A stretch of 64,000 bases of DNA. It comes from Candidatus Latescibacterota bacterium (GTDB taxonomy: Bacteria > Latescibacterota > UBA2968). The notes under the pieces are model-generated. The model was not told where the DNA came from. It made no database searches and was given only the letters and a program-made list of their open reading frames with translations. A program made the position numbers and the translations under genes. Positions 1 through 64,000 of this stretch are shown here, piece by piece. The stretch's first letter is position 1, and every line of letters starts with the position of its first letter. The DNA lies in contig OZ244960.1 of the NCBI GenBank assembly GCA_965222605.1, positions 1,920,001-1,984,000 of the forward strand. The letters are read 5' to 3'.

Positions 1-2
1 TG

Positions 3-146
3 CTCGCAATGGCCGAGAAAGCATCAGCTATTGCGACCGAAACATATCTTGAAGCGCGTGCTAATCGCGGGAGCAAAGAGAAATTTCTGGCTGCAATGGC
101 AAAGGTAGCAGACGTCGATCCGCCGGATGAACAGGATAGGCTTTAA
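3..146 (+). CDS. C-terminal part of a small HicB/CopG-like antitoxin-type protein (5' end outside window)
   Basis: Open frame LAMAEKASAIATETYLEARANRGSKEKFLAAMAKVADVDPPDEQDRL* ending TAA at 144-146; resembles small ribbon-helix-helix antitoxins. Confidence 0.5.
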   Translation, partial: LAMAEKASAIATETYLEARANRGSKEKFLAAMAKVADVDPPDEQDRL

Positions 147-162
147 TCAGAGATAGCAGAAC

Positions 163-1167
163 ATGAATAATACGATCAAACCACCGAGATTAAAACCGGG
201 TGATACTGTGGGGATTGCCTCGCCCGCTGCCTCATTTTTTTCTTTTACTAACAATTGGCTTTCCCGTGCCCTGACGGCCATTGAACGTCTCGGTTTGAAA
301 GTTCAGATAGCGAGTAACGCACTCCATCAACGCGAACATTTGAATCCAGCCCCCCAATTGCGCGTCAATGATCTTCACGACCTATTTGCTGACTCGAACA
401 TCAAAGCGATTTTTTGTCTCTCAGGAGGATCTGGTACCAATGCACTCCTTCCCTTACTCGACTGGAATTTGATTGCACATTCCCCTAAGATATTGATGGG
501 ATACAGCGCGAATACGGCCCTGTTACTTGGCATCTACGCACGTCTCAATATAGTCACTTTCCACGGGCCAACCCTACTCAACGGTCTTAGCGAATTTCCC
601 AAACCCTTGAGTTATACGCTCGAAAGTATAAAAGATGTCCTATTTACACCAACCGCCCCGGGCTCATTGGAGGCACCGGAGACCTGGACAGATGATGGGC
701 CCAGTGAAAACAGCCCGCGCAAAATGAAAAATAATACTGGTTGGCACTGGCTCAAAGGTGGCAAAACTCAGGGACCTCTTATAGGTGGCAATCTCCATAC
801 CGTGCTGACATTGGCTGATACGCCATTTTGGCCTTCATTTCACGGTAAAATTCTTTATCTGGAAGAGGCCAATATGGGAAATACCGTTCTTATGTATGCC
901 GAGGAAGCCCTTGCACAATGCCAACAGATCGGTCTTTTCAGGAAAATTTCTGGTTTGGTCATGGGGAAAATGAACAACCTATCTCAAGACCAGGAAGAGT
1001 TACTTCAAACGTTGATAGGTTATTACACATCGGCATTTGATTTTCCCATCCTGACACAAGTAGATATCGGGCATACAAGTCCTCAAATGGTTCTTCCAAA
1101 TGGTATCAAAGCAACGCTTGACTCTGAACAAAATCTCTTTTCTATAGATGAAGCAGCAGTCATCTGA
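163..1167 (+). CDS. LD-carboxypeptidase / MccF-like S66 peptidase
   Basis: N-terminal PPRLKPGDTVGIASPA; GYS (Ser), LEE (Glu) and DIGHT (His) triad motifs; GPLIGGNL. Confidence 0.9.
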   Translation: MNNTIKPPRLKPGDTVGIASPAASFFSFTNNWLSRALTAIERLGLKVQIASNALHQREHLNPAPQLRVNDLHDLFADSNIKAIFCLSGGSGTNALLPLLDWNLIAHSPKILMGYSANTALLLGIYARLNIVTFHGPTLLNGLSEFPKPLSYTLESIKDVLFTPTAPGSLEAPETWTDDGPSENSPRKMKNNTGWHWLKGGKTQGPLIGGNLHTVLTLADTPFWPSFHGKILYLEEANMGNTVLMYAEEALAQCQQIGLFRKISGLVMGKMNNLSQDQEELLQTLIGYYTSAFDFPILTQVDIGHTSPQMVLPNGIKATLDSEQNLFSIDEAAVI

Positions 1168-1269
1168 AGCACACCAAACGCGCTTGCGTTCTGCACATCT
1201 AAAGAAACAAAAGGTCGTGAGGGGTTATTCCTCATGACCTTTTTGATATCTGAAAAACAATATATTTTT

Positions 1270-1345
1270 TGGTGACCCCGAGGGGAGTCGAACCCCCGTC
1301 TCCAGAGTGAGAGTCTGGTGTCCTGGGCCACTGAACGACGGGGTC
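1270..1345 (-). tRNA. tRNA-Glu (CTC)
   Basis: Reverse complement GACCCCG...CGGGGTCACCA; anticodon arm CCAGA-CTCTCAC-TCTGG; T loop GTTCGACTC; encoded CCA. Confidence 0.95.
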
Positions 1346-1400
1346 ACTCACAAGAAGATGGCGACAACCTAATAAAGTTCGATAGTTTTGTCAAGCCTCC

Positions 1401-2651
1401 CTACTCAACAAGCGCCTCATAAACCAGAGGCTGGAAAGGCCTCACAATATTGCCCGACCCGCGCAACTGGGTCCACACCATAGAAATCATCTCATTTTGG
1501 GGATCAATCCAGAAATGCGTCTTGGCAATACCAGACCAATAATACGTCCCATTCCTATCCTCCCACGCCGTCTCCGTCTCATCCACAATCACAGAAAAAC
1601 CATAGCCAAAACCATCGCTCTTGCGCTGGCGGTGTCGGTAACGTGCCGTCTCGGGCAAGTGATTAGCCGTCATAAGCTGAATCGTTTCCGGTTTCAAGAT
1701 GCGCGTACCGTACAACTCGCCACCATTGAGCAACATCTGGGAAAATCGGAGATAATCCCGAGCCGTACTCACCAACCCGCCGCCACCGGACTCCCGTGCA
1801 TCGCGCCGTGCATTGCTCCGAAGGCTGCGCGCCTCAAATTTGTCTTCCTTGTTCTTCCCATACACTTTAGCCAGGCGGTCGCGCTTTTCCTCCGGCACAT
1901 AAAAACTTGTATTGACCATCTCTAAAGGCACAAAAATACGCTGCGAGAAAAACTCGCCCAAAGACATATCAGAAGCGACCTCGACCACACTGCCGAGGAT
2001 ATCGGTAGCTACGCTATAGAGCCATCGGGTCCCAGGCTGAAAACGCAAAGGCAATTGGGCGACCTTCTGGGCATATTTGACATTTGATTTGGACGCATAC
2101 AGATTCGCAATCCGATAAAGCGTATCGACAGATGTTTGCCCAAAAATGCCATACGTCAAACCAGATGTATGCGACAACAAATCCGCAATCGTTATCGCGT
2201 GCTCGAGCGGCACCAGAACTGGATTCTCCGTCCCGCCACCCGTATAAACCTTTGTCTCGGCAAATTCGGGTATAAACTTAGACACCGGATCGTCCAGCTT
2301 CAGCTTGCCCTCTTCGTAGAGCATCATAATAGCAACACTGGTAACGGGTTTGGTCATAGAATAAATGCGAAAAAGCGTATCCTCCGTCATCGGCTTATTC
2401 GATTCCCTATCGCGCAAACCTGCAGTCTCGAAATGCACAATTTTGCCTTTTCGGGCGATCAGCGTCAAAACACCCGCAAACTTCCCAGAATCCACAAGTG
2501 CCTGCATTGCGGGTTGGATCTTCGCAAGACCTTCTGCAGAAAACCCCATCTCTGCGGGATCTCCGTGGGGAATTTCAGCAGCAAAAATTGGGTGAAAAGA
2601 CAGAAGAGCAATGAGCAGAACAAACAGGCTACGTTTTAGAAAGCGCGTCAT
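1401..2651 (-). CDS. Serine hydrolase, beta-lactamase class C family, with signal peptide
   Basis: SMTK catalytic motif, LLSHTSG, WLYS, GGGGLVST; hydrophobic N-terminus. Confidence 0.9.
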   Translation of the reverse strand: MTRFLKRSLFVLLIALLSFHPIFAAEIPHGDPAEMGFSAEGLAKIQPAMQALVDSGKFAGVLTLIARKGKIVHFETAGLRDRESNKPMTEDTLFRIYSMTKPVTSVAIMMLYEEGKLKLDDPVSKFIPEFAETKVYTGGGTENPVLVPLEHAITIADLLSHTSGLTYGIFGQTSVDTLYRIANLYASKSNVKYAQKVAQLPLRFQPGTRWLYSVATDILGSVVEVASDMSLGEFFSQRIFVPLEMVNTSFYVPEEKRDRLAKVYGKNKEDKFEARSLRSNARRDARESGGGGLVSTARDYLRFSQMLLNGGELYGTRILKPETIQLMTANHLPETARYRHRQRKSDGFGYGFSVIVDETETAWEDRNGTYYWSGIAKTHFWIDPQNEMISMVWTQLRGSGNIVRPFQPLVYEALVE

Positions 2652-2676
2652 GTAAATACTCTCCTTTATTTTCTAT

Positions 2677-2708
2677 AAAAAAAGGGTTACACCGTTGAGA
2701 TGTAACCC
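2677..2708 (-). terminator. Intrinsic terminator downstream of tRNA-Arg
   Basis: GGGTTACA...TGTAACCC stem with a T7 run on the minus strand. Confidence 0.7.
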
Positions 2709-2720
2709 CTTCTCTTGATC

Positions 2721-2797
2721 TGGTGCGGACGCCAGGATTCGAACCCGGAACCGTCTGATCCGTAGTCAGGTGCTCTATCCAGTTGAGCTACATCCGC
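2721..2797 (-). tRNA. tRNA-Arg (ACG)
   Basis: Reverse complement GCGGATGTAGCTCAACTGGATAGAGC...CTGA-CTACGGA-TCAG...GGTTCGAATCC...CGTCCGCACCA. Confidence 0.95.
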
Positions 2798-2971
2798 TAA
2801 AATCAAGCACTTAAGTATATTTGTGACAGCACAATGTCGCAAGACCTGCAAAGATATCAAAACTGCCAGATACTGTCAAGCGGAAATGGGTTATTATCCC
2901 AGATTGCCAAGAGTGTTTTGGGTTGCCCCCAACGCCAGAATGTATAATCATAGTGCAAAGAAGGGACTAAT

Positions 2972-2999
2972 CGGGCGGGCACAGGGGCACCGCCCCTAC
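2972..2999. repeat. GTAG-family REP-like palindrome
   Basis: CGGGCGGGCACAGGGGCACCGCCCCTAC, near-identical to 24049-24076. Confidence 0.65.
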
Positions 3000-3022
3000 A
3001 TATCTTAACCGAGGAACCACTC

Positions 3023-4189
3023 ATGAACCTTGAAACGCAATTGATCCATGCAGGTGAAGAAGAAAAAAAATACGAAGGGGCGGTCGCGCTGCCCATATTT
3101 CAGAGTGCCACATTTGCATACAGCAGTGAAGACAGTTACCACGACATAAAATATCTTCGCCTGAACAACACCCCCAATCACACAGTAGTTCATGAAAAAC
3201 TGGCGCAAATTGCGGGTGGTGAAGCCGCCGTAGTCACCGCATCGGGCATGGCAGCGATAACCACCGCCCTATTGACCGTATTGAAAAAAGGCGATCACCT
3301 CCTCGCACAAAATTGTCTCTATGGCGGAACGCGCGTTTTTTTGGCACGCGACATCGCCGACTTTGGAATTGACGTTGATTTCGTGTCGGGAAACGCGCCA
3401 GATGAATGGAAAAGATTGGTGCGACCCGAAACCCGCGCCATCTATGTCGAAACCATGAGCAATCCCCTGCTGGAAGTTGCCGACCTCCCATCCGTCGTCA
3501 CCTTTGCCCAATCCCATAACCTCATCTCCATGATCGACAACACCTTTGCCTCGCCAGTGAACTTTCGCCCCTTAGACATGGGCTTTGACCTCTCCTTGCA
3601 CAGTTGTACAAAATATCTGAATGGACATTCGGATATCGTAGCTGGCTGCGCGATTGGGTCACGCGATCTGATCACCCGCATTATGCACCGTCTGAATATC
3701 ATGGGCGGCTGCCTGGATCCACACGCCTGCTTTCTCTTACTACGCGGCATGAAAACACTCGCCCTGCGCATGGAAAAACAAAACGAAAACGCACACGCAT
3801 TGGCTTCTTTTTTAGAAAATCACCCGGCCGTAGAACGCGTAAATTATCCGGGCTTATCCAGCCATCCACAACACAACTGTGCCAAAAAGCTATTTAAGGG
3901 ATGTGGCGGGGTATTGAGTTTTGAAGTAGTCGGCGACAGCCGCGTGGCTGATGCGGTAATATCGAGACTAAAATTGCCAATCTCCGCACCCAGCCTGGGC
4001 GGCATCGAAACACTGATCACCCGACCCGTACAAACATCACACTCGGGACTAACCGACGAAGAGCGACGCGACGCGGGGATTTCCGAGCGATTGATCCGCG
4101 TAGCAGTCGGCATTGAAGCCGCGGAGGACTTATGCGCGGATTTTGGGCAAGCTCTGAGATGCGTAGAAAAGGAGAAACAACATGGATAA
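3023..4189 (+). CDS. PLP-dependent trans-sulfuration enzyme (cystathionine gamma-lyase/synthase or methionine gamma-lyase family)
   Basis: ASGMAAI, DNTFASP, HSCTKYLNGHSD (PLP lysine), SLGGIETL. Confidence 0.9.
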   Translation: MNLETQLIHAGEEEKKYEGAVALPIFQSATFAYSSEDSYHDIKYLRLNNTPNHTVVHEKLAQIAGGEAAVVTASGMAAITTALLTVLKKGDHLLAQNCLYGGTRVFLARDIADFGIDVDFVSGNAPDEWKRLVRPETRAIYVETMSNPLLEVADLPSVVTFAQSHNLISMIDNTFASPVNFRPLDMGFDLSLHSCTKYLNGHSDIVAGCAIGSRDLITRIMHRLNIMGGCLDPHACFLLLRGMKTLALRMEKQNENAHALASFLENHPAVERVNYPGLSSHPQHNCAKKLFKGCGGVLSFEVVGDSRVADAVISRLKLPISAPSLGGIETLITRPVQTSHSGLTDEERRDAGISERLIRVAVGIEAAEDLCADFGQALRCVEKEKQHG

Positions 4190-5003
4190 TAAAATCAAAA
4201 TTGGAATGTTAAAAGCCATGCCACAAAAGTGGGATGTCGCGGAGAATTGGGCGATATTTGAAAAACAATTTGAGACACATGGGGGAGATACAGACGTATT
4301 CATAACCCCGGAATGTTTCCTGGATGGATACGCAGTCACAGAGAAAAATTGGACCGCAGAACACTTTGCCGAAGTAGCCCAGGACGTCGAGCAGAGCGCG
4401 TACATCCAACAGGTATGCGAGATGGCGCGTGCATCGCGCACCCATATTGTCTTTGGATTCACTGAAAAACGCGCGGGATATTTTTACAATGCTGCTATAT
4501 TAGTGAACCGTGCGGGAAAAATTGTCGGGACATATTACAAAACGCATTTGCAATCGCACGACCACCGTTTTGTGCGCGGCAATGACCTGCCCGTATTCGA
4601 TCTCGACTTTGGCACAGTAGGCATGGTCATTTGTGCGGATCGCCGATGGCCCGAGTCAATTCGCACATTGCGGCTCAAAGGCGCGAAAATCTGTTTGATG
4701 CCAACCTATGGCATGTGGCATGAAGAAAATGAGTGGTGGATGCGCACGCGATCCTACGAAAATCAGATGTTCGTGTGTTTCACACATCCCAACGTAGCCC
4801 TCATCACAGATCCGCGCGGCAAGGTAGCGGCAAAATTGCAATCCAACGTGCCAGATGTGTTGATCCACGAGATCGATACAGAAGACGCATCGGATGAAAA
4901 CCATCTGAGCGACCGGCGCCCCGAACTCTACGGGGTAATGGGAAAAGTTGATCACTGGTCACAGCAGCCCGAATTTTCATCGCCAACTTACAGAGGGGAG
5001 TAA
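4182..5003 (+). CDS. Carbon-nitrogen hydrolase (nitrilase superfamily)
   Basis: PE, YYKTHL and ICADRRWPE give the Glu-Lys-Cys triad. Confidence 0.9.
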   Translation: MDNKIKIGMLKAMPQKWDVAENWAIFEKQFETHGGDTDVFITPECFLDGYAVTEKNWTAEHFAEVAQDVEQSAYIQQVCEMARASRTHIVFGFTEKRAGYFYNAAILVNRAGKIVGTYYKTHLQSHDHRFVRGNDLPVFDLDFGTVGMVICADRRWPESIRTLRLKGAKICLMPTYGMWHEENEWWMRTRSYENQMFVCFTHPNVALITDPRGKVAAKLQSNVPDVLIHEIDTEDASDENHLSDRRPELYGVMGKVDHWSQQPEFSSPTYRGE

Positions 5004-5006
5004 ACC

Positions 5007-6056
5007 ATGTATCGCATTGGACTAATTGGCAATCGGGCGCACCAGAATAGTTACGGCCCGATCTGGCAGGGACGAGAGGATTGCAAAATCGTCGCAGCGG
5101 CAGAGCACCACGCGGGCAAAGGCGAGGCCCTATCTCAACTCTACGGCCTTGAAGTCGCCCGAGAATACGACGCAGTTCTGGAAGACCCAAATGTGGATAT
5201 CGTCTCCATCTGCACGGACTTTTATCTCAAGCGCACGCTAATAAAAAAAGCCCTCGCCTGCGGCAAACACGTACTGGTCGATAAAGCCATTGCGCGAACC
5301 GTTGTCGAAGCCAGAGAAATTGTCGATACTGTCGCAGGCGCATCAAACAAAGTGATGCTGACCTACCCCTCGCGATTTTCACCGACAATGATAAGACTCA
5401 AAAAAGCCCTTGACCAGGGCGAATACGGACGTATTTCCGCTTATGCCCACAACAGCGTAAAACAATTTTTTGGCGACCTCATGGCTTATGTGAGCTATCC
5501 GGCACCAGCCATACAAAATGGCGGGGGTGAATTGATGAATTTGGGCAGCCATACAGTGGATGCTCTGCTCTGGTTTTTTGGCATGCCCAACAGGGTGAGT
5601 TGCCAGATGCAAAATCTCTACTTTGAGGAATACGAGCAATTTGGCACAGAAGATATCGCCACGCTCTGGTGTGAATATCCCGATTTTACAGCAACACTTA
5701 CCGCGGGAAGGTCAAAAGCGCGACGCGAAGATGCCACATTCGATTGCGTCAACATCACGGGCGAAGGCGCGTGGGTTCAGGTAGATCGCCTGGGATATGC
5801 TGTCAATGGAGAGATCGTCGATAATCCACCGCCCAGGGCAGCGGGACTGGCAGCCTGTGTAGCCCATCTCATCGACTGCATCGAGCAAGACGCGACACCC
5901 GTCACCAGTGCAGAAAATGGACTATCCGTTGCCCTGCTCACAACAGCCGCCTATCAAGCCGCACACACAGGCGAACCTGTCACCTTGCCCTTACAAAATG
6001 AGCAACACCCCCTCATCGCCGCAGAAGACCACATCGTTGACCGTTTGCTGGATTAA
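5007..6056 (+). CDS. Gfo/Idh/MocA family oxidoreductase
   Basis: RIGLIG, GKHVLVDKAIA, GGGELMNLGSH. Confidence 0.85.
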   Translation: MYRIGLIGNRAHQNSYGPIWQGREDCKIVAAAEHHAGKGEALSQLYGLEVAREYDAVLEDPNVDIVSICTDFYLKRTLIKKALACGKHVLVDKAIARTVVEAREIVDTVAGASNKVMLTYPSRFSPTMIRLKKALDQGEYGRISAYAHNSVKQFFGDLMAYVSYPAPAIQNGGGELMNLGSHTVDALLWFFGMPNRVSCQMQNLYFEEYEQFGTEDIATLWCEYPDFTATLTAGRSKARREDATFDCVNITGEGAWVQVDRLGYAVNGEIVDNPPPRAAGLAACVAHLIDCIEQDATPVTSAENGLSVALLTTAAYQAAHTGEPVTLPLQNEQHPLIAAEDHIVDRLLD

Positions 6057-6070
6057 TCAGGAGGTATCAA

Positions 6071-7111
6071 ATGAACACGTACCGCGCTGTTATCGTGGGA
6101 TTGACGGGCATTGGAGCCAGCCGCCCGCATGAAACTCGGGGACCAGTCTTTGGCGCGATGCCGCCATCGCACGCATCGGCATATCACAAACACACTCAAA
6201 CAGAAGTCGTCGGCGTATGCGACTTGCGCCAGGAGGCGTTGGATGACTTCTCCGAGCGATGGGGCGATGTCTGGCCCGACATGAATACTTATACAGATTT
6301 CATGGAAATGCTGGACAAAGAGCAGCCCGACCTGGTCAGTGTCGTGACATCTGATCACGCACACGCCGATATCACAGTAGCATCCGCCGAGGGATCGGCA
6401 CGGGCGATCTTGTGCGAAAAACCCATTGCGACAACCATGGCCGATGCCGACCGCATGATCGCAGCCGCAGAAGCAAATAACGTACTGCTCTCAATTGAAC
6501 ACACGCGCCGCTGGTATCCGAGTTTTCTACAAGCCCGGGAAATGATCCGGTCCGGCGAATTGGGCCGTTTGCGAACCATAGTCTGCGACCAATTTGGAAC
6601 GCGCGCCATGATGTTCCGCAACGGCACGCACATGATCGATATGATGTGTTTTTTTGCCGAAGCGAATCCCGAGTGGTTGGTCAGCGAACTGGAACCCGGA
6701 TTCGAGCACTTCACCGAATACAAAGGCGATGGCGGGCACGATCCAGCGACCGATCCTTATGCATCTGCGTACATCCATTTTGACAATGGCGTACGCGCAT
6801 TTTACAACTGCCGCAAAATGGCGTTTAACGGATCAAAATTTTCTCTAACGTGTGAAAATGGACGGATCGAAATCTCAGATCAAAAATTCGAGGTAATCAC
6901 ACAAAAAAACCCGCGCTGGTGGTCGCATGCAGAAGTCCCCGTAGATCCGTATATAGCGATCCGACAAATTGGCGCAGTCTCAGAACTCATCCACGTCTTA
7001 GAAAACGGTGGCACACTCGTCTCACCCGCACGCGAAGCCAGAAAAACACTTCAGATCATGCTGGGCATACTGGACTCTCATCACGCGGGAAATATGCGGG
7101 TCGATCTTTAG
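6071..7111 (+). CDS. Gfo/Idh/MocA family oxidoreductase
   Basis: ILCEKPIA, NGTHMID. Confidence 0.9.
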   Translation: MNTYRAVIVGLTGIGASRPHETRGPVFGAMPPSHASAYHKHTQTEVVGVCDLRQEALDDFSERWGDVWPDMNTYTDFMEMLDKEQPDLVSVVTSDHAHADITVASAEGSARAILCEKPIATTMADADRMIAAAEANNVLLSIEHTRRWYPSFLQAREMIRSGELGRLRTIVCDQFGTRAMMFRNGTHMIDMMCFFAEANPEWLVSELEPGFEHFTEYKGDGGHDPATDPYASAYIHFDNGVRAFYNCRKMAFNGSKFSLTCENGRIEISDQKFEVITQKNPRWWSHAEVPVDPYIAIRQIGAVSELIHVLENGGTLVSPAREARKTLQIMLGILDSHHAGNMRVDL

Positions 7112-7144
7112 GGCCTGTTTGAAGCAGATAAACAGGAGTAAATC

Positions 7145-8689
7145 ATGACCAGACGCAGACTACCCATCGGCATACAGACCTTCCGCAAAATTTGGGAGGA
7201 GAACTGCTATTACGTTGACAAAACCCCTTACATTCAGCGGCTGATAGATGAAGGCACACATTATTTTTTATCCCGCCCGCGCCGCTTTGGCAAAAGCCTT
7301 TTCCTTGACACGTTGAAGGAACTATTCGAGGGCAATGAACCGCTGTTCGAGGAGCTTTACATCCATGACCTCTGGGATTGGGGGGTGCGCTATCCCGTGC
7401 TGCGGCTCGACTTTGGCAGCGGAAGTTACGTAGAGCCGGGCGATTTGCACAAAGAGACAATGGCGCAGTTGGACGCTATTGCAGAAGAAGCCGGGATCGA
7501 ACCCCGTTACGACACAGCAGCGGCTCGCTTCCGCCATCTGATACAGGCACTGCATCGGCGGGATAACCAGCGTGTCGCCGTGCTGATCGACGAATACGAC
7601 AAGCCGATCCTGGACGCGCTCGAGATGCCGGAGATCGCACGCACCAACCGCGACTACCTGCGCGGACTGTATTCGGCTATCAAGGTAAGCGACGCCCACG
7701 TCAAGTTCACCTTCCTCACCGGCGTCAGCAAATTCTCCAAGGTCAGCTTGTTCTCCGGCCTCAACAACCTCAAAGACATCACATTGGATGCGCGCTACTC
7801 GGCCATCTGCGGCTACACCGATGCGGACCTGGACACGGTATTCGCACCAGAGTTGCCAGACCTGAACCGCGATCAAATCCGCGACTGGTACAACGGCTAT
7901 AGATGGCTGGGAGAGGAGGTCTATAACCCGTTCGACATTCTCCTGCTCTTCGACAAGCGACAATTCGGTGCCTACTGGTTCGAGACCGGTACGCCCACGT
8001 TTCTGATCAAGATGTTAGTAGATCGCGGGGTGAGTTCTATAGACCTGAACAATATGCTGGGCAGCGACGAATTATTATCCACATTTGACGTTGACGATAT
8101 CGCCACCGAAGCACTGCTGTTCCAGACCGGCTATCTCACGATTCGCCAAACCGAGCCGCGCGGAGAGCGGATGTTCTACAGACTGGGCTACCCGAACCGT
8201 GAGGTACGGCAGAGCTTGCACGAGAGCCTGTTGAGCCATCTGATTGGACACTCGTCGCGCAGCGTAGAACACAGTGCTCGTCTTTACGACCTGTTGCTGG
8301 TAAACGACTTCACCGGCCTGGAAAACCTGTTCAATGCATTCTTCGCCAGCATTCCCTACCAGTGTCACACGAACAACGACATCGCGGATTACGAGGGCTA
8401 CTACGCCAGCGTGTTCTACTCCTACTTTGCGTCAGTGGGATTGGACATCGTTGTAGAGGACAGCAGCAGCCACGGGCGTCTGGACATGGCGGTTCGCTTC
8501 AACGGCAACATCTATCTGTTCGAGTTCAAAGTGGTAGAACTGGCACCGGAGGGCACCGCGATGGCACAACTAAAAGTGCGGCAATACGCCGACAAATACC
8601 GCGACCTGGGCGAGCCAATCCACCTGATCGCCGTAGAGTTCAGCCGAGAAACCCGCAATCTGGTGGTGTTCGAGACAGCTCTGGCATGA
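7145..8689 (+). CDS. AAA-ATPase-like protein with C-terminal PD-(D/E)XK nuclease (PDDEXK_9 type)
   Basis: LPIGIQTF, YYVDKT, SRPRRFGKS (Walker A), LIDEYDKP, C-terminal GRLDM...FEFK. Confidence 0.9.
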   Translation: MTRRRLPIGIQTFRKIWEENCYYVDKTPYIQRLIDEGTHYFLSRPRRFGKSLFLDTLKELFEGNEPLFEELYIHDLWDWGVRYPVLRLDFGSGSYVEPGDLHKETMAQLDAIAEEAGIEPRYDTAAARFRHLIQALHRRDNQRVAVLIDEYDKPILDALEMPEIARTNRDYLRGLYSAIKVSDAHVKFTFLTGVSKFSKVSLFSGLNNLKDITLDARYSAICGYTDADLDTVFAPELPDLNRDQIRDWYNGYRWLGEEVYNPFDILLLFDKRQFGAYWFETGTPTFLIKMLVDRGVSSIDLNNMLGSDELLSTFDVDDIATEALLFQTGYLTIRQTEPRGERMFYRLGYPNREVRQSLHESLLSHLIGHSSRSVEHSARLYDLLLVNDFTGLENLFNAFFASIPYQCHTNNDIADYEGYYASVFYSYFASVGLDIVVEDSSSHGRLDMAVRFNGNIYLFEFKVVELAPEGTAMAQLKVRQYADKYRDLGEPIHLIAVEFSRETRNLVVFETALA

Positions 8690-8889
8690 GGTACAACTAC
8701 CCATCGGATCTGGAAACTAAATAGTGCCACAGAAAGAGCAGATATTACAAGTTGAGCGAGTAGTCTATGGGGTTTGGAGGATGAAACTTGAACTGGCACG
8801 ACAGAGCAAAGTTGAAGGATTAACCTGTCCAGAAATACTGGGTGAATTGGCAGAAAAACTCACCACCAAACTCAATAGGAAAATAAATA

Positions 8890-11800
8890 ATGGAGATGGG
8901 ATTTTCACAGGGACAAATCGTGGTTTTGAAGTCTGATTCTTCTGTGAAGGGAGCGGTTGTTGAGGTATTGCCAGGTGGGGATGAGGATCGGGTCAGGGTT
9001 TTTACAGAGGGAAATATTCAAACGTATTACGCCTCTCAGTTGAAAACCGGAGAGCAACCCGATGACGACTTTCAACTTCTTTCGCGTGATCAGTTTCACG
9101 CCTACCTGACCGCCCTACAAATACGGCATCCGAGCCTATCGAATTTGTATTCACTCAATGCGGCTCGCGTTGACTTTATACCCTACCAGTTTCGCCCGGT
9201 GCTAAGATTCATTCGGTCAGATCGTCCGAGACTTCTGATTGCAGACGGCGTAGGAGTGGGTAAGACAATTGAGGCGGGATTGATCCTCCGGGAGTTGCAG
9301 GCCAGACGTGACATCAACTCTGTACTCATTATATGCCCGCGTCCATTGGTGACCGAGCGCAAATGGGAGAGTGAGATGAAACGATTTGACGAGCGTTTCA
9401 CCCATCTCGACGGACCTACCTTGAGATACTGCATCAATGAGATGGACCTGGAAGGCGTATGGCCCCAACAGCATCAGCGAACAATTCTTCCTTATTCGTT
9501 ATTTGACGAGGTGCTCCTTCACGGTTCAAAGAGAAGGGGCAGAGGAAAAAGCAGAAAAGGTCTGCTGGATTTAGACCCGCCTCCACGATTCGATCTTGTA
9601 ATTGTCGATGAAGCCCACCATATTCGCAATCAGATTACTTACTCTCACCAGGCTGTGCGATTTTTCTGCGATCACGCCGAAGCCGCGATATTTCTGACCG
9701 CTACGCCTATCCAGCTTCGTAGCCATGACTTGTTTGTTCTGCTGAATACGCTCCGTCCCGATCTCATCCTGGATCATGAGAGCTTTGAGCACATGGCAGA
9801 GCCAAACCCATTTATCAACCAAGCTGTGGACTATGTACGCACACAGGAGCAGGATTGGACTGCGCGGACTATAGAAGTCCTTGACCAGACAACCCAAACT
9901 GCTTGGGGACGAGCGATTCTCCGCGACAATCCTGAATTTAAGCGGGTACAAGAACGACTGGCTGAAGGTCGTATTACCTCTGATGAAAGGGTGCAACTCA
10001 TCACGGACATTGAGTCATTGCATACGTTCTCGGGAATTATCAACAGGACGCGACGGCGCGATATCGGTACGTTTACCATTAGAAAATCGGAAACAGTCAA
10101 CGTTTCATTTACCGCTTCACAGCAACCACTACACGACCAGTTGCTCGAGGTACAAGCAGAGATATTTCGTAGGCTCCATGGGAATATAAACGTCAAGTTC
10201 ATGATGACCACAATCCGGCGACAAGCCGCGAGTTGTTTGTATGGATTAGCTCCTTTTCTCGAAGATATTTTGAGCCGCCATCTCGACGAATTAGAATGGG
10301 ACGAAGCCGACGATATGAGAGCCGTGCCATCAAGCGATACCATTGATTCCATCCAATCGCAAATCCAAGTGATTCTCGAGAAGGCACGATCTCTTGATCC
10401 CTATGATCCGAAGTTGGAGGCCTTTCGCAAAGTCATCCGGGAAAAACAGAGCTTGTCCAACAACAAAATTATGTTGTTCAGTAGCTTTCGACACACACTT
10501 AGATATCTTTACAAACATCTCAAGGCGGATGGCGTTCGTGTCGGTATGATTCACGGTGGGACGCCCGATGAAGAGCGAGTTGCTCTTCGAAGCCGTTTTG
10601 AGAAGCCGCGAGAGAATAGCGATACTCTTGATGTCCTATTGTTTTCGGAAATCGGTTGCGAAGGATTGGACTACCAGTTTTGCGATTGTATTGTGAATTA
10701 TGATCTGCCGTGGAATCCAATGCGCGTTGAGCAGCGAATTGGTCGTATTGACCGCAACGGCCAGCAGAGCGAAACCGTCGCCATTGTCAACTTGATCACT
10801 CCCGGAACAGTTGATGCAGACATTTATGAGCGTTGTCTTGTTCGCATAGGTGTGTTCAATAGTGCTCTTGGCAGCAACGAAGAAATACTTGGGGAGATCA
10901 CCAGAGAGATCAAAAATATCGCGGAAAATTATTCTTTGACCGAAGAGGACCGAAGGGCCAAGTTGCAGCAGTTGGCAGATAACAAGATTCGATTGGTACA
11001 AGAACAAGATAAACTGGAACAGAAGCAGATGGAGCTCTTCGGTATTCGTCTTCCTGAAGATCAGATGAAGAAGGAAATCGAAGATGCCTCAAGCTTTTGG
11101 TTGTCGCCGACCTCCCTGCAAAGACTCGTCGCGCTCTATCTACAGCAAAAGTGCGGGGAAGCTCATGCTTTTATTCTTGGAGAGAGGCCCTTGAAAACGC
11201 TCCGCCTTTCACAAGATGCCCGCAATATCCTTTTGCGCGACTTTCGGCAACTTCCCCGCCAGAACACGACAGCCTATCGCGATTGGGAGAATTGGCTAAA
11301 GGGCGGAGACCCGCACTTGTCCATAACCTTCGATCAGGACTGCGCCACGCAGCATCCCGAGGCCGCTTTCGTCATGCCGCTCCACCCTTTGGTAAAACAG
11401 GCGGCGAAGTCATTCGATACGAAGGAACGAGTTATCGTAAGCCTGAAGGCACAAGCCAATGAAGTACCTGCTGGTCGTTATGAATTTGCCATTTACCAGT
11501 GGCGGTTCCAGGGTATCAGGGAGGATTTGATGCTCAAGCCAATTGCCTCATCAGAGACCTTAACATCACACTTGAGCCATCTTCTTGAGAAAACCGTAGA
11601 TGCAGACAATAAAAAAAGAAGCACCGCTGCTGTGTGGGATGAATTAGACGCTCATCATTACAAGTTGTGGTCCGAGGAACGCACAGATCATCAGCAACGA
11701 AATCAGGAGTTAGCGAAATATCGCAAAGAGAGCCTGTCAACGAGCCACCAGGCACGCATGGCACTTCTTGTCGAACAACTTGCACAGGCAAACGACGAAA

Positions 11801-11949
11801 AGATACAGAGGATGCGCCAATCGCAGATCAAGAGCGCAACTGCCGACTACGATAGACGCATCCAAGAATTGGATAACGCCATAGATAAAGCGGATATTAT
11901 TACTGAGCCTGTGGCTTATGGTGTTCTGAATATTGAGGAGGTAAAATGA
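8890..11949 (+). CDS. SNF2-family helicase
   Basis: LIADGVGVGKT, DEAH, LTATP, EGLDYQ, YDLPWNPMRVEQRIGRIDR. Confidence 0.9.
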   Translation: MEMGFSQGQIVVLKSDSSVKGAVVEVLPGGDEDRVRVFTEGNIQTYYASQLKTGEQPDDDFQLLSRDQFHAYLTALQIRHPSLSNLYSLNAARVDFIPYQFRPVLRFIRSDRPRLLIADGVGVGKTIEAGLILRELQARRDINSVLIICPRPLVTERKWESEMKRFDERFTHLDGPTLRYCINEMDLEGVWPQQHQRTILPYSLFDEVLLHGSKRRGRGKSRKGLLDLDPPPRFDLVIVDEAHHIRNQITYSHQAVRFFCDHAEAAIFLTATPIQLRSHDLFVLLNTLRPDLILDHESFEHMAEPNPFINQAVDYVRTQEQDWTARTIEVLDQTTQTAWGRAILRDNPEFKRVQERLAEGRITSDERVQLITDIESLHTFSGIINRTRRRDIGTFTIRKSETVNVSFTASQQPLHDQLLEVQAEIFRRLHGNINVKFMMTTIRRQAASCLYGLAPFLEDILSRHLDELEWDEADDMRAVPSSDTIDSIQSQIQVILEKARSLDPYDPKLEAFRKVIREKQSLSNNKIMLFSSFRHTLRYLYKHLKADGVRVGMIHGGTPDEERVALRSRFEKPRENSDTLDVLLFSEIGCEGLDYQFCDCIVNYDLPWNPMRVEQRIGRIDRNGQQSETVAIVNLITPGTVDADIYERCLVRIGVFNSALGSNEEILGEITREIKNIAENYSLTEEDRRAKLQQLADNKIRLVQEQDKLEQKQMELFGIRLPEDQMKKEIEDASSFWLSPTSLQRLVALYLQQKCGEAHAFILGERPLKTLRLSQDARNILLRDFRQLPRQNTTAYRDWENWLKGGDPHLSITFDQDCATQHPEAAFVMPLHPLVKQAAKSFDTKERVIVSLKAQANEVPAGRYEFAIYQWRFQGIREDLMLKPIASSETLTSHLSHLLEKTVDADNKKRSTAAVWDELDAHHYKLWSEERTDHQQRNQELAKYRKESLSTSHQARMALLVEQLAQANDEKIQRMRQSQIKSATADYDRRIQELDNAIDKADIITEPVAYGVLNIEEVK

Positions 11950-14900
11950 ACCTGAAAGAATTACGACAGAAACGTTTAAAGTGGGTAGCGGCGAATCGAG
12001 AAAACGGCTTTGATGATGGCATTAAGCGGTTATTGACAGACCTATATCCGGATAATGCACACTTCATTTATGAACTTCTTCAAAATGCCGAGGATGCAAG
12101 GGCATCAAAAGTCCAGTTTATTCTTACCGATGATAGAGTTGAATTTGAACATAATGGAGACCGTCTATTCTCCATAGAAGATGTAGAATCCATTACAAGT
12201 ATCGGTATAAGTACGAAGCAAGATGACCATACCAACATTGGCAAGTTTGGTGTTGGCTTTAAGGCTGTATTTGCCTATACCTCCACACCAGAAATTAAAT
12301 CAGGTGAATATCACTTCCGCATCTGCGATTTAGTTGTGCCCGATACGAAAGGTTTGTCCCCAATAGAGTGCAAAAAAGAAAAGACCTGTTTTATCTTCCC
12401 GTTCGATAATCCCGACAAAAGCCCAGAGATAGCTCGTGCTGAGATAGAAAGGAATCTTCGGCAATTAAACGAAAGTTCGCTGCTCTTTCTTAGTAATATT
12501 AAAAAGATCGAATACCTGCTACCTGATTCAACTCTGGGTTTTCTTGAACGAAAAAAAATAGATGAAAACCGAATTGAGATTCTTGTCCAGCATCCAGGAG
12601 ACTCGGAGCCTACTTCAGTCGTTTTCCTTCGTTTTAGGAAGACTGTTGATGTGAATGATGAAGACAATAACCTCAAACCTTGCCGGATTGCGGTTGCCTT
12701 TGGCTTAGAGAAGACTCAAGAAAAAAAATGGAAAATCAAACTTTTGGACAGAGGTCAAGTTTGCATCTACTTCCCTGCTGAAAAGGAAACATCCAACCTG
12801 AAATTTCACCTACATGCGCCTTTCGCCTCAACCGTTGCCCGTGATAGTGTGCGCGATTGTGAAGCCAACAATGACTTGCGCGATCAACTTGCAAATTTAA
12901 TTGCCGAATCAATAGCCGCCATACGCAATCAAGGGTTATTGACTGTGGAATTTCTAGCAACGCTTCCCAATGACAGAGATAACCTATCTTCATTTTACAA
13001 ACCAATCCTGAATAAATTGATTGAGGTATTTAAAAATAAAGAATTGGTTCCGATGAAACAGGGAGGACATGCTGCTGCAAATAATATTTTCAGAGGATTA
13101 GCACAACTGTCAGATCTTATCAGCGATAGCGATTTGGTAACAATTCTTGAAGAGGATTACTATCCTCCAGTGTGGATTGCTAATCCTCCACAAAGAAATC
13201 AGCGTGAATATAATTTTCTATCCATGTTGGATATCCCAGAATGGACACGAGAAGACCTTGTAAATGAATTGTCTGCTGAGTCTGAGACGATAATGAAATG
13301 GCTGGCAGAAAAATCCGATGAATGGCATCAAAGACTCTATGCATTGCTGGGTGATTTCCTATCAAATGCTCCGTCATATCCACGTTATGTCGCAACGGAG
13401 CGTAAGGACAAGTTATCAAACCTTCGCATCATTTGTTGTAGCGATGACGAATACAGAGTCGGGAGTGAATGCTACTTCCCCAGCGATGGGATCGAATATG
13501 ATGAATTAATGCCCCGCGTCGCCAAAGGTATCTATTCATCGGGTAATAACAAGCAGGAACAAGAGAAAGCCCGCAAATTTCTTGAAGACATTAGGGTTCG
13601 CGAAGTCGGTGAGGTAGAACAAATTGAGGCAATTTTGAAGCAAAGATATTCAAAAGGCTCAATTAAGCCACTTGAGCAAGATATAGAAAGGTTTATTGGA
13701 CTTATAGAAAAAGAGCTAGAACACGCAAGTTTATTCAGCGAATATTACATCTTTAAATTAGAAAATGAGAAGTGGGGAAAGCCAAGAATAGTCTTCCTAG
13801 ACGCTCCTTATCTCAAAACCGGCTTGAGAGTTTACTATGAGGCACTTGGCGAAAATGCGAACCACAATCAGGCCCTCTCGATGAAGTATTATAAAGAGTG
13901 TGGAATTAGTCCCGAAAGAATCGGAGAGTTTGCAAAAAAAGTTGGTGCACAAACAAAACTAACGCCGAAGAAACAGGAGATTCCGTATGGACATCTGGAA
14001 TGGAGTGAATTAAAAGATGACGGGAGGTGGACTCACCTTGGAATAGATAAAGACTTTGATATACAGGAGTTTGACGTATTATTGATCGAGCCTAACCTAA
14101 GAAAGTCTAAACTCATTTGGGATACTATGAACACATTGCCTGATAGCTTTCTCGAAGCCTCGTATCGTTCAAATCGTCAGTATCCTATTAAAACTGCCAA
14201 TTCCACACTTGTCCACAAACTAAAAAAAAACAAGTGGGTTCCACAAAAGGGCAATGAGTTTGTACGACCTTGCGATGCTTCTCCTGATCGGCTCCTCAAA
14301 GGATTCCCCTTTGATAATGGACAGAAGTGGCTCGCAAAAGTTGAATTTGGCGCATCTACCAAAAAACAGAGTGAGGAAAACAACTACCGTAATCAATACG
14401 CCAAGAGCATGGGCTTCGACTCTACTGAGGATGCCGAGAAATGGGCGAAAGTTGCTAAGTATTCGGAAAAAGCACCGGATGAATTACTCGATGAAATCAG
14501 TCGCCGAAAACGACGTGAGGAGCGGCTTTTTATAAATCTTAGCGAGACCGAAGAAAAAAGTTACGAAATTCGAGCCAGAAGCATTAGGTCCACAAGAGGC
14601 ACGATTGACCCTAGGACTCACCTTAGAGCACAATATACAAGAGACAACAAGATGGAGTGCCAAATGTGTAAACAGGATATGCCGTTCAAGAAGCGCAATA
14701 GCGAAGATGATTACTTTGAGGCAGTAGAGGCTCTCCGAAGAGATCATTTTCCCAAAGAGCATGAGGCTCAGTACTTGGCACTGTGTCCGGAGTGTGCAGC
14801 AAAGTATAAGGAATTTGTGAAGCGCGATCCGGCAACACGAAAAGCCTTGTATAACGCCTTGAAAAATTCCAATGAACCCGAAGTTTGCATGGAATTGAGT

Positions 14901-15005
14901 AATTTAAGAATACGCATTCAGTTTGAAGACAAGCACTGGCGGGATATGAAAACGGTTTTATACTATTACGATAATTTATACGGTACCGAAAATTTAACCG
15001 ATTAG
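11946..15005 (+). CDS. Sacsin-like GHKL/HATPase protein with C-terminal Zn-binding HNH-like module
   Basis: YELLQNAEDA, HNG, IGKFGVGFKAVF (GHKL motifs); C-terminal CQMC...LALCPEC; ATGA overlap with the helicase gene. Confidence 0.8.
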   Translation: MNLKELRQKRLKWVAANRENGFDDGIKRLLTDLYPDNAHFIYELLQNAEDARASKVQFILTDDRVEFEHNGDRLFSIEDVESITSIGISTKQDDHTNIGKFGVGFKAVFAYTSTPEIKSGEYHFRICDLVVPDTKGLSPIECKKEKTCFIFPFDNPDKSPEIARAEIERNLRQLNESSLLFLSNIKKIEYLLPDSTLGFLERKKIDENRIEILVQHPGDSEPTSVVFLRFRKTVDVNDEDNNLKPCRIAVAFGLEKTQEKKWKIKLLDRGQVCIYFPAEKETSNLKFHLHAPFASTVARDSVRDCEANNDLRDQLANLIAESIAAIRNQGLLTVEFLATLPNDRDNLSSFYKPILNKLIEVFKNKELVPMKQGGHAAANNIFRGLAQLSDLISDSDLVTILEEDYYPPVWIANPPQRNQREYNFLSMLDIPEWTREDLVNELSAESETIMKWLAEKSDEWHQRLYALLGDFLSNAPSYPRYVATERKDKLSNLRIICCSDDEYRVGSECYFPSDGIEYDELMPRVAKGIYSSGNNKQEQEKARKFLEDIRVREVGEVEQIEAILKQRYSKGSIKPLEQDIERFIGLIEKELEHASLFSEYYIFKLENEKWGKPRIVFLDAPYLKTGLRVYYEALGENANHNQALSMKYYKECGISPERIGEFAKKVGAQTKLTPKKQEIPYGHLEWSELKDDGRWTHLGIDKDFDIQEFDVLLIEPNLRKSKLIWDTMNTLPDSFLEASYRSNRQYPIKTANSTLVHKLKKNKWVPQKGNEFVRPCDASPDRLLKGFPFDNGQKWLAKVEFGASTKKQSEENNYRNQYAKSMGFDSTEDAEKWAKVAKYSEKAPDELLDEISRRKRREERLFINLSETEEKSYEIRARSIRSTRGTIDPRTHLRAQYTRDNKMECQMCKQDMPFKKRNSEDDYFEAVEALRRDHFPKEHEAQYLALCPECAAKYKEFVKRDPATRKALYNALKNSNEPEVCMELSNLRIRIQFEDKHWRDMKTVLYYYDNLYGTENLTD

Positions 15006-15085
15006 ACGAGGGCATACAATGGTGCAGCGCGGGAACGCGATGAGAGAGGCAAAACCATTGTGTCCGAGATACTATAAGGAGAAAC

Positions 15086-15334
15086 ATGCCCTATACTAAT
15101 TATACGTCTCAGGAAGTCGAATCACGCGGTGAAGCAATTTATGCACAACAGATCCGCGACAAAGTGGATCCCAAGCACAAAGGCAAGTTCTTGGTCATAG
15201 ACATTGAAACAGAGGAATATGAAATCAACGCTGACGATTTGGTCGCTACAAAACAGCTACTTGCCAAACATCCCAATGCAGTCATTTACGGTTTGCGAAT
15301 CGGGTATCCAACCGCCTACCACATTGGTTTGTAG
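15086..15334 (+). CDS. Small hypothetical protein (DUF5678-like)
   Basis: AAGGAG RBS; RGEAIY...GKFLVIDIET...RIG pattern. Confidence 0.7.
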   Translation: MPYTNYTSQEVESRGEAIYAQQIRDKVDPKHKGKFLVIDIETEEYEINADDLVATKQLLAKHPNAVIYGLRIGYPTAYHIGL

Positions 15335-15360
15335 TCGCCCAGGAGTTTTCTGGAAAAAAC

Positions 15361-15417
15361 AAACTGGATTACTGGCGTTGTGCTTGCGCGTAGCGGCTAA
15401 AACCATGCCGCAATGAC
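15361..15417 (+). repeat. GTCATTGCGGC-type palindromic repeat, interrupted copy
   Basis: CTGGATT...GCGGCTAAAACCATGCCGCAATGAC. Confidence 0.6.
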
Positions 15418-15505
15418 AGGGGAAGTAACATCAGGTCGCTTTTTTTATCCTATGCTGCTACGCACAGCACCACATAGTAATGGTTATCTTAATGGAGAAA
15501 TCAAT

Positions 15506-15709
15506 ATGGCACTGACCGCACAAGAAATCTTTGCCGAAACCGTCCAATCCCTACCACCTGACGAACAGTTTCGTCTCGCAGCCCTGATTTTACAAGAGCT
15601 ATCCCAACCTGGGATTACGGTTGTGGATCGGAGAGACACCTGGAGTGAACAAGATAAAAAAGATTTAACCACGGCCTCTTTACAGTACGGGGCGGCACTT
15701 TATCCATAG
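15506..15709 (+). CDS. Small hypothetical protein (antitoxin-like)
   Basis: GGAG RBS; MALTAQEIFAETVQSLPPDEQFRLAALILQEL...WSEQD. Confidence 0.6.
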   Translation: MALTAQEIFAETVQSLPPDEQFRLAALILQELSQPGITVVDRRDTWSEQDKKDLTTASLQYGAALYP

Positions 15710-15727
15710 ACACAACACCAGTAATGG

Positions 15728-15774
15728 CAACCAAAACCACTGGATTGCGGCTAAAACCATGCCGCAATGACGGC
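15728..15774 (+). repeat. GTCATTGCGGC-type palindromic repeat
   Basis: CAACCAAAACCACTGGATTGCGGCTAAAACCATGCCGCAATGACGGC; other copies at 44900 and 58681. Confidence 0.75.
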
Positions 15775-15827
15775 TTTGGTGATGGGGCTGAATGATCGCC
15801 ACTGCGCGTCCCGCCGGATAGTTGACT

Positions 15828-16544
15828 TCACTCAAAGAATCCCTCATCGTGAGGCCGCAAATCGATCTCGAAACCCCAGGCACCTTTGTCCTGTTGCACC
15901 AGACTCCAATAGGCATCGGCCACGGCGTCGATATTCAGGAGAGGTTCGCCCTCCTCGACATACCCTCCCTCGCGCACCAGGGGGGTATCCAGCACCCCGT
16001 CTATGATAACGTGGGCCACGTGAATGCCTTCGGGCCACAGCTCGCGAGCCAACGCCCAGGCTAAACCGCGCACCGCAAACTTGGCGCTGCTGAAGGCAAG
16101 GGCACCTGCCCGGCCCCGAATGGACGAGGTGGCTCCGGTGAAAAGGATGGCGCCGCTACCCGCAGATAGCATATCGCTGGCCGCTTCCCTGGCGCATAGA
16201 AAGGAGCCGTAGGCACACACGCGCCAGGATTGTTCAAACTCATCCAGGGTCAGTTCGTGGAAGTTTTTCCAGGAAGCGTTGCCGGCGTGGTTGATCAGGA
16301 CATCAACCGGACCCAGTTCCTCGCGCACTCGGGCAAAACTCCGGATCACCTGCTGGGGATCGGTGATATCCGTGGGTACAGCCAGGGCCCTCACACCTCC
16401 TTGCAGCAGTTCTTCGGCTAATCCCTGGATATAATCAGGGGACCGGGCCAGCAACCCTACCTGGTAGCCTTCGCTTGCAAACTTCCTCACCAGCGCGGCG
16501 CCTAAACCAGAGCCGACTCCTGAAATAACAGCCGTTTTGGACAT
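15828..16544 (-). CDS. SDR family oxidoreductase
   Basis: GVGSGLG, NHAG, FSSAKFA (variant of YxxxK). Confidence 0.9.
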   Translation of the reverse strand: MSKTAVISGVGSGLGAALVRKFASEGYQVGLLARSPDYIQGLAEELLQGGVRALAVPTDITDPQQVIRSFARVREELGPVDVLINHAGNASWKNFHELTLDEFEQSWRVCAYGSFLCAREAASDMLSAGSGAILFTGATSSIRGRAGALAFSSAKFAVRGLAWALARELWPEGIHVAHVIIDGVLDTPLVREGGYVEEGEPLLNIDAVADAYWSLVQQDKGAWGFEIDLRPHDEGFFE

Positions 16545-16559
16545 GGCACTCTCCTATTT

Positions 16560-17621
16560 TTAAGGTTGACGATTGCGGGATGACACGGTTTTCGAAGTTA
16601 CCCTACTAATCATTGGATGCGGACCATAGGTCATCACGCCTTGTCGCGCGTGGGCATAAACCGCATCCTGAATCTCGAGAATACGCACTGCGTCAACAAT
16701 TGTCGGCTCAAACGCATTGCCCTCACGGCTCGCGTCGAGAGCTTTGCCCATCACGCGCTGCATTCGTTCACCGTGCGAAATATCCCCACTAAACTGGACA
16801 CCCTCAGTCGTGTGAACCTCAATCAAAGGTTCGCCATTGCGACCGTACTGCTCAAAAACCGAAGCCTTTGTACCGATAAACCGAAAAAAATGATCGCCAC
16901 TGCGCGTACCCGCCGGATAAGTATAACCGGACTCAACGACCCCGGTGATCCCGTCATCTGTTCGCAACACGCCGATACCGCTATCCTCCACACCCCGGCT
17001 GTACATCGCATTGGACATAACCGCACCAACGACGTTAATACTTCTATCACCAACAAATTGCAAAAACGTATCAATCCCATGCGCCGCCTCGACTGCCCAG
17101 CACCCGCCACCCGAAATACTCGGATCATTGTGCCACGCTGACGGCGTCGGATCATAACGGGACGGCGGACCGTTATTCAACCTGCTGCTATACAGCACCA
17201 GATCGCCCAAACTGCCATCTGCAACCATATCTTCCACCACACGGACAATTCGGCTCGCGCGATTTGGCAGCACCAGCGCACTGAACACACCGTACTTCTC
17301 CGATGCCTCGGCCGCGGGACGCAAGCGATCAGCACAATCGGCAAACGGTTTATCCAGAAGATAGGGAACGCGACGATCGATACATGCTTGCACATGAGAC
17401 GGCATCTCAACATGTTTTCCCGCAACAAGTGCCGCATCAGGCTGGCACGCATCGAGACACGCGCCTGCCGTCTCGAAACCACGGCATTGAAACTCATCCG
17501 CCAACTGTTGCCTGGGACCTGCATCGCCATCCATAACACCGACAATATCGTGACCCAATCCGTGTGCGGTACGCGCCATACCTCGCCCGTGGTGACTATA
17601 GGAAAGAACGACCAATTTCAT
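16560..17621 (-). CDS. Gfo/Idh/MocA family oxidoreductase
   Basis: LLDKPFA, SGGGCWAVEAAHGID. Confidence 0.85.
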   Translation of the reverse strand: MKLVVLSYSHHGRGMARTAHGLGHDIVGVMDGDAGPRQQLADEFQCRGFETAGACLDACQPDAALVAGKHVEMPSHVQACIDRRVPYLLDKPFADCADRLRPAAEASEKYGVFSALVLPNRASRIVRVVEDMVADGSLGDLVLYSSRLNNGPPSRYDPTPSAWHNDPSISGGGCWAVEAAHGIDTFLQFVGDRSINVVGAVMSNAMYSRGVEDSGIGVLRTDDGITGVVESGYTYPAGTRSGDHFFRFIGTKASVFEQYGRNGEPLIEVHTTEGVQFSGDISHGERMQRVMGKALDASREGNAFEPTIVDAVRILEIQDAVYAHARQGVMTYGPHPMISRVTSKTVSSRNRQP

Positions 17622-17637
17622 ATTTTATCTCCTCGTC

Positions 17638-18414
17638 TTAATCCAACGCCACGATAGACCGACACAGCGTTTTGCCGTGCTCTGACAGAGAATCGTAAAT
17701 AGCGCGGGGCATCTCTCCATCTCGTCCGGTTCTGCGAAACCAGGGCGGGTAATAGCCCACACTCGTCATAATACGCACATCCCGAGACATATTGGCCGTG
17801 CCCCCGTGCCAGCAGCGCACATCTCGAACAATGGCCGACTTACTCGGCGCGCAAGCCACGGAATGCTTCATCCAATCGGGTTCCTCTTCCAGACTGGGAA
17901 TAGGATGGCGCGAGCGGTGGGTGCCGCGGATAAATCGCGTAGCCCCATTCTCCACACTAAAATCAATCATGGGAAAATTGACCACAATAAACGGCACTGG
18001 AAGATCCAAAATCGTCACCCGCTGCTCGGGATCATTGATCATATCGGACATATCGCGATGAAGTTTCTGAATTTCTGCACCCGGCAGCGAATAATCGCCG
18101 CCAGCACCACTGCACACAAACTGATTACTATTGAAAATAGCTTCAATAATAGGTAGAATAGTAGGCAGATCAACCAGCATCGCCCATTCGGGGTGATGGA
18201 TCTGCGAACCAAACGAATAACGCGCAAAACCCCTGTTCGCCTTCTCCAGCGGAATCGCGCTCGTCTGTTCTGCAACAACGCGATGCGCGCCCTCCACGAG
18301 AAAGGCGAACTGTTCATCAGTCAGCGCATCCGTCACAACGGCAACGCCATCGCGGTGAAAAACAGAGGCTGCGCGGTCAACTTCTGACGGTTCAATAAGT
18401 TCAAGGTCGAGCAT
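17638..18414 (-). CDS. Phytanoyl-CoA dioxygenase (PhyH) family protein
   Basis: FHRDG, LHRD (HxD), ENGATRFIRGTH, WHGG; start moved to ATG 18414, which has a GGAG RBS. Confidence 0.85.
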   Translation of the reverse strand: MLDLELIEPSEVDRAASVFHRDGVAVVTDALTDEQFAFLVEGAHRVVAEQTSAIPLEKANRGFARYSFGSQIHHPEWAMLVDLPTILPIIEAIFNSNQFVCSGAGGDYSLPGAEIQKLHRDMSDMINDPEQRVTILDLPVPFIVVNFPMIDFSVENGATRFIRGTHRSRHPIPSLEEEPDWMKHSVACAPSKSAIVRDVRCWHGGTANMSRDVRIMTSVGYYPPWFRRTGRDGEMPRAIYDSLSEHGKTLCRSIVALD

Positions 18415-18436
18415 AAAATCTCCAAAGGAGGTTGTT

Positions 18437-19297
18437 GTGATAGAAGAAACTGATATCTTACAAGACACGTACGAGCCTGGCGAATACGACCCCGCGCTTT
18501 ACAACCACGTCCGCATCGCCGAATGTGTTGACGGCTTTGAAAACGTGAGCGATGAACACATCGCACAATTTCACGCACAGGGCTTTTTGCCAATTCAAGG
18601 CGCGTATTCCAGCGCACAGATCAACGACGGCATGGCCGCAGTAAAAGAATTAATCGCAGGGCAAAATCGCGAGTTCCGAGGCGTACAATTCGAGCGCGGG
18701 CGCGCCCAACAGGTCAAACAATCAGCGGGTCATGCCCGCGAACTACTCGTGCGAAAACTCACCCGATTTGTCGGATTTGATCCGCGTCTGGACGCATTTG
18801 GCGAAGACCCTCATCTCCTGAATATCTTGACGCGCATCATGGGTGAACCCCCCAAATTATTCGCCAACCAGGCCATGTTAAAACCGCCCGGCATTGGACG
18901 CGAAAAACCCTGGCACCAGGATCACGCCTACTTTGATCTGCCCATGCACACCTGCATCGTCAGCGCGTGGGTCGCCCTCGACCCCGCGGATCCCGAAAAT
19001 GGGTGTATGCACGTCATCCCCCAAAGCCATCGAGCGGGTCCCGTCATACATTTCAAAAGACGCGACTGGCAAATATGCGACACCGACGTCGCCCGCAACC
19101 GCATCACCGCCGTAGCCCTGCAACCCGGCGGCGTATTGCTCTGGCACGGACGATTGCACCACGGCTCTCCAGCGAACCGAACAGACCGCCGCCGTCGCGC
19201 CCTGCAACTGCATTACATACCCGCATCCATAGAGAAAACTTCCTCGGAAGAACGCCTCGCCGTCTATGGCAGCGAAGGCAAAAATGTGACGTGTTAG
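18437..19297 (+). CDS. Phytanoyl-CoA dioxygenase (PhyH) family protein
   Basis: WHQD, ENGCMHVIPQSH, HHGSPAN. Confidence 0.9.
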   Translation: MIEETDILQDTYEPGEYDPALYNHVRIAECVDGFENVSDEHIAQFHAQGFLPIQGAYSSAQINDGMAAVKELIAGQNREFRGVQFERGRAQQVKQSAGHARELLVRKLTRFVGFDPRLDAFGEDPHLLNILTRIMGEPPKLFANQAMLKPPGIGREKPWHQDHAYFDLPMHTCIVSAWVALDPADPENGCMHVIPQSHRAGPVIHFKRRDWQICDTDVARNRITAVALQPGGVLLWHGRLHHGSPANRTDRRRRALQLHYIPASIEKTSSEERLAVYGSEGKNVTC

Positions 19298-19305
19298 ACG
19301 TGTTA

Positions 19306-20385
19306 TCAGACCTTTTTCGCGTCTTCCCTGGGACATATTGCCTCGCCCCCGGCAATAGCGACGCGCATCGCAATAAGACCGTCTTCGTGCGTGACACTAA
19401 ATGGCGCATCGTCGATACACTGCGCAATAAAATACTCGAGTTCATTTTTATACGACTCGCCAAATCGGGTGATAAACACGGGCACATCGGGACCGTAATC
19501 CCGCAAAGGGATAGATTCTTTGTAAATCACGCCATCGCGACTGTAAGCCTCAACCTCAACCTTGCGCGGATCTTCCTGAAAATGACCTACGTGAATCACC
19601 CCGTCATCGCCATAAATCCAGGTCGTGTTGCGATACCCTGCAACGTGATTGCGGCTGACAATGACCTGACCGATTAAGCGATCGGGAAACCACATCTGCA
19701 AAAAAGCGTCGTCGTAATCCTCTTTGACAGAACTGATGGTACTATTGTAAAGATTGGATCCAAATGCGGCGACATATTCGGGCAGAGAACCGCCGAGCAA
19801 CCACAGAATCTCATCGCAATTGTGAACAGCCATATCGCTGAGTAACCCCGCGCTATTATAACCATCGGGCGGTGGAATTGGGTCTTCCAGCACCGAGACA
19901 ATTTTGAACACATTGCCGATGGCCTTTTGCTCGAGCAATGCCTTGGCCTTCAACAACGGAGCGTCAAACCGGCGCATAAAAGCCAGCATCAGCGCGTTTT
20001 TGCGCATAGGATCCCGGTTCAAATCGGCAACAAAAGCCTCGGCAGACGCGAGCGAATGAGTCAGCGGCTTCTCCAAAAGCACGCGACAACCCGCATCAAT
20101 AAGCACTCGCGCATCGCGTTCATGATCTTCTGTGCGCGACGCAATAAGCGCAGCATCGATCAAATTCGACGCCGCGAGATCAGATACATCATTAAATGCT
20201 TGAATCGCAGTCGCCTGCTCTGCCTGAAGCTCTGCTGCAACGCGACTGGCCGTATCGCCATGAGTATCGGACACAGCGACGAGTTCACACACACCCGTTT
20301 CCCGGGCGAGTTCCTGAACATGCCGGGCGTGAAAGACGCCAATGCGTCCAACACCGACCACGGCCATGCGGATGGGTTTATTCAT
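19306..20385 (-). CDS. Gfo/Idh/MocA oxidoreductase (inositol 2-dehydrogenase-like)
   Basis: GVGRIG, LEKPL, FMRRFD, DMAVH; likely start MNKPIR. Confidence 0.88.
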   Translation of the reverse strand: MNKPIRMAVVGVGRIGVFHARHVQELARETGVCELVAVSDTHGDTASRVAAELQAEQATAIQAFNDVSDLAASNLIDAALIASRTEDHERDARVLIDAGCRVLLEKPLTHSLASAEAFVADLNRDPMRKNALMLAFMRRFDAPLLKAKALLEQKAIGNVFKIVSVLEDPIPPPDGYNSAGLLSDMAVHNCDEILWLLGGSLPEYVAAFGSNLYNSTISSVKEDYDDAFLQMWFPDRLIGQVIVSRNHVAGYRNTTWIYGDDGVIHVGHFQEDPRKVEVEAYSRDGVIYKESIPLRDYGPDVPVFITRFGESYKNELEYFIAQCIDDAPFSVTHEDGLIAMRVAIAGGEAICPREDAKKV

Positions 20386-20407
20386 AAAAAATTCCTCTAC
20401 GACAAAT

Positions 20408-20732
20408 TTATGCGGAAATTTGAACGACCTCTCCCGTTTCAACACTATGGCTAATCGCCTCCAAAACGCGCATATTCTGATAGGCATCTTCAAGACTCGA
20501 GTGAGGCTGTATGCCAGCTTGCAGCAACTGCGTGGAGATCTTCATTTTTGAACATCTCATTATAATCGGTATAGTGGCGGAGGGCACCAAATCTGCGCGC
20601 ATTTGATCTCGCCTTCTCTTCGACGAGGTCGCAGGTAGCGACAAATTCAAACTCCGGCACCAGCGGTATGCACCGTTGCAATTGCGACGACATATTACCA
20701 CAGCCAATAAATGCCACTCGGATTTTGTCCAT
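20408..20732 (-). pseudogene. Gfo/Idh/MocA gene with large internal deletion
   Basis: N-terminal MDKIRVAFIGCG...DLHAV joined out of frame to C-terminal SSLEDAYQNMRVLEAISHSVETGEVVQI*. Confidence 0.75.
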
Positions 20733-20829
20733 GATATATTCTCCGTGAAGTCTATCGTTAAAAATATTCTGTTGCGTGTGAATGAATAGCGATGCATAAC
20801 CTCTGTCAACCCTATTTTGGAGGTAAAAA

Positions 20830-21849
20830 ATGAAAGCAGCTGCAATATTTGATGAACGCAAAGGCGGCGTAATAGACGTGCCAGATCCAAAGCCAAAAGA
20901 CAACTGGGTACTGGTAAAAATTCACACCGCACCGATGTGTACAGAATACAAAGGATTTGTAGGCGGCAGAAAAACCACCTCTCTGGGACACGAAGCCTCC
21001 GGTGAAGTCGTTGAAATCGCCCAACCCGGGCGCGTATCAGTCGGCGACCGCGTGGCCGTAATGCCCCAATATCCGTGTGGCATCTGCCCATTATGTGTCA
21101 GCGGCGATTATATCCACTGTCAGCAAAGCGCCAACTTTGCTCAATTTACGGGCGGAGACCAGGGCCGTGCCACGATGGCGCAGTATCTTTTGAAACCCGA
21201 CTGGCTGCTGCCGAAAATTCCAGACGACGTATCTTACGAACACGGGGGAATGGCCTGCTGTGGCCTGGGTCCAACATTCGGTGCCATACAGCGCATGCAA
21301 GTAAACGCCTATGACACATTCATGGTCACTGGCCTCGGCCCCGTAGGACTTGGGGGCGTCATCAACGGCAAACACCTGAGCGCGCGTGTCATCGCCGTGG
21401 ATATCAACCCCTGGCGACGCGAAAAAGCCCTCGAATTGGGCGCAGACGAAGTAATCGACCCGCTCGAAGAAAACGCCCTGCAACAAATAATGGACCTCAC
21501 CAACGGCGTTGGCGTGGATGCTGCCGTAGATTGCTCGGGCGCCGTATCCGCACACCGCCTGTGCATCGATGCTTCAAGACGACGCGGACAAGTCGCATTT
21601 GTGGGCGAATGCGGAGAAGACACCCCCTTGCGAATCAGCCAGGACATGATCCGAAAAGGCATCACACTCGTCGGGTCATGGCATTACAACTTAAAAGACG
21701 TGCCAAAACTCATGCAAGTCGTCCGCACAAACACAGACAAATTGAATCGGTTAATCTCACATACATTCTCACTGGACGAAGTGCAAAAAGCCTGGGAATT
21801 GCAAACCACAGGCGCGTGTGCAAAAGTCGTATTGAAACCGTGGGGATGA
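20830..21849 (+). CDS. Zinc-dependent alcohol dehydrogenase (MDR family)
   Basis: GHEASG, CGICPLC..C structural Zn site, GLGPVG. Confidence 0.92.
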   Translation: MKAAAIFDERKGGVIDVPDPKPKDNWVLVKIHTAPMCTEYKGFVGGRKTTSLGHEASGEVVEIAQPGRVSVGDRVAVMPQYPCGICPLCVSGDYIHCQQSANFAQFTGGDQGRATMAQYLLKPDWLLPKIPDDVSYEHGGMACCGLGPTFGAIQRMQVNAYDTFMVTGLGPVGLGGVINGKHLSARVIAVDINPWRREKALELGADEVIDPLEENALQQIMDLTNGVGVDAAVDCSGAVSAHRLCIDASRRRGQVAFVGECGEDTPLRISQDMIRKGITLVGSWHYNLKDVPKLMQVVRTNTDKLNRLISHTFSLDEVQKAWELQTTGACAKVVLKPWG

Positions 21850-21905
21850 CGTGAGAGTATCTCACACAAAGACACAAAGACACCAAGAAAGGCTAAAGGT
21901 GAGAA

Positions 21906-22928
21906 ATGCTTAAATGTGCAATAATCGGCGTAAGTGGCGGGCGAGCGCGGGGATTGGCGGAAGCGTATCAACACGTAACGCACGGCAAACTCGCCGCAAT
22001 CTCCACGCGAACAGAAGAAAATCTGCACGCATTTGGCGATACATTTGACGTCGATATGCGATATTTGGACTATCGGGAAATGTTTAAAAAAGAACAGCCA
22101 GACCTGGTACACGTAAATACCCCGCCCAGCGTACGACTGGAGATATTCGAAGCCGCGGAAAACGCCGGTGTACCCGCTGTACTCGTGGAAAAACCCATAG
22201 CAATTCAGGGAGAAGACTGGCGCGCGATCAAAGACTTTGCGGCAACTGCGAAAACCAAAATTGCGGTAAATCACCAACTCCACTTTCACCCGCGCAGGCA
22301 GCATTTACAAAATATCGTACAGGAGGGAAAAATCGGCGACATCCGATTTATCGAAGCGAGCTGCGGCATGAACCTGGCGTATCAAGGCACCCATGCATTG
22401 CAATCCATAGCCGCCTTTCACCCAAACGGTCTCCCCGTAAAAGTGATGGGACAAGCCTCTGGCACAGACGGCCTGGAAGACACGCCCAAAAAGCATTTCG
22501 CGCCCGACCAGTGCATCGGAGCGATAGAATATGCCGACGGCTTGCGCGCCCAACTCATCTCGGGACCATTTGCCCCGCGCGTAACAAATGAAGACCGCAC
22601 CAATGTTCACAAGCGGATCGCCGCCTATGGCACGCGGGGATTTGTACACTGGACCATGTGGTCGTGGGAGGTAGGTATCGATGGCCGCATCGAGCGGGGC
22701 ACGCACGAATACCCGGACGAAGACATACTCGGACAAGCGGCCATGACAGATGCCATGTTACAATGGATTGAAGACGACGCAAAGGTCCATCCTCTGAACC
22801 TCGACCTCGCCTTGCGAGACTTCAATATCATCCTGGGAATCTACACAAGCGCATTGGAACATCGGCCCGTAGAACTACCCTGCGAACCAGCAGATGATCT
22901 GATCCATGCCTTGCGAACGCGCCTTTAG
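21906..22928 (+). CDS. Gfo/Idh/MocA family oxidoreductase
   Basis: LVEKPIA, VNHQLHF, QGTH. Confidence 0.88.
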   Translation: MLKCAIIGVSGGRARGLAEAYQHVTHGKLAAISTRTEENLHAFGDTFDVDMRYLDYREMFKKEQPDLVHVNTPPSVRLEIFEAAENAGVPAVLVEKPIAIQGEDWRAIKDFAATAKTKIAVNHQLHFHPRRQHLQNIVQEGKIGDIRFIEASCGMNLAYQGTHALQSIAAFHPNGLPVKVMGQASGTDGLEDTPKKHFAPDQCIGAIEYADGLRAQLISGPFAPRVTNEDRTNVHKRIAAYGTRGFVHWTMWSWEVGIDGRIERGTHEYPDEDILGQAAMTDAMLQWIEDDAKVHPLNLDLALRDFNIILGIYTSALEHRPVELPCEPADDLIHALRTRL

Positions 22929-22933
22929 ACCTC

Positions 22934-23941
22934 TCAATCCCAGGTATAATCCGTCGCACCTTCTTCACACGCAAAAGCCGACTCGATCATCGTATTCAAA
23001 TCGCCTTGCGGACAATAATCAATCAGGCTCTTGGCTTTGCCAATGGCATGGTCGTACATGTATCGGAGGGGAACCACAACCTCGAGCGGATCAACCCCTC
23101 TTTTTTCTCCAATCAACCGCGCCCCTTCGGGAAATGGAAATGGCTCTGGCGCACCCGCATTAAACGACTCGCCCAGCGCCGCGCCAGAATTCAGCGCGCA
23201 AACCAGACAATGGGCAATATCGCGGGCATCCTGCGGCTGATAAAGCCATGGACGTCCGTCTTCATCGGTAATACTACACGGTTGCTGCGGAGAAACCGCT
23301 TTGGCTTCAATATCGTGCCAGAGTTCCGTACCGTCGGACATATAGAGTTCAGTGCCGGGCTTGCTCTGGCTTTTCTTCAGCGTATTGACCACGCGCGCAA
23401 CACTGAACTGATTCAAAATTTTGGTCCCGGACAAAACGTGACTCGGGCGCACAATCGAATAGCGCAAACCCGTCTCTCGAGCCGCGCGTTCTGCCATCAC
23501 CTCGCCGAAATACTTGGACATAGAATACTCGCCATCCGGCCGTTTGGGATGCAATTCATCAACCGGATGATAAGCACACGGAACATTTTCGCCATTATTG
23601 GGAAACACACCCGAAGAACTGGTATAAACATAGCGCTCGAGACGGTCAGCAACGCTCTCACACGCGCGTGTAACCTGAAGATTGATCTGATTGTTCAGTT
23701 CAAAATGCGGACCAACCAGATTGGCGGTGTGAATAACCGCGTCCATGCCTTGAACGGCATCTTTAATATAGGCGAGATCGGTCAAATCCCCTTCGCGCAA
23801 CTCAATATCGACACCATCGAGACGGCTGCGCGCGGGATCGTCGGGAAGAATGGTCCCCCGAACTTCACAATTTTGATCGAGCAACTGGCGCACCAGCCGG
23901 CAACCGACCTGTCCGGCAGCACCTGTAACGAGAACTTTCAT
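22934..23941 (-). CDS. NAD-dependent epimerase/dehydratase
   Basis: MKVLVTGAAGQVG, YTSS, YSMSK. Confidence 0.9.
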   Translation of the reverse strand: MKVLVTGAAGQVGCRLVRQLLDQNCEVRGTILPDDPARSRLDGVDIELREGDLTDLAYIKDAVQGMDAVIHTANLVGPHFELNNQINLQVTRACESVADRLERYVYTSSSGVFPNNGENVPCAYHPVDELHPKRPDGEYSMSKYFGEVMAERAARETGLRYSIVRPSHVLSGTKILNQFSVARVVNTLKKSQSKPGTELYMSDGTELWHDIEAKAVSPQQPCSITDEDGRPWLYQPQDARDIAHCLVCALNSGAALGESFNAGAPEPFPFPEGARLIGEKRGVDPLEVVVPLRYMYDHAIGKAKSLIDYCPQGDLNTMIESAFACEEGATDYTWD

Positions 23942-24048
23942 AAAAACTCCTTTGTAATTTTGATTTTTTGATGCCGTTTCAATCCAACACTGCCTGGAAG
24001 GGCAGAATAACGCCAACAGGCCAATCCGTCAAGTTAATCCGTCCCCTA

Positions 24049-24125
24049 CGGGCGGGCACGGGGGCACCGCCCCTACGATGATATTGTTAATCCGGTTTGT
24101 AGGGGCGACCCCTTGTGGTCGCCCG
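24049..24125. repeat. Inverted pair of GTAG-family REP-like palindromes (REPIN-like)
   Basis: CGGGCGGGCACGGGGGCACCGCCCCTAC ... GTAGGGGCGACCCCTTGTGGTCGCCCG. Confidence 0.7.
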
Positions 24126-24215
24126 CTAACTGCTGACCGCTGATCGCTACTTGCTAATAAACGAATTTAGAAGTAAATTATCCCTTGAACTAACCAAAAT
24201 AGGAAAGGACCGTCT

Positions 24216-25688
24216 ATGCGTATCTTGTACCTCGATCTCGACGCCTTAAATCCCACACACCTGGGCTGTTACGGATATCACCGCAACACATCGCCGACAA
24301 TTGACAAAATTGCAACCGAAGGCATTCGATTTAACCAGGTTTACACAACAGACGCCCCCTGCTTGCCATCGCGCACCGCATTTTATTCCGGGCAATTTGG
24401 CATTCATTCGGGCGTAGTAGGGCACGGCGGCACCGCGTCAGAACGGCGTAATAATGGACCAAACCGCGGTTTTCGAGATCGACTCGCCAATGAGGGACTG
24501 GCCGGATTCTTACAGCGTCAGGGCTTTAAAACATCCATGATCAGCCCCTTTGGACAGCGGCATGCCGCGTGGCATTTTTACGCGGGCTTCAACGAAATAC
24601 ACAACACCGGCAAAGGCGGCATGGAATCAGCCGAAGAAGTAACACCCGTAGTCGAAAAGTGGCTGAATGACAATGCCGCGGGCGACAACTGGTTTTTGCA
24701 CATCAACTACTGGGATGTACACACCCCCTACCGCGCACCTGCGCATTATGGCGAACCCTTTGCCGATGATCCCCTGCCGGACTGGTTGACCCCCGAATTG
24801 CTGGAAGAACACAAAAAGCTCGTCGGACCCCACACCGCGCAAGACATCATGATGTGGAATGACCGCCCCAATCCGCGCTTTTCCCGGCATCCCGGGCGCC
24901 TGGACAACATGGACGATTTGCGGCGGATGATCGATGGCTACGATACCGCGATCCGGTACGTAGATGATCAAATTGCCATCATTGTGGAAATATTGGAAAA
25001 CAAAGGCGTCCTGGACGACACGGCGATAATCATCAGCGCAGATCACGGCGAAAACATGGGCGAACTGGGCATATACGGCGAACACGGCACAGCCGATCAG
25101 GCGACCTGCCATATTCCGATGATTGTAAAGTGGCCGGGCGGGCAGTCTGGAATCACAGACGAGGGCCTGCATTACAATATTGATTTGTCACCCACATTAG
25201 CCGATCTTGTAGGCGGACAGAAACAAGCGTTGTGGGATGGCGAAAGTTATGCCACTGTCATTACCAAAGGCGCAGACGCCGGGCGCAGCGAATTGATCTT
25301 GAGCCAGTGCGCGCATGTGTGTCAGCGGGCTGTTCGCTTTGACGACTGGATCTATATCCGCACCTATCACGATGGATATCGGCTTTATCCACGCGAACTG
25401 TTATTTAACCTATCAGACGACCCCTGGGAAATGCGCGACGTATCGGCTGAAAATCCCGATATATGCCGCGAGGCTGCGTATCGGCTGATGAACTGGCACG
25501 ACCACATGATGGAAACCATGCCGCGGCCTTACGACAACGATCCCCTCTGGACAGTCATGCAAGAAGGCGGCCCAATGCACACCTGGGGTGCTTTCGAAGA
25601 CTATTGCGATCGCCTTGCAGAAACCGGCCGTGCAGAAGGCGCGGTCTTACTACGCGAAAAATTTGGAGATAAATACCGCCATCTATAA
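24216..25688 (+). CDS. Sulfatase (Cys-type)
   Basis: CLPSR formylglycine motif, ADHGE, HIPMIV. Confidence 0.92.
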   Translation: MRILYLDLDALNPTHLGCYGYHRNTSPTIDKIATEGIRFNQVYTTDAPCLPSRTAFYSGQFGIHSGVVGHGGTASERRNNGPNRGFRDRLANEGLAGFLQRQGFKTSMISPFGQRHAAWHFYAGFNEIHNTGKGGMESAEEVTPVVEKWLNDNAAGDNWFLHINYWDVHTPYRAPAHYGEPFADDPLPDWLTPELLEEHKKLVGPHTAQDIMMWNDRPNPRFSRHPGRLDNMDDLRRMIDGYDTAIRYVDDQIAIIVEILENKGVLDDTAIIISADHGENMGELGIYGEHGTADQATCHIPMIVKWPGGQSGITDEGLHYNIDLSPTLADLVGGQKQALWDGESYATVITKGADAGRSELILSQCAHVCQRAVRFDDWIYIRTYHDGYRLYPRELLFNLSDDPWEMRDVSAENPDICREAAYRLMNWHDHMMETMPRPYDNDPLWTVMQEGGPMHTWGAFEDYCDRLAETGRAEGAVLLREKFGDKYRHL

Positions 25689-25875
25689 AAGCAACCACAG
25701 AAAAAACGCGAGTAATTTGAGCGTTTTACACAGATGGACACAGATGGTATCTTGCAAATCCTGTAGAATGATGTACAACTGAACTTTTGTTGAAGTTAAT
25801 CCCAATCCAGGGGGCGGGGTGGTATCCTGTGGCATCCTGTTAATCCTGTTAATCCTGATCCAAAAGGAGTAAAAC

Positions 25876-26742
25876 ATGCTCACGCAAGAACAAATTGCGT
25901 TTTATCGCGAGCACGGGTATCTCGGTGTAGAGAACGTGCTAAGCGACGACGAGGTCAATGACCTGCGGCGGATTACCGATGAATTTGTAGAAAAATCGCG
26001 GGAAGTCACAGAACACACCGCAGTATTCGATCTCGAACCCGGGCACACGCCCGAAAACCCAAAATTGAGACGCTTAAAAAGTCCGATCTTGCTACATGAA
26101 GTATATCGCAAGACCCTGCATCACGAGAAAATTTTGGGAATCGTATCGCAATTGATCGGATACGGCCTGCGGTGCAATGGCAACAAACTGAACATGAAGC
26201 AACCCGGATACGGCAGCCCGGTCGAATGGCATCAAGATTGGGCATTTTATCCACATAGCAACGACGATTTGCTCGCCGTGGGCGTGGTGCTCGACGACAT
26301 GACAAAAGAAAATGGCCCCTTGCTCGTCATTCCCGGCTCGCACAAAGGGCCTGTGTACGACCATCACCTCGACGGCCATTTTTGCGGTGCCGTAACCGAT
26401 TCGACCTTTAGCGACAAAGGCGCCGTACCCGTAATGGTAAAAGCAGGAGGCATCACAATCCATCACGTACGCATGCTACACGGGTCAATATCCAATACAT
26501 CTGACAAACCCCGTCGGTTGCTCCTATTTCAATATTGCGCGATCGATGCGTATCCCCTATCGGGTATGAACAACTGGGAAGCGTTTAATGAGACAATCGT
26601 GCGCGGTGAGCCGACCAATATCCCGCGCGTAGAAGCCGTACCCGTGCGAATGCCCTGGCCGGGCGCACTCCGAACCGGATCCATTTACGAATCGCAAACC
26701 GTATTAAAAGAAACGAAATTTACCCAAACACAATACAAATAA
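25876..26742 (+). CDS. Phytanoyl-CoA dioxygenase (PhyH) family protein
   Basis: WHQD, ENGPLLVIPGSH, LHGS. Confidence 0.92.
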   Translation: MLTQEQIAFYREHGYLGVENVLSDDEVNDLRRITDEFVEKSREVTEHTAVFDLEPGHTPENPKLRRLKSPILLHEVYRKTLHHEKILGIVSQLIGYGLRCNGNKLNMKQPGYGSPVEWHQDWAFYPHSNDDLLAVGVVLDDMTKENGPLLVIPGSHKGPVYDHHLDGHFCGAVTDSTFSDKGAVPVMVKAGGITIHHVRMLHGSISNTSDKPRRLLLFQYCAIDAYPLSGMNNWEAFNETIVRGEPTNIPRVEAVPVRMPWPGALRTGSIYESQTVLKETKFTQTQYK

Positions 26743-26750
26743 CGAACGTC

Positions 26751-27071
26751 TCAATCCCGATAAGTAACAGCCGTGCCACTGGCACTAACCATAAGCATAT
26801 TGCCATCGCCAACAGTCTCGTAATCGAGATCCACGCCTACCACGGCATTGGAACCCAGATCGCGTGCCTCTTCGGTCATTTCCGCAATGGCAATATCTTT
26901 GGCTCTGCGGAGTTCTGCCTCATACGCGCCCGAACGCCCGCCAACAATATCGCGGATACTCGCAAAGAGATCCTTAAAAAAATTGGCACCCAAAATGGCT
27001 TCGCCAGTCACAATGCCCTGATAGCTATCAATTGTTTTTCCTTCAATATTGGGGGTTGTTACTACGAGCAT
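26751..27071 (-). CDS. ybjQ: UPF0145 / YbjQ family protein
   Basis: [12 protein letters not shown]...[12 protein letters not shown]...[11 protein letters not shown]. Confidence 0.9.
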
Positions 27072-27228
27072 AAAAGCCTCCTTTTATATTGTTTTTGATG
27101 GTCTCATCCGCAAAATATCGCATTGTATATCATCAGGCAAGGGCATAGGTAAAAATCGACATCTCAACCAACCACGCGAAAGCGCGTCCATCGCGTGAGG
27201 ACAGCATTAAAAACACAGGAGCTTTGAC

Positions 27229-28047
27229 ATGAACCAATTGAGCAAATCCATGCGGCAACAGTGGCAGGAACAGGGGTATTTACACCTCAAAAATGTAATC
27301 CCCAAAGATGAAGCAGAGGGATATCTCGACGCCGCCAATAAAGTAATCGCGAAGTACGAAGCCAAATATCCCGAGGTGCGCGAAAAAGGCGTCTATACCA
27401 TCATCCAAACGCTCTTCCGAACGAGCGGAATCGATGGGTTGATGGACCACCCCAACTTATTTGGCATTATCCTCGACCTGATGGGACCTTATCTCCAGAT
27501 CATGGGCTCGCAAATTTACGTGCGCTATCCAAATGACAAAGCCGATAATTTGATCGGCTGGCACACCGATGCCGGACGCTCATTGGCACAAACTCGGGTC
27601 ACGCCAGATAGTCTGCCATTGAACTTCAAAATTCAGTTCTTCCTCACAGATATACCACAAGAGAATTGTGCAAACTTCTGTCTGGTGCCCGGCAGCCATC
27701 GCCGCCCAATGCCCAAAGGGGCGCGCAATGAAACGCCACCAAGCGGGATACAACTGATTGCCGAAGCGGGAGACTGTGCGATCTTTCCAAATACCATGTG
27801 GCACGCGGTCGCGCCAAATCATACAGACGTCGTACGGCGCAGCATCACCTTCCGATATGGACAAATGTGGTGCCGACCTTATGATTACGAAAAGTGTCCC
27901 GAAGAAGTGCTATCCCGCATGACACCGCGCCGCCGCCGATTAATGGGCGATATGGGCGAGAACTACACGGCGACAGATTATTTCAAGCCGTCCGATCAGA
28001 TAAAAGTCATCATGGATGGCCTGGACTTTAAGTGTCCCAATGCTTAA
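27229..28047 (+). CDS. Phytanoyl-CoA dioxygenase (PhyH) family protein
   Basis: WHTD, VPGSH, WHAVAPN. Confidence 0.9.
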   Translation: MNQLSKSMRQQWQEQGYLHLKNVIPKDEAEGYLDAANKVIAKYEAKYPEVREKGVYTIIQTLFRTSGIDGLMDHPNLFGIILDLMGPYLQIMGSQIYVRYPNDKADNLIGWHTDAGRSLAQTRVTPDSLPLNFKIQFFLTDIPQENCANFCLVPGSHRRPMPKGARNETPPSGIQLIAEAGDCAIFPNTMWHAVAPNHTDVVRRSITFRYGQMWCRPYDYEKCPEEVLSRMTPRRRRLMGDMGENYTATDYFKPSDQIKVIMDGLDFKCPNA

Positions 28048-28060
28048 CAGCCAGTAAATC

Positions 28061-28094
28061 AAAAGCCTCGGATTGTTCCGAGGCTTTTTTTTTT
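28061..28094 (+). terminator. Intrinsic terminator
   Basis: AAAAGCCTCGGA-TTGT-TCCGAGGC followed by T10. Confidence 0.85.
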
Positions 28095-28102
28095 ATCCAT
28101 AC

Positions 28103-28128
28103 GACACTTTCGGGATGCAGACTCGTCT
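28103..28128 (+). promoter_or_regulatory. Possible ECF-type autoregulatory promoter
   Basis: GACACTT ... CGTC, resembling ECF -35/-10 elements, directly upstream of the ECF gene. Confidence 0.35.
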
Positions 28129-28171
28129 TTATAGTAAAACACGTGTGGATTGATTTCTTCTGGAGCAATTC

Positions 28172-29536
28172 GTGGAACAGATTGAAGACAGCGCACTCAT
28201 CGCCCGGATTCTGGATGGCGATCGCAAAGCATTCGCGGTTTTGGTGCATCGCTATTCGCGATATGTGTATGCCCAAATTGCCCGATCTGTGCGACTGGTT
28301 GATGACGTAGAAGACCTGGTCCAAATCGTATTTGTCAAAGTGTACGAAAATCTGCATCAGCTTCGCAATCCCGACCGATTTAGACCCTGGTTACACAGCA
28401 TCGTACGCAACGCCGTCAATTCTCATCATCGCTATCGAGCCGTGCAATTGCGGTTAGAAGAGACACTTTATCCAGAGCCTGCAACGCACGCTGAAGAAGA
28501 AATCAAACATGTTGTGCGCGCCGCGCTTCGCATCCTATCGGCTGAACACCGCCAGGTAATCGCCCATCACTATTTCAAAGGGTATTCTTACGCGGAAACA
28601 GCCGACCTCCTGAACCTCACGGTGGAAACCGTGCGCGGGCGTCTGAGGCGTGCGCGTCTAAAATTGAAAGGAGAGTTGCACAAAATGTCGGATACTCAAA
28701 TGCAAACAACTGAACTGGACCGCGCAGATATGGACGCGCTAAAAAAAGTAATCGGTTTTGTAAGCGACGACGAAAAACGCCCGATCTTGCAGGGCGTGTG
28801 TCTCGACATAGGCGGTCGCGCGACTGCGACCAACGGGCATATCATGATCATTCGCACATTGAAAAGCCTCACTGGACTCGCCGCACCCATTGTCATCGGA
28901 CCCTGGTCAGGCACTCAACTGCCCGAACAGGCCACAATGAAAATTGCGGAAACGACCGTGGAAATCCAGAGTAACGGCACAACCCTTCAAGTGCCCTTAA
29001 TCGAAGGCCCTTATGTCAAATATGAACAGGTCATCCCGCAAGAAGATCCCGCAATGCGAGTTTCTATCTCCTCGGCTCTTCTGACACACGCACTGGACTT
29101 ACTACAAAATTTCATGGAAGCGCGGCATCCAGAGTCGGACATGTGGCAATATCGTCCTCGGATAGATCTGCATCTCTCGCCATTGACCCAGACCATAACT
29201 TTTCTCACATCGCGGGATACGGGATATACCCGAGAGGATAATGGCAAATTCCAATATCTGCTTGACGCGAAAAATGACGACTCGCCAGGAGGCGTTGCAG
29301 ATTGGATATTTCAAGTACCGCTCAATGCCAAATTTGAAACATCATCAGAAGACACGCTCAGGTTCGCCGTGAACTTCGCGTATCTAAAAAAGATCCTGCA
29401 TGCGTTAGATTTCGAAGACAGCGATGAGATAATGCTGGAATTTAGAGAACAGGAAAAAGCGATCATCTTTCGCACGCCCTTGAACGCGGAATGGCTGGCA
29501 TTGTTAATGCCGTTGAGGCTGAAGTCAAAGGATTAA
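28172..29536 (+). CDS. ECF sigma-70 factor fused to a DNA polymerase III beta-clamp-like (middle plus C-terminal) domain
   Basis: Sigma2 (AFAVLVHRY, EDLVQIVF, FRPWL) and sigma4 (YSYAETA..TVRGRLRRAR); then DnaN-like SDDEKRPILQGV, ATNGH, LIEGPYVKYEQVIP, VNFAYL, LLMPLRL. Confidence 0.8.
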   Translation: MEQIEDSALIARILDGDRKAFAVLVHRYSRYVYAQIARSVRLVDDVEDLVQIVFVKVYENLHQLRNPDRFRPWLHSIVRNAVNSHHRYRAVQLRLEETLYPEPATHAEEEIKHVVRAALRILSAEHRQVIAHHYFKGYSYAETADLLNLTVETVRGRLRRARLKLKGELHKMSDTQMQTTELDRADMDALKKVIGFVSDDEKRPILQGVCLDIGGRATATNGHIMIIRTLKSLTGLAAPIVIGPWSGTQLPEQATMKIAETTVEIQSNGTTLQVPLIEGPYVKYEQVIPQEDPAMRVSISSALLTHALDLLQNFMEARHPESDMWQYRPRIDLHLSPLTQTITFLTSRDTGYTREDNGKFQYLLDAKNDDSPGGVADWIFQVPLNAKFETSSEDTLRFAVNFAYLKKILHALDFEDSDEIMLEFREQEKAIIFRTPLNAEWLALLMPLRLKSKD

Positions 29537-29550
29537 AAATAGGCTTATGG

Positions 29551-30438
29551 TCAAATCACACCTGCATTCTCCAATGCCGCCTGAATCTGCCCCTCCTGCT
29601 CGGCAGACGACGGTGGCATTGGAGGTCTTGGCACACCCCCATCACGCCCCTGCAGCTTCATCGCATACTTGGTATTTGCGGGCAAATTATCATCAAAAAT
29701 CGCATTCCAAATCGGCAGCAACTTTTCATGTAAATCCAACGCCTTTTTATGATCACCTGCACGACACGCATCCCACACCGCCACACACAACTCAGGCACC
29801 GCCGTCAAAATCGCCGCAATCGCACCGTGCGCACCCAAAACAAATGACGGATACAACAACGCATCTACCGCAGTCATAATCCGCGCTCGATCTCCGGCCA
29901 TCAACAACAAATCAGCCAGCAACTTCATATCTCCCGCACTCTGCTTCACCCCCACCACCCCTTCCACCTCGCCAATAATCCGCGTCAACAACTCCGGCGA
30001 CAAATACGTCCACGGCACCACATTGTAAATCATCACCGGCAACCCCGTCCCCTCACACAACGCCTCAAAATGCCTGACCATCGCATCATCGTCTGGCCGA
30101 AACAAATAATGCACCGGCGTCACCTGTAACGCCACCGGACCCAAATCGGCCACAGCCTTCCCCCGCTCAATTGCCGACTTCGTACTGTCCGTAATAATCC
30201 CTGTAATTACTGGCACCCGCCCATCAGCTTCCTCCATCGCCCATTGCGTCAACTGCCTCATTTCATCATCCCCGAGCGTATGCCCCTCTCCCGTACTCCC
30301 CGTCACCGCCAACCCGTGCACCTTCGCCGTCTCAATCATATACTGAATTTCCGCACGAAACGCCCCCTCATCAAGTGAGTCATCCTCCCGAAACGGCGTC
30401 ACCACTGGCGGCACAATCCCATAAATAGAATCCATCAT
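29551..30438 (-). CDS. Dihydrodipicolinate synthase family (class I aldolase)
   Basis: VTPF, GSTGEG, MIYNVVP, GVKQS. Confidence 0.9.
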   Translation of the reverse strand: MMDSIYGIVPPVVTPFREDDSLDEGAFRAEIQYMIETAKVHGLAVTGSTGEGHTLGDDEMRQLTQWAMEEADGRVPVITGIITDSTKSAIERGKAVADLGPVALQVTPVHYLFRPDDDAMVRHFEALCEGTGLPVMIYNVVPWTYLSPELLTRIIGEVEGVVGVKQSAGDMKLLADLLLMAGDRARIMTAVDALLYPSFVLGAHGAIAAILTAVPELCVAVWDACRAGDHKKALDLHEKLLPIWNAIFDDNLPANTKYAMKLQGRDGGVPRPPMPPSSAEQEGQIQAALENAGVI

Positions 30439-30445
30439 CTCCTCC

Positions 30446-30501
30446 CAATATCTTCTGTCAAAGCAACCACATCTAAAAGTTTGATGTCTTTATCTATATC
30501 A
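30446..30501 (-). pseudogene. Orphan 5' fragment of a DUF4926 gene
   Basis: 54/56 identical to 36987-37042; the ATG is changed to ATA. Confidence 0.7.
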
Positions 30502-30566
30502 CTTCGCCTTTTTTTTATTGAAAAATATTCCTATATGAGTATATTTAATGCGAGAGGATATTATAG

Positions 30567-30824
30567 ATGAAGACGACGCCATACTTTCGCAACCGAACAC
30601 TTAGAGATCGACCTGAATTACAAAAATATCTGAAAGAAATTGCGGATGCAATAAACCATTATCATGCGATTGAACAGCAAGCAGATGGTCGCACACGGCG
30701 ATGGATTTACATCGCTGAAATTGACAAATATGTTCGCGTCGTTGTCGAAGCCGATGGAGAAACGATTCACAATGCATTTCCGGATCGCACGTACACGAAA
30801 AAAGAAAAACGAAAGGATCCTTGA
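30567..30824 (+). CDS. Putative RelE/DUF4258-like toxin
   Basis: Small basic protein QADGRTRRW...YVRVVVEADGETIHNAFPDR, upstream of a DUF2283-like gene. Confidence 0.6.
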   Translation: MKTTPYFRNRTLRDRPELQKYLKEIADAINHYHAIEQQADGRTRRWIYIAEIDKYVRVVVEADGETIHNAFPDRTYTKKEKRKDP

Positions 30825-30825
30825 T

Positions 30826-31272
30826 ATGAAATCCCTGGAGTATTTTCCCGAAACGGATACGCTTCATATTACACTGAGTTCAACATCTGCATCTGGTGGC
30901 GCAGAAAATGCCGGATCAGATGGCGAACATCCGGACATCATTTTGTCCTATAATGATAAAGATAAATTGGTATCTATTACAATTGAAAATGCCAGTAAGG
31001 GTGTGGATCTGAACGATATTCTTTCGGGACACGCAAAAATTTTACATGGAAAAATAGAAACCATTTATTCAATTTCAGAATTAGCGGAAAAATTGGACAT
31101 CACACCACGCACATTGCGCAATACCATCCATTCGATGCGGGCTTCGGGAATAGACATCGGCAAACAATACGGGCCTACATATCCCATTATCCTATCTGAA
31201 CCTGACGCGCAAAAAATTGTACAATGGCGCAGTGAACACCCAAGAGGCAGACCTAAATTGGCATCCGTTTAG
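30826..31272 (+). CDS. DUF2283-like antitoxin with C-terminal HTH
   Basis: YFPETDTLHI...LSYNDKDKLVSITIENAS, then YSISELAEKLDITPRTLR and RGRP; AAAGGA RBS. Confidence 0.65.
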   Translation: MKSLEYFPETDTLHITLSSTSASGGAENAGSDGEHPDIILSYNDKDKLVSITIENASKGVDLNDILSGHAKILHGKIETIYSISELAEKLDITPRTLRNTIHSMRASGIDIGKQYGPTYPIILSEPDAQKIVQWRSEHPRGRPKLASV

Positions 31273-31373
31273 ACAGAACGCTCAGGCATTCAACAGTCCC
31301 TGAGATTTGCAACATCACCCTGGAACCTAAACAACATGGCAACTCTTATGTCATAGCATTTAAGGATGAAGAC

Positions 31374-32420
31374 ATGGAATCTCATTCTGTTTGGCAATAT
31401 TTGGCACCGGCTGACCGCGAAACTTTTGTTTCAGGTACAATTTGTTGGCTTATGGATCCAAAAGGAGACCATGGTTTAGGTAATCAATTATTATCTGTGT
31501 TACTCGAAAAATTGGAATTATCAGCTAACACAAATTCAGAATTGACAATAAGACCCGAAGTAACCGAGGGCAGAGATAAACGATTCGATATTTGCGTATA
31601 TGAAAATGACAATCTAATTGCTGTTTTTGAGGTCAAATGCAAAACATCCGGAAGTCGAGAGCAAATTGAAAACTATGCACAAACACAGATAAGACTTGGA
31701 AGAATTGCATTTGACGAGTGGAATTTTCCCGACCTTAGTGAAGATAATCGCACGAATTACCCTCTCATAACCTTTGCAAAGTTGGCCAAAATTTTAAGCC
31801 AAATATCATCCGTAGAGAACAATCCATTTGTCTTCTCATTCGCAACTCATCTTCGGCAAGAGGCTGATTTCTTCAAAAAATTACAGGGTTTTTTTATTGA
31901 AGAAACAGAAGAAAAACCTCCCCAACTTCCAACCGTTCATCGTTTTTCTGAACGATTTTGCAATCAACTATTCTGGCATTGGTTCAAAGAACAGAGCTGG
32001 GAAAAAAATCGGTTAAATACCGAGTGGACGACGAGATCCGAATATTCCGGTGTATGGTTCGCGTTTGAGGAAATAAGAATAGCAGAATCTCTATCGCTAT
32101 CCGAATTAAATCTGACATTGTCAGGCTCATTTTCGTACTGGATTCATATTGAATTAACAAATGGGACAGGTGGTATATTAGGCGAAAGAGGCGCGGAAGT
32201 TGGAAAAATTGAAATGGGAATTTATAACGATACAAACTGTCGGAATGATCTTTTCGATCAGATTCAAAACGCAGATCTTGGTTGTAAGTTTCATTCAGCC
32301 CAAAAGCGTCCTGCTCCAACATACTCGTACTGGAAAGCTCTCCGTTGCCCTTTAAAATTAGAAGATTTTCGTTTCTCAAAATTACACAAATTGATCGCAT
32401 TGCTTATACCACCAGAGTAA
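31374..32420 (+). CDS. PD-(D/E)XK nuclease family protein (PDDEXK_4-like)
   Basis: ETFVS..ICWLMDPKGDHGLG, RFDI...FEVK...EQIENY. Confidence 0.75.
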   Translation: MESHSVWQYLAPADRETFVSGTICWLMDPKGDHGLGNQLLSVLLEKLELSANTNSELTIRPEVTEGRDKRFDICVYENDNLIAVFEVKCKTSGSREQIENYAQTQIRLGRIAFDEWNFPDLSEDNRTNYPLITFAKLAKILSQISSVENNPFVFSFATHLRQEADFFKKLQGFFIEETEEKPPQLPTVHRFSERFCNQLFWHWFKEQSWEKNRLNTEWTTRSEYSGVWFAFEEIRIAESLSLSELNLTLSGSFSYWIHIELTNGTGGILGERGAEVGKIEMGIYNDTNCRNDLFDQIQNADLGCKFHSAQKRPAPTYSYWKALRCPLKLEDFRFSKLHKLIALLIPPE

Positions 32421-32835
32421 ATCGAAGCTTGACGAATAGGGAAGTACTCTGCCTTATCTGGAACAGGTCGAATTGGTATTTGTGCTATAAAAAAAGGGGG
32501 ATTATATTCAATAGTGCCGGAAAACAGTCCACTATTTATTCGCCAAATTTGAAAGAGCAACTTTAAGAAAACCCTTCTGATTCCGAATATAACCATTCAA
32601 ATCAGAAAAAATAGAGCGAGCAGTTAAATTATAGTATTCTTTTAAAACCATCACAATCGGCTCTTTTTTCTCAAACGGTATATCAAATATATCAACACAA
32701 TCTTCATCTTCTCTAAGAATCCCATTTTCAAAAGGACGAATAAAAATACTCGACTGAAATTGGCTGTAACCACTTTTGGGAGAATGAAGAACATCATTTC
32801 CATTTCTATTTTTTCGGTCATGATAATAAATTATG

Positions 32836-34160
32836 GGTCAAGTCCAAAAAGTTCTGTAAAAAGGTAGCTCCGTGATAGGGGTCAGTGATTTTGTTTCAAG
32901 TACGTCATGTCCAGATAGCGTCTGCCAGCGATCCACTCGTCAGACCACTCCATACACAAGGCGCCGATCAGGCGTTCACAGGCTTTCTCGTTGGGGAAGA
33001 TCTGGACGACATCAGCCCGTCTTTTGATCTCACGATTGAGTCTTTCCAAAAGGTTGGTGGTACGGATGCGTTTGCGATGCTGTTGTGGAAAGTCCAGGCA
33101 CGTCAGGCAATGCGCCACATCGCGGTCTATTTTGTCCACGAGTTTGGGTAGTACATTTTCATAGGTATCCATCATGTCTGATAGGCGTCGCTGTGCGGTG
33201 TTGCGATCGGGCGCGTTAAAAACGTCTTTGAGCGCATCGGCGACCTCGCGTTGATGCTTAGGGGGTGTGATGCCTCTGATATTTCGGTGAAAATGGGTTT
33301 GACAATGCTGCCAAGAGGCCCCTTGGAAGTGTCGTTTGATGGCGTTTTGTAATCCTTCATGGTGGTCAGAGATGACGAGTTGCACGCCCTTTAACCCTCG
33401 CTTTTTAAGGTCTTTAAACAAGGACGTGTAGGTGGCTTCTGTCTCGGTGTGTGCCACATCGAGTGATAGGATGTCTCGGTGTCCACTCTCTGAGATGCCA
33501 GTCACGATTAAGACCCCCTCAGAGACGACCTGTCCCCCAGATCGGATGTAGAGATAGGTCGCATCAATGATCAGGTAAGGGTATGCCTGTTCAAGCGGTC
33601 GCGCTCGCCAAGCCTGGATGTCTGCATCAAGTTCTTGACACAGGTCAGACACCTGAGACTTTGAAAAGGAGGTACCACACAACTGTTCTGTAATCTTAGT
33701 CACTTTGCGTGTGGAGACCCCTTGCAGATACGCCTCTTGAAGGGCAAGAATCAGGGCTTTTTCACTGCGTTGAAAGCGCGCAAATAATCCACTGTGGAAC
33801 CGTCCTTCTCGATCTTGAGGGACGCTCAGTTCGATACGGCCAACGCGCGTTTTGACAATACGGGGTTTATATCCATTACGGTAGCCCGTACGATCTGTCG
33901 TGCGTTGGTAGGGTTCTGCCTGTAAAAACGTGCTGATCTCCGCTTCGAGAAACTGCTGGAGGAAGCGTGTCACGGCCTGATTGAGAAAATCAGGATCATT
34001 CAAAAGTGCAAATTGCTCTGGCGAAGAAATTTTAATATCTTTGGGGTAAGTCATCGTAGCCTCCAAGTTAGGGTTTATACTACTTTGTCACCCCTATTTT
34101 AAGATTTTTCTCGGAGCTACGGTGACTTTTTCAATTTTACAGAAATATATGGACTCTATC
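32836..34160 (-). mobile_element. IS256-family insertion sequence
   Basis: Imperfect 26-bp TIRs (GGTCAAGTCCAAAAAGTTCTGTAAAA / GATAGAGTCCATATATTTCTGTAAAA); 8-bp TSD AAATTATG at 32828-32835 and 34161-34168. Confidence 0.93.
32882..34066 (-). CDS. IS256-family (Mutator) DDE transposase
   Basis: RNGY, VPQDREG, GVSTRKV, IDA, ISDHHEGL, QHCQTHF, RTTNLLERLNREIKRR. Confidence 0.95.
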   Translation of the reverse strand: MEATMTYPKDIKISSPEQFALLNDPDFLNQAVTRFLQQFLEAEISTFLQAEPYQRTTDRTGYRNGYKPRIVKTRVGRIELSVPQDREGRFHSGLFARFQRSEKALILALQEAYLQGVSTRKVTKITEQLCGTSFSKSQVSDLCQELDADIQAWRARPLEQAYPYLIIDATYLYIRSGGQVVSEGVLIVTGISESGHRDILSLDVAHTETEATYTSLFKDLKKRGLKGVQLVISDHHEGLQNAIKRHFQGASWQHCQTHFHRNIRGITPPKHQREVADALKDVFNAPDRNTAQRRLSDMMDTYENVLPKLVDKIDRDVAHCLTCLDFPQQHRKRIRTTNLLERLNREIKRRADVVQIFPNEKACERLIGALCMEWSDEWIAGRRYLDMTYLKQNH

Positions 34161-34629
34161 AAATTATGATACGTCCATCACCTTCCTCATCTCCCAAAAA
34201 ACTATCAGGAGTATGACATGCAAAAACCAACGCAATATTAATATCCTTTGTAAAATCTATCAAATTAGTCACCCCACCAAGATGTTGAATTTCAGCAAAA
34301 TACTTAACTAATTGAGAGGGCATATACCCCTGATTCCGCCATATATCCACATAAGACCTATCAACACCTTCAAAAGAAACAATATCCCGTGCAATAAGTT
34401 CTTCAGACTTGACTATAATACGATTTTTCATCACATAATCTAATGCGTCCCAATCATACACATCCGAAAGAAAACGATACAACCCAGAAGATATATAAGA
34501 ATACTTTTGAGGCTCTCCCCTATAAAGAACTTCAATACCCAAATCTTCTCCGCATCGTTTTTTCGATAAGTCAACAATGCTTTTAACCACTTCCGAATAA
34601 TAATCAAAAAATTCTTTACTCATTATTTC

Positions 34630-35361
34630 TTATCTCGGATTTACTGATAGATACAAATTTGCAACTCTCTCGGCATACCTCTCTGTTTGCTCCAATATCG
34701 CATCCTCAACATCTGTCCAGATGTTCGCATTGCATACATAACCAAAATACCCGCCACCATCCCATAAAGTAACCGTTTTTCTATAAGGCTTATCACCTCG
34801 ATAAAAAATAACTTCTTCCTCAAGACTTAATCCAATCGTATATGCAGCACTTTTATTATCTCCATTTACTACTTGCACAGAAAAGTATATATAACTCGAT
34901 GACCAAAATGGTGTTAAAGGAATACCATAGCGTCTTAATAACAACTCAAATTTATCTCTTACACGCTGTTCGGAAATTATTTTCTCAGCATTATCATTAA
35001 GAAATACTACGACCCTCAACTCATCTATATTACTAAAAATTGTCACATCAGAGGCAGTAGTAGCATAATACTCTGATCTAAATTTCTCAAATGCTCTTTT
35101 GTATTCTTCAGGTATTTCAGCAGGAATTTCTACCTTTTTTATCACCTCTTTTTCAATCAAAACAGTGTCACGCAAAATAACTTCTCTATCCACTATCAAA
35201 GTATCTACTTTCAAAATTGTATCTCTTACTGTTACAGTATCCACTAATCCCAGAAAATGCGACCAAGAACCTTCTTCTTGATCTCTTTTGCTACAACTCA
35301 CCAGTATCAGCAATCCCAACACTATACCAGTTATCCGAAAAAAATCTAATAAATTATTCAT
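34630..35361 (-). CDS. Hypothetical lipoprotein (AT-rich)
   Basis: Lipobox LVSC after a hydrophobic stretch; DT-rich repeats. Confidence 0.65.
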   Translation of the reverse strand: MNNLLDFFRITGIVLGLLILVSCSKRDQEEGSWSHFLGLVDTVTVRDTILKVDTLIVDREVILRDTVLIEKEVIKKVEIPAEIPEEYKRAFEKFRSEYYATTASDVTIFSNIDELRVVVFLNDNAEKIISEQRVRDKFELLLRRYGIPLTPFWSSSYIYFSVQVVNGDNKSAAYTIGLSLEEEVIFYRGDKPYRKTVTLWDGGGYFGYVCNANIWTDVEDAILEQTERYAERVANLYLSVNPR

Positions 35362-35407
35362 AAAATTATCCTATCACAACCTTTTGGCACTATCGTATAT
35401 AATTTTG

Positions 35408-35473
35408 AAAAAAAGCCCTGGAGAAATCCGGGGCTTAATTCGTAACTTTTTACTCACAACATCTCAAACATTT
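35408..35473 (-). terminator. Terminator / 3' module, copy A
   Basis: AAGCCCTGGA-GAAA-TCCGGGGCTT with an A run; homologous to 38667-38734. Confidence 0.7.
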
Positions 35474-35497
35474 GTGATCGGCGCGTAGTGTAATACG

Positions 35498-36850
35498 GTG
35501 ACTACTCCCAACGCTAAAGCTCTCTGCGAGTGGGCTTCTTGGCGGTCAAACCGCCTGACGTTGTAGCCCCAACGTCAATATATTTATGGCAGCATTGAGG
35601 TCTCTGTCTGTTGTATAGCCACACTTTTTGCAATGATGCACACGCTCAGAGAGTTTTTTCTTTTCTCTGTGCCCGCATGCCGAGCAATCTTGTGACGTGT
35701 ATTCAGGCTTGACGGCCTTGAATCCAATACCAGCCTCTTCCGCTTTGTATTCGAGACAGTGCCGAAACAGTGACCATGCTGCGTCTGCTATTGATTTAGA
35801 CAATCGCCTGTTCTTTTGCATCTTCTGAACTTTCAATTTCTCGACGGCTATGAAGCCGTAGCGATTGACCATTTTTCTTGATTCTTGATGGGCAAAGTTA
35901 TGTCGCTTATTACGGATACGCTCATGCACTCTGGCAATGACTTTACGACGCTTTTCTCTTACGGCGTCAGTTTTAGGTCTTTTTTTCACCGCGTCCCATT
36001 TGCGCTGTGCTTTGGCAAGAGTCTTTTCTTCTTTTCTAAAGAATCGCTGGTTGGCTATTGTCTGCCCGTCACTGGTTACAGCAAAGGAATTGAGACCCAC
36101 GTCAATGCCTGTTGGCGGGCGTTGCTCGTCACAAGGCTCTGGCTCGCCAATATCACAAGGGATAGATGCAAACCATTTACCCGTCGACGTGCGAGTGATA
36201 GTGCAAGACTTAGGAATACCTTCAAGTGGTCTGTGCTGGACAACGCGAATACAGCCTATTTTGCTCAATCGCAAGCCCTTGCCGTCCAATCGGCAACCGC
36301 TGGAAAAATTAGGATAGGTGATAGAATCATAGCGATTCTGTCCCTTATATCTGGGAAAGCCCGCTTTCTCGCCAGTCTTTGCCATCTTTTTGAGTCGGCG
36401 AAAGAAACCTTTGAATGCCAAATCGACTCTTGCTGATACTTGCTGCAATACCTGACTATATACTTGCGTAAATTCAGCATGTTGTTGCTTCAGCAATGGT
36501 ATCGTATTCGTCTGGTCATACTGGGACAGAGACTTATTCTCGTTTTTCCATGCTTGTTTTCTGGCGCAGAGGAGTTGATTGTAGAGAATGCGACATTCGT
36601 CAATATGCGCCAGCAAGATTCTTTCTTGCTTTTTCGTTGGTCGCAATCTATATTTTAATGACTTAACCATAATAAAAATATATACTTATGTGCCGTTTCT
36701 GTCAAGTAAAATCAAAGGACGAATCTTGTTGATTCACTGCCACCGATAGTCCCTTGTGGACTATCCCCATGGCTAAAGCCACCCCATAAATTCTAAGCCC
36801 TTCGCCATGCGACCCACACCTAATGGTTGTGGGTTTTACGGGCTTGTCTG
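35498..36850 (-). mobile_element. IS200/IS605-family tnpB-only (IS1341-like) element 1
   Basis: Left end begins CAGAC after TTAT; right end ...GGGAGTAGTCAC; subterminal hairpins; no TSD; excision restores the host ORF. Confidence 0.88.
35546..36670 (-). CDS. tnpB: RNA-guided endonuclease TnpB
   Basis: KYRLRPT HTH, GIDVG, VEKL, TSQDCSACG..CKKCG, DRDLNAAINI. Confidence 0.95.
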   Translation of the reverse strand: MVKSLKYRLRPTKKQERILLAHIDECRILYNQLLCARKQAWKNENKSLSQYDQTNTIPLLKQQHAEFTQVYSQVLQQVSARVDLAFKGFFRRLKKMAKTGEKAGFPRYKGQNRYDSITYPNFSSGCRLDGKGLRLSKIGCIRVVQHRPLEGIPKSCTITRTSTGKWFASIPCDIGEPEPCDEQRPPTGIDVGLNSFAVTSDGQTIANQRFFRKEEKTLAKAQRKWDAVKKRPKTDAVREKRRKVIARVHERIRNKRHNFAHQESRKMVNRYGFIAVEKLKVQKMQKNRRLSKSIADAAWSLFRHCLEYKAEEAGIGFKAVKPEYTSQDCSACGHREKKKLSERVHHCKKCGYTTDRDLNAAINILTLGLQRQAV

Positions 36851-37065
36851 ATAAACTGATTGGGACGTAAACCAACTGATTCATAGGTATGGCCTTCGCG
36901 ATCACAAAATTCAACTTCAAACGCTTGACCATCCGAAAGCACCTCAACAATTGTTCCAACCTGACCCTGACAGAGGCCATACTCGACAATATCTTCTGTC
37001 AATGCAACCACATCTAAAAGTTTGATGTCTTTATCCATATCATTTGGAATGAACATAAATAGTAG

Positions 37066-37193
37066 GGATATGTGATTTTCTTACAAAATAGACAGAAATT
37101 TATAAGCTGTCAACCATCGACAAGTGTTATATCCTGCTGCAAACAACAACACCATTCTAACACCGTCTGGTGTTCGTGTTGCAGATTTTAAAA
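37066..37193 (-). promoter_or_regulatory. Sigma70 promoter module, copy A
   Basis: Minus-strand TTGACA-N17-TATTTT; homologous to 40471-40599. Confidence 0.7.
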
Positions 37194-37255
37194 AAGGGAT
37201 TATTTTATACAGGTTCGATTTTTAGCATTTAGAAACCTTTTTTGGAGGGTTACAC

Positions 37256-38623
37256 ATGAACATCATTGTCGTAATGTCCGACACCCTGCGTTACGATCAT
37301 CTGGGGTGTCATGGAAATCCATGGATCCGCACGCCGCATATAGACGCATTTTCCAAACGCTGTATGGTCTTTGACCGCGCGTATCAAGCATCGTTTCCAA
37401 CAATACCCACGCGCACAGACATGATGACCGGCAGACTCACCTTTCCCTTTCGGGGCTGGACGCCACTTCCCGAAGATGAAGTCATCCTATCCGAACTGCT
37501 CACAGACGCGGGTTATGTAACCATGCTCTTATGCGACACACCGCATCTGGTAAGAGACGGACATCGGTTTGATCGCGGATTTTTGGGCTGGGAATGGATT
37601 CGCGGGCAAGAGGGCGACCGCGCAATCACAGACGATGTCCCCGTCCCCCTCGAATCAGTCCCCGAAAAAATTCGCACGGCTGAACGCATGCAACAACATC
37701 ACTATCTCTGGCGTGCAGTACACTGGGAAACAGAACGCGACACCTTTGTCGCCCGCACCATGCAACGCGCCGCAGACTGGCTGGAAGCAAACCACACCCA
37801 CGAAAAATTCTTCCTGTACATCGACACCTTTGATCCCCACGAACCGTGGGACCCTCCCGCGCACTACGTCAATATGTACAACCCCGGATACACAGGTGAA
37901 GTCATTGACCACCCCGTTTACGACTATTGCGATTATCTGAGCGCAGAAGAAATCAAACACACGCGGGCGCTATACGCAGGTGAAGTCACGCTCATGGACA
38001 CCTGGGTCGGTCACCTGTTAGAAAAAGTAGAAAACCTGGGCCTCTGGGAAGACACAGCCGTGATCTTCATGTCCGACCACGGGCATTATATCGGCGACCA
38101 CGGACGCATTGGCAAAAGCGGACAGGGACCAGATGGCGACTGGCCCTATTACGAAGAAGTATCCCACACAGCCTTTATGGGATATGTGCCCGGCAGCAAC
38201 GCAGCGGGAAAACGCACGAAATTCTTGACACAACCCGTCGATTTCATGCCCACAATTCTCGACCTGGCAGGCATAAAAAAACCCGATGGACTACACGGGG
38301 TATCAGTCGCCCCCATTTTAAAAGGCGAAAAAGCAGAAGAACGGCGGAAAGTCGCCGTCACATCGGCAACCCTGCCCGTGCGCGAAGACCGCAGCGTGTG
38401 TTCCAGCATCACAGATGGCAACTGGACATTGCACTATCGCGGACCCAACTGGCCGGCGGAATTATACGATTTGCGAACAGACCTCGCACAAAAGAACAAC
38501 GTGTATAACCGCAAAAACATGGCCGTAGCACAACGCCTGCACAAAGCGTATCTGGAAGTATTAAAACACGCTGAAACACCCGAAGAAAAATTCGCGTTGC
38601 GAACACAACTGCCCAATGTATGA
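37256..38623 (+). CDS. Sulfatase-like hydrolase (Thr at the nucleophile position)
   Basis: NIIVVMSDTLRYD, TIPTR in place of C/SxPxR, DPHEPW, SDHG, ELYDL. Confidence 0.88.
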   Translation: MNIIVVMSDTLRYDHLGCHGNPWIRTPHIDAFSKRCMVFDRAYQASFPTIPTRTDMMTGRLTFPFRGWTPLPEDEVILSELLTDAGYVTMLLCDTPHLVRDGHRFDRGFLGWEWIRGQEGDRAITDDVPVPLESVPEKIRTAERMQQHHYLWRAVHWETERDTFVARTMQRAADWLEANHTHEKFFLYIDTFDPHEPWDPPAHYVNMYNPGYTGEVIDHPVYDYCDYLSAEEIKHTRALYAGEVTLMDTWVGHLLEKVENLGLWEDTAVIFMSDHGHYIGDHGRIGKSGQGPDGDWPYYEEVSHTAFMGYVPGSNAAGKRTKFLTQPVDFMPTILDLAGIKKPDGLHGVSVAPILKGEKAEERRKVAVTSATLPVREDRSVCSSITDGNWTLHYRGPNWPAELYDLRTDLAQKNNVYNRKNMAVAQRLHKAYLEVLKHAETPEEKFALRTQLPNV

Positions 38624-38666
38624 TCAGTACATGGGTTCCCATTTTAGACTCTGAGATTTACAATAC

Positions 38667-38734
38667 AAAAAAGCCCTGGAGAAATCCGGGGCTTTTTTAT
38701 TCGTAACTTTTCGCACACAACATCTCAAACATTT
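38667..38734. terminator. Bidirectional terminator / 3' module, copy B
   Basis: AAAAAAGCCCTGGAGAAATCCGGGGCTTTTTT between convergent genes. Confidence 0.8.
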
Positions 38735-39738
38735 ATTTCGTACACTGCTTCCAATTCCCGTATTAGAAGATCCATCTGCTCAGGCTCTTTTTCGTACGTA
38801 TTGAATGATTTTACAGCTTCTGTTGCGATCTCCACCGACCTCTTTTCCTTGTCAATCCCGATATATCTTCTTCCCTCACTCAATGCTGCCAAAGCAGTCG
38901 TGCCGCTTCCTATAAAGCAATCGAGCACAATTTCATCAGGTTCGGTAAATAGCTTAATGGCTCTACGAGGTAACTCAACTGGAAACTTAGAATCATGATC
39001 TGAATTGCTGCGTACAGAAGGAATTTCCCATACGCCTCTGGAACCCCAATTTACCCATTCTTGTTTTGTAAGCCTTGATCTATCAACCTTCGTTATACCC
39101 GGCTTCCAAAAAATATAAATATATTCTGACTCATCTACAGAACGGTATGATATGGTATGCCATCTTGAATTCTCCCAGGCAGCGTCTTTTACCCATATAC
39201 GCCGGTCATACAAATAAAAATCTGCATCTGTAGCAGCTTTTTCTATTAATTCCCCAACGAGATAGACCCTTGTTTGGGATTGATATTTCCCACCTCTAAT
39301 ATTGTTACCGTTAAGCCGCCTATCTATTGTTTGCTCGCTGCAACCAAAGTGTTCTGCAAGTTTGTACCTATTCCAATTGGGATGCTGTTGTACAACCTTA
39401 AGTATGTCTTCTTTTGTAAGATTAATTTTTCGACGAGAAATGTTTTCTGCCATAATTTTGGGCATCGTCTCATCCTTAAAACACAATATATCGGCAATAT
39501 TGATCACTAAAAATCCACCGGGTTTTACAATAGGAAAATGAAGTTTAATCACCTTTCGCAGAAGATTTTTCCAATCTTCAAATGATAAATCCTTCTCGTA
39601 TTCTTTCCCGACGTAATACGGAGGGGACCAGATACTGAGCGCAATAGATTCCCGCTCAATTCTCCCCAAAAGCTCCTGCGAATCGCCGTGATATATCGCG
39701 TTTGGTGCAAGTGACTTAAACAAGTTTACGATTGCCAT
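38725..39738 (-). CDS. Beta-class N4-C/N6-A DNA methyltransferase with internal HTH-like insert
   Basis: SPPY precedes VLDCFIGSGTT; KFPVELP; insert NRYKLAEHFGCSEQTIDRRL. Confidence 0.9.
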   Translation of the reverse strand: MAIVNLFKSLAPNAIYHGDSQELLGRIERESIALSIWSPPYYVGKEYEKDLSFEDWKNLLRKVIKLHFPIVKPGGFLVINIADILCFKDETMPKIMAENISRRKINLTKEDILKVVQQHPNWNRYKLAEHFGCSEQTIDRRLNGNNIRGGKYQSQTRVYLVGELIEKAATDADFYLYDRRIWVKDAAWENSRWHTISYRSVDESEYIYIFWKPGITKVDRSRLTKQEWVNWGSRGVWEIPSVRSNSDHDSKFPVELPRRAIKLFTEPDEIVLDCFIGSGTTALAALSEGRRYIGIDKEKRSVEIATEAVKSFNTYEKEPEQMDLLIRELEAVYEINV

Positions 39739-40442
39739 GACCCTATACACTCCTGTCCGTCTTCATCATAGGTAAGCCTTTGTACTCGCCACGAAGCCTT
39801 GTCCTTTAACCTGCTAAAGCCTACTCTTACCCTGAAATCTTCACCCCGTGTTGGTGCATTTCTACCAGCCAGCCAGATACCATCATCAACCGTTGGATTA
39901 TACCTTGCTTGCAATTTTCCATTTGGAATTGCTACCATAGTCACTTCATGCAAACGGTGATGACCTGAAAGATCATCGTAGCTGAAATGAATAAGGCATG
40001 TCGTTGTAAGGTAATTTTTATCTCCATATCTGGATATTTCTGGCAAAAACCCTTTTTCATTAACCTGGGCACCGGATCGCCGTTGTCTCACGCACATGGA
40101 CGTTTGTGACATCTGAATCGTTGCAGAACGATTTTCCTTCTCTGCTTTTGAGTCAATAAATAATGCCTGTCTGACGGTTTGATCAGGGAGGATCACGTAT
40201 CTTGCTTTTTTGTAATCGACTGTTCCATATACCCTCTGTTGCACATTGAACCCTGAAAGCCGATCAAGCAATTCTCGAGTTATATCTTCAGCAATATCTT
40301 TAACACTATCAGGCGATTTAAGGAATATTTCATGTGCTTCCATTCCGAAATCATAAACCGCTTGAAATATCCAACGCAACGTGAGCTTTTCGATTTCCTC
40401 GATTTCATCCAGGGATAAAATTTTGGGGTCTTTTTCTGTCAT
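39726..40442 (-). CDS. SfiI-family type II restriction endonuclease
   Basis: LSLDEIEEIEK, AEDIT, DYKKAR, FIDSKAE, WLAGRNAPTRGEDFRVR resemble SfiI/BglI; adjacent to an MTase. Confidence 0.8.
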   Translation of the reverse strand: MTEKDPKILSLDEIEEIEKLTLRWIFQAVYDFGMEAHEIFLKSPDSVKDIAEDITRELLDRLSGFNVQQRVYGTVDYKKARYVILPDQTVRQALFIDSKAEKENRSATIQMSQTSMCVRQRRSGAQVNEKGFLPEISRYGDKNYLTTTCLIHFSYDDLSGHHRLHEVTMVAIPNGKLQARYNPTVDDGIWLAGRNAPTRGEDFRVRVGFSRLKDKASWRVQRLTYDEDGQECIGSWQS

Positions 40443-40470
40443 GTATTTACGTGGTATGTGACTTCAAAAT

Positions 40471-40599
40471 GGATATTTGATTTTGCTACAAACATAGACA
40501 GAAATTTATAAGCTGTCAACCACCGACAAGCGTTATATCCTGATACAAACCATAACCCCATTCTAACACCATCTGGCATTCGTATTGCAGGTTTTGAAA
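40471..40599 (-). promoter_or_regulatory. Sigma70 promoter module, copy B
   Basis: Minus-strand TTGACA-N17-TATGTT; homologous to 37066-37193. Confidence 0.7.
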
Positions 40600-40614
40600 G
40601 CAGAATGCGATCAT

Positions 40615-41820
40615 TCAAATGGCGCCGTCGCTTCGGAGTTTCTCAATCTCTGGTATTGAATATCCGAGATATTCGCCCAGAATCGGCTCGTTGTGTTCTC
40701 CCAGTGAAGGCCCGCGCCGGGGTTCAACCGATCCGCCGCCGACCTCTATGGGACTCGCCACCACCCGGACGGCTCCGAACTCCGGATGCGGCAACTCCAG
40801 TATCATCTTGTTCTCGGCCACGTGCGGGTCGGCAAAGGCCTGCTCAACCGTATTCACGGGCGCGCAGGGCACCTTGCCCTTGAGCAGCGCCAGCCAATCG
40901 GCGGTTGTCTTCTTGCGGAAGAGGTCCTTCAGTATCGAAACCAGAATGTCCCGATTCTCCAGGCGATCCGCAAAAGAGCAGAACCGGGAATCTTCCGCCA
41001 GTTCCGGCACCCCCAGAATGCGTACCAGATTTCGAAAGAACTTCTCCTTTGCGCACATTATCACGAGCCATCCGTCCCTGGTCGGCACCACCTGCGACGG
41101 GATCTGTGACGGATGAGAAGAATCGGGCGTCCGATGCGCCTGATACCCTTTGGTCAGGAACCACGCCGCCACATATCCCAGATTCGCCAGTGCCGTGTCG
41201 AACAGATTCACGTCCACGTCGCACCCCAGGCCCGTCTGTCTGGCGCGGAAGATCGCGCTGACCATGCCCAGGGACGCCATTGCGCCCGCGCCGAGATCCA
41301 CGAGGGAAAGTCCTGTTTTCGTCGGTGGACCGTCGGGCTCGCCCGTAAGACTCATCCATCCGGCATATCCCTGCATCAGATAATCGTATCCCGGTTCGCC
41401 CGCTCGAGACCCCTGCCGTCCGAACGCGGAAAGTGAGCAGCATACAATTGAAGCCTTGACCGCACCCAGCGCCGGATAGTCCAGACCCAGCCGGGCCGGA
41501 AGGTCTCCGCGCAGATTGTTGAACACCCCATCCGAAATCCCCACCAGCCGATGCAACACCTCCCTCCCTCCCGGATGCCGCAAATTCAGCGTCATACTCT
41601 TCTTGTTCCGGTTGAAACTCTGGAAATACACGCTGTCCTGTTCAGCGGTATAGGGTGGCACGTAACGCGCGACGTCGCCACCAGTCTCGGGATTCTCGAC
41701 TTTGATGATTTCCGCCCCAAGATCCGCCAACATCATCGTTGCCCATGGCCCCGCCCCGAACTGCTCCACCGAGACAATCCTTATTCCATTCAGGGGTGGG
41801 TGTTGGTGTTGATCGTGCAA
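40615..41820 (-). CDS. Class III CoA-transferase (CaiB/BaiF)
   Basis: AGPWATMMLADLGAEIIKVE, NRNKKS, GYDYLMQ. Confidence 0.93.
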   Translation of the reverse strand: MHDQHQHPPLNGIRIVSVEQFGAGPWATMMLADLGAEIIKVENPETGGDVARYVPPYTAEQDSVYFQSFNRNKKSMTLNLRHPGGREVLHRLVGISDGVFNNLRGDLPARLGLDYPALGAVKASIVCCSLSAFGRQGSRAGEPGYDYLMQGYAGWMSLTGEPDGPPTKTGLSLVDLGAGAMASLGMVSAIFRARQTGLGCDVDVNLFDTALANLGYVAAWFLTKGYQAHRTPDSSHPSQIPSQVVPTRDGWLVIMCAKEKFFRNLVRILGVPELAEDSRFCSFADRLENRDILVSILKDLFRKKTTADWLALLKGKVPCAPVNTVEQAFADPHVAENKMILELPHPEFGAVRVVASPIEVGGGSVEPRRGPSLGEHNEPILGEYLGYSIPEIEKLRSDGAI

Positions 41821-41838
41821 GTAACCCTCTCTTCTTCT

Positions 41839-42714
41839 TTAATCGGCCTGCCGGTCATTGCGCTCTTCCTCGAGACGATCCAGGATCCATCGAGCCCGTT
41901 CCAGAACCGGCCTATCTACCATCCGGCCATCCACGGTCGCCGGGCCTTCGTCCGCCCGCCGTTCAAAAGCTTCAACAATTCGCCGGGCCCATCTCTCTTC
42001 GACCTCCGTGGGACTGAAGATTTCATTCACCGCCCCAACCTGACCCGGATGGATCACGGCTTTTCCAGCAAACCCCAGATCCCGGGCCTGCCGCGCCTCC
42101 ACGGCCAGTCCGTCAGGATCGTTTATGTCCGTAAATACCTTGTCTATAGCCCGGATTTGTCCGCTTGCCGCAGCCACCGCCAGCGCCGATCGGGCGTAGT
42201 TGACCAATCCCTGTCCCAGGTGCGAAAAGAGGCCCAGATCCAGCGCGAAATCCTCCGCGCCGAACATGAGCCCCACCAGCCTGGGTGTGACGGATGCGAT
42301 CGCAGGAGCCTGAACCAGGCCCCGGGCGCTCTCAATGGTTGCCAGAAGCCTGACGCCTCCGGATGGAATACCCGCTCTGGTCTCGTGCCGGTCCAGCCAC
42401 CGGCACATCTGAAGCACATCCTCCGGTCCCTGCACTTTGGGCAACACGAGTCCCTGCAGCCCCGCACGCGCGATCACTTGCAGATCGGCGTCCAATTCGG
42501 AGGATCCGGCATCGTGAACTCTAACGAATCGCGTTGAGCCGCCACGCACGCTGTCCAGCGCGGTAGCGACACGACTGCGCGCAACGTCCTTCTCAGCCTC
42601 CGGGACGCCGTCCTCCAAATCGAATATCAGAACATCCGCCGGCAGGCCCAGGGCCTTGTCGATCATCGGCTGCCGGTGCCCCGGCACAAAAAGCCAGGAC
42701 CGCATCGACTTCAC
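41839..42714 (-). CDS. CitE-family CoA-ester lyase
   Basis: RSWLFVPG, DLEDGV, IESARG, FGAEDF, GKAVIHPGQV, GRMVD. Confidence 0.92.
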   Translation of the reverse strand: MKSMRSWLFVPGHRQPMIDKALGLPADVLIFDLEDGVPEAEKDVARSRVATALDSVRGGSTRFVRVHDAGSSELDADLQVIARAGLQGLVLPKVQGPEDVLQMCRWLDRHETRAGIPSGGVRLLATIESARGLVQAPAIASVTPRLVGLMFGAEDFALDLGLFSHLGQGLVNYARSALAVAAASGQIRAIDKVFTDINDPDGLAVEARQARDLGFAGKAVIHPGQVGAVNEIFSPTEVEERWARRIVEAFERRADEGPATVDGRMVDRPVLERARWILDRLEEERNDRQAD

Positions 42715-43241
42715 CCGTCTTTCTCCTCGTGAATTTCGGGAAAGGCATCCTCCGACGGCGCGTGCGCCCTCTTATAGATCATCGCGCTGCGAGTCAGATC
42801 TATGACGACGCGGCCGTGCTGATTCACTCCCCGTGTGCGCACCTTCACGATGCCCGCTTCCGGAAACGACTTCGACTCCCGCCTGGCGAGCACCTCCGTC
42901 TCGCAATAGAGCGTATCTCCCACAAATACCGGGTTCGGAAGCCGGATCTCGCTCCAACCCAGATTCGCCATCGCCTTCTCGCTCACGTCCGGGACACTCA
43001 TTCCCACGACCAGCGCGAGCGTAAACGTGCTGTTCACCAGGATCTTTCCCCACCGCGTCCGGCGGGCGTACTCCTCGTCAAAGTGAAGCGGATTGGTATT
43101 CAGGGTCAGGTGCGTGAACAGCTGGTTGTCAGTCGTCGTCACCGTCCGCCCGAACCGGCTTCGGAAGACTTCGCCCACCTCGAAATCCTCATAGCATCTC
43201 CCGGTCCAGCCCGGTATCACTTTTTTCTCTGTTTTCTCCAT
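42711..43241 (-). CDS. MaoC-family dehydratase
   Basis: GRCYEDF, RTVTTTDN, NTNPLHFD, PVFVGDTL. Confidence 0.92.
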   Translation of the reverse strand: MEKTEKKVIPGWTGRCYEDFEVGEVFRSRFGRTVTTTDNQLFTHLTLNTNPLHFDEEYARRTRWGKILVNSTFTLALVVGMSVPDVSEKAMANLGWSEIRLPNPVFVGDTLYCETEVLARRESKSFPEAGIVKVRTRGVNQHGRVVIDLTRSAMIYKRAHAPSEDAFPEIHEEKDG

Positions 43242-43273
43242 ACCAGATCCCTTTGCGTCAATAACGCCCTAAT

Positions 43274-44747
43274 GTGATTACTCCCAACGCTAAATCAGTT
43301 GGGCTTCTTGGCGATCAAACCGCCTGACTTTGTAATCCCAAAGTCAAAATGTTTATCGCAGCATTGTGGTCTCTGTCTGTGGTATAGCCACACTTTTTGC
43401 AACAATGCACACGCTGAGAGAGTGTTTTCTTCTCACGGTATCCGCAAGCAGAGCACGCTTGAGATGTGTATGCAGGGTTTACGGCCTTGAATCCAATACC
43501 AGCTTCTTCCGCTTTGTATTCGAGACAATGCCGAAACAGGGACCACGCTACGTCTCCAATCGACTTGGCCAATCGCCTGTTCTTTTGCATACTTTGTGGT
43601 TCAAGTTTCTCGACTGCTACGAACCCATGACGATTGACTACTCTTCTTGCTTGCTGGTGGGCAAAGTTGTGGCGTCTGTTTCTGATGCGCTCGTGAATTC
43701 TCGCAACAACTTTGCGCGCCTTCTCACGTTTTTTGGGCAACGCTTTCTTAACCTTGTCCCACTTGCGTTGCGCTCTCTTGAGTGCCTTTTCTTCCTGCCT
43801 GAAAAACCGAGGGTTAGACACACGCTTACCAGCACTGGTAACAGCAAATGCGTTCAGCCCAACATCAATCCCAACAGCGGTGTCAGGATGATTGGGAGAC
43901 CGCACAGGGTCGCCAATATCACAACTGATAGACGCATACCATTTGCCTGTTGCTGTCCGCGTGATGGTGCAGGTCTTAGGGACACCTTCAAGGCAACGAT
44001 GCTGAACAATGCGTATGCAACCAATTTTGCCCAACCGCAAGCCCTTGTCGTCCAATCGGCATCCGTTGGAGAATTGCGGATAGGTGAGCGAATCGTAGCG
44101 GTTCATACCCTTATATCGTGGAAAACCCGCTTTCTCGCCCGTCTTTGCCTTTGATTTGAGACGGCGAAAGAAGCCATCAAACGCTTTGTCAACACGCACA
44201 GCCACTTGTTGCAAGACCTGACTATATATTTGCTTAAGCGCAGGACGTTGTTGTTTCATCAAGGGGAGTATTTTAATCTGATCGTAGCAAGACAAAGACT
44301 TTTGCTCGCTCTTCCACGCCTGAACACGGGCACATACCAACTGGTTGTAGAGTAGTCGGCATTCTTCAATATGCCCTTGCAGTATCGCAGCTTGCTTTTT
44401 GGTTAGACGCAAGCGATATTTGAAATTTCTGACCATTGCAATCACCAAAGAGAAAGCCCGTCATGGTTGTCACCTCAAAAGCATAGATTTTAAGACCAAA
44501 ACGGGTCAAGTCCAAGGTGACAGTTACAAGATACATTTTTTGGGGTGCGAAGGGCAAGTGGAATTAGCGGATGAATCTTGTTGATGCACCGCCCAAATCG
44601 CCGCTTTGCGATGTGCCCCAACGCTAAAGCACTACCCCATAAGCATGTCCCTGCGAAAGCAGGGATTCGTAAGCCCTTGCAAAACAACGCTCGCTAACTT
44701 GCGTCTGCTTCCCAGCGCTAAAGCCGATGGGTTGTACGGGCTATCTG
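43274..44747 (-). mobile_element. IS200/IS605-family tnpB-only element 2
   Basis: Left end CAGATAGCCCGTA after TTAT; right end ...GGGAGTAATCAC; ends homologous to element 1. Confidence 0.85.
43315..44436 (-). CDS. tnpB: RNA-guided endonuclease TnpB
   Basis: GIDVG, VEKL, CSACG..CKKCG, DRDHNAAINI; paralog of 35546-36670. Confidence 0.95.
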   Translation of the reverse strand: MVRNFKYRLRLTKKQAAILQGHIEECRLLYNQLVCARVQAWKSEQKSLSCYDQIKILPLMKQQRPALKQIYSQVLQQVAVRVDKAFDGFFRRLKSKAKTGEKAGFPRYKGMNRYDSLTYPQFSNGCRLDDKGLRLGKIGCIRIVQHRCLEGVPKTCTITRTATGKWYASISCDIGDPVRSPNHPDTAVGIDVGLNAFAVTSAGKRVSNPRFFRQEEKALKRAQRKWDKVKKALPKKREKARKVVARIHERIRNRRHNFAHQQARRVVNRHGFVAVEKLEPQSMQKNRRLAKSIGDVAWSLFRHCLEYKAEEAGIGFKAVNPAYTSQACSACGYREKKTLSQRVHCCKKCGYTTDRDHNAAINILTLGLQSQAV

Positions 44748-44899
44748 ATAATATTTGCTTCAATCCGATGTCCAGCGCTTTCGAACGCGAAAGGATGTCT
44801 CTTGCGAAACGGACTTACGCGCTGTGCGGATGGCTTTGGCTTATGTCTTTTTGCATATGGAATGGCGTCAAAGAAACGGCTTGTCGCGTCCCTTGTGCT

Positions 44900-44939
44900 G
44901 TCATTGCGGCATGGTTTTAGTCGCAATCCAGTTGGTTTT
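44900..44939 (-). repeat. GTCATTGCGGC-type palindromic repeat
   Basis: GTCATTGCGGCATGGTTTTAGTCGCAATCCAGTTGGTTTT, reverse orientation relative to the 15728 copy. Confidence 0.75.
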
Positions 44940-45009
44940 TCCCGACTTTCCATTATCTTACAAAACTCATAGATAGTGACTTAATCCGCCATCAAGATGG
45001 AGTTGATCA

Positions 45010-47610
45010 TTGAAACGTCCACCAATGCAAGAACAAACAAGTGACCGGCCCGCCTGGGGAAAGTACGAGTCGCCGCATTGCTACCATCGCCTTGAACATC
45101 ATTGTGCCGATGTTGCCGCCTGCTTCGAGATACTTCTTCAGGAACCGATCTTGCGCCGCCGATTTGAACGGGTATTGGGAAACATCAGCCTCTGTGCTGT
45201 AACAGAAGCGCGATTGACAGCCATAGCATTCCTGCACGATTTCGGAAAGTTGAATGCCGGCTTTCAGTTCAAGGTTCGCGACCGAAGCGAACTACCGACT
45301 GCCCCGCCACAGAGCAAAGGTCATGTTGTAGAAGCTTTCTTCTGCTGCCAGCAAGACCACATGTGCAAAGCACTCGGGTTCTACGACATGGCGGCCTGGG
45401 GTGAGGGCTTAGAACCATTGCTAATAGCCGCACTCGCCCATCACGGGCGTCCAGCGCAGCCTCCCCATAGCGGGTCTGGCCCTCCGGAAATCTGGTCGCC
45501 TTTCGCTGGCTACGATCCAGCCAAAGCCGCTTCACTCCTCCACAATCGTATTCGCGAGTGGTTTCCGGCCGCGTTTAATCAAGGACCACCGTTGCCCGAT
45601 TCACCTACGCTTGTACATCTCTTCGCTGGGGTTGTTGCCCTTGCGGATCAAGTTGGCTCCGCGGAGGAGTTTTTTTCTTTTGAACCCGATCCCGACCCGG
45701 AATACATCATTCGTGCGCGCAAAAAGGCACGAGAGGTATTGGGAGTACGAGGTCTGCGCCGCGCCAGTCATCAAGCGTGTCCTGAGCAGGCTAATTTCCA
45801 GACCATGTTCGGTCACTCGTCGCCTCGCCCCTTGCAACAAGCTGTTGCTGACGCGCCACTCGACCGTCCGCTTTTGATCCTGGAAAGCGAGACAGGTTCC
45901 GGCAAAACAGAGGCGGCGGTGATGCGGTTCGCTGCATTGTGGCGGGCGGAGATCGTTGATGGGCTTTACTTCGCAGTGCCAACCCGCGCGGCGGCAAAGC
46001 AACTGCATGGTCGCATCTCAAAGGCGTTAGAAAGCCTGTTGCCATGGACCCCAACAGTGCTTGCTGTACCTGGCTACTATCGTGCCGACGAGGTGGAAGG
46101 GCAATATATCGGCAACTTCGAGGTCTTCTGGGAGGACGAACCTGATGAGGAGGAGCGTGCCGCCCGTTGGTCGGCGGAGAGCACGCGCCATTACCTGAGT
46201 TCCACAGCGGCGGTAGGCACCGTAGATCAGGCACTCCTCGGTGCTCTCAAGGTCAAATGGGCACACCTTCGCGGCGCGTCCCTTGCCCGTAGCCTGCTCG
46301 TGGTGGATGAAGTGCATGCCAGCGATTCTTACATGACGCGGCTGCTACACACCCTTCTGCGTGGACATCTCGATCTCGGAGGTCATGCACTCCTCATGTC
46401 TGCAACTCTGGGGGCAACTGCCCGCACAACATTTACTGGATCTTCAATTCGCGATCTACCTGCACCCGATGAAGCGGAGCAAGCCCCGTATCCCGCACTC
46501 ACATTGGCAGGCAATGGCACACCTGATATCTGCCCAATCGGACACACCGAGCAAAGTAAGGCAGTCTCCATGCGGGTAGAGGCATGGATGTCTGACCCGG
46601 CACAGATCGCCCGATTTGCATACTCACAAGCACGCGAAGGTGCCAAGGTACTGATCATTCGCAACACCGTTGCCACAGCGCAGGAGGTCTTCGAAAATCT
46701 ACTTGACCAAGATGGCGGTGAACTGGCCCTGACGGTGGAGGGTATCCCGACGCTACACCATAGCCGATTCGCCGTAGAGGATCGCAGACTGCTTGATGAC
46801 GCTGTAGAACTCGTGCTGGGAAAAGGTGACAGACCACGCAATGGGCAGGTGGTCATTGGTACTCAAACCCTCGAACAGTCGCTGGATATTGATGCCGATA
46901 TAATGATTTCCGATCTATGCCCCGTGGATGTCCTCCTGCAACGGATCGGACGTCTGCATCGGCACGCAGACACGGTGCGTCCTCGCAGATTCTCCACACC
47001 GAATTGTATTGTACTCACACCTGAGGACGGATTGGAAGTCGGGCTGGGAGGTGACCTCTTGCGTCATGGGCTTGGTATATCCGAGAACGGAGGCATCTAC
47101 CGCAACCTGCTCGCAGTGGAACAGACGCGAAGCCTAATTGTCGATCACGCTGTTTGGCGCATTCCCGACATGAACCGAATGCTGGTGGAACAGGGAACCC
47201 ATCCGGAAGTGCTTCGCGAACGAGCCAATGTGCTCGGCGATACCTGGTTGACCCACGAACAGCAGACCTGGGGGTTAGCGGCTGCAGAAGACCAGGTCGC
47301 TAGACGCCACGAGCTTGATCGACAGGAATTGTTCGATGAGCAGAAATTTCCTGATCTGGATGAAAAGGTACGTACACGGTTGGGAGAGGATGGGCCGCGA
47401 ATCAACCTCGATCAAGCGATATCAGGTCCGTTTGACAAACCTGTGAAAACTTTCAATCTACCAGCCTTCTTTTTCAAACAAATCCCCACGAAAGATGAAA
47501 TTGAACAAGCGCGTGCTGAACAGATAGCTGGTGACTTGACACTGCATGTAGGAACACAGGCGTTTCTATACGACCGGACGGGTATCCGGCCAATGGAGGC
47601 AGGGGAATAG
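45010..47610 (+). CDS. cas3: Type I-E Cas3 HD nuclease-helicase
   Basis: LEHHCADV, LHDFGK, HHG, ETGSGKTE, DEVH, MSAT, QRIGRLHRH. Confidence 0.95.
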   Translation: MKRPPMQEQTSDRPAWGKYESPHCYHRLEHHCADVAACFEILLQEPILRRRFERVLGNISLCAVTEARLTAIAFLHDFGKLNAGFQFKVRDRSELPTAPPQSKGHVVEAFFCCQQDHMCKALGFYDMAAWGEGLEPLLIAALAHHGRPAQPPHSGSGPPEIWSPFAGYDPAKAASLLHNRIREWFPAAFNQGPPLPDSPTLVHLFAGVVALADQVGSAEEFFSFEPDPDPEYIIRARKKAREVLGVRGLRRASHQACPEQANFQTMFGHSSPRPLQQAVADAPLDRPLLILESETGSGKTEAAVMRFAALWRAEIVDGLYFAVPTRAAAKQLHGRISKALESLLPWTPTVLAVPGYYRADEVEGQYIGNFEVFWEDEPDEEERAARWSAESTRHYLSSTAAVGTVDQALLGALKVKWAHLRGASLARSLLVVDEVHASDSYMTRLLHTLLRGHLDLGGHALLMSATLGATARTTFTGSSIRDLPAPDEAEQAPYPALTLAGNGTPDICPIGHTEQSKAVSMRVEAWMSDPAQIARFAYSQAREGAKVLIIRNTVATAQEVFENLLDQDGGELALTVEGIPTLHHSRFAVEDRRLLDDAVELVLGKGDRPRNGQVVIGTQTLEQSLDIDADIMISDLCPVDVLLQRIGRLHRHADTVRPRRFSTPNCIVLTPEDGLEVGLGGDLLRHGLGISENGGIYRNLLAVEQTRSLIVDHAVWRIPDMNRMLVEQGTHPEVLRERANVLGDTWLTHEQQTWGLAAAEDQVARRHELDRQELFDEQKFPDLDEKVRTRLGEDGPRINLDQAISGPFDKPVKTFNLPAFFFKQIPTKDEIEQARAEQIAGDLTLHVGTQAFLYDRTGIRPMEAGE

Positions 47611-47661
47611 TATATGGCAAGCCTCGGGCTTAACCTGAGTGAATCAAAAAAATTTATTTTT

Positions 47662-47694
47662 AACTTGCGCGGCGCAGCACAGATTATGTATATT
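47662..47694 (+). promoter_or_regulatory. Predicted cascade-operon promoter containing PAM and crRNA-like target
   Basis: AT-rich tract, AAC, -35 TTGCGC, N18, -10 TATATT; 47665-47680 matches the mini-array spacer. Confidence 0.75.
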
Positions 47695-47723
47695 TGACCT
47701 TCCATCACCCAAGGAGGCCAAAT

Positions 47724-47975
47724 ATGAAACGACAGGGATCCCTCGTTATTGAACGAGAACGCATTACTGAACGCATCAGTTTCCAAATAGAGATTTGGGA
47801 AGACGATCACAGATTTCATCCCGCAGAAAAACAGCCAAACTCAGGATCCGCATCCTCCGACTCATCGGAGATAGTCCATTGCGAGGCGCAGCACCAGCAC
47901 AAGGACTCTCGTTTCCCCGCCCAAGCGGGGTTTCTACCACTCCCGAGCAGAAGTCATAACAGGCGAACACCATGA
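47724..47975 (+). CDS. Putative 83-aa leader ORF spanning the mini-array, coupled to cas8e
   Basis: Strong AAGGAGG SD 6 nt before ATG; its TGA overlaps the cas8e ATG (ATGA). Confidence 0.5.
   Translation: MKRQGSLVIERERITERISFQIEIWEDDHRFHPAEKQPNSGSASSDSSEIVHCEAQHQHKDSRFPAQAGFLPLPSRSHNRRTP
47850..47937 (+). ncRNA. CRISPR-like regulatory RNA (CreR/CreA-like mini-array: pseudo-repeat, spacer, pseudo-repeat)
   Basis: Pseudo-repeats 47850-47877 and 47910-47937 keep the 6-bp stem and 4-nt loop through compensatory changes; spacer matches the upstream promoter. Confidence 0.85.
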
Positions 47976-49552
47976 ACCTTCTCACTGACAGATTGATTCG
48001 CACTCGCTTAACCGATGGCGAAATCGAAATACAATCTTTACCAGAAGTGTACGCGACGATGGCACAGGACCGCGTAGCGGCCTTTCCCGCACTTCGCCCC
48101 CACCAACGCCATGCATGGCATGCATTTTTAGCGCAACTGGCAACAATCGCCAGGCACCGGACAGACACAAGTCTGCCGCCGCAGACATCGGCAGACTGGC
48201 AAGCTCTGCTCCGCGGCCTGACATCAGAGTATGCTAACGATGAACCCTGGTGCCTAATTGTGGAGGATCCGACGAAGCCCGCGTTCATGCAGTGTCCGTC
48301 ACCCAATGGCCTCAACGACTATCGCGGTCGTGTTACGACACCCGACGATCTCGATGTCTTGGTCACGTCCAAGAACCACGATGTAAAACGGACCATTGCA
48401 CACGGGGGAGCACCTGAAGACTGGATATTCGCGTTGATTGACCTTCAGACCATGGCTGGCTTTCTCGGTTCTGGGAATTACGGCATCGCCCGTATGAACG
48501 GCGGTTTCTCGGCACGTCCTTGCCTGGGCCTGATTCCCTCAAAGGGTTTTGCCGGCGCGCATCTATTCCACGATGTCCAGCGCATGATAGCGGGACGCGA
48601 TCAATTGTTGGAGGACTATGGCAATTACTACGCTCCAGCAGATGGACTGGCCTTGTTGTGGATAGAACCATGGAGCGGCACCGAGCAAGCAGACCTGCGA
48701 ATCCTTGACCCCCACTTTATCGAAATCTGTCGGCGCGTGCGGCTGCGATCAGAAGGCGACCAACTCATCGCGTGGACAGCATCTTCAAAGCGTGCGCGGA
48801 TCAATGCAAAGGCTGCAAAGGGAAATCTCGGCGATTTCTGGACGCCCGTAGAGAATAAAGAGAGCAAAGCCCTGTCTTTGTCTTCAGTGGGATTTCCTTA
48901 CAAACGGCTGGTCGAATTACTCTTTAACAATGAGACATATAAAAAGCCTCCGTCAATGCGGGTGAATAGTGGCACCGGCGACCAGTGGCAATTGGTTGCC
49001 CGTGGTATCGCCGGCGGTCAGGGCAAAACAGAAGGCTATCACGAACGAACCGACATTGCCTTTGCTAACAAAACAGCTTCAGGTTTTTTTAGGACCGCTG
49101 AAAGTAATAAACTGGCCGAAATCGCGCAGGCACAGATAGAAGAGATAACCGAAGTGACAGGTGCGCTGCGATTCGGCATTGCCATCGCAGCGAGTGGAGG
49201 AAAAGAGCCAGGCGACCTCACCAAGTCTGACCGAGCGCACGCCACATCCTTTGCAAAACGACTCGAAGTGGTGGCGGATACAGAGTTCTTCGCGATGCTG
49301 CAGGATCGTTTCCTTGCCGAGGATGATGCCACGGCTGCACGCCATCGCGCCAAATTCGCACGTCTTTTAATTAATTCAGCGCGAACACTACTCAACGAGG
49401 CAATAGACAGCGTACCGTGCGCGTCCATTCGCCGTCACCGGGCGAGAGCGAGAGCGACCAGTGCTTTTGAGGGCAAAGTGCGCGGAGAGAAGAGTATCTT
49501 CAGTGATCAGCCCGAGATATTCAATACCAAGGAGACAAATAATGTCGGTTAA
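47972..49552 (+). CDS. cas8e: Type I-E large subunit Cas8e (Cse1/CasA)
   Basis: MNLLTD..I, LRPHQRHAWHAFLAQL, PAFMQ; position in the operon. Confidence 0.85.
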   Translation: MNLLTDRLIRTRLTDGEIEIQSLPEVYATMAQDRVAAFPALRPHQRHAWHAFLAQLATIARHRTDTSLPPQTSADWQALLRGLTSEYANDEPWCLIVEDPTKPAFMQCPSPNGLNDYRGRVTTPDDLDVLVTSKNHDVKRTIAHGGAPEDWIFALIDLQTMAGFLGSGNYGIARMNGGFSARPCLGLIPSKGFAGAHLFHDVQRMIAGRDQLLEDYGNYYAPADGLALLWIEPWSGTEQADLRILDPHFIEICRRVRLRSEGDQLIAWTASSKRARINAKAAKGNLGDFWTPVENKESKALSLSSVGFPYKRLVELLFNNETYKKPPSMRVNSGTGDQWQLVARGIAGGQGKTEGYHERTDIAFANKTASGFFRTAESNKLAEIAQAQIEEITEVTGALRFGIAIAASGGKEPGDLTKSDRAHATSFAKRLEVVADTEFFAMLQDRFLAEDDATAARHRAKFARLLINSARTLLNEAIDSVPCASIRRHRARARATSAFEGKVRGEKSIFSDQPEIFNTKETNNVG

Positions 49553-50102
49553 AGAACCTCTAACTGCACCGAGAAAGCAAGCTGAGACTCACAGCCTCGG
49601 TCAAGTGGTTTCCGGACTGGCTGGGGAGATTGCCAGACTTACACCGGGGCCTGCCGCAGCACTCCGGCGTGGACCCTTATCAGGAGCTGGCGCGGCGGCC
49701 TTCTGGCAACTTATGGCTATCCATCAACCAGGAACCAATGACGAGGCGGGCTGGGCAGCACTCATTCAGGGAATCGCGATTCTAACACCCAAAGGGACAG
49801 ACCCAGACCCCGAAAAAAAATCGGCGCACGAATACCGTTTCCCCATGGGTTCCGTCCTTTCCAAAGCCGAATTCTCAGAACTGCGGCTCGCTCGTCTCTT
49901 GAACGCCCCAAAAGAAATGCGGCGAGACCTCGTTATACGCATGTGTCGGCGGCTGTCTAGAACCGAGTACAATCGTTTCAATCTCGAAACGCTGGCGCGG
50001 TTTATTCTCTTTGCCGACGACGAAACAGATCGCCGAATTGCCCGCGATTACTACCGCACTGATGCGGAATCAAAACCCGCATCCACTGAATCTACAGATT
50101 AG
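49542..50102 (+). CDS. cse2: Type I-E small subunit Cas11 (Cse2/CasB)
   Basis: PGPAAALRR, SELRLARLL, IARDYY; AAGGAG RBS. Confidence 0.85.
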   Translation: MSVKEPLTAPRKQAETHSLGQVVSGLAGEIARLTPGPAAALRRGPLSGAGAAAFWQLMAIHQPGTNDEAGWAALIQGIAILTPKGTDPDPEKKSAHEYRFPMGSVLSKAEFSELRLARLLNAPKEMRRDLVIRMCRRLSRTEYNRFNLETLARFILFADDETDRRIARDYYRTDAESKPASTESTD

Positions 50103-50111
50103 GAGATTTTC

Positions 50112-51245
50112 ATGCCCAACGTTCGTTTTCTTCAGATCCACAGCCTTCATGGCTACCCCGCCGCACTTCTCAACCGCGATGACTCGGGTCTTGCCAAACG
50201 CATGACCTATGGCGGCACGACCAGGACACGCATTTCCTCCCAATGTCTCAAGCGACACTGGCGCGTCTCGGACGATATCTACGCTTTAAGTGGCATAGAT
50301 GGCGCAACCGCCGCGACCCGTTCGCGCGAGATCGTGACTCGGCGAGTCATTGAACCGCTCATAGAAGCGGGCCATGATGAGGAGATCATCAAAGTAATTG
50401 GAGAGGCATTTCAACTCTCAGTTTACGGCGATAAAGGTGGTACCAGGCAGGGGCGTCAGCCGCTTCTACTCGGCGAACCGGAAATCGAGTATCTCGCCCG
50501 CGAAGCCCAAAAAATTGCGGATACCCATGGCAGCGACCCACAAGCAGCAGAAGAGACCGCTAAGGATTGGCGCAAGTCCGCCAATGCCAACATGAAAACC
50601 TTGCGCGAAAATTGTTCACTGCCAGGAGGCTTGGTTGCCGCCATGTTTGGACGTATGGTGACTTCAGATGTAGAAGCGAACATCGATGCCGCTGTTCATG
50701 TAGCCCATGCTTTTACCGTCCACGAGGAAGAGAGCGAAAGCGACTACTTCACTGTTGTCGATGATCTTCACCGTATCGAAGACGATGCTGGCGCGGATCA
50801 TATCGGCGAGTCCGAGTTGACCTCCGGTTTGTTCTATGGCTACGTCGTACTCGATCGCGAAATGCTGCTTTGCAATCTCGGTGGCGATACCGAAATGGCT
50901 GATGAGGTTACAAGACGCCTCGTACATCTGATCGCCATGGTGTCCCCAGGAGCGAAATTGGGATCTACCGCTCCTTACGACTATGCGAGTTGGCTACTCA
51001 TCGAAGCCGGTGAATATCAGCCGCGCAGCCTGGCCGAGGCGTTTCGCAAACCCTGCAAGGCACTGGTGGATGAAGCCGAAGCCGCAGTGAACACTCATAT
51101 CCAGAAAATAGACGCCGCTTATGGTACAAACGAGGCACGCCGTTCAATGAGCTTGACGGGCACACCGATTTCAGGAACGGAACTTTTGCCCCTCTCCGAT
51201 CTCGCGGCATGGGCAGGCTCCGCTATTCAGGAAGGAGTTGCGTGA
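50112..51245 (+). CDS. cas7: Type I-E Cas7 (Cse4/CasC)
   Basis: LNRDDSG, RISSQCLKR, MFGRM, VAHAFT, DYFTVVDDL. Confidence 0.95.
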   Translation: MPNVRFLQIHSLHGYPAALLNRDDSGLAKRMTYGGTTRTRISSQCLKRHWRVSDDIYALSGIDGATAATRSREIVTRRVIEPLIEAGHDEEIIKVIGEAFQLSVYGDKGGTRQGRQPLLLGEPEIEYLAREAQKIADTHGSDPQAAEETAKDWRKSANANMKTLRENCSLPGGLVAAMFGRMVTSDVEANIDAAVHVAHAFTVHEEESESDYFTVVDDLHRIEDDAGADHIGESELTSGLFYGYVVLDREMLLCNLGGDTEMADEVTRRLVHLIAMVSPGAKLGSTAPYDYASWLLIEAGEYQPRSLAEAFRKPCKALVDEAEAAVNTHIQKIDAAYGTNEARRSMSLTGTPISGTELLPLSDLAAWAGSAIQEGVA

Positions 51246-51955
51246 TGCGCTGGTTGCAAATCCGGTTCCATGCACCACTCGCATCCTTTGGTGGCGAAAC
51301 TATTGACGTTCATGGTGTGATCCGTGATTTTCCCGCCCAATCCATGTTGACGGGGCTGTTCGCCAACGCTCTTGGCTGGACCCGCGCTATGCGGGTAGAA
51401 CACCAGACACTCCAGGACAGGATCATCTATGGCATGCTGCATGAGGAGGAACCAATGCTCGGTCGTATAACGGACTATCAGACCGCGCAACTTTCCAAGA
51501 ACGACAAATCATGGACCACACGAGGAGTGCCCGCAGACCGGGCTGGTGGTGCCGGCAGTTATAGAGGAGCGCACCAGCGTTGGCGTGACTACCATGCGGA
51601 CTTGCGTATGCTGGGCGTCGTTCGGCTCAATTCTGGCGACGTAGCACCGACCCTTGATGATCTGGCAAACGCGCTGGAGCATCCCGCACGTCCGTTATTT
51701 CTTGGACGCAAGCCTTGTCTGCCCTCTGCCCCGATCTTCAGCGGATGGATGGAGGCACCGGATATGCACACAGCACTTCGCAACATAGCACCTGAGAGTG
51801 GGAGACTTTTTCGAGCCTTGTGGCCTGCGTCAGAAGGGCCGGAAGGTTCGGATAGAACGACATTCGTAACCGACGAGCGCAACTGGATAACGGGACTGCA
51901 TGGAGGTGCGCGTCGCATTTGCGAAGGCAGGATTTCCGGTAGGGAGGCTGAGTAA
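51245..51955 (+). CDS. cas5: Type I-E Cas5 (CasD)
   Basis: APLASFG, FP..SMLTGLFANALG, DYQT, LFLGRKPCLPS. Confidence 0.93.
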   Translation: MRWLQIRFHAPLASFGGETIDVHGVIRDFPAQSMLTGLFANALGWTRAMRVEHQTLQDRIIYGMLHEEEPMLGRITDYQTAQLSKNDKSWTTRGVPADRAGGAGSYRGAHQRWRDYHADLRMLGVVRLNSGDVAPTLDDLANALEHPARPLFLGRKPCLPSAPIFSGWMEAPDMHTALRNIAPESGRLFRALWPASEGPEGSDRTTFVTDERNWITGLHGGARRICEGRISGREAE

Positions 51956-52743
51956 TGACCACTTATATGATCCACGTCCCATTGGACATGCGTGCCTTTA
52001 ATCGGTGGGCGGGACAACGCGGACTCATCCGAAGAGGCGTGTTTGACGAGGGCTATGCACTACACATTTTGTTGACAGGTATGTTTGGCCCAGGCGTTTT
52101 GCGACCATTCCGTCTATTTGCTTCGGAGCGCCGCCGCAATGCTTCTCTCTACGCATACACCGATGCGGACCAAGCCGCACTGCAATCTATGGCAAATCTG
52201 GTTGCGACGCCCGATTGCCTGGATGCGCTTGATCCTAAAAAAATACGGTCAAAGGAAATGCATACTGAATTTACGGCTGGTCAGCGTTTAGGGTTTGACC
52301 TGCGGGTTCGTCCGGTACGGCGGCTCAGAACCGAAATACACGATCAAAAATCGGGTAAGACGATTGGGAAAGGCGCGGAGATTGACGCATTCCTCGTCCA
52401 TGTGTTTCGCCATTTTCCCGATGGTGGCGCAGATGAGGCTGTCAATGCACGATCGGCAGGACAGACGCGAGAGAAAATCTATACAGAATGGCTCGCCGAG
52501 CGTTTTGATGGCGTCGCAGAAATCGAGCAGGAGGCGTGCCGCGTTGCCGCATTCAAGCGCAGTCGCTCTCTACGCGGTGACGGATTTTCTCCCGAGGGAC
52601 CGGATGTGACCTTTCACGGCGTTTTGACAGTTGCAAATCCGGATGAATTTGCTGTCCGCATAAGAAATGGGATCGGGCGGCATAAGGCTTATGGTTATGG
52701 CATGCTGCTTCTGCGCCCACCCGGGAAAACGGTAGCATATTAG
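51955..52743 (+). CDS. cas6e: Type I-E Cas6 (Cse3/CasE)
   Basis: C-terminal GIGRHKAYGYGMLLL glycine-rich loop. Confidence 0.93.
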   Translation: MTTYMIHVPLDMRAFNRWAGQRGLIRRGVFDEGYALHILLTGMFGPGVLRPFRLFASERRRNASLYAYTDADQAALQSMANLVATPDCLDALDPKKIRSKEMHTEFTAGQRLGFDLRVRPVRRLRTEIHDQKSGKTIGKGAEIDAFLVHVFRHFPDGGADEAVNARSAGQTREKIYTEWLAERFDGVAEIEQEACRVAAFKRSRSLRGDGFSPEGPDVTFHGVLTVANPDEFAVRIRNGIGRHKAYGYGMLLLRPPGKTVAY

Positions 52744-52777
52744 TAAAAAAAAAACAGATAATATTGTGGGGTTTACT

Positions 52778-53671
52778 ATGCTGATGAGACGCCTTGGTTT
52801 GGAAACCGCCCGAATACCTCATGCAGATCGGGCTGGCTTGCTCTGGTTGTCTCGCGGTGCCTTAACCGCCCGCGATGGCACCCTAACATTCGAACGCAAT
52901 ACAGAACGGGCTGACAACGATCCACTCGATCCGGGGTATTATGCGATACCATTGCAGGGCGTCTCCATGATCCTGCTTGGTCCCGGATCCACAGTCAGCC
53001 ATGACGCGCTACGCCTCCTCGCTCGACAAGGTACGGCTCTGGCTGCGGTGGGCGAGGATGGCGTGCGTCACTACACCGCGCCGCCACTGATTGCTAACCG
53101 ATCCGGCCTTGCACGGCGTCAGGTGCGGGCGTGGGCCGATCCCGATACGCGACTCAATATCGCCCGACTCATGTATGCCTGGCGCTTTGGCACTGTTCTG
53201 CCGCATAGCGATATTAAGGTACTGCGCGGTATTGAAGGGGCGAGGATGAAGAAAAGCTATAAACTGATCGCTACGCAGGTTGGGATCAAGTGGCACGGCA
53301 GACGCTACGACCGGTCACAGCCTACCGCGGGAGACCTGCCCAATCAGGCATTGAATCATGTGGTGAGTGCTGTGGAGGCTGCCGCTGCCATTGCAGTATC
53401 AGCCACATCAACTATCCCACAACTTGGTTTTATCCACGAGGATCCCGGTCAATCATTTGTACTGGACATTGCCGATCTCTATCGAACCACGGTCACCATC
53501 CCCGCTGCTTTCCGCGCTGCAAAGCAGGCAGAGTCCCCGCCCTATGGGAACATAGAACGTCTTGCCAGACGGGAGGCTGGTCGCGTCCTTGCCAGCGAAA
53601 AGATCATACCACACATGATTGAGCGCATCAAGAAGATGTTTGAAAACTCAGACGATCAGGAGGATCCATAG
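52778..53671 (+). CDS. cas1: Type I-E Cas1
   Basis: LLGPGSTVSHDA, LRGIEGARMK, NQALN, LGFIH, LDIADLY. Confidence 0.95.
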   Translation: MLMRRLGLETARIPHADRAGLLWLSRGALTARDGTLTFERNTERADNDPLDPGYYAIPLQGVSMILLGPGSTVSHDALRLLARQGTALAAVGEDGVRHYTAPPLIANRSGLARRQVRAWADPDTRLNIARLMYAWRFGTVLPHSDIKVLRGIEGARMKKSYKLIATQVGIKWHGRRYDRSQPTAGDLPNQALNHVVSAVEAAAAIAVSATSTIPQLGFIHEDPGQSFVLDIADLYRTTVTIPAAFRAAKQAESPPYGNIERLARREAGRVLASEKIIPHMIERIKKMFENSDDQEDP

Positions 53672-53964
53672 TGCCCATGACTGTTGTGGTCACGCGCGAT
53701 GTCGAATCGCGTTACCGTGGCTTTCTGGCCTCAGCGATGTTGGAGGTCGCGCCCGGTGTGTACGTTTCTCCCGACCTTTCCCATGGCGTGCGCGAGCGCA
53801 TTTGGGCCGTAATCAGCACCTGGTACGATGTTTTGAACCGCGGTGCCATAGTCCTGATGTGGCGTGATAGCACCGCATCCGGCGGCCTCGCCCTCCGTCA
53901 TCTCGGCGATCCGCCCAAGGAGATTCGCGATGCGGATGGCGTTTTATTGGTGAAAAGACTGTAA
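53671..53964 (+). CDS. cas2: Type I-E Cas2
   Basis: RYRGFL..MLEVAPGVYV, VRERIW, DADGVLL. Confidence 0.93.
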   Translation: MPMTVVVTRDVESRYRGFLASAMLEVAPGVYVSPDLSHGVRERIWAVISTWYDVLNRGAIVLMWRDSTASGGLALRHLGDPPKEIRDADGVLLVKRL

Positions 53965-54022
53965 AGATAGTCAGAAGATTCCCCGTCTATTTACGGGGTA
54001 AGAAGAAGTATACGTTTGTACA

Positions 54023-57000
54023 GGTTTCCCCGTGTGTACGGGGATAGACCCAGGTCGCCATTCACGAACAGCTGGATTTCCGAGGTTTCCCCGTGTGTAC
54101 GGGGATAGACCCTCGTGATGTCGTGCGAGGTGTTCGCGGTGGTGGGTTTCCCCGTGTGTACGGGGATAGACCCAAGCCCTATTTTGGGACAAAAAAGCCG
54201 GCTTAGGTTTCCCCGTGTGTACGGGGATAGACCATACCGCGACTGGGCAATGCGCGAGGTTATGGAGGTTTCCCCGTGTGTACGGGGATAGACCTTGTGG
54301 AGCTTTGACCTGGACGGCCTCAGTGTGGGTTTCCCCGTGTGTACGGGGATAGACCATACCGCGACTGGGCAATGCGCGAGGTTATGGAGGTTTCCCCGTG
54401 TGTACGGGGATAGACCCCGCCTGAACGCCGCCGCTTTTGTGACGCCGTCGGTTTCCCCGTGTGTACGGGGATAGACCTCCGTGTGTTCCAGTAGCGCGGG
54501 CGATCATATCGGTTTCCCCGTGTGTACGGGGATAGACCGTGGGCAGACATTAGCATGATCAGCTCGCGGCTGGTTTCCCCGTGTGTACGGGGATAGACCC
54601 GTTGTAGCTCCTACTGGGTTTCCGCCACCGTAGGTTTCCCCGTGTGTACGGGGATAGACCCGTGTGCGTCGAGCGGAAACAGGCGATGTCCGCGGTTTCC
54701 CCGTGTGTACGGGGATAGACCGCGGAATATAGCGGTTTCGCTTTTTGGATATGCGGTTTCCCCGTGTGTACGGGGATAGACCCCAAGTCATAAACGTTGC
54801 AAACATCTCCACAGGGGTTTCCCCGTGTGTACGGGGATAGACCCCTCGCGCATTGCGCGTTTAATTCAGGGGGCTTGGTTTCCCCGTGTGTACGGGGATA
54901 GACCCTTTTCATACGCCGCCGCAAAGTCGATGACGTTGGTTTCCCCGTGTGTACGGGGATAGACCCTCATCGAGGACCGATTCAAAGGCGATCAGCGGGG
55001 TTTCCCCGTGTGTACGGGGATAGACCACACACTATTGACGCGCTGGCCTTGCTGTGCCAGGTTTCCCCGTGTGTACGGGGATAGACCCTCGGCGGGAGCA
55101 GGCAGGGGCAACGCCAGGTGGGTTTCCCCGTGTGTACGGGGATAGACCTTGTAAAGCGGAAGCGGTAGAAGAATACCTTGAGGTTTCCCCGTGTGTACGG
55201 GGATAGACCTTTGGAAGTTGTAATAAGGCAAAAATGGGATATGGTTTCCCCGTGTGTACGGGGATAGACCCCTTCATATTCCGCAAAGGCGGCGTTATCG
55301 GTGGGTTTCCCCGTGTGTACGGGGATAGACCTTCTTTAGATTGTCGCTCGCCCGCGGATAAGAGGGTTTCCCCGTGTGTACGGGGATAGACCTTTGACAG
55401 AGCTTTCTTGGCTCGATCTTTATGAGGTTTCCCCGTGTGTACGGGGATAGACCCCGGCCCGCCAAAAGCATCTCGGCCTCCGCCTCGGTTTCCCCGTGTG
55501 TACGGGGATAGACCGGTTAAAGAGAGCTATAGATGCACATTCTTGGTGGTTTCCCCGTGTGTACGGGGATAGACCCAAGGGGATGTGGGTCATAAAAAAT
55601 CAGGGAAAGGTTTCCCCGTGTGTACGGGGATAGACCCTTGCTTTTCCGTTTTGGCGGCGGCGTTAGATAGGTTTCCCCGTGTGTACGGGGATAGACCATA
55701 GCCGGGCTTTCACCTTCAAAGCGGCTATCGGGTTTCCCCGTGTGTACGGGGATAGACCCTGACCAAGCAGGCGAAGGTCAAGTCATCCATAGGTTTCCCC
55801 GTGTGTACGGGGATAGACCCATCTTGTTTATCTATCACCGCCCCCAAAATGGGGTTTCCCCGTGTGTACGGGGATAGACCATAGCCGGGCTTTCACCTTC
55901 AAAGCGGCTATCGGGTTTCCCCGTGTGTACGGGGATAGACCCTGACCAAGCAGGCGAAGGTCAAGTCATCCATAGGTTTCCCCGTGTGTACGGGGATAGA
56001 CCCATCTTGTTTATCTATCACCGCCCCCAAAATGGGGTTTCCCCGTGTGTACGGGGATAGACCCCGTTAATGCAGGTTGCGAGTATTTTCCGGACGGGTT
56101 TCCCCGTGTGTACGGGGATAGACCTCGACTTTTTAGATCGGGGGAGGGCGTGTTTTAGGTTTCCCCGTGTGTACGGGGATAGACCCTTCAAATACAGTTT
56201 GAGCAGATCAGCGACCTGGGTTTCCCCGTGTGTACGGGGATAGACCTTGATCCAACTTGCTCTTTTCCTTTGCAAGTGGGGTTTCCCCGTGTGTACGGGG
56301 ATAGACCTTGAGCGTTGATGTCTATAAATGCCAGGTCGCCGGTTTCCCCGTGTGTACGGGGATAGACCGTAGGCCAATCAAGGTCACGGTAGCCATTTAA
56401 AGGTTTCCCCGTGTGTACGGGGATAGACCTTCGATTTCTTGCTTGGTGATTCCGCCGACCATGGTTTCCCCGTGTGTACGGGGATAGACCCGGCCTGTCT
56501 TAGGCCACCAAGCCGAGGTAAACGGTTTCCCCGTGTGTACGGGGATAGACCCTACAAATATTACAATGGGGGGAATGATGTGTCGGTTTCCCCGTGTGTA
56601 CGGGGATAGACCCCATATGTATAGCGAGCTCGGGATGTATAGGGAGGTTTCCCCGTGTGTACGGGGATAGACCCGACTGGGTGCTGGTAACGGACCCGAT
56701 GAAGCAGGTTTCCCCGTGTGTACGGGGATAGACCCACGCGATACTGGCTGTGAGCAAAAAGTGCCACGGTTTCCCCGTGTGTACGGGGATAGACCTTCGA
56801 GGATTTTATGGATATAGCAGCATGGGCAGGTTTCCCCGTGTGTACGGGGATAGACCTGACGCTCTTAACATCGTCGGGGAGCAGAGAGTGGTTTCCCCGT
56901 GTGTACGGGGATAGACCGTTTCCCGCCGACAAAGGGACCCAATCTTAGCTGGTTTCCCCGTGTGTACGGGGATAGACCTGGGCTGCCGAACTTGGTTGCT

Positions 57001-58076
57001 CGTCTGGTACGGGTTTCCCCGTGTGTACGGGGATAGACCCGACCAGCTACGCACCACTGTTGACTTGACCATGGTTTCCCCGTGTGTACGGGGATAGACC
57101 CTCTCGTTGGGCTGTAGCAATATCCCTCCTTTTGGTTTCCCCGTGTGTACGGGGATAGACCCTATCAGCAGTACAGCACCCATCATGGCGCACCGGTTTC
57201 CCCGTGTGTACGGGGATAGACCCCGTTCTGGCATGTACGGAGAGTATTTCTGTTTGGTTTCCCCGTGTGTACGGGGATAGACCATAGTCTTCGTTATAGA
57301 CGCCCTTGGAAAAGAAGGTTTCCCCGTGTGTACGGGGATAGACCTTTCTCTTTCCATATCCAGAACCGATATTGTAAGGTTTCCCCGTGTGTACGGGGAT
57401 AGACCTTTGTGAGCATCATAGGAAGCCATAGCAAGATTGGTTTCCCCGTGTGTACGGGGATAGACCTTTCTGACTCCTCATTAGCACGTATATTAAGCGG
57501 GTTTCCCCGTGTGTACGGGGATAGACCTCCGGATATGACGGACGGCGACGCCTACGTCATGGTTTCCCCGTGTGTACGGGGATAGACCTCCGGATATGAC
57601 GGACGGCGACGCCTACGTCATGGTTTCCCCGTGTGTACGGGGATAGACCTTTTACCGGCTTTGATGAGTCTTGCGAGATAGGGGTTTCCCCGTGTGTACG
57701 GGGATAGACCCCCTTTAAACATGGCGCTGCTGGCATCGATGATGGTTTCCCCGTGTGTACGGGGATAGACCCGGGCTTTGGACCGTTTCAGCGGTTTAAA
57801 TTGCGGTTTCCCCGTGTGTACGGGGATAGACCTCCACCCCTGGATCCGCTGCAAATTCGCGGAAGGGTTTCCCCGTGTGTACGGGGATAGACCCGATATA
57901 CGCTTGACTTTGGACAAGCGCACGTGGGTTTCCCCGTGTGTACGGGGATAGACCCAGAAGGGAAAATCTAAACCCCATCGCGTAAGGGGTTTCCCCGTGT
58001 GTACGGGGATAGACCCCTAGGTGTGTTTATGCTCAATAGTTTGATCATGGTTTCCCTGTGCATGCGGGGATAGACA
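54023..58076 (+). CRISPR. Type I-E CRISPR array: 67 repeats (GGTTTCCCCGTGTGTACGGGGATAGACC), 66 spacers of 33 nt
   Basis: Exact 61-bp periodicity from 54023 to 58049; degenerate terminal repeat GGTTTCCCTGTGCATGCGGGGATAGACA at the distal end. Confidence 0.99.
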
Positions 58077-58180
58077 AAAAAAGTCACGTTGCCATTTGTA
58101 TTTGCAAGGTTCTCAAGCCATACGTCACCGCACGCAGATAAAGAAGGTCGTTTATGGTAGGTCACAAGTATTCTAAAAAT

Positions 58181-58216
58181 AAACCCCGCTACAAGATTAT
58201 CTCGCAGCGGGGTTTT
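58181..58216. terminator. Probable bidirectional terminator after the array
   Basis: AAACCCCGCT...AGCGGGGTTTT. Confidence 0.65.
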
Positions 58217-58235
58217 CGTAAAATATGAAAACTTA

Positions 58236-58655
58236 TCACTCGTTCGTCTCTCGGCGCATTTCAAAGATACGAACGACAATGTACATACCGAGCGAAACAA
58301 TGAAGAAAACGAGCAACATCCACGCGATAGATTGCAGGGATTCGATAATCGTGCGATAGATCTCGAGCACCCAGCGTTCGGTAGTCAGTTCAAAAGGAGG
58401 AATATCGCGGGATTCACCTTTGGGACTGAAATGCTCTTGCGGCAAAATATAACGCTCCAGCGAGCGGACACGCACACCGCCAGAGATACCGACCACATAG
58501 ATCGCGAACTTCATATAGCGCACCCATGCACCTGCTATCGCATCGTCAATAAGCCGGTGAAGAATACTGTTAATCGCACTGCTAAACGCACGCACTGTGA
58601 TAAAAGACACGAGAGCGGCGACTACGAGGGTAATGATGAGAAGCGTGAAGAACAT
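58236..58655 (-). CDS. Hypothetical membrane protein
   Basis: GGAGG RBS; three hydrophobic segments. Confidence 0.75.
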   Translation of the reverse strand: MFFTLLIITLVVAALVSFITVRAFSSAINSILHRLIDDAIAGAWVRYMKFAIYVVGISGGVRVRSLERYILPQEHFSPKGESRDIPPFELTTERWVLEIYRTIIESLQSIAWMLLVFFIVSLGMYIVVRIFEMRRETNE

Positions 58656-58680
58656 GGGAGGACCTCCAAAGTAACGATGA

Positions 58681-58727
58681 CAACCAAAACCACTGGATCG
58701 CGGCTAACACCATGCCGCGATGACGGC
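58681..58727 (+). repeat. GTCATTGCGGC-type palindromic repeat
   Basis: CAACCAAAACCACTGGATCGCGGCTAACACCATGCCGCGATGACGGC, with a compensatory stem change relative to the 15728 copy. Confidence 0.75.
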
Positions 58728-58803
58728 GCTTCGCCTATGAATTAGCCTGGGGATGGTGTACAACGGATCGTATCCCAGACCCGTTCAACGGTCAGTTGTA
58801 CAC

Positions 58804-61230
58804 CTATTCATGCCGCAGTATTTCCACGGGATTGGTATGCGCGACCCTGAACGCCTGTGTACCAACCGTCAAAAGAGCGATTAAGAGTGCGAGCAAGCCC
58901 GAAAACACAAAAGGCCATAAACTGAAAGATGCGCGATATGCAAAATTTTGCAAATAAGTATCTGTCAAATAATACGCAACGGGCCAGGCGATAAGATTGG
59001 CGACAAGCACCAGCTTCAAAAACGCTTTTGACAACAACAAAACCAAACTTGAAACAGACGCACCGAGCACCTTGCGAATGCCGATCTCGCGCTTGCGGCG
59101 TTCAGCCGTAAAAGCCGCCAGCCCAAACAAGCCCAAACAAGCCAGCAAAATCGCCAACCCGGCAAAAGCGGTAACAGTCTGCCCCAAATCTCTTTCCGCC
59201 CGATAAATTGCATCGAGTTCTTCGTCCAAAAATGTAAACACAAAAGGCTTATCGGCTGCCATAAATGTGTCCCAGGTCTCTTCGAGAAAAGGTCGAACCG
59301 CTAAAAAATCGCGCACGCGCACTGCCAGATAATCGTAAAACCACTGGCGATAAGCAAAAACTGCCGGCCCAATCGGTAGCCGCAGAGAAGCGTAGTGAAA
59401 ATCTGAAACCACACCAATCACAGTACCTCTGGTATCGTCTTCTGAACGCGCCCGTCCAAAACGCCGCCCCACGGCATCCTGCACCGTCCAGCCAAGCGCG
59501 CGCACAGCGGTCTCATTGAGAATATAGCCATGCGTGCGGTCGCGCGCAACCTCGGGCGAAAACGTGCGACCAGACAGAATAGACACACCGAGTGTCCCAA
59601 AAAAATCTTCATCGGCCTCCTGCACCGGCATCCGCCACTCTGTGTGCTCCTGACCTTCTGGCTTGACAATCCGCACAAAACCACCGCCATCGCGCCCGGG
59701 CAAAAAGCGAAACGCAGACGCCGAAACAATATTGGGATGTTCCAAAAACGCCTGTTTTACAGTATTGTACCGCACCACAAGCCAGGGATCATCATTGGTC
59801 TTGAGCCGGCGATCCAGCTTAAAGATAGGCAACAAAACGAGATGCTCTTTATCAAAACCGAGATCCTTGTGCTGAATATAATCCAGCTGCCGATAAATAA
59901 CATCCGTAACAATCATAAGCAAAATAGCAATGGCAAATTGCGCGACAACCAGAACCTGCCGCAGACGCGCACCCTGCAAATGCGCTATGCCCTTGAGCAC
60001 ATCAGCCGGTCGAAAAGCCGACAAATAAAACGCGGGATACATCCCCGCCATCAAACCCACGAACACGGCAAGCGCGAAAAGACCGGGCAAAAGCCCGAAC
60101 AGCATCGGCGCGGCCAAAACGTAATGCGCGGCCGTCCGCGCGCTGATTTCCAACAACACAACGCGCGCGATGGGCACAGCGATAATCAGCGCGAGAAACG
60201 CGAGCAAAACCGTCTCGCACAAAAACTGCTGAATCAACTGACTGCGCCGCGCGCCAACCACCTTCCGCATCCCCACCTCGCGTGCGCGATACATCGAACG
60301 CGCAGTGGCGAGATTGACAAAATTAATCGCCGCAATCGCCAGAACCAGCACCGCAATCGCCGCAAAAAGATAAAGAGCGTGGACATTACCACCCGAAGAC
60401 AAATTGTAATCCTGAACCCCATACAAATGCAACCGCACAAGAGGCTGCAAGCGATACGAAAGAATGCGCCGCACATCCGCACCCAGGTGCCGTTCAATAA
60501 TACCCGACATCTTCGCTTCGAATTCACTCGCGTTTATCCCATCGCGCAAACGCACAAAAGTCTCTATACCCGCCTGTTGCACCCGCCCCTGCCACAGCGT
60601 CCAATCAAAAATAGCCTCCTGTGTCCGCCCATCGGTAAAATGCAACAAATCAAACTGAAGGGACGAAGACCTCGGAGGCGTTTGCAAAACAGCGGCAACC
60701 GTATAATCGCCGCCGTAATACCGCTCGCGAATCGTAATAACTTTGCCTATGGGATCGGCATTGCCAAACAACTGCTCAGCCGCTGATTGCGTAATCGCTA
60801 CGCGATACGGCTGTTCAAGCGCGTCGGCATCGCCAATAGCAAAAGGAAAGTTAAACAGCTCAAAAAAACGGTCGTCAACCTGACCTTGCACCAGCGTAAG
60901 CTCTCGGTCCTCAAAACGCACCACAACCGGATAAATGCGATTTTTAGACGCCAATTCAACCTCGGGCATCTCCGCTTCAATCGCGCGAGCAAGCGCCCCT
61001 GAAGTCAGCCACCGCACCTGCGTTTGCTCATTACTCACCCGCTCCCGCAAAACGCGATAAATGCGACGCACATCCGGATGAAACCGGTCATAGCTCATCT
61101 CGTAATGAATAATCACAATCGCCATCACACAACACGACAGCCCCACAATAAGACTGAGCAAATTGATCAGCGTATCGCGTTTGTGCGACCACAAGTTGCG
61201 GCATGCAATGGTAAAATAGTTGGAGAACAT
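58804..61230 (-). CDS. ABC transporter permease (duplicated MacB/FtsX type)
   Basis: NYFTIACRNL, INFVNLATAR..RAREVGMRKVVGA, REIGIRKVLGAS, NPVEILRHE. Confidence 0.92.
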   Translation of the reverse strand: MFSNYFTIACRNLWSHKRDTLINLLSLIVGLSCCVMAIVIIHYEMSYDRFHPDVRRIYRVLRERVSNEQTQVRWLTSGALARAIEAEMPEVELASKNRIYPVVVRFEDRELTLVQGQVDDRFFELFNFPFAIGDADALEQPYRVAITQSAAEQLFGNADPIGKVITIRERYYGGDYTVAAVLQTPPRSSSLQFDLLHFTDGRTQEAIFDWTLWQGRVQQAGIETFVRLRDGINASEFEAKMSGIIERHLGADVRRILSYRLQPLVRLHLYGVQDYNLSSGGNVHALYLFAAIAVLVLAIAAINFVNLATARSMYRAREVGMRKVVGARRSQLIQQFLCETVLLAFLALIIAVPIARVVLLEISARTAAHYVLAAPMLFGLLPGLFALAVFVGLMAGMYPAFYLSAFRPADVLKGIAHLQGARLRQVLVVAQFAIAILLMIVTDVIYRQLDYIQHKDLGFDKEHLVLLPIFKLDRRLKTNDDPWLVVRYNTVKQAFLEHPNIVSASAFRFLPGRDGGGFVRIVKPEGQEHTEWRMPVQEADEDFFGTLGVSILSGRTFSPEVARDRTHGYILNETAVRALGWTVQDAVGRRFGRARSEDDTRGTVIGVVSDFHYASLRLPIGPAVFAYRQWFYDYLAVRVRDFLAVRPFLEETWDTFMAADKPFVFTFLDEELDAIYRAERDLGQTVTAFAGLAILLACLGLFGLAAFTAERRKREIGIRKVLGASVSSLVLLLSKAFLKLVLVANLIAWPVAYYLTDTYLQNFAYRASFSLWPFVFSGLLALLIALLTVGTQAFRVAHTNPVEILRHE

Positions 61231-61236
61231 GAAAAC

Positions 61237-63171
61237 CTAAATAAACACATAATCCTCGGGATCGGGCATTCGCGTTTGCTTCCAAAACTCGTGCATTGAA
61301 AACGGCCAATTCTGCGTCACCCGCCCGGCCTCATTCTTATACCAACTCCGAACATTTGGCGCGCCCCAGGCCATCTCCAGATTACCCGCATCAATGCACT
61401 CATTATACCGATCGTGCACATCCTGTTTGCAATCCATCGCAGCGCGTCCCGTCTCAATCAGAAGCTTGATACACCCCAGGATATATCTCATCTCGCACTC
61501 GGAAAAAAAGATAATACTGCCATTCACAACAATATTGGTATTGGGACCATACATACAAAAAAAATTGGGAAATCCCGGAACAGAAACACCTTTATACGCG
61601 CGCGGATCGCCATCCCAATGCGCCTGTAAATCCCTGCGCCCAATCCCCTCAAACGTCATCGGCCACAACATCCGACTCGGCTGAAACCCCGTGCCGTAAA
61701 TCAGCACATCAAAATCATAGCCATCGCCCGACCGCGTCGCCAAACCGGACTCCGTAATACGCGCAATCGGATCCGTAATAAGATGCACATTCTCCCGCTT
61801 CAGAGTATGCAACCACAAGCCATTATCCCACAACATGCGCTTGCCACCCGGCGGAAAATCCGGAATACACTTCTGCATCAACTCGGGATCGTCGCCCAGC
61901 ACAGACTCGATATACTCTATAATCCGCTGGCGCACCTTGTCATTCGCCTTGCTAACCGCGCGGTCCTGATGAGGCCATGCCGGATCCTTTTTCGCCGCGC
62001 CGAGCATCCCCTCAGCCGAACGCCAGAACATAAACAGCCGAAACCACTTGGCGTAAAACGGCACATGATTCAAAAGATAATGCTGTCCCTCTGGTACATC
62101 CGCGTGATAATGTGGATTGGGCTGAATCCAGGGCGGCGTGCGCTGAAACACAAAAACCTCGCGCGCCTGCTTTGCAATCTCTGGCACAAACTGAAATGCA
62201 CTCGCGCCCGTACCAATCACACCAACGCGCTTATCCGTCAAATCGCACTCCCGCGGCCATCGCGCAGAGTGAAATGCAACCCTCCGGTATTGCTCGCGCC
62301 CAGCAATATCCGGCAACTTGGGGCGATTGAGTTGCCCCACAGCGCTGATAATGGCATTCGCCTCGAGCGTTTGACACACACCCTCTTTATCCTGCACCTC
62401 AACTTTCCAGACCTTGCGCTCTTCATCAAAACGACCACACACAACCTCTGTCTGAAACCGGACATGCTCGCGCAGGCGAAAATCCGCTGCAAATTTCCTG
62501 AAATAATCGAGAAGCACCTGCTGCGTAGAAAAATACTGCGGCCAATTTTCAGGTACGAAAGAATAGGAATACGAATGATTCGGACTATCAACGCGACATC
62601 CGGGATACGTATTCTCGAGCCATGTCCCCCCCACATCGGCATTCTTTTCCACCACAGTAAACGAAATCCCCACCTCTCGAAGCCGATGCGCCGCCAGCAG
62701 CCCGGACATCCCCGCCCCAATAATCAAAACCCGAAAATCTCGCCTCTTATCCCCGGGCAAATCATCCATGCCCACAGGCACAAACGGATCTTCGCCATTT
62801 AAGGACAACTCCCCCTCCAAAAACATCCCGTAATCTTCGGGAATCTCCTCCCCGATCATAAAATTCATCATCTCCCAAACCCGCGCCCGGCTCGGTGCAG
62901 GTGGCAAAGTACAACTGCGATCTCGATAGGCTTTCAACACCTCAAAAGCGACCTCCCGAACAACCGCCTGCTCTTCCGCTGTCACACCCGCCTGCGGATC
63001 CGCCAGATTCCTCGCCCTTGGGCGAATCTCCCCCCGCACAATCCCCATATCTCCGGTCAAATGCACCAGAGAAACCATCAGTGCGGGAATATTCGCATCC
63101 TCCAACGCCGCCCTGATCGTCTCGTCATCCTCAACAATCGGTCTCCATGTATCAAACGTCTTACCAGCCAT
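61237..63171 (-). CDS. Baeyer-Villiger flavin monooxygenase (HapE-like, N-terminal extension)
   Basis: GAGMSG, GGTWLENTYPG, FHSARWP, GTGASA. Confidence 0.9.
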   Translation of the reverse strand: MAGKTFDTWRPIVEDDETIRAALEDANIPALMVSLVHLTGDMGIVRGEIRPRARNLADPQAGVTAEEQAVVREVAFEVLKAYRDRSCTLPPAPSRARVWEMMNFMIGEEIPEDYGMFLEGELSLNGEDPFVPVGMDDLPGDKRRDFRVLIIGAGMSGLLAAHRLREVGISFTVVEKNADVGGTWLENTYPGCRVDSPNHSYSYSFVPENWPQYFSTQQVLLDYFRKFAADFRLREHVRFQTEVVCGRFDEERKVWKVEVQDKEGVCQTLEANAIISAVGQLNRPKLPDIAGREQYRRVAFHSARWPRECDLTDKRVGVIGTGASAFQFVPEIAKQAREVFVFQRTPPWIQPNPHYHADVPEGQHYLLNHVPFYAKWFRLFMFWRSAEGMLGAAKKDPAWPHQDRAVSKANDKVRQRIIEYIESVLGDDPELMQKCIPDFPPGGKRMLWDNGLWLHTLKRENVHLITDPIARITESGLATRSGDGYDFDVLIYGTGFQPSRMLWPMTFEGIGRRDLQAHWDGDPRAYKGVSVPGFPNFFCMYGPNTNIVVNGSIIFFSECEMRYILGCIKLLIETGRAAMDCKQDVHDRYNECIDAGNLEMAWGAPNVRSWYKNEAGRVTQNWPFSMHEFWKQTRMPDPEDYVFI

Positions 63172-63184
63172 CGTCCTACTCCGC

Positions 63185-64000
63185 TCACGAAACAGGTTGA
63201 GGTACCACTTGACCCGGCACCTCTTCTCGCTCCCGCTCAAGCTGCCCCTCGGGATCGACCCATTGACTCACAATCAACGAAATCAGTGCCAGAACAGCAC
63301 CGCTAAAGAAAATCACCTGATATCCAAAATAGTGCCATGCGAAACCACCCAAAAGCGGTGCCGCAACAGAAGCCACATGATTCATCGTCACACCCATCGC
63401 AAGCGACGGCTTGAGATCCGACTCGGGCGCGATCTTGTGCAAATACGTCGTCAGTGCGATCCCACCAAAAAAGATAATATTATCAACACAATACAAAACG
63501 TACAACGTGGGACGATGCGTCACCACCGCGTATCCGAAAAACACAAAGGTCAACCCGATATAACTGAACGACAGCATCTTCCGCTCGCCGTACTGATCCA
63601 CCAGCTTACCCATCGTCGGCGCAGTCAGCGTAATCAACGTCTGATTTATCAGCACCAGAATCATCGTCGTATGCACGGGCATCCCGTGTATCTTCACCAG
63701 AGCAAAAATCGCAAACGTAATAAACATCTGCTTCCGCATACCCTGCAGAAAATTCAGCGCATAATACAGACCATACCGTCGCTTAAAAACAAAACCCCGC
63801 TCGTCGGGTGGCCGCTTGCGAGACGCAAACAAAATGGCAAAACCACCGCCCACAGTTGCAGCACCCGCCATAACAAACAAACCATTGTACCCGACAAAAT
63901 CGTAAGCCAATTTACAAATCAAAATAGACAACAACCACGCCACACTATTCACACTGCGCAACTGCCCCAACCACTTCCCCTTCTTTCCTCCCGGCGAAAA
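63185..64000 (-). CDS. MFS transporter (5' end outside window)
   Basis: Multiple TM helices; GKLVDQYGER loop motif. Confidence 0.8.
   Translation of the reverse strand, partial: FSPGGKKGKWLGQLRSVNSVAWLLSILICKLAYDFVGYNGLFVMAGAATVGGGFAILFASRKRPPDERGFVFKRRYGLYYALNFLQGMRKQMFITFAIFALVKIHGMPVHTTMILVLINQTLITLTAPTMGKLVDQYGERKMLSFSYIGLTFVFFGYAVVTHRPTLYVLYCVDNIIFFGGIALTTYLHKIAPESDLKPSLAMGVTMNHVASVAAPLLGGFAWHYFGYQVIFFSGAVLALISLIVSQWVDPEGQLEREREEVPGQVVPQPVS

Follow-up and report, generated by a model that had tools for sequence, protein, structure and literature searches.

C-terminal extensions are a recurring feature of ECF sigma factors. According to the ECF reclassification (PMC7826278), SnoaL-like extensions occur in ECF41, ECF56 and ECF294/295, TPR extensions in ECF42, Cys-rich extensions in ECF238, 287 and 288, and a DUF1835 extension in ECF264. 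Such extensions accompany missing anti-sigma factors, and the known ones are thought to touch the core or the linker (PMC7826278). A clamp-type extension is named neither in the main text and one supplement file of that work nor under the terms searched in the review PMC8999054. No characterised fusion of an ECF sigma factor with a sliding clamp was described in the literature searched, as the original prediction had supposed. To our knowledge, the only links between the transcription machinery and a clamp described so far are those of phages T4 and Mu. T4 late transcription involves the gp45 clamp, the sigma-like factor gp55 and gp33, which are linked via the peptide cleft of the clamp (PMC7892883), and in phage Mu the MuC protein works with the host clamp, again through this cleft (PMC12867686). 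In these phage systems the transcription factors use short motifs to bind a clamp that forms a ring of its own, loaded on DNA.

The window analysed here, a whole stretch of 64,000 nt, comes from an uncultured marine bacterium of the phylum Candidatus Latescibacterota. One of its open reading frames encodes 454 aa, in which an N-terminal ECF sigma factor is followed by a two-domain module derived from DnaN (Table 1). Like the extension-type ECFs, this protein has a domain of more than 50 aa directly after sigma2-sigma4, and an autoregulatory promoter is predicted. Unlike them, it has a module of DnaN domains II and III as its extension, and the likely ligand site would be a peptide cleft shared with the replisome. 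As in T4 and Mu, a clamp-fold protein is physically tied to the promoter-specificity machinery. In contrast to the phage systems, the clamp-like part is covalently attached, encoded on the chromosome and of DnaN rather than gp45 descent, and it is known as a sequence and a model, not as a ring.

Domain layout and fold of the fusion protein

The N-terminal part had been read as a complete sigma2/sigma4 ECF in residues ~1-170, and the domain searches agreed. Besides the two Pfam families listed in Table 1, the TIGR02937 sigma70-ECF model gave 90.5 bits against a cut-off of 42.9. Only sigma2 and sigma4 were matched in the Pfam/TIGR scan and no other sigma region was found, which is the layout of ECF (group IV) factors, whose core of about 170-200 aa lacks regions 1.1 and 3. 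The coding sequence starts with GTG, while ATG is used in the orthologues L006 and L018. The extension after residue 171 comprises 280 residues, well above the 50 aa that mark C-terminal-extension ECFs, and the linker between sigma4 and the module is only 6-8 residues long. None of the described extension types (SnoaL_2, TPR, Cys-rich, DUF1835, transmembrane) was matched in the fusion by Pfam. The two halves carry opposite net charges, with means over 37 sequences of -12.5 for the acidic module and +5.2 for the basic sigma part.

Table 1. Positions of the sigma-module fusion gene and its associated elements within the window
Feature	Position	Strand	Basis or remark
Intrinsic-terminator-like hairpin and T-run, end of the upstream PhyH gene	28061..28088	+	12-bp stem, 6 GC pairs
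Candidate ECF-type promoter, GACACTTTC (-35) N12 (A)CTCGTC (-10)	28103..28127	+	Conserved upstream motif
GGAG Shine-Dalgarno	28162..28165	+	6 nt 5' of GTG; read from sequence
Whole CDS, 454 aa, ECF sigma and clamp-derived module	28172..29536	+	Pfam, TIGR02937, AlphaFold2, VIA-align
Sigma region 2, residues 24-89	28241..28438	+	Pfam PF04542 (Sigma70_r2), 3.1e-12
Sigma2-sigma4 linker motif YRAVQLRLEE, residues 88-97	28433..28462	+	Family-specific; resembles clamp-binding motif
Sigma region 4.2, residues 115-165, -35-reading helix-turn-helix	28514..28666	+	PF08281 (Sigma70_r4_2), 1.2e-12
AAGGAG (28668-28673) and in-frame ATG 28685 (Met172), sigma/module junction	28668..28687	+	Possible internal start, unsupported
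Module domain II', residues 177-290, equivalent to DnaN domain II	28700..29041	+	Profile, model, VIA-align
Module domain III', residues 291-451, equivalent to DnaN domain III; LLMPLRL end	29042..29524	+	Profile, VIA-align

The C-terminal part was expected to adopt the fold of clamp domains II and III. Single-sequence Pfam searches gave only weak scores (DNA_pol3_beta_2, 16.6 bits; beta_3, 12.6 bits), both under the cut-off of 27. A profile built from 18 C-terminal modules matched 55 PDB clamp sequences with a best E of 3.2e-18 and aligned with residues 126-268 and 314-366 of the E. coli clamp. The PHROG 947 family, 'DNA polymerase processivity factor', was matched at 8.5e-20. AlphaFold2 models were obtained with pLDDT of 78.4 and 86.0 and pTM of just 0.59 and 0.68, the linker beyond residue 100 being of low confidence. 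Their comparison with DnaN, which the original prediction had proposed as a check, returned a clamp fold: Foldseek found beta clamps (E 1.5e-14), and VIA-align placed model residues 177-451 on clamp residues ~125-366 with Z of 19.6-23.4 and rmsd of 2.3-3.5 Å over 223-236 aligned residues. Although the single-sequence Pfam scores are weak, the homology of the module to beta-clamp (DnaN) domains II and III is solid, because the profile, PHROG, Foldseek and VIA-align results agree. Among the matches listed, by sequence and by fold, all were bacterial DnaN; a distant kinship with PCNA or gp45 may still exist.

The DnaN-like motifs named beforehand were all found in the same order, with SDDEKRPILQGV, ATNGH and LIEGPYVKYEQVIP lying in domain II'. 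The module shares with DnaN not only this fold but also its overall acidity and the motifs RP-LQG, ATDG-R-L, IEG-Y---VIP and LLMPLRL. Clamp domain I is missing, so that the protein does not have the three domains of DnaN (PF00712, PF02767, PF02768). AlphaFold2 and VIA-align show two clamp domains per protomer, as in two-domain ring clamps; the gp45 protomer also has two domains. In domain II', the second channel helix has given way to a conserved LGPW loop (residues 241-245).

Distribution and descent of the fusion

Whether homologues are encoded by one gene or two was addressed by an architecture survey. Strong matches were found in 66 of the 168 species genomes of the phylum, and 63 of these 66 lie in uninterrupted frames of 422-510 aa. 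The fusion is kept in 63 of the 168 genomes, all of one class, and in one Pseudomonadales MAG. In a word search, 23 of 29 matches contained the sigma domains. These results indicate that one fused gene, not two separate genes, is the rule. Four metagenome loci (L044, L045, L048 and L049) are also fused, and the metagenome scan contained fused copies and one broken copy (L046 and L047) but no stand-alone module. When the sigma part only was used as query, the same fusion alone was returned down to E 6e-41. No sigma factor with three clamp domains came up in this search or in the profile search, and the non-sigma part of one longer protein, P0212 (559 aa), proved unrelated. The sigma domains of one relative (P0002) are 97% identical and its module 93%. 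The best cluster in the atlas (485 aa, score 0.98) includes sigma domains and has Gemmatimonadota as its commonest phylum, which is a lead to a possibly wider range. Public records label such proteins only as 'sigma-70 family RNA polymerase sigma factor' or 'hypothetical protein', and the clamp part is therefore invisible in current annotation.

Several candidates for stand-alone modules were inspected and mostly set aside. The 90% clusters of P0031, P0044 and P0040 include members of 466, 449 and 362 aa, respectively, and P0031, P0032 and P0044 are on contigs of 969-1388 nt; most stand-alone forms are truncation artefacts. Two candidates could be genuine stand-alone modules: P0027 (292 aa; contig 10,988) and P0040 (284 aa; contig 46,547).

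Close relatives of the fusion gene were present in contigs from four RNA libraries of three studies, and one of these contigs (X19, record 8, 800 nt) spans the sigma/module junction. Of the RNA contigs, one starts close to the -10 element and one 5' of the promoter; such contigs cannot show transcription starts, and DNA carry-over is possible. PADLOC assigned no defence family.

The same genome has a normal three-domain dnaN of 394 aa, which adjoins recF and lies ~1.1 Mb from the fusion gene. Given this separate dnaN, the replicative clamp is another protein than the fusion, whose module is a paralogue of DnaN. The fusion gene is neither a single essential copy nor located in a dnaN-recF neighbourhood. 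It is absent from 5 of the 21 genomes of the genus and reduced to a remnant in 1 further genome, and is therefore dispensable. The module shows 27% identity to the genome's own DnaN. It differs from DnaN further in having no domain I, in the loss of one channel helix, in its family-specific domain III' motifs and in its fusion to a sigma factor. In the tree, the modules were split from the DnaNs with an SH-aLRT of 99. A topology joining the modules with Latescibacterota DnaN was rejected (p-AU 0.017), the tested group having been named after inspection of the tree.

Promoter and genomic surroundings

The terminator-like hairpin upstream appears to isolate the sigma gene as a transcription unit of its own, and a similar hairpin lies 5' of the promoter motif in orthologous loci. 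The promoter candidate proposed for this region proved to be present and conserved. A regular expression for the family consensus, GAYACTTTY-N12-GCRTC, matched upstream of the fusion gene, always with a 13-nt spacing, in 9 of the 11 distinct loci (the window, L036, L037, L038, L039, L022, L023, L045 and L049), and the chance of a match was estimated at ~0.03 per 260-nt upstream region. Of the other two loci, L044 comes close (ACCTTT), and the motif is lacking in L040. Since the motif persists upstream of homologues of 35-45% protein identity, the sigma factor probably drives its own gene. Consistently, the promoter of the fusion gene is the top PWM match in the 6.34-Mb genome and, among the 48 best PWM matches, the sole intergenic one with a downstream gene.

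A regulon was sought in the genome with the same motif. The strict search returned only the gene's own promoter. A looser search with ACTTT-N13-CGTC gave 28 matches, under the chance estimate of ~48, and four further 'mid' matches were unconvincing. These genome scans are crude, and weaker targets could escape them. No anti-sigma Pfam family was found among the neighbours in the window, L036, L037, L039 and L040; small anti-sigma factors, or ones of an unfamiliar type, may still be encoded elsewhere in the genome. The neighbours of the fusion gene vary between lineages, and no conserved partner gene was found.

The peptide cleft and possible modes of action

The residues that we take to form the peptide cleft of the E. 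coli clamp were compared with the module. R152, L155, T172, G174, L177 and V247 of E. coli are equivalent to R203, L206, T220, G222, M225 and V287 of the module, and towards the C-terminus M362, P363 and R365 are equivalent to M446 (33/37), P447 (36/37) and R449 (29/37). MPLRL and GPYV may be conserved for structural reasons alone. At the position of P242, all 13 genome pairs of the class combine V in DnaN with V or L in the module, and P occurs in both proteins of the Pseudomonadales MAG. At the position of H175, both proteins have H in genus g1 and A in family f2 (3 genomes); in family f4 both have S in 3 of 8 genomes and disagree in the other 5. This co-variation amounts to about two independent changes, as related genomes are not independent. 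Gene conversion does not account for the match with the host DnaN, because third codon positions agree at just 59 of the 164 residues identical between module and DnaN. A recent origin from the DnaN of the class is likewise not the cause, given the split of the modules in the tree and the rejection of the joint topology.

The sigma2-sigma4 linker has the consensus RRRxVQ-h-x-[LFWMY], in which Q-h-x-[LFW] resembles a clamp-binding motif. Q92 is conserved in at least 90% of the 37 fused homologues, and the motif is missing from 14 non-fused sigma relatives. Variants include QLRLF in P0062 and QMELF in P0124. Compared with the canonical QL[SD]LF, position 5 is mostly E or Q, and a helix is predicted for the segment; clamp-bound peptides are extended. 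The kept cleft, its match with the host DnaN and the linker motif lend indirect, sequence-level support to the earlier proposal that the protein may sense clamp-binding peptides.

Our best reading, possible although somewhat short of probable, is that the module is a built-in regulatory extension that works through the peptide cleft of the clamp. The protein would be a self-activating ECF sigma factor in which the fused clamp-derived module stands in for a separate anti-sigma factor, having lost clamp domain I and kept the inter-domain hydrophobic cleft that is the site for clamp-binding-motif (CBM) peptides in DnaN. At rest, the cleft may hold the Q-h-x-[LFW] linker between sigma2 and sigma4 in cis, or the acidic module may pack on the basic sigma domains; in either case the sigma factor would not productively engage core RNA polymerase. 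CBM-bearing host proteins, which are clients of the host DnaN, or alternatively cleft-targeting molecules, would compete for the cleft and thereby switch the sigma factor. Once freed, it would transcribe GAYACTTTY-N12-GCRTC promoters, including its own. The domain architecture, the fold, the conserved fusion and upstream motif, the lack of a conserved neighbour and the lineage-wise cleft match are observations, whereas peptide binding by the module, the way the switch would turn and its signal are what we infer here.

The conservation pattern of domain III' bears on a rather unlikely alternative, in which the cleft is vestigial and the module is a cis inhibitory or stabilising domain comparable to SnoaL_2 in ECF41/56 or TPR in ECF42. 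Such a domain would use family-specific domain III' surfaces (RHP, W-x-Y-x-P, GY, DW-F) and respond to an unknown signal or to proteolysis, while the DnaN cleft residues would persist merely for fold integrity. In its favour, the most invariant residues of the fused family fall outside the DnaN-like motifs; in 37 sequences, near-invariant positions of domain III' are H319 (35/37), P320 (35/37), Y327 (36/37), P329 (36/37), G351 (36/37), Y352 (35/37) and W378 (37/37). In addition, the H175-equivalent residue is variable across the family (H, A, S, M, V, F, C, R), and one subclade of modules ends MPIA or MPVG, without the R-L that closes the clamp sequence. That no anti-sigma neighbour is conserved would fit any extension-type regulation as described in PMC7826278. 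A vestigial cleft, however, leaves two observations unexplained: the lineage-wise match of P242 and H175 with the host DnaN, without gene conversion, and the family-specific linker motif. The same match of a kept cleft would also suit a recruitment adaptor, which we regard as unlikely. The sigma factor would then be regulated elsewhere, and the module would tether replication or repair enzymes with a CBM to RNA polymerase at promoters that depend on the sigma factor, or the sigma factor to such proteins, so that a small regulon is coupled to DNA repair or replication. ECF holoenzyme structures suggest that a module 6-8 residues after sigma4 would sit beside the upstream DNA, which is a favourable position for this role. 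The search for a regulon and for a conserved partner gene nearby, however, found neither, and positive autoregulation without a brake would be unusual among ECF sigma factors.

Both remaining alternatives could draw on the in-frame ATG at 28685, from which the original prediction derived a possible clamp-only product. The ATG and AAGGAG are indeed present, and a Met with a purine-rich stretch occurs at the sigma/module junction in 8 of 8 homologues displayed, but synonymous-site conservation did not support an internal start: third positions over 15 distinct genus-level ORFs showed no excess constraint 5' of the ATG, the codon-165 window lying at the 46th percentile. In a T4-like ring, the two-domain module would form a homotrimer or a mixed ring with this shorter product. 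Loaded by the host clamp loader via the conserved cleft, such a ring would tether sigma-RNA polymerase for a one-dimensional promoter search. Clamp loaders use the peptide cleft of the clamp, so cleft residues matching the host DnaN would suit this role, as would the two-domain protomer. Clamps are also known to activate transcription in T4 (PMC7892883, PMC2988020) and Mu (PMC12867686). We nevertheless consider such a ring quite improbable. The PCNA-like trimer put forward earlier found no positive evidence, one of the helices that line the channel in domain II has given way to the LGPW loop, and the remaining channel helices carry few conserved basic residues. Moreover, stand-alone forms are mostly truncation artefacts, and three sigma factors per ring would be awkward. 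A three-copy complex prediction, run without controls, scored 0.01 against a mark of 0.42 and speaks neither for nor against a ring. Finally, the module itself could be the output: the sigma factor would mainly drive its own gene, and the accumulating module, fused or from the internal start, would act as a decoy for clamp clients that slows replication or repair under some stress. The presence of the motif only at the gene's own promoter and the kept, DnaN-matching cleft would fit, but the crude motif scans could have missed weaker targets, evidence for the internal start is lacking, and the sigma part is as conserved as the module (97% versus 93% in P0002), which suggests a real transcriptional role. 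We hold this decoy function to be highly improbable.

We would also give little credence to the broader idea that the fusion is a cellular counterpart of T4 clamp-activated transcription. It would then act as a host-loaded ring, alone or mixed, or as a plug into the replisome client network via a co-evolving cleft, and promoter search or sigma activity would be wired to replication.

Much of bacterial signal transduction runs through ECF sigma factors, and the way in which their fused extensions sense signals is poorly understood. The ancestry of the module points to a concrete class of ligands, the short peptides with which the clamp loader, polymerases and repair enzymes dock on the clamp. 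Should the cleft be in use, the protein would be the first cellular sigma factor to read the replisome client network or to be read out by it. It would also provide a natural DnaN fragment of two domains, probably not a ring, on which clamp-peptide recognition and antibiotics against the clamp could be studied. The conserved pairing of an ECF sigma factor with two thirds of a sliding clamp may thus tie gene control to the replication machinery.

Sigma part and clamp-derived module

The feature is a single open reading frame (see table) whose start position is the same in orthologues, some of which use ATG (loci L006 and L018). The original prediction placed a complete ECF sigma factor at residues ~1-170, followed by clamp domains II and III. 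Residues 1-170 do make up a complete ECF sigma factor. Besides the Sigma70_r2 and Sigma70_r4_2 matches, TIGR02937 scored 90.5 bits on the fusion protein against a cut-off of 42.9. The nearest relatives of this part among solved structures were RpoE-type ECF sigmas.

Features of the fusion gene and its surroundings (nucleotide positions in the window unless residues are stated)
Feature	Position	Strand	Details
Upstream genes	22934-28047		NAD-dependent epimerase, sulfatase, two PhyH-family dioxygenases, YbjQ-family protein
Terminator-like hairpin	28061-28088		strong; at the end of the upstream PhyH-family dioxygenase gene
Candidate promoter	28103-28127	+	GACACTTTC-N12-CTCGTC, between terminator and start
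Fusion ORF	28172-29536	+	454 codons, GTG start, GGAG 6 nt upstream
Sigma70_r2	residues 24-89		E 3.1e-12
Linker motif	residues 88-97		YRAVQLRLEE
Sigma70_r4_2	residues 115-165		E 1.2e-12
Downstream cluster	30567-32420		past the DHDPS-family gene; 85-aa ORF without family match, overlapping DUF2283+HTH protein (202 aa), PD-(D/E)XK-family nuclease-like protein (348 aa)
Transposase	32882-34066	-	intact, Mutator family (IS256-like), PF00872 E 2.5e-124

Single-sequence searches of the C-terminal part gave weak clamp matches (DNA_pol3_beta_2, E 0.0097; beta_3, E 0.13; PDB clamp 7ybd, E 0.0014). A profile made from 18 aligned C-terminal modules matched 55 distinct PDB clamp sequences (best E 3.2e-18) and covered E. 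coli beta residues 126-268 and 314-366, and PHROG 947 ('DNA polymerase processivity factor') matched the module at 8.5e-20. phmmer against 1.84 billion representatives returned 190 matches at E <= 1e-3, with members of the fused family on top, followed by ordinary DnaNs of 360-400 aa aligned at domain II and the C-terminus. AlphaFold2 reached pLDDT 78.4 and pTM 0.59 with 19 sequences, and 86.0 and 0.68 with 37 fused homologues. Foldseek ranked beta clamps first (7ybd, E 1.5e-14), and VIA-align superposed model residues 177-451 on clamp residues ~125-366 (Z 19.6-23.4, rmsd 2.3-3.5 A, 223-236 residues aligned in the 50 entries listed). Because these results agree, the module corresponds to DnaN domains II and III, so both parts of the predicted architecture held. 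Clamp domain I is absent from the fusion protein.

The host genome, one 6.34-Mb contig, has a 394-aa three-domain dnaN adjoining recF, ~1.1 Mb from the fusion gene; this DnaN and the module share 27% identity (BLASTP E 5e-13). The fusion protein as replicative clamp was ruled out, since it has neither the three-domain architecture nor the dnaN locus.

Distribution, neighbourhood and promoter

Among 168 species genomes of the phylum Candidatus Latescibacterota, 66 had a strong module match (E <= 4.9e-25). All 66 belong to the window's class, and none of the 36 genomes of other classes had such a match. By family, the matches were found in 16/31 genomes of f1 (counting the window's own genome and genome G086, where a 63-residue remnant is left), 18/22 of f2, 2/3 of f3 and 30/76 of f4. 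Uninterrupted frames of 422-510 aa were present in 63 of the 66; the exceptions were G039 (370 aa), the G086 remnant and G060, which has an in-frame TAG. The other 29 matches of this survey were weak and lay on true dnaN. Within the genus the fusion gene is dispensable, because only 15 of 21 genomes keep it. The G086 remnant lies inside a 145-aa frame (C1:4852481-4852669); four other genomes of the genus showed DnaN-level matches only, and one showed no match. This indicates that the gene was recently lost in some members.

Outside the phylum, one fused copy was found (L040, 31% identity) in a MAG labelled Pseudomonadales. An Atlas cluster in which Gemmatimonadota is the most frequent phylum points to a candidate wider range, which we treat as a lead. 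A word-based search gave 29 matches, with sigma domains in 23, none in four and DnaN in two, and with the sigma part alone as query, every match down to E 6e-41 was again this fusion. The apparent stand-alone forms of the module were mostly truncations on 1-kb contigs. As a rule, homologues occur as a fusion rather than as two separate genes, judging from the 23 of 29 matches and the 63 of 66 intact frames; the fusion is real and conserved. Two metagenome contigs, L046 and L047, carry a broken copy whose sigma part ends early and whose first ~44 module residues are gone, with an unrelated second ECF sigma gene just downstream. Homologues are publicly named 'sigma-70 family RNA polymerase sigma factor' or 'hypothetical protein'. 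Close relatives (90-99% identity) were found on contigs of four metatranscriptomic libraries from sponge and coral (three studies), and one 800-nt contig spans the sigma/module junction; DNA carry-over in these libraries is possible.

The gene lies between a PhyH-family dioxygenase gene, syntenic directly upstream across the genus, and a convergent DHDPS-family gene. This context does not extend beyond the genus: other families have Clp protease, aminotransferase, ABC-2 permease and tRNA synthetase genes nearby, and no anti-sigma family was found among neighbours at the loci compared. The cluster beyond the DHDPS-family gene could represent a small island of mobile or defence type.

A promoter had been predicted at 28103-28128, and a motif is indeed present there. 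Its family consensus is GAYACTTTY-N12-GCRTC, with the spacing from ACTTT to CRTC always 13 nt. It was found upstream of the fusion gene at 9 of 11 distinct loci with 35-45% protein identity, with a near match at L044 and none at L040; we estimate a chance match at ~0.03 per upstream region. The motif has the look of an autoregulated ECF promoter, and its conservation shows that selection maintains the sigma part in its role as a sigma factor. With a weight matrix made from these sites, the gene's own promoter ranked first in the genome and was the only one of the 48 best matches that is intergenic with a gene downstream; the genome-wide scan found no further regulon members. A near-identical 22-mer, ACTTTAGTCG[T/A]GGGAGCACGTC, occurs at three + strand sites of the host genome outside the window (1144986, 1886523 and 5828442). 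It probably belongs to a repeated element, and surfaced in the promoter scan as noise.

The peptide-binding cleft and the linker motif

The module was aligned to E. coli beta and residues were counted over 37 fused homologues, using what we take to be the E. coli cleft residues. The equivalents are largely kept (E. coli = module): R152=R203, L155=L206, T172=T220, G174=G222, L177=M225, V247=V287, M362=M446 (33/37), P363=P447 (36/37), R365=R449 (29/37) and L366=L450. The H175 equivalent varies across the fused family, and that of P242 is V, unlike in DnaN. A conserved LGPW loop (G243 30/37, P244 28/37) stands in place of the second channel-lining helix of domain II. The equivalent of domain III has near-invariant residues without DnaN counterpart: H319, P320, Y327, P329, G351, Y352 and W378 (37/37). 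The module is acidic (mean net charge -12.5) and the sigma part basic (+5.2). A surface loop of the domain III equivalent carries an indel near residue ~394 (nt ~29353; orthologues P0002, P0010 and P0014): in some genus members 12 additional residues (RLNGSEERPVVH) separate EDTL from RFAVNF, and the protein is then 466-468 aa long rather than 454.

We then compared modules with the DnaNs of 13 genomes of the class, hand-picked from 63 to span f1, f2 and f4. At the P242 position, DnaN reads LIEGPYV, with V there, in 13/13, and the paired modules have V or L in 13/13. In DnaNs from outside these genomes P is found in 15 of 16 rows, and the exception, P0029, is placed with the class's DnaNs in the tree. 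P also occurs in the 10 modules of the other subclade, in P0046 and P0049, and in both DnaN (VDGQFPDY) and module (IAGDFPDY) of the Pseudomonadales MAG. At the H175 position (DnaN/module) we found H/H in genus g1, A/A in three f2 genomes and H/H in the Pseudomonadales MAG; the eight f4 genomes gave S/S in three and five mismatches (T/S, S/M and S/A in three). Counted as independent events, this co-variation comes to about two.

Gene conversion as its source was rejected: in two motif segments, third codon positions of DnaN and module agree at only 59 of 164 identical residues. In a quick IQ-TREE tree of 33 modules and 30 DnaNs, with rows chosen by us from the phmmer and related-locus matches, the two groups split with SH-aLRT 99. 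Joining all modules to Latescibacterota DnaNs was 35.7 log-likelihood units worse (p-AU 0.017), for a group named after the tree was seen and with long branches involved. Recent descent of the modules from the class's own DnaN is therefore not an obvious explanation. The pattern suggests that one and the same constraint acts on the module cleft and the host clamp cleft, which would imply shared ligands, either clients bearing clamp-binding motifs or the clamp loader. The class's own DnaNs (L004, L056-L067) are atypical in the cleft: V replaces the P of G-x-F-P-D-Y, and in two families A or S/T replaces the His of ATDGHRL. These substitutions are a hint that the bacteria concerned may have unusual clamp-binding motifs.

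The fused family carries RRRxVQ-h-x-[LFWMY] immediately behind sigma2. At least 90% of the 37 sequences retain Q92, and the motif is absent from the 14 non-fused sigma relatives compared. It resembles the clamp-binding motif Q-L-x-L-F, and two divergent members read QLRLF and QMELF. We regard this as a lead and not as a match, because position 5 is acidic in most members and the segment is predicted to be helical.

A possible built-in regulator

The fusion protein belongs to the ECF sigma family, within the class with C-terminal extensions. The original prediction knew of no characterised clamp fusion among these, and our literature search agrees: no ECF sigma or other sigma factor with a sliding-clamp or DnaN-like extension was found, so this type of extension appears new. 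Clamp, DnaN and polymerase III are absent from the main text of the ECF reclassification (PMC7826278); the part of its supplement covered holds an unrelated mention only, and other supplements may list such an architecture. These terms are also absent from the review PMC8999054. The nearest functional precedents are phage T4 gp45/gp55/gp33, where the clamp works with a promoter-specificity factor (PMC7892883, PMC2988020), and phage Mu, where MuC works with the host clamp (PMC12867686). Both phage systems use a separate, loaded clamp ring.

In other ECF groups, the presence of a fused C-terminal extension coincides with the lack of an anti-sigma factor (PMC7826278). By analogy with these, we tentatively prefer the reading that the module is the sigma factor's built-in regulator, working through the peptide cleft, based on the architecture, fold, conservation, promoter motif and cleft co-variation observed here. 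The cleft would hold the linker motif in cis until host proteins bearing clamp-binding motifs, or cleft-directed molecules, compete; alternatively, it would sense such peptides directly. Activation would then feed back onto the gene's own promoter. All binding events, the sign of regulation and the signal are what we infer.

Four other readings compete with this one. The module might regulate with a vestigial cleft, which would fit the variable H175 equivalent and sits less easily with the linker motif and the co-variation; we consider it unlikely. The kept cleft and its match with the host DnaN would also suit a passive adaptor bringing clamp clients to the polymerase, which seems to us less likely still. 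A ring tether of the T4 type would fit a two-domain module and has the phage precedent, and we doubt it. That the module is a decoy and itself the output we consider very improbable. For the preferred reading of a built-in regulator, the clamp ancestry of the extension makes the regulatory mechanism testable.

Follow-up and report, generated by a model that had tools for sequence, protein, structure and literature searches.

A degenerate mini-array with a promoter-region guide between cas3 and cas8e points to CreR-type auto-regulation in a Latescibacterota type I-E CRISPR-Cas locus

Introduction

The closest described counterpart of the locus reported here is CreR of the Salmonella enterica type I-E system, whose mechanism was shown experimentally (Liu et al., bioRxiv 10.1101/2023.03.10.532045). 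There, a degenerate psiR1-psiS-psiR2 unit lies in the spacer before casA/cas8e, psiR1 keeps the bases of the 5' handle and psiR2 the 3'-handle part, and approximately 15 nucleotides at the seed end of the guide match a site, next to a PAM, that precedes the first Cascade gene; auto-repression responsive to crRNA load and anti-CRISPRs is proposed. Regulatory mini-arrays between cas3 and cas8 have also been reported, with experimental demonstration of the same mechanism, for type I-E and I-F1 systems (Shmakov et al., bioRxiv 10.1101/2023.03.03.530964, PMC10120712); among bacterial type I-E loci, approximately 19% are reported to carry them. They comprise two repeat-like units in a long cas3-cas8 spacer and a partial match to the cas8 promoter beside a PAM, with mismatches noted at every sixth position. 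In the E. coli-type case shown there, transcription of the mini-array runs against that of cas3, and its target is found on the downstream side.

Related principles appear in CreTA of the type I-B system of Haloarcula hispanica and CrePA of the type I-F system of Acinetobacter baylyi (bioRxiv 10.1101/2024.01.05.574328), where a crRNA-like RNA of partial complementarity makes the effector repress a promoter inside the cas locus, with a small cargo gene just downstream of the target. In CreT RNAs, a strong ribosome-binding site and a start codon are followed by tandem minor codons, which tie up a rare tRNA (PMC8501985). A long tracrRNA, tracr-L, mediates auto-repression of Cas9 (cited in 10.1101/2023.03.10.532045 and 10.1101/2023.03.03.530964), and the viral Racr and Cracr RNAs (PMC10651486; bioRxiv 10.1101/2024.10.29.618823) derive from repeat-like sequences located away from arrays and are loaded into Cas effectors, the Cracr RNAs targeting the same cas promoters.

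Here we compare with these systems an element found between cas3 and cas8e in a 64,000-nucleotide stretch of DNA (the window) from a Candidatus Latescibacterota bacterium. The element resembles CreR and the cas3-cas8 mini-arrays in its two degenerate repeat-like units, in the parts that each unit keeps, and in a partial, seed-proximal match to a site in the same locus beside a PAM-like motif, with mismatches at every sixth position, and we consider it probable that the cas3-cas8e spacer holds a CreR-type mini-CRISPR through which Cascade auto-represses its own operon without cutting. CreR was established by experiment, whereas the window element is known from its sequence. The PAM is AAG in CreR, in contrast to a PAM-like AAC in the window and A-R-Y in its clade; the repeat family and the host lineage are different, the window target lies 185 nt upstream of psiR1, and the window element sits inside an 83-codon ORF that abuts cas8e. 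Unlike in the E. coli-type case, the window mini-array runs in the direction of cas3 and cas8e and its target is upstream, so that the guide would belong to the transcript repressed by that guide. Its units, with 17/28 and 16/28 identities to the array repeat, are too degenerate for a simple similarity search.

The locus shares with CreTA and CrePA the partially complementary crRNA-like RNA, a predicted target promoter inside the cas locus and a small putative cargo gene after the target. On the other hand, the window ORF has no KilAC or other known domain and no tandem rare codons, overlaps the mini-array, is joined in register to the start region of cas8e, and its toxicity is putative. As with tracr-L, a non-canonical guide of limited complementarity would make the effector repress its own promoter, although tracr-L belongs to a class 2 system and involves another RNA and no mini-array. 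Racr and Cracr RNAs are described as phage- or prophage-encoded counter-defence, whereas the window element is fixed in a host cas operon and conserved with it.

Results

The forward strand of the window carries cas3 (45010-47610; 866 aa, with Pfam Cas3_HD, Cas3-like_C_2 and DEAD domains), cas8e (47972-49552; Pfam CRISPR_Cse1, 3457 homologues) and, by Pfam matches, cse2, cas7, cas5, cas6e, cas1 and cas2 (49461-53964), the cas6e gene at 51955-52743 being intact. A CRISPR array on the same strand (54023-58015) contains 66 identical 28-nt repeats, GGTTTCCCCGTGTGTACGGGGATAGACC, and 65 spacers of 33 nt; a hairpin with the stem CCCCGT/ACGGGG is predicted at repeat positions 6-21. Between cas3 and cas8e lies a spacer of 361 nt, and inside it two degenerate repeat-like units separated by 32 nt, 60 nt from start to start. 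The upstream unit, psiR1 (47850-47877, forward strand; GCATCCTCCGACTCATCGGAGATAGTCC), is identical to the array repeat at 17/28 positions and the downstream unit, psiR2 (47910-47937, forward strand), at 16/28. Both are predicted to fold at positions 6-21, as in the array repeat, into a 6-bp stem with a 4-nt loop (47855-47870 and 47915-47930). The stems, CTCCGA/TCGGAG in psiR1 and CCCCGC/GCGGGG in psiR2, differ from that of the array by two compensatory pairs in the former and one in the latter. The psiR1 handle reads ATAGTCC against ATAGACC in the array, while psiR2 has CGTTT against GGTTT in its 5' part and has lost the handle (TTTCTAC). Thus psiR1 retains hairpin and handle and psiR2 retains the 5' part and hairpin without the handle, a pattern common to 25 loci, 17 of which were covered by a scripted hairpin tally; degeneration of this kind has been described for CreA/CreR (10.1101/2023.03.10.532045). 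Cas6e is predicted to cut psiR1 after 47870, a position we take from E. coli Cas6e, leaving an 8-nt 5' handle (47871-47878) and a predicted mature RNA of 60 nt (47871-47930).

Following the 8-nt handle, the guide (psiS; 47879-47909, forward strand) repeats at its positions 1-16 the sequence of a target upstream on the same strand (47665-47680). These two stretches, 47665-47680 and 47879-47894, are identical at 15 of 16 positions, the sole mismatch being guide position 6; a full 32-nt footprint would extend to 47696. The trinucleotide AAC (47662-47664, forward strand) lies directly 5' of the target. Out of 300 shuffled guides, none scored as high on a target as the real one, and a genome-wide search with the guide pattern, N at positions 6 and 12, gave zero-mismatch matches at the target and the spacer itself only. 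A sequence-only reading of this DNA had described both pseudo-repeats with their spacing, stems, three compensatory pairs and ATAGTCC handle, as well as the 15/16 match with its single mismatch at position 6 behind AAC, and we re-derived every one of these features from the letters.

The guide-target match and the mini-array are beyond chance. Across the whole 6.3-Mb genome, 28-mers matching the repeat at 17/28 or better occur at 5.3e-5 per sampled position and those at 16/28 or better at 3.0e-4; given these background rates, two such matches 60 nt apart in a 361-nt spacer are expected approximately 2e-5 times. Elsewhere in the genome no repeat-like unit rose above background, the maxima being 19/28 to the repeat and 20/28 to psiR1 or psiR2. 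Tandem Repeats Finder did not report the mini-array, and an Rfam scan of 44000-58500 placed no family over it, its sole match being a weak, sub-threshold whalefall-1 hit within the array.

A DNA-level match to the region was present in one of 60 related genomes. This closest relative, L003, is 81% identical across the region; psiR1 is 100% conserved in it, as is psiR2 save its last base, while their flanks are approximately 80% identical. Two minus-strand ORFs, 47412-47819 and 47776-48315, match no significant family and were rejected as genes; they are treated as spurious because indels of 1, 5 and 4 nt cross them in this relative. A metagenome scan found nothing close to the window, with a best Cas8e identity of 65%. 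A 7.8-kb contig from an RNA library of a relative spans cas3, the spacer and cas8e, although as an assembled contig it gives no reading of ends, strand or transcription. Two 79-nt contigs from a size-fractionated RNA library cover 47798-47876; they lack end and strand information and may derive from DNA. Four sequencing runs were covered, all in the form of assembled contigs; strain variants in these contigs fall at 47664 (C>T), 47680 and 47681.

Mini-arrays of this layout, equally spaced from cas8e, are present in 25 or more loci that span several phyla-level lineages. By their record labels, the clade comprises metagenome-assembled genomes of Latescibacterota, Acidobacteriota, Gemmatimonadota and Gammaproteobacteria, and record and run labels place it mainly in uncultured marine and sponge-associated genomes. 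Screening 67 Cas8e-related loci with a usable array consensus, together with the window, allowed 27 mini-arrays to be scored, and 25 of these, which are kin and were screened at thresholds set after inspection of the data, have a same-strand upstream target matching at 13/15 or better (p <= 0.007, 300 shuffles each). Guide and target are identical in 19-25 of the 25 loci at positions 1-5, 7-11, 13-17 and 19-20, in contrast to just 5, 6 and 5 loci at positions 6, 12 and 18; past approximately position 22, identity is random. Loss of identity at positions 6, 12 and 18 is the known signature of type I Cascade. The positional pattern is the same when one locus is taken per guide cluster (14 clusters). 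Furthermore, among the 14 distinct guide clusters, a guide scores 15.5/17 against its own target, compared with 8.3/17 for the targets of other loci. Complementarity extends over 16 nt in the window and up to approximately 22 nt in relatives. In the closest relative, position 14 has changed from G to A in both guide and target, and its target carries an extra mismatch at paired position 9. A strict pattern search of 80 metagenome loci added 5 further mini-arrays with targets at 11-13/15, which stand outside the main counts. Covariation of spacer and promoter in relatives, proposed earlier as a check, is thus present, and together with the unconstrained positions 6, 12 and 18 it strongly supports the core of the sequence-only reading, that a crRNA-like guide from a degenerate mini-array brings Cascade, by partial seed-proximal pairing, to the region of the promoter that drives the Cascade operon.

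The motifs directly 5' of the 25 related targets are AAC in 9, AAT in 7, AGT in 6 and AAG, AGC and ATT in one each, so that 23 of the 25 conform to A-R-Y; the closest relative has AAT where the window has AAC. The canonical type I-E PAM is AAG. The 29th base of the array units, C in 35/66 and T in 20/66, agrees with an A-R-Y ending. BLAST searches with the 65 window spacers and the spacers of the relative, each against its own genome, yielded no protospacer with an informative flank; one array spacer matches its own genome at 31/33 with CTT in front, which says nothing on A-R-Y. AAC/AAT is a putative PAM that differs from the canonical motif and is suggested indirectly by the pattern across related targets and the 29th array base.

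Two candidate promoters lie at the target on the forward strand, with predicted transcription starts near 47701 (candidate A) and 47671 (candidate B). Candidate A (47665-47694; TTGCGC-N18-TATATT) would place its -35-like box within the target, and its -10-like TATATT is conserved in the closest relative. The earlier proposal that the target covers a -35 box was not confirmed: TTGCGC agrees with TTGACA at 3/6 positions, and a consensus promoter scan called no promoter at the window's target. Candidate B (47635-47664; CTGAGT-N18-TTTAAC), the last three bases of which are the PAM-like motif, is homologous to TTGACT-N18-TTTAAT in L003, which scores 10/12 and ends in that genome's AAT. Because the window copy scores 7/12 by our own count, candidate B in the window is regarded as inferred. 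Among relatives, 15 of the 25 targets adjoin a sigma70-like promoter of at least 9/12, compared with 2 of 250 control windows, and most other loci place the end of the -10 box at the PAM or immediately upstream of it. Homology thus makes a promoter ending at the PAM more likely than a -35 box inside the target, and with the -10 box so placed Cascade would cover the transcription start instead of the -35 box.

A small ORF of 83 codons (47724-47975, forward strand), absent from the earlier reading, runs through the mini-array, which makes up its codons 43-72. It starts 59 nt after the target, is preceded at a distance of 6 nt by the Shine-Dalgarno sequence AAGGAGG (47711-47717, forward strand), and its stop overlaps the cas8e start as ATGA. 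An inverted repeat at 47689-47726 (forward strand) is predicted to form a hairpin in which the ribosome-binding site and start codon pair with sequence further upstream (-10.9 kcal/mol, z = -2.65), which is possible only with a transcription start upstream of 47689. Homologues of the ORF form 13 clusters with lengths of 61-86 aa, and 12 of these clusters fall within 80-86 aa. AlphaFold2 predicts a beta-hairpin at residues 2-26 (pLDDT ~80) and disorder elsewhere; searches of Pfam and PADLOC gave no match, and the atlas recognition score is low. Synonymous to non-synonymous changes number 7:11, 5:15, 5:18 and 7:18, and these counts, like those by codon position, are near neutral overall. At the same place, 12 related loci have an ORF with a loosely shared motif, in three of which changes in a 10-codon core fall, by our own reading, mostly at third codon positions; close homologues differ in the frame of their C-terminal tail, two frames being in use. 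Another 12 loci have a tRNA-like element in this position, while a tRNA search within the window was negative. A CreT-like rare-codon reading of the ORF was considered and rejected: the ribosome-binding site and ATG are there, but codons 2-12 hold no tandem minor codons, and the CGA at codons 3 and 11 occurs at 8.8 per thousand, compared with 3.8-5.5 per thousand for the rarest codons.

Discussion

Building on the anatomy and conservation of the element, the six-nucleotide periodicity of its covariation, the PAM-like motif and the promoter adjacency in relatives, we propose a mechanism in which processing, binding, repression and de-repression at the window locus would follow the published type I-E CreR experiments. 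The region would be transcribed in the direction of the cas genes, and Cas6e would cut behind each hairpin, releasing the ~60-nt RNA at 47871-47930 with its 8-nt handle, 31-nt guide and psiR2 hairpin. Cascade loaded with this RNA would bind 47665-47680 after AAC through the 16 seed-proximal positions. Since pairing ends at position 16, no full R-loop would form and Cas3 would remain unlicensed; truncated complementarity, taken with the published experiments, suggests repression without cleavage. Cascade would then sit on the core promoter or transcription start of a transcript that includes the small ORF, the mini-array and cas8e to cas2, and by occupying this promoter would auto-repress the operon. 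Repression would be lifted when Cascade is inhibited or is titrated by crRNAs from the array. If the repressed promoter is the sole one, the supply of guide RNA would itself be repressed.

The mini-array may instead be read as part of an addiction or anti-anti-CRISPR module akin to CreTA and CrePA, in which the ORF or tRNA-like cargo becomes harmful to the cell upon loss or inhibition of Cascade and the mini-array RNA serves as an antitoxin-like guide. This reading is compatible with auto-repression, and we regard it as unlikely. The placement of the ORF, with its strong ribosome-binding site 59 nt after the target, recalls a type I-F precedent in which the spacer between cas3 and csy1 holds a CreA target and, approximately 120 bp further downstream, a protein toxin ORF (10.1101/2024.01.05.574328), and the positional conservation of an ORF in 12 related loci, with third-position changes in three, and of a tRNA-like element in 12 others would fit a cargo. 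Against it, neither Pfam nor PADLOC recognizes a toxin family and the atlas recognition score is low, the tandem rare codons that follow the start in CreT RNAs are absent, the synonymous to non-synonymous ratio is near neutral, and the mini-array sets the sequence of half of the ORF, a half predicted to be disordered. Moreover, as the ORF shares a transcription unit with cas8e, it would be induced whenever Cascade is.

Two further explanations would deprive the element of a guide function. That it is a functionless, decaying remnant of an old CRISPR array or leader-proximal repeat, as the strong degeneration of both units (17/28 and 16/28) might suggest, is very unlikely: psiR1 and, save its last base, psiR2 are unchanged in a relative whose flanks are approximately 80% identical, and the same architecture recurs in at least 25 loci with compensatory changes in the hairpins and guides that track their own targets. 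It is extremely unlikely that the ORF is an ordinary small protein gene to whose coding the CRISPR-repeat likeness and the 15/16 match are incidental. The 83 open codons, the AAGGAGG before ATG, the ATGA overlap with cas8e, the 13 homologue clusters of 61-86 aa and the predicted N-terminal beta-hairpin would all suit such a gene. However, hairpins, handle and pairing are conserved in loci of the tRNA-like class, where no start-codon ORF crosses them, and in three loci with an ORF in another register; coding does not account for the 6-nt periodicity of guide-target identity, and the C-terminal tail occurs in two frames among close homologues.

The auto-repression mechanism can be combined with the small ORF and the cargo of related loci in a joint reading that we consider rather unlikely, namely a guide placed in a translated leader, two-tier Cascade feedback and an exchangeable cargo slot. 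The small ORF would read through both pseudo-repeats and end on the cas8e start codon, and Cas6e cuts would both free the repressor guide and part cas8e from the upstream ribosome-binding site and ORF. Feedback would thus have a transcriptional tier exerted by Cascade and a post-transcriptional one exerted by Cas6e. The cargo slot, bounded by the Cascade-controlled promoter on one side and the mini-array on the other, would hold a small peptide or a tRNA-like RNA that looks non-chargeable, depending on lineage, and both are conceivable as CreT/CreP-like guards of the system.

The window element thus probably adds a further case to the CreR-type self-regulation already published for type I-E systems, and the supplementary mini-array lists of both 2023 preprints may already hold loci of this clade. 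With it, CreR-type auto-regulation of type I-E would reach a clade whose members are largely uncultured, and it provides an unusually clean evolutionary sign of guides acting through Cascade: in 14 guide clusters, guides co-change with their targets at all but every sixth position. A type I-E variant is marked by the conserved psiR1 stem (CUCCGA/UCGGAG) together with the apparent A-R-Y PAM. Because array finders miss such elements, the regulation of cas operons is under-annotated, and the overlapping ORF of the window and the tRNA-like cargo of its sibling loci are leads to possible new guard modules.

A degenerate mini-array between cas3 and cas8e

The window encodes a complete type I-E CRISPR system, with Pfam support for all cas genes: cas3 (45010-47610), cas8e (47972-49552) and cas6e (51955-52743), together with cse2, cas7, cas5, cas1 and cas2, the last of which ends at 53964. 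The CRISPR array (54023-58015) is built of 66 repeats of 28 nt, all with the same sequence (GGTTTCCCCGTGTGTACGGGGATAGACC), and 65 spacers, each 33 nt long; the array of the closest relative contains none of these spacers. The minus strand carries a TnpB/IS605 OrfB-type gene (43315-44448), with Cas12f1-like TNB, OrfB_IS605 and HTH domains, some 560 nt upstream of cas3.

Two degenerate repeat-like units lie in the 361 nt that separate cas3 from cas8e, and checks on the sequence bear out the anatomy described in a sequence-only reading. psiR1 (47850-47877) is identical to the array repeat at 17/28 positions and psiR2 (47910-47937), which starts after a 32-nt gap, at 16/28; both are predicted to form a 6-bp stem and 4-nt loop whose positions coincide with those in the array repeat, and psiR1 retains a handle, ATAGTCC, close to the ATAGACC of the repeat. 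The 16 nt past the 8-nt handle (the guide, 47879-47894) match a target at 47665-47680 at 15/16, the sole mismatch falling at position 6, and the target is directly preceded by AAC. A short hairpin, AAGCC-TCG-GGCTT (47609-47630), followed by an A/T-rich tract, was noted at the cas3 stop codon. A terminator scan made no call for this hairpin, so transcription may read through from cas3 into the mini-array. The region is present in public sequencing runs; the four examined consist of assembled contigs, which carry no information on RNA ends, strand or transcription.

The repeat-like units and the guide-target match are both more than chance. Across the 6.3-Mb genome, 28-mers resembling the repeat at 17/28 positions or more occur at 5.3 × 10⁻⁵ per sampled position, and those at 16/28 or more at 3.0 × 10⁻⁴; a genome scan for other repeat-like units revealed none that stands out. 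None of 300 shuffled guides attained the observed target score, and when positions 6 and 12 were left free, the only perfect genomic matches to the guide pattern were the target and the spacer themselves.

Guides and targets covary across related loci

A Cas8e profile search of species-representative genomes retrieved 80 loci, 67 of which yielded a 28-nt array repeat. In many loci, of the best two repeat-like 28-mers within the 700 nt preceding cas8e, one is 46-62 nt upstream of the start codon and the other 49 or 60-61 nt farther from it. We scored 27 mini-arrays, leaving out one candidate with a guide shorter than 17 nt and entering the closest relative (L003) by hand; with thresholds set after the data were seen, a same-strand target with a score of 13/15 or higher lies 84-414 nt upstream in 25 of the 27 (p <= 0.007 each), and the other two (L011 and L043) have no qualifying upstream target.

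Guide and target agree in 19-25 of these 25 loci at positions 1-5, 7-11, 13-17 and 19-20, but in only 5, 6 and 5 loci at positions 6, 12 and 18, around the random level, and identity is random past about position 22. The positional pattern is unchanged when one locus is taken per guide cluster (14 clusters). Position 16 is A in 10 guides, G in 10, C in 3 and T in 2, yet guide and target are identical there in all 25 loci. Own guides score on average 15.5/17 against their own targets and 8.3/17 against those of other loci; two loci fit another target better, in each case that of close kin. In type I Cascade the guide base at each sixth position is flipped out and left unpaired, according to the available text of Shmakov et al. 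(bioRxiv 10.1101/2023.03.03.530964). The positions under selection are therefore precisely those at which Cascade pairs. Covariation of spacer and promoter in relatives, a check named beforehand, is thus present in 25 loci and 14 guide clusters.

Mini-array spacers fall into two length classes, the starts of the two units being either 49 nt apart (L015, L022, L004, L023, L040, L042, L047 and L054) or 60-61 nt apart (L017, L021, L030, L048 and others). Closely related loci can differ in this respect (49 in L047 and L054, 61 in L048), and for both lengths the pairing region lies inside the first ~20 nt.

L003, from a same-genus genome, was the one relative with the region among 60 searched, at 81% identity. 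Its psiR1 and psiR2 equal those of the window save for the last psiR2 base, whereas the flanks have diverged. Guide and target have both changed from G to A at position 14, target position 6 differs freely, and the AAC has become AAT; target position 9 is altered alone, reducing pairing to 14/16, which counts against the guide reading. Taken with the covariation, the comparative evidence strongly supports the earlier proposal that the mini-array would supply a guide leading Cascade to its own operon's promoter region.

The two units degenerate differently. The psiR2 stem is CCCCGC/GCGGGG in 17/17 loci tallied, and its columns are invariant in a 25-sequence alignment while the handle part varies freely. 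In the same alignment, psiR1 is invariant at G19, G21, A22, T23 and C28; its hairpin, tallied in 17 of the 25 loci, is mostly CTCCGA/TCGGAG, distinct from that of psiR2, with variants that preserve pairing (CTCCGG/CCGGAG, CCCCG/CGGGG, CCCCGC/GCGGGG and CCCCA/TGGGG). This pattern matches the description, in the available text, of the two units of CreR, a Cas-regulating RNA (Liu et al., bioRxiv 10.1101/2023.03.10.532045).

Most targets lie near predicted promoters

The motifs 5' of the 25 targets are AAC (9), AAT (7), AGT (6), AAG (1), AGC (1) and ATT (1). In E. coli, the 29th base of an array unit derives from the last PAM base. Counts for this first spacer base over the 66 units of the window array are C 35, T 20, A 6 and G 5, a bias that fits a pyrimidine as the last PAM base and suggests, as indirect support, that the PAM does not end in the G of canonical AAG. 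The sole self-match of the array, spacer 60, matches the host chromosome outside the window at 31/33 (G000:C1:5634971-5635003), with CTT in front.

Of the 25 targets, 15 fall within -70 to +40 of a sigma70-like promoter scoring at least 9/12, compared with 2/250 control windows inside cas8e; in most cases 1-18 nt separate the end of the -10 box from the protospacer. The L003 promoter, TTGACT-N18-TTTAAT, ends in the AAT taken as PAM; its window counterpart, CTGAGT-N18-TTTAAC (47635-47664), scores 7/12 by manual count. The -35 box previously placed in the target was not confirmed: TTGCGC agrees with the consensus at 3/6 positions and the promoter scan called none there. It would belong to an alternative promoter, TTGCGC-N18-TATATT, whose -10-like box is conserved in the closest relative. 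Under both geometries Cascade would cover either the core promoter or the start site.

A small ORF and a tRNA-like element accompany the mini-array

An 83-codon ORF (47724-47975), preceded by a Shine-Dalgarno sequence, AAGGAGG (47711-47717), runs open through psiR1 and psiR2, its stop overlapping the cas8e start (ATGA). It occupies the same place in 12 loci, the window and eleven related ones, with a loose common motif (a basic N terminus, R-T-V-I-x-T-S, then an acidic strand); homologues form 13 clusters of 61-86 aa (80-86 aa in 12 clusters) and have two alternative C-terminal tails a frameshift apart. A protein family search recognised none. AlphaFold2 predicts a beta-hairpin at residues 2-26 (pLDDT about 80) and disorder elsewhere, including the mini-array-encoded part. 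In three Gemmatimonadota-type loci, a 10-codon core read by eye changes mostly at third positions; synonymous to non-synonymous counts over the whole N-terminal part are 7:11, 5:15, 5:18 and 7:18. In 21/25 loci, some of them with no upstream start codon, a frame over the mini-array runs without a stop to 2 nt or less before the cas8e start, or past it; conservation of the RNA sequence therefore accounts for part of this openness.

The ORF probably yields a translated product, either a small protein or a leader peptide; tandem rare codons were looked for in it and are absent. A guard-toxin role, analogous to the protein toxin that the type I-F CrePA module of Acinetobacter baylyi places under a promoter repressed via a crRNA-like RNA (available text of bioRxiv 10.1101/2024.01.05.574328), would be possible but is unsupported. 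In a predicted hairpin at 47689-47726 (-10.9 kcal/mol, z = -2.65), the TATATT region pairs with the ribosome-binding site and the ATG of the ORF; hairpin formation would depend on the transcription start position.

A different set of 12 loci has a strong hairpin and a tRNA-like element in the interval from target to psiR1 (L004:4550-4620, L017:6702-6772, L018:6701-6772, L023:6717-6790 and L012:6597-6667); degenerate forms lie at about 6753-6845 in L015, L021, L022, L029, L030, L039 and L078. Five loci give an ARAGORN call, tRNA-Ala(UGC) in four and tRNA-Ala(AGC) in the fifth. The Rfam tRNA model scores 59.7 bits in L017 and finds no match at E <= 1 in L021, and a tRNA search of the window found no such element. 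The cloverleaf is common to the 12 sequences, with compensatory change in 5/19 pairs, and the anticodon loop is enlarged in 7/12 copies. Alanyl-tRNA synthetase requires G-U at the third acceptor pair; here that pair is C-G. The element could be a processing signal or CreT-like cargo, and a literature search gave no relevant account of one combined with a mini-array.

Relation to known regulatory mini-arrays

Among bacterial type I-E loci, ~19% carry mini-arrays, which mostly lie in the cas3-cas8 interval and have spacers that partially match the PAM-adjoining cas8 promoter and mismatches at sixth positions (Shmakov et al., bioRxiv 10.1101/2023.03.03.530964, available text). For Salmonella type I-E CreR with E. 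coli Cascade, repression of the casA promoter is experimental, and is lifted by excess crRNA and by AcrIE8 (Liu et al., bioRxiv 10.1101/2023.03.10.532045, available text). The window element has the sequence-level hallmarks of this regulatory mini-array family. It departs from published examples in its PAM-like motif, in its overlapping features and in how it is oriented: it runs in the direction of the cas genes and has its target upstream, whereas the E. coli-type example in the available text of Shmakov et al. is antisense to cas3 with its target downstream. The guide thus lies within the transcript it would repress.

Judged by its sequence, the element belongs to the already known CreR/regulatory mini-array kind. 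What leads beyond that kind is a putative translated leader enclosing the guide, and exchangeable peptide or tRNA-like cargo under a putatively Cascade-controlled promoter.
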